From contig OX597819.1 in NCBI GenBank assembly GCA_951406725.2, forward strand, positions 91,946,001 through 92,010,000: a stretch of 64,000 nt of DNA. The letters are read 5' to 3'. The notes under the pieces were generated by a model. The model searched no databases. It saw nothing but the letters and a program-made list of their open reading frames with translations, and was not told the origin of the DNA. This document shows, in pieces, positions 1-64,000 of this stretch. A program made the position numbers and the translations under genes. Position 1 is the first letter of the stretch. Each line of letters starts with the position of its first letter. This DNA is from Octopus vulgaris. Lineage: Eukaryota.

Positions 1-588
1 CGTTCCACGGAGGTCGACTTTGCTTTTAATGCTTTCATGGTCGATAAAACAAGAGCTCGTTGAGAACTGAGGCCAATGTAATCGACCCCCAACCTCTTTT
101 AAAATTGCTGGCCTTGTGCCAAAATTTGAAATGTGAAAAATCTTCTGGTAATATTAGTGGTTAAAATGTTTGATAGTCCATATCATATTAATGAAATAAC
201 TGAGGTGCAAGCAAGCTTCTAATGGCGATCAACCTGTCGCCAGCAATCTGCTGTGAACTTCCCACATATCAGAGGCTGGACCGGTGAATGTAGTCGATAT
301 TTCTGAGAAGAGCTCTCGTTATCTTAGTCAAAGAGTGACTGGCATGTTCCTCTCTATGAAATATATGACATGAAATACATATAAACGAGAACGGAATTGT
401 ATAAGAGCTGCTAACTTTCATTAGCTGTAATGTGTTTCATAGGAACTGAACTAAATTTTGTAAGCAAACCTGTTACATGTTCTTTCATTGTATAGGTATT
501 ATTAGAATGAGTAAGAACTGAAATTTGAAACAAGCTGCGACAAGTGAATCGCTCTCTTTACATATTTTAGAGTTCATATACAAACATA

Positions 589-1013
589 GGCGTAGGAGTG
601 GCTATGTGGTAAGTAGCTTGTTTACCAACCACATGGTTCCGGGTTCAGTCCCACTGCGTGGTACCTTGGGCAAGTGTTTTCTACTTTGGTCGGGCCGACC
701 AAAGCCTTGTGAGTGGATTTGGTAGACGGAAACTGAAAGAAGCCCGTCGTATATATGTATTTATATATATATATATATATATATACACGTGTGTGTGCTT
801 GTGTGTCTGTGTTTGTCCCCCTAGCATTGTTTGACGACCGATGCTGGTGTGTTTATGTCCCCGTTACTTAGCGGTTCGGCAAAAGAGACCGATAGAATAA
901 GTACTGGGCTTACAAAAGAATAAGTCCCGGGGTCGAGTTGCTCGTTTAAAGGCGGTGCTCCAGCATGGCCGCAGTCGAATGACTGAAACGAGTAAAAGAG
1001 TAAAAGAGTAAAG
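589..1013 (+). mobile_element. tRNA-derived SINE, family A (full length)
   Basis: A/B-box head (tggctatgtggtaag...gggttcagtccc), internal microsatellite, tail ggcggtgctccagcatggccgcagtc...tgactgaaac with (taaaagag)n end. Several more copies in the window. Confidence 0.85.
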
Positions 1014-2010
1014 AGTATACATGTATATCATATATGTATCACCGTATCGATCAGGAAATCGCATGTTGTTATACACTGCCAGTCACAATGCGCTTTCACG
1101 TACTGTTATAACTTTCGAATGATGCCACACCGCTGTATATACCAGGCCATATGAATACGTACATACCTATATACACATATATACATATATACATGTATGC
1201 ATGTATACATACATACATACATACAAGCACACACATACATACACATATGTAAATATATACACACACATACGTATACAAAAGTGTGCATGAATATATATAT
1301 ATGTATGTATATATATATATATATATGTGTGTGTGCGTGTGTGTGTGTATAGTCATACTTACATGCACATACATAAATGTACATATATTTTACACACACA
1401 GACACACATTATATTCATATGTGTGCGTCTGTTAAATACATTGGTTTAATTTATTTGTGATTTATTGGTGTTTGTGACAATTTTCTTCTCGCAATTTCTC
1501 GTAAGGACAGCTAAACAAATTATGCGTCTGCTTACTCAACGTATAACATGAAAATGTTGCATACATTGTTGCTAAGCTTCATGTTATGTGCTATGTAGAT
1601 ACAGATGATAAAAATGTTGTTTGTTTGTTTTTAACTTAATGTATTTTACTGTAGTCTATTGCGGTAACAATTTGAGCAGAAGTTTTTACAGTCTTACTTT
1701 TAAATATGTATATTTTTGTTTAGTGTCTGGTAAAAGATAATTAAAAAAAAAAGAAGAAGCTCAACTGGTTCTAGACTCTTCTTACCTTCCAGCTATAATC
1801 AGGCCTTTTATAGCTAGACCAAGTCTATAACTAGCGTTCGTTTGTGAAAAAGGATGCATCAATGAATAAACATAGAATTGTTTTGTTTTTTTGTGAATTT
1901 CTATATGTGAATATGTGTACGTTTGAAAATTCGTGTCCATGAACGTGAAAATTATATTTATAAATATTTCTCTGCCTTTGTTAGACGCATGTATGAATAT
2001 AACGACAAAC

Positions 2011-2105
<95 letters not shown>

Positions 2106-2225
2106 GTCTGTCTGTCTGTCTACCTGCCTGCCTTTCTACCTGCCTGTCTGTATGTATGTGAAGTAAAATTTTGAAATTTTAACTGTAAGCATATATGTGT
2201 GTGTGTGTGTATATATGTGTGTGTA

Positions 2226-2278
<53 letters not shown>

Positions 2279-2484
2279 ACATACACACGCGTATTTGTGC
2301 ATACATGTGCATATGTGGTCGTATGCGTGTATGCATGCGTGTTTCGATGGGTCCTGCGTATAAATATAAAAATATATAAATGTGCGTATGAATATATTAA
2401 GCGCTGCATGTGCACGAGAGTAAACTGTTTGGCCTAGAGTGTAAAATATTCAAGCGAATATATATCAGTAGTAAAGGTGCGTGT

Positions 2485-2756
2485 CTTAGTGGTGTGAGTA
2501 ACCGGCTCATTGTCATGAGTTCGATTACCTACGGCACGTTGTGTAGTTGAGCAGGGCACTGTATTTCCCGTTGCTCCAGTCCACTCAGCTGGCAAAACTG
2601 AGTTGTATCTGTAATTCAAACGTCCAGCCTTGTCACATTCTGTGTCACGCTGTTTTTGTAGAGTGCTCAGCAACTTGTATGCTAATTTCACGAGCAGGCG
2701 CTGGTAGTTGATCGGTTGAACTGGAACACTCGTCGTATTAATCGACGGAATGCCAT
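2485..2756 (+). mobile_element. SINE family C (CORE-like, gttgctccagtccactcagctg)
   Basis: B-box gagttcgatt and core shared with 38655-38990, 52350-52640, 58130-58300 and 63460-63640. Confidence 0.7.
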
Positions 2757-2765
2757 TTAGTTATA

Positions 2766-2975
2766 CAGGGTGTCCACAAAGTCTGGGTACATGGATTAAA
2801 TAAAATCATAACATAAACAATTAAATATAAGAAATAATAATTCCTTAAAGTATGTGTTAATCCCCGTGTGGGTACATGGAGTAAATAAAATCATAACAAA
2901 GAAATAAGTATAAGAAATAATAATTTCTTAAAGTATGTATTGGTCCCCATGTAGCCTGACTTTGTGGACACCCTG
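2766..2975. mobile_element. Tc1/mariner-type MITE
   Basis: TIRs cagggtgtccacaaagtc / gactttgtggacaccctg, TA flanks on both sides, internal tandem duplication of roughly 90 bp. Confidence 0.85.
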
Positions 2976-3078
2976 TATATCGGTGTGTGTCCGCATGTGT
3001 GTGTGTGTATTGTGTGTTCATGAAGAAATGATGTTTTTTGGCATTTACTTACATCTGATTTCAAAACTTTACTTGCAG

Positions 3079-3535
3079 GTATCAGTCAACGAGGAGAAGA
3101 TGAGTCTTTCAAGGGAAGAATTTGAATCATTAAGGGTAAGCCAGCCAAAAGTTGACCACCGTGCTGTAAAACCAACCTTATGCAGCAATTTAGTTGCTGA
3201 TCTACATAACAACAAGGGCCGTGGTGCTAAGCTCTTCGCTAAACGCCAAGCTCGATCTGAGAAATGGGTCGTTGATGACAAAAGTGTGAAAAGCCCATCA
3301 ACTCCTGAGGCAAACGTAAATATGATGAATGTACAGAATAAATTGTCAACCATGATTGAGACGCCAATGCCAATAATAAAACAAAAGCCACCGAGACCTG
3401 AGCAGTTGCCAAATGTACCAAAAGCGGTTCCAGTTCCAATCGTGAAAACAGATCTGAAGTCTGGCGGTCATGCTATAAATCTCGATGGACCCAACTTCAA
3501 TAGAAAGGCACGAGGATGGAATGCTCCTGCACCGA
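3079..3535 (+). CDS. Internal coding exon of a synaptopodin/myozenin (calsarcin)-like proline-rich protein
   Basis: Acceptor acttgcag ends at 3078; donor gtaagt at 3536; open frame VSVNEEKM...GRGAKLFAKRQARSEKWVVDD...PNFNRKARGWNAPAP. The motifs resemble the synaptopodin-2/myozenin GxGAxLFxKRQxRxEKxVVD and FNR motifs. Phase 0 start, phase 1 end. Upstream exons are presumably outside the window. Confidence 0.85.
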
Positions 3536-4438
3536 GTAAGTGTCTATTATTTTTTAGCAATTCATTTTTTCATCATTCGTAACAATACATTATAGTTCTT
3601 AATAACAACAGTTGTTGCTTATGTATTCGTTGATGAGTGCAGTCATAAGCCATGTGGTTAAGAAGTCCACTTCGCAGTCACATGGTTGCGGGTTCGATCA
3701 TAGTGCGCGTCACCCTGGACAATTGTCTTTTCATAGTCTCGAGTCAACCAATATCTCGAGTGGAATTTGGCTGAATAAAACAGATGTTCGATATATATAG
3801 GGAACAGTTTTTCTTCCAAACGTTTTGTATTGAAGACATGATTGCTGTCGTATTTAATAATTTTTTTAATGAAAGATATCTGATATTTCCTTTATGTTTA
3901 GTTTGTGACATAAACGTTCCTATGATCCTTGACATTTCAAGGCCTTCTCAGCATAATCTTCTGAATAAACTAATGCTCGGAAAGCGCTGGTGCTGCGTTT
4001 TGCAGTAGACATCAAGGGATCATGGGGATGTTGCTGCAACTGTAAAAAGCACCATCACTTGTAGGAGTTGCACCGGATACTACTTGTCACACCCTGTCGT
4101 AAATGTTATAAAACAGTGGATTACTCATTGGAAATCTTTAACCAGCAACGCTGTTATTAAAAAATGCTATTCAAAATAAATTAAATAGAGTTTATAAGAG
4201 AAATATTGTGTCATGATCTATGGGATTAATTGCCATAAACTTGCCCTTATCAATTTTCTTGAATTTTCTATACCTTCCCTTGCGTCTTCAGAGTTCTAAA
4301 ATATTTCCAGATGGATTATTGTTCTTTTAAAATTTAATTGATAAAACACAAATCAACATTGTGTCGCAAAGTAGAAATAAAGCATAATATAGTGTCATCT
4401 AGTCTATCTTTCAATGCAATAGTTAATAAGTGTAGTGT

Positions 4439-4666
4439 TGGCGAGCTGGCGGAATCGTTAGCACGCCGGGCGAAATGCTTTGCGGTATTTCGTCTGTCGT
4501 TACGTTCTGAGTTCAAATTCCGCCGAGGTTGACTTTGCCTTTCATCCTTTCAGGGTCGATAAATTAAGTACCAGTTACGCACTGGGGTCGATGTAATCGA
4601 CTTAATCCCTTTGTCTGTCCTTGTTTGTCCCCTCTGTGTTTAGCCCCTAGTGGGTAATAAAGAAAC
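4439..4666 (+). mobile_element. tRNA-derived SINE, family B
   Basis: ggcgagctggcggaatcgttagcacgccgggcgaaatgc...gagttcaaattccgccgagg...aagtaccagttacgcactggggtcgatgtaatcgac. Highly repeated in the window. Confidence 0.85.
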
Positions 4667-6719
4667 ATATATATGTATATATATATATAAGAGTAAAAGA
4701 GTAAAGTAAAGAGTATATATATTGCACTCACACAAATTTAGTAACTTTTCGTCTTGTCAAAAGTTCATTTCTTACTTGTCATTGGAATGAGGTAAAATAT
4801 ATTTGTTGCCAGAGCAGCCAGCCCTGCTTCAACAGCACTATAGTTAAAGGCATCCTAGTGGTAGCCCTTCCCAACTTTTGTAAAGCTTCAAGGATTACAT
4901 TACTTAAAATCTACATTACCTATCTCTTTTAAAGATTGAAGCGTTATTTGAGGGAAATCTGGCTGCAATTCCTTGCAGGCCTAGCGATTCTGTCCAGGCT
5001 CGTTCGTTGGTTCGGTTATATATAAAATCATTAAATATACATGGTTATATAATATATACTCTTTCATTACTTAAACACATGAAATATGTAATGATTCATT
5101 ATATATGATAATATATATATACATATAATGGTTCATTACTTAAGCCCGAAAGAGAGAGAAGTTAGTAGTCCCAATATTTTCACCGTACCAGTGCAGTAAT
5201 TAGAAAAATTGGTTCGATTCAGGACAAAATGCGGTATGGTATTCAATTAAGCCACTTCTCATCTTAAGTTAAAATCCAACTGGGGTTGATTTTGACATTC
5301 CACTTCTAGGACTCAATAAAATAAGTACCAGTAATGTGTTGGATATGATTTAATCGTCTGTCTCTTCTGTGGTCTTCTATATACTGTTTTTACGGTGCAA
5401 CACATCTGTAATTTATCATATTTCTATGATAATAGTTTCTGGTCGGTTATTTTCGTAAATGTGTAACCCTTGTATCTTGCAGAGGTATTAGCAGAAACAG
5501 TCCTGCCCTAATTTATTGCTAGTCTTATTGTTACTAGTAATATATCACATATAAATGAATGATATACTTTTGACAGTGGGAAACAAACTAGAAGGTGGTA
5601 TAAAAGTAAAATTACCCAATTTGGTATGATCTTGATTCCAACAAGCAGAAGATAGTTTTTTGTTCAGTTCAGAAGGGGTTCACGGAATTTCTTTCCGTGA
5701 AAAAGGACCATGTCCAAAACGTAGGAAACGTTTCTTCTCAACGGTATAAAACTTACGTAATTTTACTTTTACGCAAGTAAATTCTGTAGGCCACCACCAT
5801 TCTCCTTATAATGGGATCACTTAAATGAAGTAAAATGTTATATTTTCAGCAATGAGATTAATGTTTGTGAACTAAAGATTTTGGGGGGTAAATTGTGTTA
5901 CTGCTGGAATAAAACAGAGTTTCATGGAACTGATTTAACATATTTTAAAATAAAAAGTGGGTTACAAGCGAAATGCATCCCGCTCCTATTCTATTATGGA
6001 ATTTCAAGAAAGATTACGCAGTATTAAGTTAATGATGGAAAAATAAAATTACTCTGCCTATCCTTTTCCCTACTATTAGATCATTAAGAAATTGTATTAA
6101 TTCTGGTTAAGTGTAGATCAGCCCTCATTGACCGGTCGTCTGATCAAAGATGTTCCAGTGACTACCCCGTATGTTTGTATATCAGTAACTACATTATTCA
6201 ATGTATATCACTTTATTTAAAATATAGGCTATGATTTGAAGGAAATTTGGTTGTAATTTCTGTCAATATATTTAAAGCGATGGGTTGCAAACTGTAGAAT
6301 ATTTGGCTACTATTTCTATTAGACCTAATAGCGTAGAGGCACGCCTGTTGACTCGATTTGCAATGTTCTGTACCGATGTATGGGAATTTACTTCGCTTAC
6401 ATTTCGTCTGTGCGAAATAGTACATCGATCAAAATAGTACATTGCCGGTATACCTTTCAACACTGCATTTTTAATGCTGATGTTATTGTCGTATGCAGTT
6501 CTTTTCTAATGTGATTTTTCAAAAGCTTCTATGGAATGAATGCGAGCGAGAGTGTTGTCGGATGGTGTTTCAGTATTGTTCTGGAATGTTGTTGCTGCTT
6601 AGTCCCAAGTCGATTCTAATCCAGAACTGAATCAAAAGTATTCCAATCGTATTGATTATGCGAAGGGCGATATTAACCAAAAGTACTCTTCTGAAAGACA
6701 GTGTGACGTTACCTTTATT

Positions 6720-7110
6720 TTGGCAGAAACATTAGCACGCCGGGCGAAATGCTTAACGGTATTTCGCCAGTCTTTACGTTCTGAGTTTAAATTCCACCGA
6801 GGTTGACTTTGCCTTTCATCCTTTCGGAGTCGATTAAATAAGTACCAGTTACGCACTGGGGTCGATGTAATGAGCTTAATCCGTTTGTCTGTCCTTGTTT
6901 GTCCCCTCTGTGTTTAGCCCCTTGTGGGTAGTAAAGAAATGGGTATTTCGTCTGTCTTTACGTTCTGAGTTCAAATTCCACCGTGGTCCACTTTACCGTT
7001 CATCCTTCCGGGGTCGATAAATTAAGTATAAGTTGCATACTGGTGTCGTTCTAATCGCCTGGACCCCTCCCCCAAAATTTCGGGCCTTGTGCCTAGAGTA
7101 CAAAAAAAAT
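6720..7110 (+). mobile_element. Tandem SINE family B copies
   Basis: Two consecutive family B units, the second 5' truncated. Confidence 0.8.
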
Positions 7111-7559
7111 ATGCTTGGCTGTTATTGGAGGAACTCAAATGATCTGGCTTACATTTTTGCAAGTCGAGCGAGCCACAGAATCTTTGTTGAGTATATAGAT
7201 ATGAGAAGTTATTTGTGGATGTTTGGAGGAGTAATTGCAGGAACTGTGAGATTTAGAGAATTTGCAGCAACAAATTATTTAGGTGCTAATTCATTTTCTG
7301 TATTTTAGTTTGTTGTTTAGCTGGTGTGAGAGTGCAGTCTTCGTATTCTTTGTTAAGCGATATGCACTGTTTTGCGTTTTTTCTAGTGTGTGATTATCAG
7401 TTTTGTAGTTATGAGTGGGCCGAGGTAGGACAGAAATAATCCACAAGAGATCTAATATATTACTGTGCACTAGTGCGCTCTCCTTCACTGGAAACCCATG
7501 CATGGACATAAAATATCAGCGGACCAAATAGAGCATATATCGATCAACTTGTGGAAGAC

Positions 7560-7590
<31 letters not shown>

Positions 7591-7602
7591 GATTGTCTGA
7601 CT

Positions 7603-7954
7603 GTCTAATGTTATAATAAAAACCACATGGAAGATAGGGATATAAGGTGTGAAAGAGTTGCATTGCTCTGGTCAAGTCGCCCGACTGGATACGTACATAA
7701 CTAGATAATTATATGATAAAGTTTCAACAAGTAGAAAAACATTTGATCATCTAAGAGAGTAAAGATAACGTTATTATAAAAACCACAAGTCTTGTGAAAT
7801 ACAGCTACCCAAGGTTTCTACTTACGTATGTCAAGCAGCCGACTACGGGTCTTGTTCTCAGCTTGAAAAATGGCGAAATAAATCAATGCTTCCATCAAGA
7901 AACCCTGGGTAGCTGCATTAAACAAGAATTGTGGTTGTTTTTATAACATTAGAC
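7603..7954 (+). mobile_element. Short inverted-repeat element with decayed hammerhead motif
   Basis: 7771-7819 and 7603-7627 are inverted copies of 7898-7954. Motif cagc-TTGAAAA...GAAAC-CCTGG-GTA-gctg at 7859-7915. Confidence 0.5.
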
Positions 7955-8056
7955 AGACAGACAAACAGCTAGATGGATAGCTAGACAGACAGAGAGACAG
8001 GCAGATAGATAGATAGACTGACAGACAGACAGATATATAGATAGATAGCTAGATAA

Positions 8057-8120
<64 letters not shown>

Positions 8121-8547
8121 ATTGATACGTAGTGCTGTTATTTCTTTGTATTGACTTGCAGCCCGTGGGTGCCTCAAAAATATTCATTTTAGTGTTTTCT
8201 ATACGTGCTGATAATACCTGAGAATATCAAGCTTTGAGATAATTCATAGTCTGTTCGTCTTCTCTCTCTCTTTCTGTCTTTGATAGATGTAGTATGTTTG
8301 TGCTGTTGAGCATGATGGATGGTTGTAACGCTTATTTTCTAAATAGTTAGTAAGTAGACGATTTGCTAGGTGTTATTGGTAGCCTGTTTATTTGTAACCG
8401 AATTTCTGTGTAGATCCTGTATGAGACTGTAGTTGCTGGTTGCGAGGTATGATAAATTCATGCGTGTACGTTTGAGGAAAGACGTGGGCCTGTCATGTAG
8501 TTATACGGTAAAAAGAGTGGTTGAAAAAACGAAGTCTTATATTTTTA

Positions 8548-8830
8548 TCATTTACTTGTTTCAGTCAATGGACTGCAGCCATGCTGTAGCACTGTATTGA
8601 AAAAAATTTAGTCGAACAAATTGACCCCGGTGCTTATATTTTATTCTATCGGTCTCTTTCGCGGAAACTTTAAGTTTCGAGGACGTAAACATACCAACAC
8701 CAGTTGTCAAGCGGTGGGGGGGGGGGCAAGTACACACGCGCGCGCGAGTAGATGATACTTACCTAGCGTCTCATGCATTGGGATTGAACAGGGTTTCAAA
8801 GTGAGCTTCGTAACCATACAGCCATACCCG
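8548..8830 (-). mobile_element. SINE family A, degraded
   Basis: Reverse complement of the family A tail and body, with an internal deletion. Confidence 0.7.
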
Positions 8831-9583
8831 CGCTTATATCTTACACGCATAGCAATGTATGCTGGAACATTAAAAAAATCATTCCTTATATGTATTGGCC
8901 AGTGGACCTAAGATTTATTCGATGAACATCATTTTGTATAGATTTTTTTTACGGTTTTAATAAGTATTTCGTTTGCAATTTTATATTCCAATCTTCTTTT
9001 CTTGTTTATAAACTAGGTTTTTATAAGTCTTACTAATTGGGGGATCTAATTTCTTTTTATCGTGCTATTGAAACTCTTCAAAACTTACCTATACAACATT
9101 TCGAATGCCGAATTTCGATATTTAAAATCTGTTTTAAATACATATGTTTTCCTGGCTTGAAAGTTTATCAGGATAACTATCCTCTTGGCCTTGGCCGCTG
9201 TCATATTCTGCATGACCAATATATATCAAATATCAAAGTTTATAACAAAGTTACTACCGTCGTAATGACTCGATTTCCGCTTGCTGTTCGTTGTGCATGT
9301 TCAACGGTACAACGGGACCAGCGAAATGGAAAATATTCTGTGAAATTAAAAAAAAAAAATTAGTTATAGTTAAGTCTTCAACAGAAGAGGAATGAAAGAA
9401 GAGGCTGTCTTCTTTTACAAACACACTTTAATACTAAATTTAAAACAAATTTCGGAAGTGTACTTGCCGAGCAAGTGTCTTGATCTGAAATTATATGTTG
9501 AGACTAAAATAATTGTAGTGTGGAAGAAATATATGAGCCATTCAAAAACACGCAAATTCTTAACTTCACTTAAACATTTATTA

Positions 9584-10256
9584 TTTGAAAATAGAAATAA
9601 TGCATTTCTAAATCTCTCAGAGAGATTTATGCATTAGCAGCACGATAAAGTGATAGTATGCTGTCAACTTAATGTAACAGTCCCATGAAAGGGAAGAATG
9701 CTACTGTTATTTAGCCCTAGGAAACACCGTTTCCTGTTGGACTTGACACATTTCCTGTGTCCTCATGTTTTCAAAGTGGAGATAAGCACCTCCACCCAGA
9801 AAAGCCAGCATTCAGAGACTAGTTTCAGAGTCATTGCTCATCATCAGTCTGGAGTAGCATGGCTTACTAGCTATCGATGCTGTCGATCACAGTAGCATTA
9901 AGTTGACAACATACTATCACTTTATCATGCTGCTACTGCAAAAATCTCTCAGAGATTTACTAATGTATTATTTCTATTTTCAAAAATCAGAAATGTATTT
10001 CACTTGAAATATATGTTTTCAAAGGCGAATAGGCATTGACAGCTAGCAAGCCATGCTACTCCAGACTGATAATGAGCAATGACTCTGAAACTAGTTTCTG
10101 AATGCCAGCTTTGCTGGGTGGAGGTGCTTATCTCCACTTTGAAAACATAAGGACACAGGAAATGTGTCAAGTCCAACAGGAAACGGTGTTTCCTAGGGCT
10201 AAATAACAGTAGCAATTTTCCCTTTCATAGGACTGTCACAGCAAGTTGACAACATA
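9584..10256. mobile_element. Hammerhead-bearing non-coding element, inverted and permuted pair (monomer about 343 nt)
   Basis: A(9584-9674) B(9677-9880) A'(9896-9984) spacer B'(10033-10237). Direct repeat aagttgacaacata at 9900 and 10243. Confidence 0.8.
9813..9851 (-). ncRNA. Minimal type I hammerhead ribozyme motif
   Basis: Minus strand caga-CUGAUGA-ugagcaaugacucu-GAAAC-UA-GUC-ucug. Stem I caga/ucug, palindromic stem III ACUAGU. The + strand copy at 10062-10100 has CUGAUAA. Confidence 0.75.
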
Positions 10257-11558
10257 TCATAAGACTGTCACAGCAAGCTGACAACGTATAATTTATTATT
10301 TGGTATCAAAATTTTCGTCGCACCAACTGTGACCTGGTCATTGATGCTGTTCCATTGCAATACTATATGTTTAAGTGAAGTTTACAGCCGTTGTGTGTTT
10401 TTTAATGATTCGTGTATGTCTTCAACACAGCAATCGTGTATAACAAATTTTTATGTTAAAACAGAAAAGCATATAAAAATATTAGTAATGGGTTTATAAT
10501 TCTGATATTTCGGTAATTAAGGTGATTGGCAATGAGCCGGCTAGTTTTAGCACTTGTTCACCTCCGGTTCACGCGATCTGTGATGTGAATTCTTGACCTG
10601 GTGCGAAGAAAATATATCCTGAAATGAGATTTTGTTCTGTATTCTATCGTTTTTATGAGCTCGTTGTCCGTGCAACCATTATAATAACACATATCATACA
10701 TTTATTCAATGGAATATATTTAATTCAATGAAAAAAAAAGAAAAAACAAATCAGGAACAAAACGAAACAATACAAAAAAGACAAAATAAAACACAGTATA
10801 CACATACAAAGTATATACATAGAAAATAATGACTAGTAATAAACTGTTGGATATATAGGAGAGTGTTTTCGACGTTTCGGATAATAGACATTTGAGTGGC
10901 ATGTACTTAAATATCGTGTAGGGTAAGATCTAGTTAATAAAACCGAATTATTAGCAGTGGATATGTTGGTTTGGTTTTGCGTTTGTCGCCCCCACCCCTG
11001 GGAATGGTCCCAATCCATCGCGTGTTCGGTCGGTGCTAGTTTAGAGTTAGTAATAGAGAAACTACAAAGGACATCTATTCGCATAATCGGCAACTACAGA
11101 ATAACTGGACAAACAAAATAATCAAAGAATTCAATGTATGGAAACATTCGGGGTTAGCAATCCAGTTTTTACACTAGAACAAGTCTGAATATGTTTCAAG
11201 CTTACAAATATATCATAATTACATAAAAATGCTATATATATATATACATATAAACTGAGCTATATGTGAATATATTTTTATGAAGAAGACTTTTATGCGA
11301 AATTGTATTGTACTGTACTGGATGTGGTAGCTGTTTCATCCATTTTGCGCTTAATTTGTATGGAAAACTGCGAACAACAAATATTTGCTTCTGTGTCGAT
11401 GTAACTTAACCGTAAAATTTCTTGTTGGCATCTACTTGATTCTAAACAATGGTTAATTAAATTCAGCTTTGAACGAAATTTCGTTTGAAATTCATTTCAA
11501 AATTACAGCAATAATAATGATAATGATGTTAATGATGATGATGATCTTGATAATGACA

Positions 11559-11593
<35 letters not shown>

Positions 11594-13056
11594 ACTGCTG
11601 TCGATGATAATCATAATATTAATTGCAGCAGCAATAATAATATCGATAGAGATGATAACGATTCTATGTTTGAAATGTAATCTCGTTAGGCCTAGTTAAA
11701 TACATACTCGTAATGAGACGTTCGATAAATTTTGGGATCACTTTAGCTCTTCGTTGCCAAAAAATTAGATTATCGTTAGCAAGGACTAATAGGCCATTTT
11801 GATTGCATTAGTTGCTTCTAATTTACTGGTATTAAATTACGCTCACAAACTAGCAATGATCATTAGCTATCGTTTTAATAGAGAAATAAGCATAATTTCG
11901 TTACGTAACTAACTTATTGACATCTTAAACGATTGGAAATTTATATAACCCTCAAATTATTATAGAAATTCTTACACGAAGTCCGTTAAAACTTTTAGAG
12001 GAGAGGTATAGGCTAAAGAATCGACTCCAGAATATAAGTGATAGTTACCGTATTTTCTGGCATACAAGTCGGATTTTCCTGATCAAAATTTGCTGGTGAG
12101 TCGACTAATGTACAAAGATGGCTTTGAAGGACCAAACATTCTATGAGAAAGGCAACAGGATTTAGAAAGGTACTGTCGATGTTTGAATGTTTACACTATA
12201 TACTACAATTTATGTAACGAAAAATACAGTACGTTATCAATGTTAGGCTGATAACACAAAAAATCCTCCAAACACCTGTTGGATTTGAACAATCTAAAAT
12301 TTAAAATTCTATTCGAAAGTATATGTTCCACAATCTTATCACTTGATTTTTGCCCATTATTTTGAATATTTATTGGGAGGAATATAGTTGGCGGAATCTA
12401 TATATCTCTGTGGACATATAGATTCATGATATAGAGGTACGAAAAATACGTGAAAGGCACAAATTGCGGACTTTTAACGCTTCTTCCAATTCTGACAAGC
12501 TGTCGTTCCCACGTATTTACAACGGAAGGCTTTAGTTCTCATGATCATTAAAAATAATTTCAGGAAATACTTTCCTGCGTAGATAAAAATTATTTATATA
12601 TATTCCGAGCTGTATTATATAGTTTTCATCAAAATATAGACATGTTATTCCCATAATTACTCATCAGACTGAACGTACCTTATAGCATCTGTGAAAAATC
12701 TAAAAAGGGAGTGAACAACACAACTCTAAGGAGATGGGTGCTGTGCGAGAAATTTATAGAAGTACATCAATCATTGTGCATTAAGGTAAAGGAGAAATGT
12801 GAATTAAAACGCCATTGACAATCTAGTATCAACGTGTGGTGCATACGTGCTGGGTTCCATTTCGTTGCTAACGTCATCTTAAGTTTGCTGGTAACACTCT
12901 ACAAGTGTTTACGCGTTACGTACGAAAAGGTGAAGAATATAAATACATATCTACGTACATTTTCGGGCACGTCCACAAACACAACGACACACACACAAAT
13001 ATATATATATATACACACATATATATATACATATATATACACATACATACACACAT

Positions 13057-13095
<39 letters not shown>

Positions 13096-13145
13096 CAAAT
13101 ATACATGCGTATACAATATATATCATATATATATTATATATTTAA

Positions 13146-13330
13146 TTCTTTATTGCACACAAGGGGCTACACATAGAGGGGACAATTAAGGACAGACAAA
13201 GGGATTAAGTCGATTACATCGACCCCAGTGCATAACTGGTACTAATTTAATCGACCCCGAATGGATGAAAAGCAAAGTCGACCACGGCGGAATTTGAACC
13301 CAGAACGTAGCGGCAGACGAAATACTGCAA
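13146..13330 (-). mobile_element. SINE family B
   Basis: Reverse complement of the family B consensus. Confidence 0.8.
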
Positions 13331-13352
13331 ATTTATATATATATATGTATAT

Positions 13353-13392
<40 letters not shown>

Positions 13393-13425
13393 CACACACA
13401 CGCACACATATATTTACATATATGC

Positions 13426-13465
<40 letters not shown>

Positions 13466-13602
13466 CAATTGAATATGTATATATATATATATATGTATAT
13501 ATATAACGGGAAGGTTTACGAAAATAAACAAAAGACGAAGGCAGGTGGAGTACAAACAAACAATTGTGCTAGTATGGCGCTCAGGAATAGAAATAAAACA
13601 AG

Positions 13603-13640
13603 TCTTTTACGTTTCGAGCCTACGCTCTTCGACAGAAAGA
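13603..13640 (-). ncRNA. Minimal hammerhead ribozyme motif (CUGUCGA core variant) in a short element (13505-13668) embedded in (TA)n
   Basis: Minus strand ucuuu-CUGUCGA-a-gagc-guag-gcuc-GAAAC-GUA-aaaga, with perfect stems I and II. A related fragment lies at 38540-38635 (+). Confidence 0.7.
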
Positions 13641-13665
13641 TACACAGAAAAGAAACAAGGAGAGA

Positions 13666-13668
<3 letters not shown>

Positions 13669-13714
<46 letters not shown>

Positions 13715-13736
13715 AATATATATGTAAATATATATG

Positions 13737-13800
<64 letters not shown>

Positions 13801-14640
13801 AATATATATGTAAATATATATATATATATACATATGTATAAATGTATATATACATATATGCACATATATACACATATATATATGTATATATACATATATG
13901 TATATATATACATATATATGTATATATATACATGTATATATATATATATATATACGTCTATATATACATATATGTATATATATGTATATATATATACATA
14001 TATGTATATATGTATCTATACACACATATATATATATGCATGTATATATATATACATATATGCATATATGTATACATGTATATGTATATGTTTATACATA
14101 TATATATATACATGTATGTATGTAAATACATATATGTATATATATATACATATATGTATATATATACATATATATACATAAATGTATATATATATATATA
14201 CGTCTATATATATACATATATGAATATATATACATATGTGTGTATATATACATATATGTATATATGCATATATATATATATACATATAGGTATATATGTA
14301 TATATACATATATGTGTATGCATATATATACATATATATATATACTTATATGTATATATATACATTATAAGTATATGTCTATATATACATATATGTATAT
14401 ATATGTACATATATATGTATATATACATACACATATATATATACATATAAGTATATATATATATATATATACATATATACACACACACATATATATATAT
14501 ACATATATGTTTATATACATATATGTATATATATGCATATATGTATTTATACGTGTATATATATATATATATATACATATGACCCTCACATATATATATA
14601 CTTACGTATATATGTACCCGTATGTATGTATGTATCGAAT
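13669..14640. repeat. Long degenerate (TA)/(TACA) microsatellite tract
   Basis: Visible low-complexity array. Confidence 0.95.
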
Positions 14641-14899
14641 GTATCTATTTGTGTGTAAGTGTTTGTATATACATATGTAATATCATATATGGCATTATAA
14701 AATAAATATTATTCTCTCTCTCTCTCTCTCTCTCTCTTTCTATATATATATATATATATATATATATTCATATATACATGCGTGTTTACATATATACATA
14801 CACACCTTCACATGCAATATTTATATACATATATATACATTCATATATATGTATATTAATATATACATCTCTGTGCGTTCTTAAAATGTTCATAAAATG

Positions 14900-16200
14900 C
14901 AGTGCTTAAGGAAACCGCGTTATATGGGGGCAATTATAATATAGCATCAAATCGGAATATAAGTTTAAGAGTTTATTTTGAACAGAAATAAAATTTTATA
15001 AACACCTCGAAAGAACTAGAAAATTCCAGCGAATCACTCCCGCACTCTCCTTATACTTATTAACGTTAAATATCCTCTCACAGTTCTATGTTACACAGCA
15101 TGACCAAATATTTTGATGAAATTAGAAAACCGGTCAGGAAGCAATTAGAAAATAATACCCATTGTTAATATATACTTATTTAACACTAATCAGTTCTACT
15201 TATGAATTCTGCTTACAAGAATGACTGCGATATATTTCAGAAGATGCATTACCTCTTCCCCACATGTTGGGACACTACATCTAATGCCGTCTACATTTTA
15301 TAATTCGTTCCTCAGAAAGCTGGAATCCATCGTAGGATATCCTGCCCACAGTATTTCTTTCTGTCTTACGGCTGCGATCCCAGTCAAGGTCATTCTCAAT
15401 AAAGAAATCCAGCCATAAATCTTAGCAATCTTAGTTATGCTGCCTCTGAAGAATTCAGTTGTAAGAAATGTTTGTGCTGTTACTGGCCCTACGGTTGCGT
15501 CTTCAAACTTATTTTAGATGTGTTGCAGTGCTAATTTCCGCAGCCCTTCAATAGGTAAAAACTGTCACCATGAAACTCTATTAACTATTCCACATCTTCC
15601 GCATTGACATTTTGCATTCTCCCTTCATTGGCCAGCTTATCGAAGTCACTGATGACCGCTGGTACTATTTCTTCGTAAAATTTCAGGAAAACGTGGGAAG
15701 CTGGAGAAATTCTTTGGCTTCTTGAGCGCCTGCTCTTGCAGCTCCTCCAGAAAAACGGATGCTGTGTAGGTTACGCTGCCGTTTGAACCTATCAAACCAA
15801 ACTCTTAGCTGTGAATGCTTCTGAATTATCTTCTTCTTCTTCTTGTAAGTGTCTAAAGATGCTCCTTGCTTTTTTACATTATTAGTTGGCTTAATGGCAT
15901 GTCGCATTCCGTTTCGTCATCCATTCATATAGAAAGCATATTTTTTCATTTTTATCCATCAAAATTTACTCCTTGAACAATTCACCTTCTTTGTTGATAA
16001 CAACAGGGTTGTCATGGCAGAAATCTTTATTTAACCCCATTTATAAGATGATTACATACTTATCCACTTATACAAGACGTTCGCCAGCTTCTAATCGACT
16101 AAATGCTTGTGCTTTTACATTCAAATGCCATGCTTTTCCCCGGCACATTAGATGAACTTTCAGCACTTAGAGGCCATTTTCGAATCATCATGGATAAAAA
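14900..16200 (-). mobile_element. Degraded pogo/Tigger transposase remnant
   Basis: Minus strand WFDRFKRQRNLHSIRFSGGAARAGAQEAKEF matches the Tigger CENP-B HTH region (GWFxRFKxR..LH...GEAASAD). Frameshifted; boundaries approximate. Confidence 0.65.
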
Positions 16201-16871
16201 AAAAAGTTATTTGAACAATTTAGATGAATGTGGAAGAATGCATGACATTGACTCATAGTTTCCTACATTCTTTCAAAATTTCATTTTCTTATAATATTTG
16301 TTCCTTAATAATATTTTCCTGTGAAACAAATAAAAACAACAAAAAACAAAAACCTTTCACATTTTGGGGAAGTAAAAGGTTTCACATGTACTTTTTTGAG
16401 ATAGCAAGCTGCAAATCAACAAGGAAGGTATTCTAGTTTCTAATCTTTTATCATTTAATATGTTTTTACTCTTATGCCAAATTTTTTGAACAAATTTTAT
16501 TGTCAAATCACATTAAAGTGTCTTTCATTATTGAACGAAGTCGAAGACTCAAGCAATAAGGGAAAGAGTAAAACGCTGCATGCAAGTTCTAGAAAAAGAC
16601 AGAGACAAATAAAATATTACATATATATATATGTCTCTAGGAAAAAAAAGTTATGCATCTGTGATGTGAAACAGCTATACGGATGACTATGTTGAATTGT
16701 TACTTTTCTGTTCTTTGAAATGTATTTTCCTCTGTTCATATGTTATAGCCTATTTCACACTAATTTTAACGTTGTAAACTACATTCTGGTTCCTTGTGCA
16801 TACAAAGCCTAACTTATCTTTCTGTGTGTATATATATATATATATATATATACATGTGTGTGTGTAATTCC

Positions 16872-17295
16872 ATGTATGTAAACAAACAGAGTTTGCTTCT
16901 TTTAGAGGCATTGAGATGTATTGAAATATACAGATATGGAAATATTTTATTCTCAAACGCATAGTAATAATGGTGACTAGCATAAATATGATTGCAGAAA
17001 AATTAGTAAGCGGTCAGCCATGAGAGTCGAACTCACATCTCTGGGATTACAAAATTTGTTTGTATACATACATCGTAATTTTACATACAGCATCTATAAA
17101 AGTTAAATTTATAAGTTCAAAAATTGCGGAAAGATTTGTAAGTGGGTGGTTTAGCTTAAAAACAAAGAACTATGACTGGTAATCACAGAGATACGAGTTC
17201 GAGTCTCATGGCTGTACGCTAACAAATTTTTCTGCAATACAAGGATGTTCTATGCTATTCAGCATTATTATTACGCGTTTGAGAATAAAATATTT

Positions 17296-17301
<6 letters not shown>
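16872..17301. mobile_element. tRNA-headed short element with inverted, permuted copy
   Basis: 16934-17050 inverts 17179-17301, and 16872-16890 inverts 17055-17073. tRNA-like head 17143-17215 with gagttcgagtc B-box. Confidence 0.6.
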
Positions 17302-17343
<42 letters not shown>

Positions 17344-17780
17344 GTGGGAGTGGGACAGGTAAAATCTAGGCTACGTGTTTCGTAGCAGATCTTCTGATTT
17401 AATAATTACTCAACAAGGGTAGTCAGCTAGCTACTCAGCACGCCGAAGATACCTTATATATATGGAGGTTACATTGTCGTTTGGGAATCCAAAATTAACT
17501 CACCGAAGATGTATTTTGAAATTGTGAGCTACACAAACATTCTCAGCTTATAGATCTCCGGTATGGGAAAAGCCTACAACCTTCGACGCCAATAAATTAT
17601 TATTGTTCCTGAACGTTGTTTTTTTTTTATATCTACCACGGTTTGCTTGAAGCTTACAAACTTCCTAGAGTGAGATCCTTGGATCTTATAATTACATATC
17701 GATATATATTATTGATCTATCTCTCTGTCTGTTTTTCCGTTTGTCTGTCGTCTGTTTCTCCCTCACAAAACACACACACG

Positions 17781-17876
<96 letters not shown>

Positions 17877-17939
17877 GTACTGCCCCGTTATTGGAAAAAA
17901 GTATTCTATCCAGCGAGAGATAACTATCAATAATTAAAC

Positions 17940-18744
17940 ACAGGATTTAAATATGGGCTGCTATAAATTACATACACAAATAGCACAGAAATGGACTATG
18001 CTTGCATAGCGTGCAGTGTACTATCCCATAATAATTCAGGCTCCGAATATACATGCTTTTCTCTGAGAAAAAGCAAGGAAGAGCCAGAGAAAATAAAAAG
18101 AAAAGAACGCGAAAAAATAAGAAAACAACGAGCAAATGCAAAACTTTTAGTGAAGAGAAAAAGGAGTTCAGTCTCTCTGGGCCGTTGGAACAATAATTAA
18201 CAAAAATTGGTGGTCTTACTTCGACGGGGAAAGATGAAAGGGCATAAGACTGTATGCCAAAAATCCCATCATATTACCAGCAATTCATAACATACGTTAA
18301 TAGGCTTTGTATAGCTGGAAGAACTTATATCCTTTTAAAATCTAACAACCTCACAGACCGTCCGCACTCGAGATCGGAGATTATCACAAAATGTAAGCAT
18401 CTCGACAAGCCTCTACTATCGAACTGGAGAATACCATACCCGCCGGATAAAGCATACAGTCTTACAATCTTTAATCTTTCTACGATGAATTGACACACCC
18501 AAGGGCTGTTAATTCCTATTCTAACAGTCCAAGGGGACACAAATCTTGCCTTTCCGCTCTCCAAGCTTTTCTCGTTTCATTCATTTCGTTTCTTGTAGTT
18601 CTTTCTTGTTCTTCCTCCATTTTTCTCAGTTTTCTTGGTTATTTTAAGGTTGAATGATTGCAGGAGAGTACATGGCACGCAATACATGCTCGTCCGATTA
18701 CTGTACTCTTGAAACATGAAGCTTATATTGACTCACATTAAATC

Positions 18745-18748
<4 letters not shown>
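17940..18748 (+). mobile_element. Decayed Penelope-like element 3' end with diverged inverted terminal repeats
   Basis: 18254-18430 encodes RLCIAGRTYILL...SRSEIITKCKHLDKPLLSNW, matching the C-terminus of PLE GIY-YIG ORFs (CxLCxxEK..I...NKRSExxSKCRH..KFLL). Inverted ends acaggatttaa / ttaaatcctgt. Confidence 0.7.
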
Positions 18749-18785
<37 letters not shown>

Positions 18786-19207
18786 TGTGTGTGTGTATGT
18801 GTGTGTATGTGTGTGCGTGTGTGCGTGCGTATGTCTACTTTCTCTCGAAGAGAACTTAGTCCCTTCGCTTCAAGAGAAAGTAAAGAAACACCTGAACTAG
18901 CTGCAGGTTTCTGGACTCCAAATAAGAAAGGGGAGATAATTCAAGTGATTAGTGATTAGAAAAAAATAAATACAACTCGCGTACAGATATACATACATAC
19001 ATACATACATGTATATATATATATATATCATTATGTATATTATATAAGATGTAAATATATGTAAATATATATGTATATATCTATATATACATACATACAT
19101 GTGTATGTATATATGTATACAGATTATATATACACACATACATATATATGTATATATATACATATACATATATATGTATGTATTTATACATATATACATA
19201 TACATAT

Positions 19208-19289
<82 letters not shown>

Positions 19290-20518
19290 TTATGTACCCG
19301 ATATGCATACGCAGCGTGGTACTGCACCCTCCTGCATCTGAAATAGTGCTGCTTTTACAAATACAGACATCCTAGACCACATCTAAAGAAAGGTCACTCG
19401 ATACACGCATACACTCATTTATGTATAAATATAATTCTGTAAGTGTCTACATAGATACGTGCAAGCACGGCTATATCTTTACTGTTAAATAAACATTAGG
19501 TTTTAAAACAAAGGCTGTGTTGATAACACAAATGATTAAGCGATCGATAGAATAATGATATTAATGTCAATACAGACGTGATTATATCGCAAATATTTAC
19601 AAAAACGTAGGAGAATATTAAGAAAAATTGTTTTAATAAATATTTGCCGATTGTTTAATAAATATTTGCTGACCAGATTGTGCTTATAGTATGACACAAA
19701 AATTGTCTTTGTTCTCTCATACGATAGCTAGAATTTAATGGTAACACAGAATGACTATTTCAGTATTATTGTTGAATGTATATACATTAATCTCTTTAAT
19801 GCTTTAACTTAACTGTTGGTTTCAATCTGGATAGCGTCTCTTGGTTATATATTCTATTCTTTACAGAATTCTATTTCTCTTTGCCATTCACTTTACAGTC
19901 CTGTATATCTAGTTTGTGATTCTTCTTGAAATCTGCGGTGATCTGAGCCAATAACTGGTAAAACCTAAGTTATCAAACATGCATGGATGCATACAGACAT
20001 ACATACACAGACATGTCACAAACGCACACACATATATAACATAAATATATATGATTATGTAATATAAATGTTTATATGTTTGTGCGTGTCTGTGTGCATG
20101 TTTTTGAAATAAATAATGCCTTAGGAGGGGAGACACAAAGAAGAGCCAAACGAAATACTAAACCAAATTTAGTTATCTCCCTATAGTTTCTAAGTTCAAA
20201 TCAATTCGGCCAGTCTCGAAAGTATCTTTATCATTCCTAGTTCGATCAAATTAGCCCCTGTAATATACTAAAATCAATTTAAATGACTACACTTCAAACT
20301 CTTCAAAAATTGGCTGTATGCAAACTCAAAAGGAATCCATATAATTTTAAAGACAGTTATTGTTTTTTTTTCAGAATATATTTATGTTCCCAACAGAAAA
20401 AAGATTTTCTAACCACTTCCCAGTATGGGACGTTTCAAATAGTTTCGTAGAAGTATGTATGGATATCTATACACACACACGCACCCACCCACACACAGAG
20501 AAAAACACACCCACCCAA

Positions 20519-20660
20519 GGGTGTGTTGAAAAGTTCCTGGGTTTAAGGGTTTCGCGAAAGGCCTGGTTGGTGGCCCAACCTCCGGAGTCCTTTTACATGG
20601 CTTAGAAAGACTGAAGAGCCGCTGCAGTAAGTTTATATATCTGAGAAGGGAATATTTTGC
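20519..20660. mobile_element. Truncated mariner-derived MITE fragment
   Basis: caagggtgtgttgaaaagttcc TIR-like start; the other end is not recognisable. Confidence 0.45.
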
Positions 20661-20855
20661 TGGGGTTTAGTACACTAGTGATCTAAACGAATAGGTACAC
20701 TGAGTAAGTGCTAGAATTGGTCATCCATTAGGTTCCAAGTTGACAGCTGAGGCTGGAGGTAGGGATCCATATTACTCTTCCGTGTTAGCAGGTTTACATT
20801 AGAGGAAAAGGACATGAAAAACCAAGGCAGGACGAGTATCTCAAGTCATTTATAA

Positions 20856-21053
20856 TATTATTTACATTATTTACATTTGATGGATATTTGTCCTCATCTT
20901 GTTTGTTGCTAACACAACGTTTCGGCTGATATACTCTCCAGACTTCATCAAATGCCCACGAGCATATGGCGTAGTAGTTAAGAGCGCGGGCTACTAACTC
21001 CAAGATTCTGAGTTCGATTCCAGGCAGTGACCTGAATAATAATAATAATAATG

Positions 21054-21090
<37 letters not shown>

Positions 21091-21269
21091 CAACATCGAA
21101 AAATACCTTAGGAATGAGAACCCAGGTTCAAAATTTCCCCAAGACGCCCGATGAAGGCTGGCGGGTACATCAGCCGAAACGTTGTGTTAACATCAAGCAA
21201 GATGAGGACAAATATCCGTCAAATGTAAATAATGCACATAATTCCTCTTCTCTTAAATATAGAACTGTA
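20856..21269 (+). mobile_element. tRNA-headed element with (AAT)n spacer and 3' hammerhead, preceded by an inverted copy of its 3' part
   Basis: A-box tggcgtagtag (20967), B-box gagttcgattcc (21010). Hammerheads at 21143-21188 (+, CCGAUGA) and 20911-20956 (-, UUGAUGA). Same family at 43918-44350. Confidence 0.75.
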
Positions 21270-21960
21270 TCATTTATAATAATTTAATTAGAGTAAGGTT
21301 AATTTGAAGTCTTACAACTATTTCTGGGATATCCCAAGTGATAGGCTAGCATGTCTGTACGCTGAGTATTCCGTCATCAGAGACAAAGTGAGTATGTATG
21401 GAAATTCTAAACAGGGGAATTCACAGTTTATAAGGAATAAAATAGAAGAATAAAGAGTAAAAGTAGATATAAGAAAACAGACTGGATAATAAAAGTTCAC
21501 AATTCATCTTTTCTCAGAGGGTATGGAGGTAAATCCGTACTTCCGTGAAGGTACAGGTCCTTATGCTTCATCCTAAGTAAATCCAGGCACACTAGCTAAC
21601 CACTAACATGAACACATCATTCGAAATACTACCTACATTCTGTTTGGATTTACCTACGATTAAGCGTAAGGACCTATTACCTTCACGGAAGTACGGATTT
21701 ACCTCCATACCCTCTGGGAAAAGATGAACTGCGAACTTTTATTATCCTATATGTATTCTTATATCTACTTTTACTCTTTATTCTTCTATTCCATTCCTTA
21801 TAAACTATGAATTTTCCTGTCGAGAACTTTCATAATATTCATTTTGTCTCTGATGACGGAATTCCCAGTGTAGGGACATGCTAGCCTATCACTTGAGATA
21901 TCCCAGAAATAGCTGTATGACTTCAAATTAACCTTAATCTAATTAAATTATTATAAATGA
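21270..21960. mobile_element. Fold-back element, arms about 316 bp, a hammerhead in each arm
   Basis: 21270-21585 inverts 21645-21960. gucu-CUGAUGA...GAAAU-AGYU-GUA-agac at 21309-21384 (-) and 21846-21921 (+, stem I mismatch). Confidence 0.8.
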
Positions 21961-22743
21961 CATGTGATACTCATCTTGCTTTGGTTTTTGATGCCATTTT
22001 CCTCTAATGTATATATACATACGTATATATATAAATTTATGCATGTTTATAAATTATATGTATATTTATTGTATATTTATATAATATCTGTATTAATGTA
22101 TTTTGTTAATTTATGTACATTTATTAATTGTATCTTTATTTTCGTATTTGATTTACAGGATTCTTGACGTGAACTAGTGTGTTGAAACAAATCTTTATCA
22201 TTATTGGCATAATGAGTCTCTCAAGATACAACAATATTAATTGTAGCGTTAATAGCAGTTGTTGACTTGGGTATACGCCCACAGATTAGTAGAAGTTTTG
22301 AGGCTTGAGAGCACTGAAATGACCAATGACACACAGACACGAAATCAGGACGTAAAGAGATCAAACATGACACGATGTGCCACTTCGTCTAGCTCTTCAG
22401 ATTCTATCATTAAGCTTTGATGAAATCTGTGTAATTTCTAAAACACTATTCTAAGACAATTATTTTGTGCACATGCTACCGGGGCATTTATAAAGAGTAA
22501 TAATTATACACACTCGTATACTAAAGAAACGTACATAGCTATTATCTGAATGTAAAGTATATTCATCCACGCATTTATATGTATGTACACACTAAATTAC
22601 TGTCACATATTCATAATCTTTGGAATTTGTCTTTTCTTAGAGAAAGAATCAAGTCTTTCTAATTAGCAAGTTGAAGTCTGCGAAGAATTTTTCAATATTT
22701 CGAAGAGAAACACGTACAAATATACATACGCACGTGCCTATCA

Positions 22744-22847
<104 letters not shown>

Positions 22848-23228
22848 GTCTGTCTGTCTATTTATTTACCTGTCTGTCTGTCGGTCGTCTTTCTGCCCGT
22901 CTACTTACCTATCTATCTATCTGTCTCTGTCTGTCCGTTTGTCTGTCTGTCTTTCTCCCTCTCTCTCTCTATCTATCTATTTATCTATCTATCTGTATGC
23001 ATGTATGCGTACATACATGCAATGCTATCCGTAGAAAGAATAGATCAGATGTTAAAATTGTATGGTACTGTGATGTGGAGGATTTAATCACATGAAATAT
23101 GAAAGAATGTTGGTGGAACAGTACTTTTAAACTCCTGTAAACTATTGGCATGTTATACCAGAAACAGTCTAAGACAGACAAAAAATGTGGGTATACTTGA
23201 AATCATTTGCTCAAGAGACATGTGCATA

Positions 23229-23517
23229 CAGTAATAATCCACTTTACGAGGATCCGCTTTACGAGACCCCGAGTTTACGAGTTTTATTTAATAATAAATG
23301 TAAAAAGGTTAACCAGCCATTTTGTGTGTGTGACAACTTCGCAGCATGTGGCAACACTGGTTCTGAAGGGTCTACACAGCAGCATACAGTGACGGTGTGA
23401 AATGAAGACATAAAATGTCATTACTACTATCGGAAATTATTGCTCTGCTTTACAAATTTTCGCTTTACGAGCGGTCTCCGGAAACAAATTAACTCGTATA
23501 TCGAGGAGTCATTACTG
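23229..23517. mobile_element. pogo/Tigger-type MITE
   Basis: ta-cagtaat...attactg-ta ends and repeated tttacgag subterminal motifs. Confidence 0.75.
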
Positions 23518-23872
23518 TACTTTTAAAGAAAATAGGAAATCTTATCAGAAATCTATAGTTACTCAACATAGATTGTATCTTTAGATTTATACTAGTAATT
23601 ATTAAGACACTGGGGCATGTACCTAACTGTTTCTGCATCAGTCACAAGAACGTTAGCTTTACCACGCCAAACCTGACTCGGCTAATTAAGGAATTACAGC
23701 TGCATGTCTCTAATGTCACAGTGAAAATATATGCAAAGCATTCCAAAAGTTTAGCATGTAATAAGTACATAAGCCCACATGTAGAGATGCTAACAGATGT
23801 ATGTGTACCGGTATATGTCTCAAAACATACGGTTCCACACAAGTATTCATATGCATGCTTACATTCACATGC

Positions 23873-23944
23873 ACATGGTAGCGCATATATACTTACATGC
23901 ATATATGCTTACATATATGCATACACCTATACATTCATACATCA

Positions 23945-24012
<68 letters not shown>

Positions 24013-25082
24013 TATATATTGATGTATGAATGTATAGGTGTATGCATATAGGTGTATGCATATATATATATATATATATATATACACTTAAGGCGGTGAG
24101 CTGGAACAATCGGTAGTATGCCGGGCAAAATGCTCAGTGGCATTTCGACCGTTCTTACGTTCTCAGTTCAAATTCTAACTAGGTATACTCTACCTTTTAT
24201 CATTTCGAGGTCGATTAAATAAGTACCAGCTATGCACTCAAATAAAGGACTTCTGAAATAGTTAACAAGTTTTTACTGTATCGAATTTATTTAGAGAAAG
24301 TGAATCAGTCCATTTTTTTCTTACTTAGAAAATCCCAACAATTCTAATCCTTTATGCAAATCTGTTGTTAAATAGGCCAGTATATTTCTGATAGTATATA
24401 CGACTAAAAATATAAACCTAAATATAGAGTCTGTAAGTTTCTCTTTTACAATAGATACTTTAGGTATTGCTTATGGCCACTTTAAAGTGGTTGTCATGTA
24501 AGAGACAACGATACTGCCATTTGAGCCTAGGAAGTGACCATAAGCAATACTTTTTGGTTCGTACGCTTCGTCTATCTCAAACAGAGATTTTCTAACGGAA
24601 TAGATATTTTCTTTTGATATAGTTTTAGACAAGGAATTCTTAACTGCTGTACTGGCAGCTGATCTCTACAACATTGCATGATATTTATTCTTTGTCGCCA
24701 GAGAACAATATCAAGACTACCGTGTTTGCATCGGATTGTTGTTTCCCACCAACACAGAAACAGCCGTTTTCATTCAGAGACATTAATCTTTCGTTGGAAT
24801 TTGCAGAACAACAATGGGGTAGCTGTGTTGTATGCATATTTGTAAATATATGTTGGTTCCAAATTTTGGCACAAGGCCAGAAATTTCGGGAGAGGGATAA
24901 CTTGATTGCATCAACCGCAATGCATAGCTGGTACTTATTTAATCGACCTCGAAATGATAAAAGGTAGAGTGGACCTAGTTAGAATTTGAACTGAGAACGT
25001 AAAAACGGTCGAAATCCCACTGAGCATTTTGCCCGTCATGCTACCGATTCTTCCAGCTCACCGCCTTAAGTGTATATATATG

Positions 25083-25162
<80 letters not shown>

Positions 25163-25232
25163 ATATATGAATGTATAGGTGTATGCATATATGTAAGCAT
25201 ATATGCATGTAAGTATATATGCGCTACCATGT
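23873..25232. repeat. Local inverted duplication containing a SINE B copy
   Basis: 23873-23950 inverts 25155-25232, and 24080-24238 inverts 24920-25078, sharing non-consensus SINE bases. Confidence 0.8.
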
Positions 25233-25389
25233 GTTAAGAAGCTAGCTTCCTAATCGCATGGTACCGGGTTCAGTTCCACCACGTGCCAACTTCACAGACT
25301 CACTTCTACTATAACCTCAGGTCGCTCAAAGCCTTGTGAGTGGATTTGGGAGACGGAAACTGAATGAAGCACATCGTATATATATATAT

Positions 25390-25740
25390 ACAGGAAACTG
25401 AGAATGTGTGTGTGTATGTCTGTTTGTGAGTCTGTATGAGTGCATTGCTAAAACTCGAGGACATCCAACCGATTTTATTCAAATTTTACACACGCCTTAT
25501 TTACGGTCCATGCAGTGTCATGGGCCCAAAAGAATTTCAACTTCTTGCCTAATGCGAGCCCGGAGCAGACTATTACCTTTTACACTATTTCAGAATTACG
25601 TGTCAAAAGTGAAACAATAACATCTCTATTGTAATATGAGATAATACTTTCAGCTTTAATAGGTTTCACAACTAATATTTCATTTGAATATATATATTAC
25701 TTTCGTTTCTATTACTTTCACTATGTATTTGTATAGATGT
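25390..25740 (+). mobile_element. Possible non-autonomous Helitron 5' fragment
   Basis: aaactgagaatgtgtgt...ctaaaactcgagga...ccaaccgattttattcaaattttacac resembles invertebrate Helitron-N 5' ends; no 3' CTAG or hairpin identified. Confidence 0.4.
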
Positions 25741-25746
25741 TTCTGC

Positions 25747-25794
<48 letters not shown>

Positions 25795-26143
25795 CACATA
25801 CATATACATATATATATCTTTATATCTTTATATACATATGTATATACATAGTTTTATATGTTTATATATATATATATATATATTTATATCTTTATATATA
25901 TGTATATATGTATATCTATGTATGTATATGTATACATGTATATGTGTATATATGTATATATGTCTAAGTATATATGTATATATTAATTTATGTTCATATA
26001 TATATGTATATTTATGTAAATGTATATATGTATATTTATGTAAATGTATATACGCATATTTATGTATATATATATATGTATATTTTTGTATATATATATA
26101 TGTATATACATATGTATACACATACACACACACACACACACAT

Positions 26144-26497
26144 ATCAAGTCATCCCATAAGTTCTGTCCGATTATACCTTTTTTAAAATTGAATGAAATT
26201 TAATAGTATTTGAGAATGTCTAATAGAATTTAAAATTATTTTTATGCATTTGTGTACATTTAAACCAATTAAATATTATTTTACAGAATAATAGAATTAA
26301 AATTTCTTTGATTAAAACCCTTTCTAACATTGGAAGTATCCAAAGAGCATTTAAAGCACATAATGCTTTATGAGTACCAAAAAGAAGCTCTGCAGCCGAA
26401 GCGACTTGAAACATAAGCTCAGTTTATAGGAAAGAATGTTTGAATGAAAGAACTCGCAGAAGATGGTTTTCAAAATTCAGAAGCGGAGATTTCAAGA
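26144..26497 (+). mobile_element. Mariner left end with N-terminal transposase fragment
   Basis: TIR-like tcaagtcatcccataa; ERTRRRWFSKFRSGDF is a mariner HTH motif. Confidence 0.7.
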
Positions 26498-26774
26498 GTA
26501 ATATATACCTTGCCTTGTTGGGATTAAAATGGCATAGTTTTTTTTGTTTTACTTGTTTCAGTCATGTAACTGCGGCTATGGTGGGGCTCCGTCGTCGGTC
26601 GAACAAATCGGCCACAGGATTTATTCTATGTAAACCTAGTACTTATTCAATTCTAATTCTCCTCCTTTGTACGGCCACACCTCGAATACTGCTGCTCCCT
26701 GTGGTCTCCCCATTCAAAACAAAGCATCTCGAAAATTTAATCATCCCAGAGAACATTCACTAAACAAATTAAGC

Positions 26775-27427
26775 GCATGACTGACCTCAATTACTGGGAC
26801 CGCCACAGAAAGAAGAAAGGCCTCAGTATGGCCTGGATCGACTACCGAAAGGCGTTTGATAGCATTCCCCAAACGTGGATCCTCGAAACACTAGCCATTA
26901 ACAAGGTAGCACCAACAATTTTAAAATACATAGAACACTCTATGAATAAATGGGAGACAGTGCTACAGCTCTAAACAAAAGAGGGACTCGTGAAAATCAA
27001 AGCCATCCCCATTAGAAGAGGAATATTCCAGGGAGACACGCTCTCTCCACTCATTTTCTGCTTGGCACTGACACCTCTATCTGATATGCTATATAGAATT
27101 GCTGCGGATATAAATGTTACGGCAAAACGATCAGCCACCTTTTATATATGGATGACCTAAAACTATACGCTACAAATGACAAACAGCTGGAAACACTACT
27201 AAAGACAGTTCATGGATTACATAACAAAAACACCAGGATTTACAAACACATATAACATACAGAAAATTGCACTACTAGGCACTGCACACATCCTACGCAA
27301 AGCACTTTCAATACACTAACTATCAGAGCACCACAACAAAACACAGCACATACCCAAGGCACACATAGCTGCGCTCGGTAGTGAAGTGAAAGTACGCTAT
27401 AAAAATAAAACTACTGAATAATAATAA
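26775..27427 (+). mobile_element. R4/Dong-type non-LTR retrotransposon remnant (RT plus 3' end)
   Basis: AWIDYRKAFDSIP...RRGIFQGDTLSPLIFCLAL...SHLLYMDDLKLYA, then jumps to IQKIALLGTAHILRKALS. In-frame stop; (AAT)n tail. Confidence 0.9.
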
Positions 27428-27823
27428 TTATCGACCCCGAAAAGATGAAAGGTAAAGTCGACCTCGGCGGAATTTGAACTCGGAACGTAAAGTCGGACGA
27501 AATTCTCTTGAAAGACTGCTGAAAACTTGTGGATACCTAAGGTTACAGGTAGTAAAGAGCTATCTACAATCCCTACAAGGAATAAGACTGAACTTGAGAC
27601 ATACCAAAATAATAAAAATAATCATTATTCAGCCCAATGTATTTTTCTTTACATTAAATAAATAAAAAAAAAGCAACGACATGAGGAAGATTTAGCTGCT
27701 ATATTTAGCAGTCTGAACGCACACGTAGAGGCGCCCTCAGCACCGCAGACTGTGCGCCAATCTTATAATGAGAGGCTGAATTATGCGGTGAGGCCAGATG
27801 GTGGTAAAACTAAACGTGATGCA
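27428..27823 (+). repeat. Near-identical duplicate of 43525-43919
   Basis: About 396 bp with roughly 5 differences by eye. Confidence 0.9.
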
Positions 27824-28124
27824 GTTTTACTTTCAGTCTACATCAAAAGTGTTGACTCTAGTGTTTGTACTTTGAGCATGGTTCCAGTTTGTAGCTTAAA
27901 AAGCTAAATTAACTCTGCTAAATTAACTGGGATTTGACATATATAAGAAGTGATGTATTCAGTATACCATAACAACATATGGCCCGCGACATATTCTCAT
28001 TTTCGTTTTCATCTTGATTCCTTTGCATAAAAGATACAGATTTAGTTAAAATATGTATAAAATGTTAATAGAAGGTCACTAAATTTGAACTAAAATTTCT
28101 GATTAGCTGTAGTGTATGTATGTA

Positions 28125-28672
28125 TGTCATTATTCAGTTTTATTTTAAAATTTCTTGCCAATAGAGAAAGAACCGGTTGTAACTTAGATTCAACGTTCCT
28201 TCATTGGAATTTCAACACCAACAACAAGGTATATGTATATGGATGTATACGTGCAAATTTGTAGGTTTTTGTTTTATGTATGTATTCTTATGCGTGTACT
28301 TGTATATCGAAACATGCTCATATATACTTAAATTATAAACTTCTGGTAAGTTTTACAGATGTTTACAGTTCCAATGACGGCTTGGATCTGTAGTATTCGA
28401 ATCAACTTTCTCTTTTCTGGTTTTGAGACGCCTAATTTCTCAGGATTGATATTTAGGCAATGTATTACACATACCAGTGCACCAATAATTACAGGTGTAA
28501 AACTGAACTTGTAATCTGGATAGAGTAACTGCAGATTTCTCAATAGTTCAGCGTAGATATTACCTTTCTCGCTAATCTTCAGCTTTATGTTAACATCTGG
28601 TGGGTAGTTAATTTCCCCATTGTACACAGTTTCTCTTCTCTATCCCAAATCATTATATCAGGTCTACTGAGT
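28125..28672 (-). mobile_element. 3' fragment of a restriction-like endonuclease (RLE) LINE
   Basis: SRPDIMIWDREEKLCT...PDVNIKLKISEK..IYAELLRNL...PVIIGAL, a PD-(D/E)xK domain. Bounded by (TATG)n. Confidence 0.8.
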
Positions 28673-28917
28673 TTACATGTGCGTGCGTATGTATGTATGT
28701 ATGTATGTATGTATGTATGTATGTATGTATGTATGTATGTATGTATGTATGTATGTATGTATGTAGCACGCAATCATATATATATATATATATTTGTGCC
28801 TGCAGGTATGTAAATAACTGTGTATAAGTATATACATCTGAATGTATGCATGTTTGTATATACGTATGAATTTATACATACGAGTATGCATGCCCGTATT
28901 TATGCAACTGCGTATTT

Positions 28918-28988
<71 letters not shown>

Positions 28989-28990
28989 TC

Positions 28991-29191
28991 TTTTATTCCC
29001 TTGTTTCAGTCATGTGACTGTGGCCATGGTGGCGCACCGTCTTTTAGGCGATGAAATCAACCCATGACTTACTTTTTAAGCCTGATACTTATTCTATCGG
29101 TCCTTTTGCAGAACCGGTAAGTTATGGGGGACATAAACACACCAGCACCTGTTGTCAAGCGGAGATGGGGACACACACAAAACGCACACAC

Positions 29192-29251
<60 letters not shown>

Positions 29252-29411
29252 GACGGGCTTATTTCAGCTTCCGTCTACCAAATCCACTCACAAAGCTTTG
29301 ATCGACCCGAGACTATAATAGAAGATACCTACCCAAGGTACCACGCAGTAGGATTGAACCTAAAATCATATGGTTGGGAAGCAAACTTCTTGCCACACAT
29401 CCAAAACTGCA
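28991..29411 (-). mobile_element. SINE family A
   Basis: Reverse complement of the family A consensus. Confidence 0.8.
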
Positions 29412-30193
29412 CTTGTATGCGTTCATATATATATATATATATATGCGTATATTTTGTATATATGTATACATTTCTATACGAAACTCGGGTGGCTAATTTC
29501 CAATATGTACTTCTATTTTCATTAATGAGGTAATTGTTGTTTACTTACTAAATGTCCAGGCCCTTCCCCTCCCCATTCCTGATAGCCCAAAATAAATAGA
29601 TTAAGTAGAGCACTAAACTGGTTTCCGAAGTGTGCTAATTAACAGCAAATATAAGGAACAAAATAGACAAAGACATAATTAAATTAGTAATTGTTGGCAA
29701 CATGTCGCAATGAAAAATAACGTTACAAAAAGTAAATAATGTAATGATTAGTAATTAACTAATAAGCAATTAGAATTTATCTGCGTATCCAATCAGATGT
29801 TAGAACAGGTGGAGCTCCGGATAACGTTATTTGTATTATTTCGTTATCTTTCTTAAGTTCTGAGTTCAAATTTCATCCACGTCAGTCAATTTTTGTTTTT
29901 TTGCTTTCGTTGTTATGAGGTTGACAAAATAAAATATTGTAGTTGATATAAACTACAATACTCACGATCCCAAACTGTGTAGCTTTGTATCAAATTTGAG
30001 AAATTCTATTCCGTTCCTTGTCAATTTCTTTTTCTTTTAATCTCTCCAAGAGTTCGAGTACTGGTCGTTGAAAAAGTCGACAACTATCCGTCCTTCTTCG
30101 CGAATTCGTGACCTTGTGCCAATGTTGGAAACCAATTATTATCTATATTTTCTGATTTCAATTCTTATTTGTCTTTTTTCTTTTATTTTCCAG

Positions 30194-30429
30194 CGCCAGT
30201 TGTACCGCAGATTCCACCGCAAGCAGGGAAGAAAGCACCGCCACCACCGGTAGCTCCGAAACCCAGCAGAGGCAAAGGGCAACACACCCGTTCGTCTTCT
30301 GACCAATTAGGTTACTGTTCGGACGTAGATCACAGAAGTCAGACGCACAGTTTCCGGCAAAAGCCGATGTTTGCCCCGACTCCATTTGCTTCAAGTGCAC
30401 CACGTGACTTACCTGGTAGTGATATGTGA
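30194..30429 (+). CDS. Terminal coding exon of the same gene (T-PVVPQIPPQAGKKAPPPPVAPKPSRGKGQ...RDLPGSDM*)
   Basis: Polypyrimidine tract plus ttccag acceptor ending at 30193. Phase 1 matches the 3535 donor (a+cg = Thr). GC-richer, proline-rich frame with PPPVAPKP; TGA at 30427-30429. Confidence 0.75.
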
Positions 30430-31380
30430 TGCCGTTCGACTTACAAACTTTTCTCTCTCTTTCTCTACTTTCTTCCTCTAACTTTTCCCTTCTTCCTGCC
30501 TCCCGTCCTTCCATCATTGTCCAGAGGTTTTCAACTTTGCCTTTTGTTACTTATTTTATACACGTAAATGGGCCCTGCATCAGTGGCGATCCCTGGTATT
30601 TAAAAATCAAAGCCATATAACCGAAATAGGTTACATATAGCATTATGTACCGCCTTTCAGACTGTCTTCCATAAAAAAAAAAAAAAAAATCAATGGAAGG
30701 TTTTTTAAAATCGGATTTGTTATTTGCATTTTTATATCCTAGTCTTGCATTACATGTTTTGCATACGTAGAGGACAAGCCGCTGCGTGTTTATAACAAAC
30801 AAACACGACCAAACAACGTATATATGCATATAAAGCATTTTGAAGGCCCACGAGAGATATTAGGAAGGTATCATTCTTATAAATAGATGTTTACTCTATT
30901 TTTTTCTGATCCCTAATTTTGTAGTCATGTACATTTTTATCTTTACCTTCGTTTTATTCTGTTTTTTTGGAAACAGTAACAGTTGCTAACCTAATGAAAT
31001 AAATCGATGCATTTTAATTACACGAATAAATAGATCGATTCATTCAAGGATAGAAACATGTTAAAGACTTTTTACAGATAAATAAAACAAAAACAAACAA
31101 AAACAAAATGAAATAAAATATCAGATTATTATCAGAGAGACTCGTTCTTAACGAACGATGGCTACTGAGTTTTTCCTTTGAATTTGATTTTCAATATAAG
31201 GACATCGAAAGGAAAGGAAACGAAACGAAACGACATCGAACAAAAAGAAAAGCACTAATATGCAACTTAATGATTTAGATATTATTGAAAACTTTGATGC
31301 CCTTGTTGTTGCTGTTCTTGTTGTTGGCAAAATACATTTAAATTGAATAAAAATGCTAAGCCAGCCTTAATTTGTGTTAG
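30430..31380 (+). other. Probable 3' UTR with candidate polyadenylation signals
   Basis: Largely repeat-free stretch after the stop codon. AATAAA at 30998, 31025, 31081 and 31346, the last followed by a GT/T-rich tract. Confidence 0.45.
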
Positions 31381-31649
31381 AATACTATTTATTTCTTCAT
31401 TTCTTTCTATCATTCTCTGCCTCTCTCAAAATCCCCAAACATACATCTTATAGTATACATTGTGAACATAGTTATAAATGAAAACAGTCAAACATTAAGC
31501 TGAAGGGTTATTTAATACATTTCAGATGAGTGACATATTTATTTGACTTTTACAAGGAAAAGGCCAAGAGTAGCTTCGAAGTTACAGCTATGTCACCAAA
31601 ACACCGATGTGACTATCAGCTTTTTCCTTATCTGTACTTACATACATAG

Positions 31650-31708
<59 letters not shown>

Positions 31709-32639
31709 CATGTATGTGTGTATATATACGTTTGTGTGTGACCATCCCTGTGCCATAATTAATGTAAATGTATCGAAAGGAAAAATTACTGCGGTTTTTG
31801 GTTGGAGAAAACATCTCTTATGGATATGCTGTTTTTAAAGAAGAGCATATATCGGAAGAAGACGAAAAGGTTCTCATGTGAGAAGGAACGATGAATACGA
31901 CATATAACTTCACTTTCATGAAAAATGGAGGATATTCGAACGAGGGTGGATTGCACACTTTTCTGAATGAGAAGAGCTACAGGATAAAAATAAAATAAAA
32001 CTAAAACTAATATCTGTATTCAGTGAACCATGTGTGCAACGACGTCTGGCTACGATAAGTAAACTCTACAATGACATTCGCATTTAGTGAATAACGTATA
32101 AATTGTCGTCTTGCTGTCAGTATTTACCAGTACAGTTGGTTCGCTATTTATATTTATATAAAGAAAAGCACAAAAGAATAAAGATTTATCCATGGTTTGA
32201 TTAGATATTTACGCTTCAAATAGAATGACACACCACAAAATGCATCAATGCATCAGTTATGCATATTTAATCGATCTCATGGTGCTTAACCTGGATTCTT
32301 TAATCACTTTTCTCTCCATTATATACATGTATGTGTGTATGTGTGTATGCTTAGGCGTTATGTCAATATAACTTTTAGTGAAGTATGTCAACATCGGTAA
32401 GTAAACGAAAGCCACCGGTACTTTTCGAAGAAGTATCTTGTCACATTTATTCAATGCCGACAGGTTCCGTGCCTATAGCAGAAAGGATATTTATTGTATG
32501 CCGAGATAGAGAATACTTGTCAATCTCTCTATCAGAAATACAAATGAAATGACGGCTTTTGGAAATCTGTAAAGAACGAAGATATTTATCCATAATAACG
32601 ACATAAATTACAAAAAGAAAATAGATACTTGATTTGCAC

Positions 32640-33330
32640 AATGATATCCATATTTAATGATTTTTGTGTGCAGCAACACAGGGATTTGTCTGCCAATAAC
32701 TGACAAAAACAACATGTGGTTAAATGAGGGAAAATTTGAATTTAGACAATTTGGAAAAAATGCCCTGACACGAACATTTTCTCTTCATTCAGGGAAACTA
32801 CCCACAACATCCAGTAATATCAGAGATTTAGGATAATTTGTTGATAACAAGTTTGGTTGGAGTGCTCACATAAACAATAAAGTCAATGTGGTTTGCAGGA
32901 TGAGCTCTTTTCCTTTGTAAAACACAACTAGAATACTGCTGCCCATTGTGGTTTCCCAACGCCAAATAAAACGAAAATTGAGTCACCCCAGAGGCTGATC
33001 TTGATTATTGAGATTTCCATAAAACATTGAAACTTAATTCTTACGTGCCATACGCTCCCTACACAATTCAGGATCGTTACTCATAAACTCATTGTAAAAC
33101 AATGTTTTTTCCTCAACAGGCCCTGCTCTATATAATATTGTCTCAAAACAAGTCAAAGAAGGAAAGGACCCACCATCCTCAAACGAACCCGGGACAAATT
33201 TTTCCAAGGGATAGTAAATGAGCCATCTATACCTGGATACATCTGTCAACAACTTCCCTACTTGAATGGACTAGGATATCACAAAAATTGACTTTAAAAT
33301 GACTTAACAGATCTTATCAGGTTTTCTATC
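32640..33330 (+). mobile_element. Degraded CR1/Jockey-group LINE RT C-terminal remnant
   Basis: NNMWLNEGKFE..., IRDLG.., VDNKFGWSAHINNKVN, QLEYCCPLW read across frameshifts. Confidence 0.65.
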
Positions 33331-34571
33331 GAATTAGACATTGCCTGGGCCAATCTTTGGCTGAACTATATCTATCAAATTCATTCACCCAGCTCTCACA
33401 TTGTAGATGTGCCGCAGGGTCAAAAATAAAGGAGTTCGAGAAAATGTCTGTCTGCTCGTTACTAAAATGATACCTAAAATAGTTTATGGAAGTATGTCTT
33501 TCTGTCTGTATCTGTCCCCCATCACCGCTTGACAACTGTTATTGGCGTCTTTACGTCCCCGTAACTTTGCGATTCGGCGAATGAGATCGATTTTGTAAGT
33601 ACCAGGCTTTAAAGAAAAGAAAAGTACTGGAGTCGATTCGTTTGACTAAAATCCTTCAAGGCGGTGCCCCAGTAGGGACGCAGTCTAATGACTGAAACAT
33701 ATAAATGATAAAAAAAACTAGATTAGATCAATAGGAATAGGTTTAATATTGACTTTAGCCTAAGGTGGCGAGTTAGTAGAGTTGTTACTGTGCCGGACAA
33801 AATGCTTAGCGGCAGTTCTCCTGTCACTATGCTCTGAGCCAAAGTTAGAAAGGAATATTGACGATAGCTAGTTATTTGCTAAAGGTTGCACAAAATCGTG
33901 TTTTAGGATTTCAGATAACCAGAAGACAATATGGAAATTCATATTTACTACTCGGCACTATTATGTGAACTTGGCATTGGTACTTAAGTCTCAACGATAG
34001 TTAAGCCAATGTTAAGCTACTTAATGTAGCATGCATTAAATAGCTAATTAGAAATACTTATAAGATGGGAAAAGACAACATTAAATCAATTGTAATAATA
34101 CTTTCAGCAACCGCGGGAGATAACTTAGAGCGTTTTTCAGTCTTATCATACCTTTATATCGATGTATAGGCATCGCTTTGTTGAGGTAGAATAATTATGG
34201 CACAGAGTGAACAACTTGGTGCAACAAGCAAAATTGATTTTGAGTATTAAATTTCGACAGGATTTTCTTCTTTTACACCTAGAACGACTTGCCTTCTGTT
34301 TCATATGATAACGAAAATTAGGGGTAAAAATAGTACCGGAATCGGTTGCATCGACTAAAACCTTTAAGAAGGCGCTCTAGCAAAGTCTTTTTCCGAAAAA
34401 CCGGGTAAAGAAAGTAAGACCTATGGAAATATCGTGTATCTATGGAAATACGTACGTATGTGAGCATTTGTGTATGTACGTGCATATGTAACTATGGATG
34501 TTTATATGTGTATATTCATGTGCGTACCAACGTATGAATTTACCTTGAGAGGATCTCCCATGAGAACTGGT

Positions 34572-34730
34572 GGTGCATTAAAGCAATCACAATTATATCA
34601 TTGACGAAAGAGAATAATCTGCAACGGCCGCAGGATCTGCAGGTTGAAGTCTTGTAATCTTGCTGTTCCAGCGAGCGAAGCAGATGATTCTCTTTTGTCA
34701 ACGATATAATTACGATTGCCTTTATGCACC
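34572..34730. repeat. Imperfect hairpin, 51-bp arms
   Basis: 34572-34622 inverts 34680-34730. Confidence 0.8.
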
Positions 34731-34934
34731 TCAATTTCTTTTTGTGTGAGATTTCCGCAGGGTAAATAACGTTGTATTCTGTGTTCTAACTCAATCTCCA
34801 CGTTATGTTGGAGATGAAGATTACTTTTTGGTATTAATACATTAAAACCTGTATTTTTATAAAAGCTACGACAAACAATATTGATGGGAAAAAACACACA
34901 CACACATACATACATACATACATACATACATACA

Positions 34935-34968
<34 letters not shown>

Positions 34969-35041
34969 CATACATACATATATACATGTATACATACGTA
35001 CACACATACACACACACACGCACACATACGCACACACATAA

Positions 35042-35580
35042 AGTAATGTTCGTAGGTACTTCAACATGGCTGTTCCGTTCGAACGGACTTTACTGCGATT
35101 TTTTTCACCTCAAGAAGACATCCCCTCTAGCTGGTTAACGATGCATACCTGCATCCGAAATATTGCCAGCAAGGGAGCGAAACCTTTCCACAAGTCCTTG
35201 ATTTTACAGCAAGCAAAAAAGGTAGTTCCAGAATCTCTGTAAGAGATTAACACAGTAGTTGTACTCGCCAGTAATGTTTGTAACCATTTCAACATGGCTG
35301 TTCCGTTTGAACGGACTTCACTGCGTTCATCTCTTAGAGAGGTTTTAGAACTAGCTTCTTTACTTGTTGCAAAATCAGCGACTGTGTGTCGCTTAAATTT
35401 ATATATATTCCGAGTAGAACCGAGTTACCGCCATCTCTAGCGGATGAGGTGTCCAGTATTGAAGAGAGGAAGAAATAGCCCGAAACCAGGCTGGTCCTGT
35501 CGCCAGAAGTTGGCAGGAGTTCGCTCCCTTTCTCGCATTATATCGGAAGGAGGTATGCATCATTAACCAGCTACAGGAGG
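35042..35580. mobile_element. Rearranged element with direct and inverted segments and a decayed hammerhead
   Basis: Direct repeat 35042-35097 / 35270-35325; inversions 35124-35190 / 35511-35579 and 35191-35238 / 35339-35389; TTGAAGA...GAAAC-CAGGCTG-GTC at 35459-35496. Confidence 0.55.
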
Positions 35581-35876
35581 TGTCTGGTATTTCCTTTCAC
35601 GCACAAAACGGACGAAACGAACTCAGCTACATTGTATAGACACCGTAGCTGTTGATATATACGAAATGAATAAATATGGATGTTTTTACACCTATATAAA
35701 TATCACGAATACGTGTATGGCTGCACGAATGTGTGTATATGTGGTGTGCATATGTATACACACATGCGCATATATAAGAATATATACATATTTTCTTTTA
35801 ATTTATAAATATACACATATACACATACACACACACGTTCTAACACATACATATATTCACATGCATTACCTATCTG

Positions 35877-35955
<79 letters not shown>

Positions 35956-35963
35956 GTCTGTCC

Positions 35964-36057
<94 letters not shown>

Positions 36058-36754
36058 AGATACCGAGAGCATTAGTGGTGGTAGTCTGCATCGGATTAAA
36101 GTATATTATAAACGTCAAGTGTTTATGGAGGTTTGTATATCGCTGGAAGAGGAATCCGGCAATTTACTGCCAGTTCCTTATCTGGAGGGAAAGAGATTTT
36201 TTTCAGCTAGACCGTGAGTAGAGTATACAGATATGTTCCTTACAGCAACTTTGAAGTCCTACAGGTAAACCAATGCACTGGATGCTTATACTCGAGGAAC
36301 CCCCAGGCGAGTTTCTAGCATGTGCATGCTTTTGATGACATTACATGCAGATAATGTGTTTGAAACAATAGATTGTTAAAATATTCATTCTATCAATCAT
36401 CAGTTGACATAAACTGACAATGTTTAGTGTGTAACGACTTCACGAAATGGGGCAGGCGGAATATTGGACAAAATTGGATTGATGTTTAACCAAAGAGCAC
36501 AGAACCATAGTGATGTTCATACAGAATGGTATTTACTATTCATGATGAAATTATATCAATACTTATATTTCCAAGTATCTGTTAACCATAAATATGATCT
36601 TTCAATTTATGGAGCACACGAAAAGATTTAACAACAGAAATATTTGACTGTTCTTTTTCTACTTGGCCCCCTTTTTTTGCTTCTTTTTAGTTTTTGAAAA
36701 TTTTTTTTTTGTTTTTACCTATTATATGTAAGGAGTATTTAACACCTTTCTTCA

Positions 36755-36956
36755 GTCTCTCTTGTGTTACTTGTTTCAGTCATTCAGCTGCAGCTATGCT
36801 GGGGGTACCTTCGTGGAGTACCCCCAGTACTTATTTTAAAGTCTGGTGCATATTCTGCCAGTTTTATTTGCGGAGTCGCTAAGTTACTGGAATTTGAACA
36901 ACCCAACATCGGTTGTCAAAAAGTGGGTTGGGTGGAGATGGGTAAACACAGACAAA

Positions 36957-37003
<47 letters not shown>

Positions 37004-37170
37004 ATATGCGAAAGGATCTTACATAGTTTCCCTTCTACCAAATTTACTCACAAGACATTAGCCGGCCAGAACTATAGTAGAAGACACTTGTCCAAAGTGC
37101 CGCGCGTTACGACTGAACTCAAAACCACGTTGTTGCAAAAGCAGCTTCTTAAACCACACAACCATGCCGT
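36755..37170 (-). mobile_element. SINE family A, diverged
   Basis: Reverse complement of the family A consensus. Confidence 0.7.
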
Positions 37171-38253
37171 GTTTGATAATATTGATTAAATTTATCAATA
37201 AATGAACAGGATGAAAAGATAGGGAGGAAAGAAGTGATGATATCAGTGACCGGAAGGAAACGGACTGACAGCTGAATACTTAATTGAAAACATCTCCCCA
37301 ACTTCATACCCGTCAGCCAATAATCTATAATTAACACATCCGTCCTATTTACCCTTCCTCTTATGTGTAATTTCTCCACAACCATCATCATCACTCACGT
37401 TAAAATATATTGAATTTTTGCACTGACCTTTATCTAAGCCCCCATAATTTTTTTTATATCGTATTTTCTGGCATAGTAGTCAACGTAGAATATAGTGTAA
37501 AAGATGTAGCGGAGGCAGACAAACATTATCACTATCTTTCCAATTCCTGTTGCATTTCACATGGAATTTTTGATCCTTCAAAGTCGTCTTGGAGAGTGAT
37601 TAACATAAGTTAATCAACCTTTCTCGGCTGTAAATTTTTATCTGAAAAATTCGATTTGTATACCAGAATATACTGTCATTCCTAGATGCATTTGAAACGA
37701 ACCTCAGTCTCTTGCGTACATTAACTTCTATCTGCACATCAACAAATCATACTCACTAATCCTCTCGCCCAACAAAGACTGAATACTGACTTTTATGTCC
37801 AGTGGCTTATTCAACACATGCATAAGACTATTCTATTTTATTTTTCAAATAAGCTTCCTACACACGTATCATATATTTAAGAGTTGACTGTGATGAAGAA
37901 CCAGATAAAATCCGAAGAAAAGGAATAACTGTGGGGACAGATGAAAAGCCAGGGGTAAGGCAGTTGCTGGTGTTGAAAGAAAATGGTGCAGTGAATAAAC
38001 TTTGTTTTTTTTTTTTTTTAGAAAATGAAGAGTGGAGAGTAAGGATAAGGTAGTAACAGTAAAACTGCGTCTTTTTCTTTTTTTTCCTTTTACGATCCCT
38101 TTTGATCGAAAACCTACGCCATTTTTTTTGTTTCTTTTGTTTTTTTGTTTTTTTATTTTTTTCATCCCCCAAAAGAAAAGCTCTGCCTTGTAATTTGTCC
38201 CATCTGTGTGCAGCCCTGTGTGGCCAATAAAGAAACTTATCTATCTATATATC

Positions 38254-38372
<119 letters not shown>

Positions 38373-38654
38373 ACAGACAGACAGACAGCCCAAAGTTTGG
38401 AACATTAAAAAAAAAAATTCAAATGGTTATACCGAAGTACAAACCAATTCAAATATATACAATGTAGAGATATACTTACCTAATAATTGATCCAATGGTT
38501 CAATTACAAAGATAACGACCCATTGCATCATTCATTAAGTAAGGCTCGAAGCGTAAAAGATGTTCTCACCTTCCCGAGCGTCAAACTAATACACCTGCTT
38601 GTTGTTTATACACCTGTCTTCGTTTTTAGTTTCATATATATATAATGTGGCGCA

Positions 38655-38990
38655 GAGAAGGTGCATGGCTCAGTGTTTAAAGTGTCGAGCTTACGATTGT
38701 GAGGTTGTGAGTTCGAATTCCGGACCGGGCTGCATATAGTGTTCTTGAACAAGACACTTTATTTCACGTTGCTCCAGTTCACTCAGCTGTAGAAATGAGT
38801 TGTGACGTCACTGGTGCCAAGCTGTATCAGCCTTTGCCTTTCCCTTGGATAACACTGGTGGCATGGAGAGGGGAGGCTGGTATGCATGGGCGACTGCTGG
38901 TCTTCCATAAACAACCTTGCCTGGACTTGTGCCTGGGAGGGTAACTTTCTAGGTGCAATCCCATGGTCAGTCATGACCGAAGGGGGTCTC
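38655..38990 (+). mobile_element. SINE family C
   Basis: tggctcagtg A-box, gagttcgaattcc B-box, CORE-like segment. Confidence 0.75.
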
Positions 38991-39205
38991 AGTGACACAG
39001 GGGGAAGATGAACGAACGACGGACACAATGGACGCAAACATAGCTTTATCTTTAATAAATTATCAACCAAATATCATCGCAATTTCGACACCTTCTGGTA
39101 AATATATGCATGTATTACAAACGCATGTACATATGTAAATAGAGGACAGCCAACTACTTAAATCAGAGCTGAAATATATAAACATGCAAAGATACAAATG
39201 TGTGC

Positions 39206-39236
<31 letters not shown>

Positions 39237-40027
39237 TGTATGTATGTATGTATGTATGTATGTATGTATGTATGTATGTATGTATGTATGTATGTATGTA
39301 TGTATGTATGTATGTATGTATGCATGCATGCATGCATGCATGCATGCATGCATGCATGTATGTATGTATGTATGTATGTATGTATGTATGTATGTACATG
39401 TGTGTGTATGTATGTATGTATGTGTGTGTATGTACGTATGTATGTATGTATGTATGCATGTATGTATGTATGTTTGTAATGTATGTATGTATGTATGTAT
39501 GTATGTACGTGTGTGTGTGTACGTATGTATGTATGTGTGTGTATGTACGTATGTATGTATGTATGTATGTATGTAGGTATGTATGTATGTGACTTTGCCT
39601 GTCTGTCTACATATGCATGTATATGTTTATGTATGTGTGTATATATGAGCCATCTACTGGTCTGCGCTGTTAAGAAGCTCACTTGGCAAACACGAAGTTT
39701 CCTCTTCTAGATTTGTGGTCACTGTGCAGTACTCTGACCAGTTATATCCTTCCATAGTCTTGGATCGACAAATACCCATTGGTATTTTGGTAGACAGGGA
39801 AACTGCGTGTATTCGCATCAATTTGGTGGGAAATCTAAAAAGAAAAAGTTGAGATACTGTCCTCTTTTTACGACCTGGACACCTTTGTCAATTACCAACT
39901 CACTGCAGTAATACTATAAGTGGTAGACGAAATACTAACTGGAGCTGACATACTTAAGTTAAGACTAAACGAATAAAAGCTTAGTATGTAAATACTAATG
40001 TCACGGATACAAAAACCCACATATCTA

Positions 40028-40118
<91 letters not shown>

Positions 40119-40289
40119 GTGTGTTTGTGTCACGTCTTTCTATTTGAACTTTTCGACAATCAGCGTAAACTGCGAAACCGGTTAAAGCTTTAAATATATT
40201 AATAAAAAATATTTTAACTTTTCTCAGTGCATTTTCAACTTATATTTTTCCTGTTTCTACCCGTTTGGAATAAAATAACTTTGCTTTCT

Positions 40290-40356
<67 letters not shown>

Positions 40357-40384
40357 CACATACAATATATATATGTGTGTGTGT

Positions 40385-40478
<94 letters not shown>

Positions 40479-41245
40479 GTATATATATATGGAAACGCAC
40501 TGTAACCCCACCCACACACACACATTCACATACACGTATGTTCAAACTCACCAACAATAAATTACGCACATTATACATACTTGAGTAAGTGTGAGTGTGA
40601 GTGTGTGTGTGGGAGTGTGTGGAGTGTGTGCGAGTGAGTGTGTGTGAGTGTGTTTGTGTGTATGTATGTAGGTGAGTGTGTGAATATCTGTGAATGTGTG
40701 TCCGTGTATGTGAATGTGTGAGTGAGTGTGTATGTGTGTTAGGGTGAATGTGTGCGTATGAGACAGTGTGCGTGCGAGTATGTATGAATATGTGTGTGTG
40801 AATGTGTTTGTGTATGTGTGTGTCTAAGTCTGTACGTGTGTATGTATCTCTGTAAATGTATATCAAATTACTTCGCTTACCTAGATCAACATGAAAGCAT
40901 ATAATATATGGCTACCAGGTATTTTTGTTGATGCAGTCAGTTTTTATTGTTATTATTATTATTATTATTTACTTTGCATCCATTAGACCACTGTTGTCTA
41001 ATGAAATATGGCTTAAACTTCAGACGAAATTTATAGTTCCACAGCACGCGATGTATGTACAGAATCTATCAACTAGCATCACCACGTATACGTCTGTTGA
41101 ATGTAAGCTTGTATTTGTGAAGGTAGAGTCGTGTGTTAATACTGATTGTGTGCGTTTGTGTGCGGACACCATCTTCTTTTGTGCACGGTTTAATGGCCGG
41201 TATAGTTACCGCGCTTCTTTGTGGATTAAATATATGGAAGTGTAA

Positions 41246-41284
<39 letters not shown>

Positions 41285-41304
41285 CATATATATATATATA
41301 TATG

Positions 41305-41346
<42 letters not shown>

Positions 41347-41584
41347 CGTATATATAAATATATATGATGTACCCAAGTGTGTATTTATATACACCCACCT
41401 TTATATATCATACACACACCCACATACATACACACACATAGATTATATGTACACGAACTATAGTTGATGTTGTGGACAGCAATGAAAGAAAAATCGCTCC
41501 ATAAAAACTTACATTTTGTGGGAATTATTTATAAGGGTTGAAATGATTGATCATATCCATTAATTCTGAGCTAGTGTGTAATGA

Positions 41585-41702
<118 letters not shown>

Positions 41703-41989
41703 TTCTACAATAGACACAAGGCAGGAAATTTTGGTGGAGGGTCGACTCGATTACACCGATACCAACGTGCAAGTGGTACTTATTTTCTTGATCTCGAAAG
41801 GATGAATGTCGACCTGCGGGGATCTGAAAAACAGAACGGAAAGACAAACAAAATAGCGCTAAGCAATTTTCCTGTTTTGCTAACGCTTCTGCCAGCTCGG
41901 TGATTTAATAATAATTATAATCGTTACTACAACTGGTACGAAGCCTGAAATTTTGTGGAAGGGAGCTAGTCGATTACAGCCTGCTCTTC

Positions 41990-42300
41990 CCGGTAGAAAT
42001 TTAGCCGGCTGATAATCATGACGATTAACATTCTGATAGCCAGATCCGTCCTATGCGCGACAAAAGTTGATCGACAATTCCACAGTTCAACAGTACCGGG
42101 ACACTGAAAAAATGCGTACAGAAGGGCTTCACTGCTTTGCACACATCTAAAGCAAGTTCGTTTGATAGCACTTCTGTGTCTGTAGATTTTATCAGTACTG
42201 CCAGGCCAGGGTTTTCTAATGCTATCCAAGTTTCTGGGTTGCAAATCTCCGTAACGTGCCAGCCAGTTTATTCTTACTGACATCCAGAGTTTCTTTACGA
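41990..42300 (-). mobile_element. L1/Tx1-like LINE 3' remnant (zinc-finger region)
   Basis: DKIYRH...TCFRCVQSSEALLYAFFQCPGTVELW matches the CxxC...E...HxFxxC motif. Confidence 0.6.
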
Positions 42301-43099
42301 ACGTTGTTTCCCTTCCTCAAAAACAAGTTCTAAATAGAAATCTTAAGTGAAAATTAGAGTAAAACGGTCAGCATTGTTCACTGTCTTGGAATATATGTAA
42401 ATGTTGCTGCCTTGTGCATCAACAACTACGACATACTTAGTATGCCGCTCTAAGGAAGAGCAGACGTCCTGATCTAGTTTAGTTTCTAATATAGGCATAA
42501 TTACATAATTTTGAAGGAAGGAAAAATAGATGAGACTGATTTCTGTACTTCTCTGCCTGACTAAAGTTTAGTGGAAGTGAAACTCAACTGCGCTTAAATT
42601 TTAACTTAGAAAGTAATGGTAGTTCTATCGTTTCTATCATCCACAATGCTAACAATAAGCAGAATGTAAGGAACCGGAAGAAATATCATTAGCACTTTGC
42701 ATTTTCACCGACACTCTAATGATGCTGCGAATCTACTGCCCTTGCTATCAATCTACTGTCGTTACACGTCTCTGATAATGATAACCGTTGGGTCACTAAC
42801 GTTTCAGGTTATAAAACATTGAAGCTGATTTCAACATCGAATTGAAATGAAAGTTGATTTTATGATGATTCAGTTAAATATTTCAAGTCGTTCGTGTCAT
42901 CATAGGTCTGGTTTACAAGTTCATGTTTAAGGTTTTATTGATTATTTACAGCATCTAATAGAAATAGAGTTTCCGAGATAAGCTTGAACTCCAGTAACAG
43001 CATTTATTTATGACATTCGTTCACACTTCTACAAAAATGCCGAAGGAATTGTTATATAACGTAAACATAAAATTAATGGAAACAATTTTCACAGTATTA

Positions 43100-43349
43100 T
43101 ATATATTCCCATTTTAGGGTTATGTTACTTTCAGAGTATTTTCTCCATTATGTGACATTTTGGCTATTTATGAAAGTTCCCCCAAAACCCCACGTATCTC
43201 GGTAATCCGTGGTCCGATTTACGCGAAACTTGTTTTATTCTGTTTGTATTCACATTTCAAGGGTGCCTTACTTTCACCGGTTTGGCTGTATCAAACTACA
43301 GACAAGCACGCACGCAAGCAAGCAATCACAGAGTTTTAGTAGTATATAG

Positions 43350-57382: not shown

Positions 57383-57444
<62 letters not shown>

Positions 57445-57450
<6 letters not shown>

Positions 57451-58094
57451 AATATAAGAGAGTGGTCACTATATGGCTCACTCTAGCACTAGTTAATCCA
57501 AAAGGTTTCAACCACAAAAATACATGTTTCCCATGAAAGTCAGTACGATTGTTAGCTCACACGGACAGGGCAAATAAAAAATAACAAAAATACAGATTAT
57601 TTTGGGACAATTGTTTCGCTATTAATGAATTAAATGTAATTTTACTTACAAAAAAATCCACTTGTAGCTCCTCAGCCAAAACTATCTGGATGAAATCCAC
57701 TCAATCACACGCCAGATTTTACCATAACGATAAATACACGTGTGGTTCAATTGATTACATCCGACGTTATAATTCAAATGCCCCTACTAACAGCGCGCCA
57801 AACTTTCACGGAAAACAAATACTGCATTTAGAAATAAATGTAGCATAATTATAATTAATTAATAAGGGTGAGAGAATTAGATACTAATTTAATAGTATAT
57901 CTATTCAACACCAAGTGGCCTAGTGCACTAGGCCATATAGTGACCACTCTCTTATATTTATTTTGTAAAAATATTATAATATATTATAAAATATTATAAT
58001 AATCCAGGTTTCTCGGAGCACTAGGCCACTTGGTGTTGAATAGATATACTATTAAATTAGTATCTAATTCTCTCACCCTTATTAATTAATTATA
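57445..58094. mobile_element. Hammerhead-bearing non-coding element, inverted and permuted pair (monomer about 535 nt)
   Basis: 57445-57477 inverts 57932-57964, and 57850-57926 inverts 58018-58094. Flanked by (TA)n. Confidence 0.8.
57600..57681 (-). ncRNA. Type I hammerhead ribozyme, intact core
   Basis: Minus strand uuuugg-CUGAGGA-gcua...uagc-GAAAC-AAUU-GUC-ccaaaa. Confidence 0.8.
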
Positions 58095-58960
58095 TATATA
58101 TATATATATATATTTATTCATTTATGATATTCCTGGACCGAGCGATGCGTTGTGTTCTTAAATAAAAGACTTCCTCTCACGTTGCTCCAGTCCACTCATG
58201 TGGTTAAACTGAGTAATCCTCTTACCGACTGGCGTTCTCCCCTAGCAGGGAATATATACGCCATGGAAACCGCCAGACTGGCCCTCATAGGAAGGAACTT
58301 TACTCTTTTCTATTACATAACACACGCACACACACATACATAATGGATGTAGGTCAGAATTTCCGGAATTGTGCTTTGTGTTGTTGTTCAAAGTGATCTA
58401 CTATGCTCATAGAATTTGTCGGCTGAATAAGTCGCTGAGTTTTACGCAAATACCTTTAACCCTTAATGTAATTCTCAGTCGGAATCAGCGTTCCGCACAA
58501 ATTCCTAATGCACGTATCCCATGATGCAGCAGCATTTGAGACAGATGTACTCTGTGTGTTAAAACGTATATGTAATCTCACTCGATTTTGTGAAATCAAT
58601 ACAGCATTTCGATATGAAATAGAATATCTATAAGGTTTCATTCTTCACACAAAGAGCAAATGACGGGTATACTGAAGCAAAAAAATTGCAATCGAAGAGA
58701 ATTCAGTATTATTCAATCGTATAGCTACTAATGTTAACGTGTGCATTAATCCCAACTCAAACTTTCATAATAAAATACGCCATGTTTATTTAAATATAGA
58801 TAGAGTAAATATAATATGTAGTTCCGTTCAACTTTATTAGAGCCGAACAACGTCGTGGAGTTGGTTGATTTAATTATGATATTATAGCCGTAACGTATAT
58901 TTCAGCGACTGATATCTTATATCTTGGATATCTATATTGTATAATGTAACATTTATATAA

Positions 58961-59600
58961 ATTGTCGTTTTCTTTGTTTGCTTGTTTCTTTTTTCTTTTT
59001 CTCTCTACTTTTCTTTCTTATTGTTTTTCTTTTATCTTTTTCTCTCTCTCCTTCTACCTCTCACCATCCGTCTTCTCCCCTCTCCTCCTCTCTCTATCTC
59101 TTCTCAAACCGTCTCCTCCTTTCTGTCTTCCTCTCTCTCTCCTTCTGTACCTCTGTCCCTTTCTCTCCCCTTTCTCTCCCCTTCTCCTCCCTCTCTCTCC
59201 ATCCCCTCTCTCTATTTTCCTCATTCTCCATCCCTCTCCTCCTTTCCGTCTTTCTTTCTCTCTCTCTCTGTCTCCTTTTCGCCTGTTTTTCTCTTCCTTT
59301 CTCTCCCCTCCATTTCTGTTCCCTTTCTCCTTCTCTTTCTCTTTCCCCCTCTCTCACTCTATCTTTCTTCCTCTTCTATCCTTCTTTCTCTTTCCGTCTC
59401 TCTTTCCCATTCTCTCGCCTTCCCTCCTTCTTTTTCTCTCTCCCTTTCTCTTCCCTCTATTTCTATCCCCTTTCTCCCTCTCCTTCTCTCCTCTCTCCAT
59501 CTCCCGCACCTCCTCTGTATCTCCCCTTCCCGCCATCACTCTCCCTCTCTCTTTCTCCTTCCTTCTCTCCACCTCTGTCCATCGTCCTTCTATGTCACCC
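58961..59600. repeat. Polypyrimidine/polypurine low-complexity tract
   Basis: About 640 bp almost entirely C/T on the + strand. Confidence 0.95.
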
Positions 59601-59820
59601 ACGTTATCTGCTTTATCTTGCGCCATTATCTTTTAAGCTTTACCTAAAGTCAAATTCCAATGTATGGCACATACACTGGAAATGACCATTTCTGAAATCA
59701 ATTCAGTTTTATTACATTCTGTTAAATCGTATTCGATATTATTCCATTGAATTCTATTCTGTTTTAATTTTCTAGATAAGGCCTACACAAGTAGAAAAAG
59801 GAACAAAGCCACATATTACA

Positions 59821-59889
<69 letters not shown>

Positions 59890-60504
59890 CAGAACACAGC
59901 AGATTTTCAAAGAGTAAAACATTGTAAATATATAAATGCTACCATTACAATTTATGCAAGGGAGGAAGTGGGGTAGGGTTTAGTTTTGCTTTAGTTTTAA
60001 TGTTATATTTATTTAAATATTCTTCATTCAATCATATAAAACATTTGACTCTTGTCTCCGTTCCACTTCTGACAAATAGATTTCTTAAGAATTTTCTATT
60101 TTCTTCGCTTTTATCTGTTAATTGTTTCAGTCACTGGACTGCGGCTATGCTGAAGCATCACTTGGAAGGGTTTTAGTCGAACGAATCAACCCCATTACTT
60201 ATTTTGATAAGTCTGCTATTCCTTTTCTGCCGCCATTTCCATTTTTCCATAATAATTGTTTTGTTTTTGTTCTTCTACAGAATTCAATGTTCATAAAATC
60301 TAAATGCCTTTCTTTTGTTTTAAGCTTGAAAACATTGCAAGTTGTGCTTCTAGAGACACTGCCAATTTCAGGACGTGCTGGAGGTGACTAATACGACATC
60401 ACACAATCTGCTAGAGTCTGCATTTAAATTCCTTTAAAACAGATCCTACCATTATTAGAAAAGGGATAAAAAACTCATTTACATTTACGTTTATTAATGT
60501 AATC

Positions 60505-60598
<94 letters not shown>

Positions 60599-60616
60599 GT
60601 CTGTCTGTCTGTCTGC

Positions 60617-60650
<34 letters not shown>

Positions 60651-60704
60651 CTTTCTGTCTTCCTGTTTCTCTCTCTCTTTTACTTCCCTCTCTCTCTCTC
60701 TCAC

Positions 60705-60779
<75 letters not shown>

Positions 60780-60843
60780 TTATTTTATCTAGTTTCAGCT
60801 CACGTGCTGTGGCCATGCTGGGGCACCGCCATTCAATGTGCTA

Positions 60844-60959
60844 TGCTTACTGCACCTAGGTTTCCCAAGCGGTCACCCATCTACGTACTGACTAGGCTCG
60901 ACGTTGCTTAACTTCGATGATCAGACGAAAACCAGTGCTTTCAACGTGATATGGCCGTA
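60844..60959 (-). pseudogene. 5S rRNA-derived sequence (pseudogene or SINE3-type head)
   Basis: Minus strand tacggccatatcacgttgaaagcactggttttcgtctgatcatcgaagttaagcaacgtcgagcctagtcagtacgtagatgggtgaccgcttgggaaacctaggtg matches metazoan 5S rRNA with substitutions; first few nt missing. Confidence 0.88.
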
Positions 60960-62536
60960 TATATATATATATATATACATATATATATTTACACACACAC
61001 ACAGACGGGAAAATCGCACTTTTGATCAAAGGTTTGTCCCATTAGAGCTTACCCGGGCTACGACAACAAAAAACGACAACAGAGGACGTATGGTTTGTTA
61101 AAAGAAGCCAATTATACATTCTTGTTGCTACTTGCACGGCTGAATTATACTTGTCTGTGGCATTTATTTTTCTACCGAAGATACTAAATAAGGCTTAAAC
61201 CTGTCTAACTTTGACTCAAATATTAGCCGAGAAAGAAAACAAAACGCAACCAAAAAAAAAAAAGCAAAACAACAGCAACAAAAAGAAAAAGTTATTAATC
61301 GATTAATATATTTCTTTCCATCTAATTTTTGATTCAAGTCTAGTCTTTTTCATCGTACCAAGACATACAAAACATAATATATACTTTCAGCCAGTTAACT
61401 ATTATTTATCATTGGCATGACATATTGGAATTATCTATTGACAAGTCGACTTATTGAGAATTAAATGCTTCTGGCAAGCAGAGTCGACACGGCTACCGGT
61501 GTTGAGATAAAAACAGTCAACACTTCTGCCGAATTCCGATCGATTCGGAAAGCTGTCATTTTAATTCATTTCAAAATAACTTTTCTCTTATGAGAAATTG
61601 GAAGAAGGGAGAGGGCAGGAGAATGGTGTTGCTGCTCTCTAATCAATTCAGATGGATTTCATTTGATTTAAATTGATTACCTAGGTAAATTTGCAAGATG
61701 CCATTTTCAGTTCGCTTAAATTGCTAATTTGACCAAAGCGTGCGATTAAAAAAACATTGCCATATAATGTAAATAAAACATAATGGTTAAATAATGGCTA
61801 AATATTTTACATTTGATTAACTATGAGAAATGGACAAGCTGAAGGGAAAACGAGAAATATAACATTAATTTTCTAATTAATGACAGAATCTATTTGAGAA
61901 CACATATACAAAGGAAAAAATTAAAAAAATAAAAAAATATAAAAGGTGTAAGTTCCACATTTATATTCACATTAATCTTAATTATATATACTTAATATTG
62001 ATTGCATATATTTATTAATCATAATAAAGAATCATTAACTAATTACTCAAATATAACACACTCGTGGCATTCTTCATTTGACGAAATCAGGATATTAGCG
62101 CTTGGGAGAATTAATAAAATAATATAAAAATAATCATGGCTAAGAATAAAAACGAAGGGAATCAACTTTTCAAGTTTTATATCCATGCATGTATAGAAAT
62201 ATTAAGCATCTAGGCAAAATAAAATTTGCACACACTTACACGCACACACACACACACACACATATAAATACACGCATACATAGAAACTATACCCATGTAT
62301 GAGTATACATATACATATACATATATTGTTATATAAGTATATACATATATTTACACAGACTCACACACATGCATACAAATAGGCGCTGCCGTGGTTGTGT
62401 GATAAGAAGGTTGCTTACCAACCACATGCTTCCGCGTTAAGTCCCACTGCATGACATTTTGGGCAAGTATTTTCTACTCGGGCCAACCAAAGACTTGTGA
62501 GTGGACTTGGTAGATGGAAACTGAAAGAAGTCTCTC

Positions 62537-62614
<78 letters not shown>

Positions 62615-62615
<1 letters not shown>

Positions 62616-62866
62616 CTTTATTTAAAAGCAGCAGAAATATAACAAAAGCTGTTGCTCAGAGTTGCATGTTCCCGTTGTAAAGGTGTATCCTTTAACTAGT
62701 TTTGAACATATTGTTATTTCTGTTCTATTTTACCAAAACTGTCCGACGAATGGGAACGTGAAACTCTGAGTAACAGCTTTTGTTATATTTCTTGTGCTTT
62801 TTACTCTACATCTGGTATTTGAGTACTCTCTTTTTCTACCTTGTTTCACATTTATGTGCTTACTCC

Positions 62867-62868
<2 letters not shown>
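62615..62868 (+). mobile_element. Short fold-back element with hammerhead motif (62739-62776)
   Basis: 62634-62676 inverts 62749-62791. cugu-CCGACGA-augggaacgu-GAAAC-UCUGA-GUA-acag. (TA)n on both sides. Confidence 0.7.
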
Positions 62869-62958
<90 letters not shown>

Positions 62959-62974
62959 TATATATACCGGAGTA

Positions 62975-63049
<75 letters not shown>

Positions 63050-64000
63050 ATAAAAATATCATCTTCCAATTTGTATCGTACAATACACATTTCGACGCTT
63101 CTTATAAAAATCAAATGTCTATCTGTTTACATTTATACATGCATGGTTGATATATATATATATATATATATATATATCATTATAACATATAAGAGGTAAC
63201 AACCATAGGAAACCTAGCACGCTAGAAGTAATAGCCAAAATCCAAACCACCATTAGGGATAACTATCAAAGGGAATGAAAAATAAAAACATCTACCATCT
63301 ATCTCCTGGACCATGGTTTCTAGCTCTATATTAGCAAATAAAATAATTTGCCAGTCGAAGCTTTCATCAACAAAAAACTGCGCTTGCGCAGTGGATTTGA
63401 AAAATTATAATGCATAAGCACGGGGCACATGCTGGATAGCCTCGTATCTATATGTTTAATCTTGGCGAGAAGTTACCTTCTCAAGTCATACCGACTCATA
63501 AGGTTTCATTCCCCACCTGGATGGGTCGCTGGTCCGTCGCAGGGTTACTCATTTTTGCCAGCTGAGTGGACAGGAATAAACGTGAAATGAAGTCTTTTGC
63601 TCAAGAACACAACGCGTCGCCCGGCCCAGGAGCCGAAACCAAAATCTTATAGATAATAGCAGTAACGGAAGCAAGCAGAACAGGAGGGATATAGAAAACA
63701 AGAGAGAAATGTAGAGGAAGAGAGTGAGAAGGTCGCAAATAACCAACAAGTTAATATCTTTTATGTTTTACCTTTTACTTGTTTCGGTCATTTGACTACG
63801 GCCATGCTGGGTCACTGCTTTGAAGGGTTTTAGTCGAACAAATCGACCCCAGGACTTATTTTTGTTGTTATTGTAGTTATTGCAAAACATGCTGACGTCA
63901 ATACCAGAACAACTGTCAGGTATCTTCACAAATTTGGCTACTATGGCAGAACAGCAAGAAGGAAACTACTTCTTCAACCCGCAAATATGAAGCGGTGAAA

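Follow-up and report, generated by a model that had tools for sequence, protein, structure and literature searches.

The insertion at positions 9588-10290 of the window (the whole 64-kb stretch of Octopus vulgaris DNA that was analysed) is very probably a hammerhead element derived from Penelope-like elements (PLEs), and it is likely to be a decayed, non-autonomous passenger of PLEs, of the non-LTR retrozyme kind. It has the structural features of a non-autonomous PLE derivative and, having no ORF, is not an autonomous PLE. The joint claim that the insertion contains an ORF-less, 343-nucleotide PLE-derived unit and that it was inserted by two-strand priming is held with moderate confidence, and the insertion is predicted to be inert today.

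Boundaries and layout of the insertion

The insertion is 703 bp long and is flanked by a 12-bp sequence that is repeated exactly, at 9576-9587 and at 10291-10302 (plus strand), as a target-site duplication (TSD). The left repeat is AT-rich and starts with ATT, and an identical search recovered a 12-mer in 0 of 3000 random position pairs. The final 4 nucleotides of the left repeat, 9584-9587, also form the end of the element (microhomology), and this overlap explains why the earlier note had started the element at 9584. Its right end at 10290 stands, while its left end moves to 9588; the 12-bp TSD had been missed. Because BLAST ran on to 9574 and 9996, a longer primer-template homology of the left flank with the spacer was considered and rejected as being at chance level (33 of 365 local 16-mers and 82 of 400 shuffles); the 4-nucleotide overlap alone stands. 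The insertion landed in an older inverted repeat (9512-9585 and 10359-10434) with 76% identity and a loop of about 55 nucleotides when the insertion is subtracted.

Microsatellites and repeats are abundant in the 64-kb window. The exon found at 3079-3537 matches the PDZ/calsarcin protein LOC115212926 of Octopus sinensis with 99% identity, and TBLASTN placed consecutive parts of this protein at 3043-3546 and 30190-30426 on the plus strand, so that the insertion sits in a plus-strand intron, 6 kb from the nearest mapped exon. The two placements are the last two mapped exons of this Octopus PDZ/calsarcin-domain gene. Elsewhere in the window, a 5S rRNA match (60844-60962, minus strand, 86.7 bits) stands isolated beside (TA)n and is possibly a pseudogene or the head of a 5S-derived SINE. 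ORF fragments at 45649-46008, 28328-28639, 47074-47370, and 41966-42316 resemble the C-termini of non-LTR retrotransposons; they carry, by eye, what we take to be a restriction-like endonuclease motif, and there is a weak zf-RVT match at 41969-42316 (E 0.006).

The right arm reads in the direct orientation on the plus strand. A partial copy comes first, from about 9889, and the arm continues through part A (9900-9984), a 48-nucleotide spacer that is present in this arm only (9985-10032), part B (10033-10242), and part A again to 10256, with a 32-nucleotide duplication coming last. An exact 14-mer at 9900 (to 9913) and at 10243 (to 10256) gives a period of 343 nucleotides. The unit of A, spacer, and B therefore occupies 9900-10242, in a region of 39% GC, and the direct orientation holds about 1.1 units. 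The 3′ end of the direct arm (10225-10290) includes the second 14-mer and the tandem duplication 10225-10256 / 10257-10288, in which 29 of 32 positions are identical.

The left arm (9588-9880, minus strand) is an inverted, 5′-truncated copy of 293 nucleotides which, when read from 9880 to 9584, aligns seamlessly to B and then to A. Alignment to the permuted unit, 10022-10242 followed by 9900-10002, was likewise seamless, with 288 identical positions, 28 mismatches, and 13 gap columns, 11 of which were at the ragged ends. The two inverted pairings are 9657-9880 with 10033-10256 (208 of 224 identical) and 9584-9674 with 9896-9984 (82 identical, 7 mismatches, and one 2-nucleotide gap). These inverted-arm and permuted alignments bear out the layout that the earlier note had read as A-B followed by A′, spacer, B′, and the start of A′. 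Its 343-nucleotide monomer is upheld as the period between the 14-mers. That period holds at a single locus, since no other copy of the element was found in the 64-kb window by BLASTN or nhmmer --max (best other E-value 1.3); 343 nucleotides may be the product of a one-off deletion and not the length of a family-wide monomer.

The RNA-sense 3′ ends of both arms point outward, and the left arm is longer by about 70 nucleotides. This one-sided, tail-like 3′ extension (9588-9656, minus strand) ends in a terminal stem-loop, and the right end is without it. At the centre of the inversion, the filler at 9881-9888 is, as judged from the sequence, an imperfect 9-nucleotide tandem duplication (9879-9887 of 9870-9878). 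It is followed by the short partial upstream copy (9889-9913, plus strand), a pLTR-like remnant that repeats 10206-10256 minus 26 nucleotides deleted at a CATT microhomology and closes with the first 14-mer, which makes the arrangement a partial tandem (pLTR-like) one. This partial copy has the CATT state of the left arm, unlike the right end, and the laps of the direct arm thus differ (CATT versus CAAT/CAGC). Overall, the arms are 93% identical (about 7% divergence; Jukes-Cantor distance about 0.076), with 16 differences among the 224 positions of B (13 of them transitions) and 7 differing positions plus one gap in A. At 7 arm sites the left arm has G where the right arm has A, and the reverse was seen at none; A-to-I editing of the template was considered for these sites and rejected, as one of them is the G8A core loss described below and another is CpG decay.

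Hammerhead motifs and predicted RNA folding

Two hammerhead motifs are carried by the insertion, an intact one in the inverted arm and a decayed one inside the 343-nucleotide unit. The earlier note had counted one hammerhead, having overlooked the decayed plus-strand copy. The intact motif (9813-9851, minus strand; match 9847-9817) is of the minimal type I and consists of a 4-bp stem I, the core CUGAUGA, a U10.1-U11.1 pair, a 3-bp stem II, GAAA, and a palindromic ACUAGU stem III, with C17 at 9817; from the sequence, cleavage is predicted at 9817/9816. The opening of stem II by a U-U pair, which had been noticed earlier, was confirmed in the match at 9847-9817, and natural U10.1-U11.1 hammerheads are known, U-U being the best-tolerated mispair at the base of stem II (PMC3088659). 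The decayed motif (10062-10100, plus strand; match 10066-10096) reads CUGAUAA (G8A) and has a GUU site (U17). It is predicted to be dead by analogy with the PLE hammerhead of PMC11167929, in which breaking the C3-G8 pair (G8C or C3G) abolished cleavage. The host-sense (plus-strand) copy is thus the broken one (n = 1).

With a permissive descriptor, 6 core sites were obtained across the window, of which 4 have the strict CUGANGA core; a basal 1x1 mismatch in stem II was permitted, an option chosen in the knowledge that the target has U-U. In 100 block-wise dinucleotide shuffles, the mean was 0.52 for all cores and 0.10 for strict cores, with maxima of 2 and 1. All four strict sites lie inside ends-out inverted elements (one in the present insertion, two in an element at 53.5 kb, and one at 57.6 kb). 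Rfam gave no hammerhead at 9588-10290, either at the gathering threshold or up to an E-value of 10, and at the gathering threshold it was also blind to the more canonical motifs at 53.5 kb and 57.6 kb. The Rfam miRNA and snoRNA matches were rejected because they were far below gathering and due to the inverted repeat or the UGAUGA motif.

In terms of folding, the nearest-neighbour model, which leaves out tertiary contacts of the core, predicted the inactive fold to be favoured over the active one both for the monomer (-6.8 versus +3.7 kcal/mol) and for the dimer (-19.6 versus -9.4 kcal/mol); in the favoured fold the core is paired with the cleavage site. A cleavage assay on the 39-mer 9813-9851 would therefore be weak, and uninformative if negative, because this fragment is predicted to take the inactive fold. 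For comparison, the PLE hammerhead of Anolis depended on protein for its cleavage (PMC11167929), and 8 of 9 Xenopus dimers remained uncleaved (bioRxiv 10.64898/2026.07.22.740005). Both larger RNAs fold below their shuffles, the left arm with a z-score of -4.64 (0 of 200 shuffles as stable) and the 343-nucleotide unit with a z-score of -5.0 (0 of 100). When the spacer was shuffled by parts, sequences as stable as the native one were obtained in 0 of 200 cases for 10011-10032, 26 of 200 for 9985-9996, and 34 of 200 for 9997-10010. Shuffling of 10011-10032 ruins the stability because this segment closes a long imperfect stem that encloses the hammerhead (10012-10037 are predicted to pair with 10121-10149). 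The sensitivity of this segment, and the insensitivity of 9985-10010, indicate that B and the 3′ half of the spacer go together, whereas the link from A to the spacer rests on one copy. A deletion junction could lie in the 5′ half, where the pairing is not significant.

The longest stop-free stretch of the 343-nucleotide unit is 59 codons and the longest Met-initiated one is 34 codons, so that no RT and GIY-YIG ORF lies between the repeats of the insertion. A Pfam scan of 9 of the 115 ORFs in the window gave no PLE RT or GIY-YIG domain, and the window yielded no autonomous-PLE pLTR with homology to the insertion. A sigma-70 promoter scan was at chance level (3 hits versus 2.8 expected) and was set aside as irrelevant in a eukaryote.

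Comparison with known elements and with neighbouring hammerhead elements

The layout of the insertion resembles that of EN+ PLE insertions. In the insertions described in PMC3846280, with Pen2a_Av of Adineta vaga as an example, two direct pLTRs have a shorter inverted pLTR next to them, with a one-sided tail and TSDs of 8-10 bp, and a layout of tandem and inverted copies, tail, and TSD is described as typical of EN+ PLEs in PMC8557442, which notes non-autonomous forms, and likewise in PMC8969392. The octopus insertion shares with these the direct partial tandem, the adjacent head-to-head inverted 5′-truncated copy, a one-sided extension that is tail-like, the TSD, the AT-rich target, and the hammerhead within the repeat. 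It differs in having a 48-nucleotide spacer instead of an RT/GIY-YIG body, a tail of about 70 nucleotides compared to the 30-40 published, and a TSD of 12 bp compared to 8-10 bp. In O. vulgaris, PLEs comprise 190 families and occupy 6.83% of the genome according to PMC13282606.

The intact motif is also similar to the minimal type I hammerheads of low activity that pLTRs carry (PMC4209133, where a circular-template model is put forward) in its 4-bp stem I, palindromic stem III, conserved core, and occurrence in opposite-strand pairs. In contrast to the usual PLE hammerhead, in which G10.1-C11.1 follows one bulged base and helix II is long, its stem II has 3 bp beyond the U-U pair. Metazoan retrozymes have units of 150-450 bp, and of 350-390 in a mussel (PMC7229834), and are described as derived from pLTRs (bioRxiv 10.64898/2026.07.22.740005). 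Like these non-LTR retrozymes, the insertion has an ORF-less 343-nucleotide unit, a type I hammerhead motif, low GC, strong predicted structure, and a TSD of more than 4 bp. An element is called active when at least two units with complete hammerheads follow each other head to tail; the insertion has about 1.1 direct units and a broken core, and it would count as a monomer derivative. It also has an inverted partner, and the word "inverted" has no occurrence in the available text of PMC7229834.

The insertion resembles LINE-1 twin-priming inversions as well, in its inverted 5′ part, its microhomology, and its TSD. In LINE-1 the microhomology is found at the second primer, and the twin-primed parts do not overlap. 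The arms of the octopus insertion, in contrast, overlap by about 290 nucleotides, which would call for two RNAs or for a template that is multimeric or circular.

Further hammerhead elements are present in the window. A younger permuted-inverted element at 53546-54445, with about 97% arm identity, lies inside a (TATC)n microsatellite; its two hammerheads are intact, and their loop II is long and AT-rich. Its unit is 476 nucleotides long, with a direct arm of 488 and an inverted, permuted arm of 415 nucleotides (404 identical, 11 mismatched, 3 gaps). A third unrelated hammerhead unit of about 536 nucleotides (57441-58094) is flanked by (TA)n; its hammerhead has a CUGAGGA core (57675-57606, minus strand) and a palindromic stem III, its inverted arm spans the unit junction, and a perfect 20-nucleotide palindrome (57916-57935) lies at its centre. 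A fourth family, minimal-hammerhead-like and with partly decayed cores, consists of an inverted pair at 20857-21242 and a further copy at 44209-44354 (near 44229); the motif has a bulged A, a GGCUG/CAGCC stem II, and a very short stem III. A relaxed scan gave a possible degenerate hammerhead at 63270-63390 (minus strand) with a UUGAUGA core, a palindromic ACCAUGGU stem III, and a GUC site. Two long palindromes (21270-21960, 85%; 16926-17309, 71%) are hammerhead-free by the descriptors and are possibly of the MITE or PLE type.

No homology was detected between the present insertion and the elements at 53.5, 57.5, and 21 kb (best BLASTN E-values 0.30, 0.36, and 0.48). The statement that the 53.5-kb element is unrelated in sequence and yet of the same topology was therefore correct on both counts, the former by its best E-value of 0.30 and the latter by its arm alignment. 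The three unrelated units (at 9.6, 53.5, and 57.5 kb) all have a palindromic stem III, and their direct arms and units measure 368/343, 488/476, and 486/about 536 nucleotides, respectively. The distance from the predicted cut to the direct 3′ end is 160, 137, and 165 nucleotides, and the one-sided extension is 71, 96, and 127 nucleotides. An ORF is absent in all three (longest stop-free stretches of 59, 61, and 47 codons), with 48-58 nucleotides where the body would be. The shared mechanism proposed by the earlier note is upheld by this likeness in ends-out layout and cut-to-3′-end distances, and it is very likely the known PLE insertion pathway.

Insertion mechanism, rival explanations, and implications

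On the most likely account, a Penelope protein acted in trans to mobilise an RNA that derives from a pLTR and has no ORF; we infer all of the enzymatic steps. A tandem source locus elsewhere would give a multimeric RNA, the palindromic hammerheads would cut as dimers (hammerhead dimer cleavage is reviewed in PMC6765202), and the RNA may circularise. The purified PLE protein of Anolis, which is predicted to be a dimer, cuts each of the two target strands and extends it, with a preference for ATT where the DNA is AT-rich. Synthesis begins at two positions within the RNA, and these set the tail; hammerhead cleavage is dispensable in vitro (PMC11167929). A PLE protein would have nicked AT-rich DNA here, with the nicks 12 nucleotides apart, and each 3′-OH would have primed cDNA synthesis at one or the other of two start points within the RNA, separated by about 70 nucleotides, leaving a one-ended tail. 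Both cDNAs would have traversed the cleavage site and the unit junction and then stopped early, and their 5′-truncated ends would have been joined with slips (the 9-nucleotide duplication and the 26-nucleotide microhomology deletion). If the cDNAs come from opposite strands of a 12-nucleotide staggered cut, then outward 3′ ends, unlike 3′ ends, and a messy centre are expected, as observed. Because both arms are scar-free across the cleavage site and the unit junction, the template would be an uncleaved multimer or a religated circle. A single circle is disfavoured as the template for the direct arm, since its laps differ (CATT versus CAAT/CAGC) and the partial copy resembles the left arm; this favours non-identical tandem units or a fold-back, and the self-priming of PMC3846280 stays viable.

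Such self-priming, in which fold-back template switching of one cDNA produces the inverted arm of an ORF-less PLE-derived element and the second target strand is not used, is an unlikely origin, although the partial copy 9889-9913, with its CATT like the left arm and not the right end, also fits it. Palindrome self-priming at inverted junctions is proposed in PMC3846280, the junction of the 57.5-kb element is the perfect palindrome noted above, and the centre of the present insertion has a 9-nucleotide duplication. However, that centre has no long palindrome, the left arm meets the TSD with 4-nucleotide microhomology and has an extension that is missing from the right end, and one PLE is known to extend both strands in vitro (PMC11167929). 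The main rival on identity is that an autonomous Penelope element left the insertion behind as an isolated remnant, made of truncated pLTR pieces or by internal deletion, so that 343 nucleotides would be specific to this locus and there would be no monomer family. In its favour, 5′ truncation is usual in PLE insertions, pairs of hammerheads that lie on opposite strands at a distance of 100-700 bp have been explained as truncated PLEs (PMC4209133), and microhomology-deleted copies with inverted pLTRs are described (PMC3846280); the pairing of 9985-10010 is not significant, and the window has no other copy of the element. This origin is nevertheless judged unlikely too, and marginally more so than self-priming, as the body is replaced by 48-58 ORF-free nucleotides in three unrelated elements within 64 kb and there is no long ORF start downstream of the hammerhead (34 codons at most).

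Two further explanations are far less probable than these. It is very improbable that the insertion is a foldback or MITE-like DNA element, or a local inverted duplication, with a hammerhead-like motif by chance. The long inverted arms, the TSD, and the negative Rfam result would agree with it, as would the many inverted repeats in the window and the target site being itself an old inverted repeat. However, the left end pairs with the internal segment 9896-9984 and not with the right end, there are no terminal inverted repeats, the permuted junction requires a tandem or circular template, and the strict hammerhead sites are 40-fold over the shuffle mean and all within such elements. Slimmer still is the chance that the insertion, whatever its origin, has been retained by the host as a long intronic hairpin through which the PDZ/calsarcin gene is edited (A-to-I) or its splicing is controlled. 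Cephalopods show heavy RNA editing, 222 of the 293 left-arm bases are predicted to pair arm to arm on the host-sense strand, and the hammerhead in host sense is the broken copy. The arm divergence of about 7%, dominated by transitions (13 of 16 in B), looks neutral, however, and the insertion is 6 kb from the nearest mapped exon.

Returning to the PLE-derived unit inserted by two-strand priming, a more general reading can be put forward, which we regard as doubtful at present. Several hammerhead RNA families that lack ORFs and are unrelated to each other would exist in Octopus, and as a rule they would insert as an ends-out pair of permuted copies of about one lap each. Such pairs would record how a dimeric Penelope RT, working from both target strands, copied RNA circles of unit length from two fixed start sites; in the family of the present insertion, the U10.1-U11.1 hammerhead with its 3-bp stem II would be conserved and active.

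As a single locus, the insertion is a decayed retroelement copy that exemplifies the PLE-type hammerhead unit in an octopus. No earlier description of octopus hammerhead elements of the PLE type was found in the titles and abstract openings of the literature searched, and the available text and supplement of PMC13282606, on O. vulgaris repeats, have no mention of hammerhead, ribozyme, or retrozyme. The insertion connects two published pictures, that of retrozymes as tandem monomers and that of PLE insertions as tandem and inverted structures. If the one-lap geometry is true genome-wide, the short ORF-less units would be a handy substrate for testing the origin of PLE inversions and tails, which is given as an open task in the available text of PMC8557442. 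If the reading by circle copying is true, the origin of the inverted repeats and tails of PLEs, along with the circular template that has been proposed, could be read from the sequences of hundreds of such loci.

Follow-up and report, generated by a model that had tools for sequence, protein, structure and literature searches.

Mobilization by the machinery of Penelope-like elements (PLEs) was proposed for non-LTR retrozymes (PMC7229834; bioRxiv 10.64898/2026.07.22.740005, accessible portions of both). Fixed outer ends combined with variable inner ends are regarded as the mark of target-primed reverse transcription for non-LTR elements and PLEs alike (PMC8557442, in part). For purified Penelope-like protein, the accessible sections of PMC11167929 describe cutting and extension of both DNA strands (Poseidon-type protein), a bias toward AT-rich DNA, the use of mainly uncleaved RNA and starts at two internal RNA sites, which give the tail; a dimer is predicted. 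Permuted and overlapping inverted halves were reported for Pen3 (PMC3846280, in part). How tandem and inverted Penelope structures are formed and how integration is finished are stated to be unresolved in the available sections of PMC8557442 and PMC11167929. PLEs of the Hydra clade, including Hydra-1_Obim from O. bimaculoides, occur in Octopus, target (TA)n and bear hammerheads (PMC8557442, in part).

The element analyzed in this study is a 650-base non-coding octopus sequence (57445-58094), in which two head-to-head arms lie inside a TA repeat and which carries a hammerhead motif. Positions are those of the window, i.e., the whole 64-kb stretch of DNA analyzed (Table 1). On the plus strand, the order is (TA)n, rc(A), rc(C), rc(B), a 5-nt insert, A, D, B and (TA)n, rc being the reverse complement. 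The lengths of A, B, C and D are 33, 77, 372 and 53 nt, respectively. The minus-strand arm B-C-A is 482 nt long, and A, D, B and C add up to 535 nt, the sum (482 + 53) that the first-pass annotation had given. Its reading of A-D-B on the plus strand and B-C-A on the minus strand also agrees with the coordinates, as the inverted copies of A are identical at 33 of 33 positions and those of B at 77 of 77. This identity of 110/110 between the arms points to a young insertion, with the proviso that homogenisation of inverted arms is possible. The element had been counted as the third permuted-inverted one, and two further loci, E1 (~9574-10290) and E2, indeed have a like layout, which gives three loci of this two-arm plan in 64 kb.

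The palindrome noted earlier at the strand switch is present, but it spans 20 nt instead of the 18 nt (57917-57934) first assigned to it. The 5-nt junction insert is part of neither A nor B. Together with the following 4 nt, it forms a sense repeat of the start of B; those 4 nt also begin A, and the palindrome includes this 4-nt microhomology common to the starts of A and B. The last 4 nt of B in arm 2 are common to the TA repeat. The window contains 54 tracts of at least 8 TA units, and a target duplication is unreadable within the (TA)n repeat that flanks the element. No second copies of A, B, C or D were found elsewhere in the 64-kb window by blastn (word 7) and nhmmer. The inferred 535-nt unit has a GC content of 31.6%, and its longest ATG ORF, which is antisense, encodes 52 aa. 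The native arm 1 folds with a z of -6.2, and none of 100 shuffles was as stable. Pol III terminates at runs of T. Given the 8 runs of at least 4 T on the sense strand of the unit, SINE-type transcription of the unit by Pol III is unlikely.

Table 1. Positions of the element, its parts and its neighbors in the window (strand as + or -; a point where no strand applies).
Feature	Position	Strand	Remarks
E2, distant relative with the same plan	53551-54445	.	473-nt inferred unit; hammerhead in both arms
Decayed GIY-YIG endonuclease, Hydra-clade Penelope-like by its linker motif	56489-56868	+	Outside the element; frameshifts and stops
(TA)n microsatellite, left flank	57383-57444	.	Inferred target site
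A, 3′ end of arm 1, end site I1	57445-57477	-	161 nt past hammerhead cut; exact inverted match
C, 372 nt	57478-57849	-	Single copy in window; carries hammerhead
Type I hammerhead motif	57599-57682	-	Core intact; stem III palindromic; cut predicted after 57606
B, 5′ part of arm 1	57850-57926	-	First bases form 3′ strands of predicted helices P2/P1
20-nt palindrome at strand switch	57916-57935	.	With 5-nt templated insert, 57927-57931
A, 5′ part of arm 2	57932-57964	+	Exact inverted match
D, 53-nt AT-rich bridge from A to B	57965-58017	+	Single copy in window
B, 3′ end of arm 2, end site I2	58018-58094	+	Exact inverted match
(TA)n microsatellite, right flank	58095-58114	.	

The hammerhead that had been read inside C on the minus strand was recovered there (57682-57599). 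Its stem I has 7 bp, its stem II has 4 bp and holds a long insert, and its stem III is palindromic. All 3 hammerhead matches in the window were strong ones, of a grade seen in 1 of 30 block shuffles, while looser matches arose in 15 of the 30. The fold of the motif has a z of -4.16, with 1 of 200 shuffles equally stable. Rfam gave no hammerhead call on the element, where only hairpin-driven sub-threshold matches occurred; at gathering level, its only match in the window was a 5S rRNA. The element has one hammerhead, with no tandem array at the locus. By analogy with amphibian hammerhead motifs of such helix III, which cleave poorly singly (PMC8969392, in part), this single hammerhead with its palindromic helix III is likely a poor cleaver alone.

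Two further features of C were observed. A 16-bp long-range helix is predicted between 57540-57525 and 57817-57802 (-), where it flanks the hammerhead domain; both of its non-Watson-Crick positions are G-U pairs. A GC-rich box followed by TTTGAA is found at 57802-57793 and 57780-57773 (-), and its E2 equivalent is at 54031-54058 (+). Both relatives have retained the box and TTTGAA, which lie 100-130 nt upstream of the hammerhead. They resemble E2F/CDE-CHR cell-cycle promoter motifs and could be a candidate internal promoter.

Comparison with E2 showed that the plan of the element is shared. E2 is inserted in (ATCT)n/(TA)n, its arm 1 is one full unit plus ~8 nt, its arms are 96-98% identical, and its type I hammerheads have a 12-nt palindromic stem III. 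The unjoined arm 1 of the element matched arm 1 of E2 with a z of 5.4 (0/300 shuffles), and arm 2 matched the end of arm 2 of E2 with a z of 3.4 (2/1000 shuffles); the reverse-complement control of the arm comparison had a z of -0.6. When the joined units were opened at the hammerhead cut, the score was 256, which was reached by none of 300 shuffles and none of 200 window stretches. The region downstream of the hammerhead alone was not significantly similar to E2 (z 1.3, 56/500 shuffles), and the unrelated family E1 reached a z of 2.3. In a local-alignment scan, E2 was outside the top 25 of 1276 windows.

Moreover, the same domain is predicted in both relatives. Its helices P1 and P2 are stacked and link the end of C, which holds their 5′ strands at 57515-57511 and 57492-57485 (-), to the start of B. 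Enclosed by them are one hairpin, the first of the end sites and the linker at the position of D; beyond these come another hairpin and the other end site. The predicted pair probabilities of P1/P2, which close the A-D domain, are 0.73-0.98 in the element and 0.42-0.94 in E2. By a count made by eye, 3 of 13 pairs differ on both sides between the two; a two-sequence MAFFT alignment of the element with E2 was poor and was left out of the pair counts.

I1 is where the left arm stops in both the element and E2, and I2 is where the right arm stops. The distance from the cut to I1 is 161 nt in the element vs. 131 nt in E2, that from I1 to I2 is 130 vs. 101 nt, and that from I2 to the next cut is 244 vs. 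241 nt. The inner arm ends are not equivalent between the two, as the arms of E2 start at other places. Thus, judged from these two related loci, the outer ends appear to be fixed. All four ends sit 13-17 nt after a CUU directly behind a predicted stem, a motif that is unique to those places in each unit; the A end of arm 1 is 14 nt beyond a predicted hairpin. The motif was placed at both ends in 1/3000 and 2/3000 shuffles, frequencies that overstate the support because the motif was defined after the four ends had been seen; shuffled units had means of 1.8-2.6 such motifs. In an automatic test for a hairpin before the end, 3 of 10 ends passed vs. a background of 10%, with one of the ten coordinates misplaced. 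Both ends are AT-rich, as are D and many other stretches of the unit.

The locus is very probably a non-autonomous, Penelope-dependent insertion, likely of the retrozyme type. With less confidence, we favor an origin from two cDNAs, each primed by a different strand of a single target cut and begun at its own internal start site. A Penelope-type RT/GIY-YIG protein acting in trans would bind an RNA that exceeds one 535-nt unit and is uncut at the hammerhead, either an uncleaved multimer or a ligated circle, and would cut both strands in (TA)n. One strand would prime at I1 and copy A, C and B (482 nt), and the other would prime at I2, 130 nt further 3′, and copy B, D and A (163 nt). Both start sites would lie 13-17 nt past a predicted stem, within a CUU-led AU-rich stretch. 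The two cDNAs would be joined at their 3′ ends via the 5-nt templated insert and a microhomology of 2-4 nt, giving the palindrome, and each cDNA would then serve as template for the second strand of the other. By analogy, the biochemistry of the Poseidon-type protein fits this two-strand scheme.

Two priming events, one per strand, are inferred since both outer ends are 3′ ends, and the permuted look of the locus would result from each cDNA having run past the start site of the other. The hammerhead cut site lies within arm 1, which means that the RNA copied into this arm was uncut or re-ligated; a cut linear monomer is ruled out as that template. For both arms, a template of B-C-A-D-B or A-D-B-C-A is needed. 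An uncleaved multimer, a circle or two RNAs can all supply it, and the locus fits each alike. The closed loop of 482 + 53 nt in the first-pass annotation thus stands as a 535-nt sum; a circular RNA, however, is unneeded, given that a longer uncleaved RNA explains the layout equally well, and a circular template appears doubtful to us. A wider model is similarly doubtful. In this model, octopus has large retrozymes with circular RNA and two stem-anchored start signals 100-130 nt apart, one per DNA strand; the cDNAs would pass the start of each other and anneal, by which the insertion would store the whole permuted unit and second-strand synthesis would be solved. If this is true, such loci record in the genome the late steps that are missing from the picture of Penelope transposition.

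The main rival to two priming events is self-priming on an antisense template, which we consider unlikely. The element would be of the same kind and one continuous strand, as the cDNA would fold back at the palindrome and then copy the antisense template. The 20-nt junction palindrome is in line with this explanation, and the accessible part of PMC3846280, in which an 18-bp case is reported, explains palindromes of this sort by self-priming, with an antisense strand as the template. However, only 9-10 nt mirror arm 1 before A and D follow, and D is absent from arm 1. Thus, a second and longer template would be needed even under self-priming. Moreover, the junction of E2 has a 3-nt overlap and no palindrome; that of E1 has a short templated piece (both read by eye).

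Quite improbable is twin priming in the style of L1, in which one linear RNA would have been primed at its one true 3′ end and, opportunistically, within an internal AT-rich stretch through pairing with the TA target, so that the second end would be no dedicated start site. As Ostertag and Kazazian reportedly put forward in 2001, twin priming in L1 yields an inverted 5′ segment from the second DNA end, with microhomology at the junction. An inverted 5′ segment is also described as the product of twin priming in PMC2246262 (in part), both ends of the present element are AT-rich, its B end has 4 nt in common with the target, and the identity of the arms at 110/110 positions is expected of one template. 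Many stretches of the unit, including D, are AT-rich, however, and still both ends are at positions equivalent to those in E2. In addition, the RNA must exceed one unit under this explanation, too.

It is very unlikely that D stems from the target or from captured host DNA and that several short, truncated insertions, each separate, are clustered at the locus with no 535-nt unit. Capture of host DNA was reported for Penelope elements (PMC3846280, in part), and D is single copy, AT-rich and internally repetitive. On its own, it showed no similarity to its E2 counterpart (z 0.2, 415/1000 shuffles), and reverse-complemented D aligned as well as D (110.5 vs. 105). However, the spacing and order of the landmarks match those of E2, and D, whose position corresponds to the start of segment Z in E2, has a positional equivalent in both arms of E2, where it is element sequence. 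Without D, the match of the unit to E2 falls from a z of 4.25 to 1.86. The last base of D also extends the predicted helix P2, which forms even without D (~0.7). The collinear E2 and the stretch at the position of D in both of its arms thus support the 535-nt unit. For the permuted unit with D inside that had been proposed earlier, the collinear E2 and the kept predicted helices speak in its favor, though the window holds no other copies of this family. The placement of D inside the unit is therefore supported indirectly, by position and predicted structure at two loci.

An assembly or library fold-back artefact, with which the 100% identical arms and the microsatellite flanks would agree, can practically be discarded, as the structure is permuted and not a mirror, and the same layout is found in E1 and E2, whose arms, at 87.5-98% identity, show that these elements have been ageing in the genome.

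Penelope integration becomes testable by counting where elements are short and abundant and their two ends are far apart and separately recognisable. Counts of ends, arm lengths and junctions in the octopus genome could separate two-strand priming from self-priming and a circle from a multimer, and 3 loci in 64 kb lead us to expect a large genome-wide sample. If the ends prove unfixed, the element would be an ordinary non-autonomous Penelope fragment.

Other classes of elements were rejected. DIRS elements are defined by ITRs and an internal region complementary first to the start and then to the end (PMC3846280, in part); here, each strand shows the opposite order of complementarity, and the two termini do not form an inverted repeat with one another. 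A MITE or TIR transposon does not apply either, as the left end pairs with one internal copy and the right end with another. An autonomous PLE is rejected as the ORF for RT and GIY-YIG is absent from the element.

A decayed PLE ORF had been noted ~550 bp upstream of the element, with no visible sequence link. The distance from the GIY-YIG remnant, as delimited by its homologue match, is ~580 nt, and the absence of a link was upheld in two tests of the element against the 3′ region of the remnant (z -1.2). An exhaustive search identified 15 proteins as homologues of the remnant at E up to 0.001. The profile was built from 14 of them, the repetitive protein P0017 being left out, and with this profile the remnant was the only such copy in the window. 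Pfam found no match with 4 remnant fragments, and a word-index search with 63 aa of the remnant returned none of 18 candidates. PLEs of the Hydra clade are characterized by a C-terminal GIY-YIG with a CxCX5C linker and no CCHH motif (PMC8557442, in part). This linker is intact in the homologues P0013, P0014, P0016 and P0022, and one Cys is changed in the remnant, which on the basis of this motif is assigned to the Hydra clade. Compared by eye, the 3′ end of Hydra-1_Obim does not match the element, and 1 of 6 published Hydra consensus ends (Crog) has an 11-nt AT-rich stretch in common with it, which is a weak lead. Also by eye, a decayed hammerhead-like core of the remnant was seen near 56917-56951; it resembles that of Hydra-2_Amil and serves as a lead only. 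The adjacency of element and remnant is most simply explained by shared (TA)n targeting.

Further surroundings were recorded. Two exons of an octopus PDZ/calsarcin-domain gene (3043-3546 and 30190-30426, +) match P0001, and an ORF of the window shares 99% identity with an Octopus sinensis protein that has a PDZ/calsarcin domain. The second exon reaches the C-terminus of the protein, and from the end of the coding region it is ~27 kb downstream to the element. The window has a single 5S rRNA copy (60844-60962, -; 86.7 bits), which adjoins a (TA)n tract and is possibly a retrocopy. The remnants at 45649-46005 (+), 28331-28639 (-) and ~55000-55400 (-) resemble non-LTR retrotransposon endonuclease ORFs and a mariner-type transposase.

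The window also contains other hammerhead or inverted elements. The arms of E1, a permuted two-arm element of another family, are 87.5-93% identical; E1 has a hammerhead-like core near 9847 (-) and lies within an older inverted repeat (9512-9585/10359-10434). The members of a third family, at 20858-21269 and 43917-44348, have minimal hammerheads at 21148 (+), 20951 (-) and 44229 (+). Their ends differ by ~35 nt, which is the textbook tail, and the longer of the two is preceded by a hairpin and a CUU-led stretch. In the 20858-21269 copy, a tRNA-derived SINE-head lookalike was seen by eye between the arms (~20960-21035), with (AAT)n and then the 3′ end of the hammerhead behind it; it is possibly a SINE with a Penelope-type tail, and ARAGORN and Rfam had no match there. 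The same copy splits a ~790-bp fold-back element (20797-22009), whose palindrome (21270-21960) is 85% self-identical, and a 12-nt direct repeat (20846-20857/21270-21281) may be the target duplication. A 407-nt repeat (27428-27833/43525-43930) is 98% identical between its two copies, the second of which runs up to the left margin of the hammerhead element at 43917. Additional clusters of short inverted or direct repeats are located at 51198-52339, 35042-35585, 7767-7950 and 2762-2979, and the scans found no hammerheads in these clusters.

Similar to non-LTR retrozymes, the element has a non-coding, low-GC and self-paired unit with a type I hammerhead (PMC7229834; bioRxiv 10.64898/2026.07.22.740005, accessible portions), and the short palindromic helix III suggests dimeric cleavage on the predicted structure. 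Different from retrozymes, whose units are 150-450 nt long (PMC8969392, in part) and are found in tandem arrays of at least two hammerhead units, the inferred unit of 535 nt is outside this range, and the locus has one hammerhead and an inverted arrangement. Thus, it departs from retrozymes in tandem array and unit size. The word 'inverted' is absent from the main text of PMC7229834.

With EN+ PLE insertions, the element shares a head-to-head inverted 5′-truncated copy and a junction palindrome (PMC3846280; PMC8557442; PMC11167929, in part) as well as unequal ends, a (TA)n target and a hammerhead upstream of the ends (PMC8557442; PMC11167929, in part). The layout as such is of a known kind, since inverted copies, junction palindromes and permuted inverted halves have already been published for Penelope (PMC8557442; PMC3846280, in part). 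Different from EN+ PLEs, which in the accessible accounts have a 30-40-nt tail on one end, the offset between the ends is 130 nt in this element and 101 nt in E2, a spacing that is apparently new; neither two ends 100-130 nt apart nor these octopus elements were described in the literature searched, which lacked most subscription papers and Repbase. The length of A, 33 nt, is set by the start of arm 2, and hence A is no evidence of a tail. Also unlike EN+ PLEs, the element has no ORF, and each of its ends is behind its own predicted stem and CUU-led stretch. It differs from the 5′ inversions made by L1 twin priming in that it has no poly(A), ends at conserved internal sites and requires a template of more than one unit. 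Together, these comparisons suggest that the element works like a non-autonomous PLE and resembles a non-LTR retrozyme, while being a plain member of neither group.
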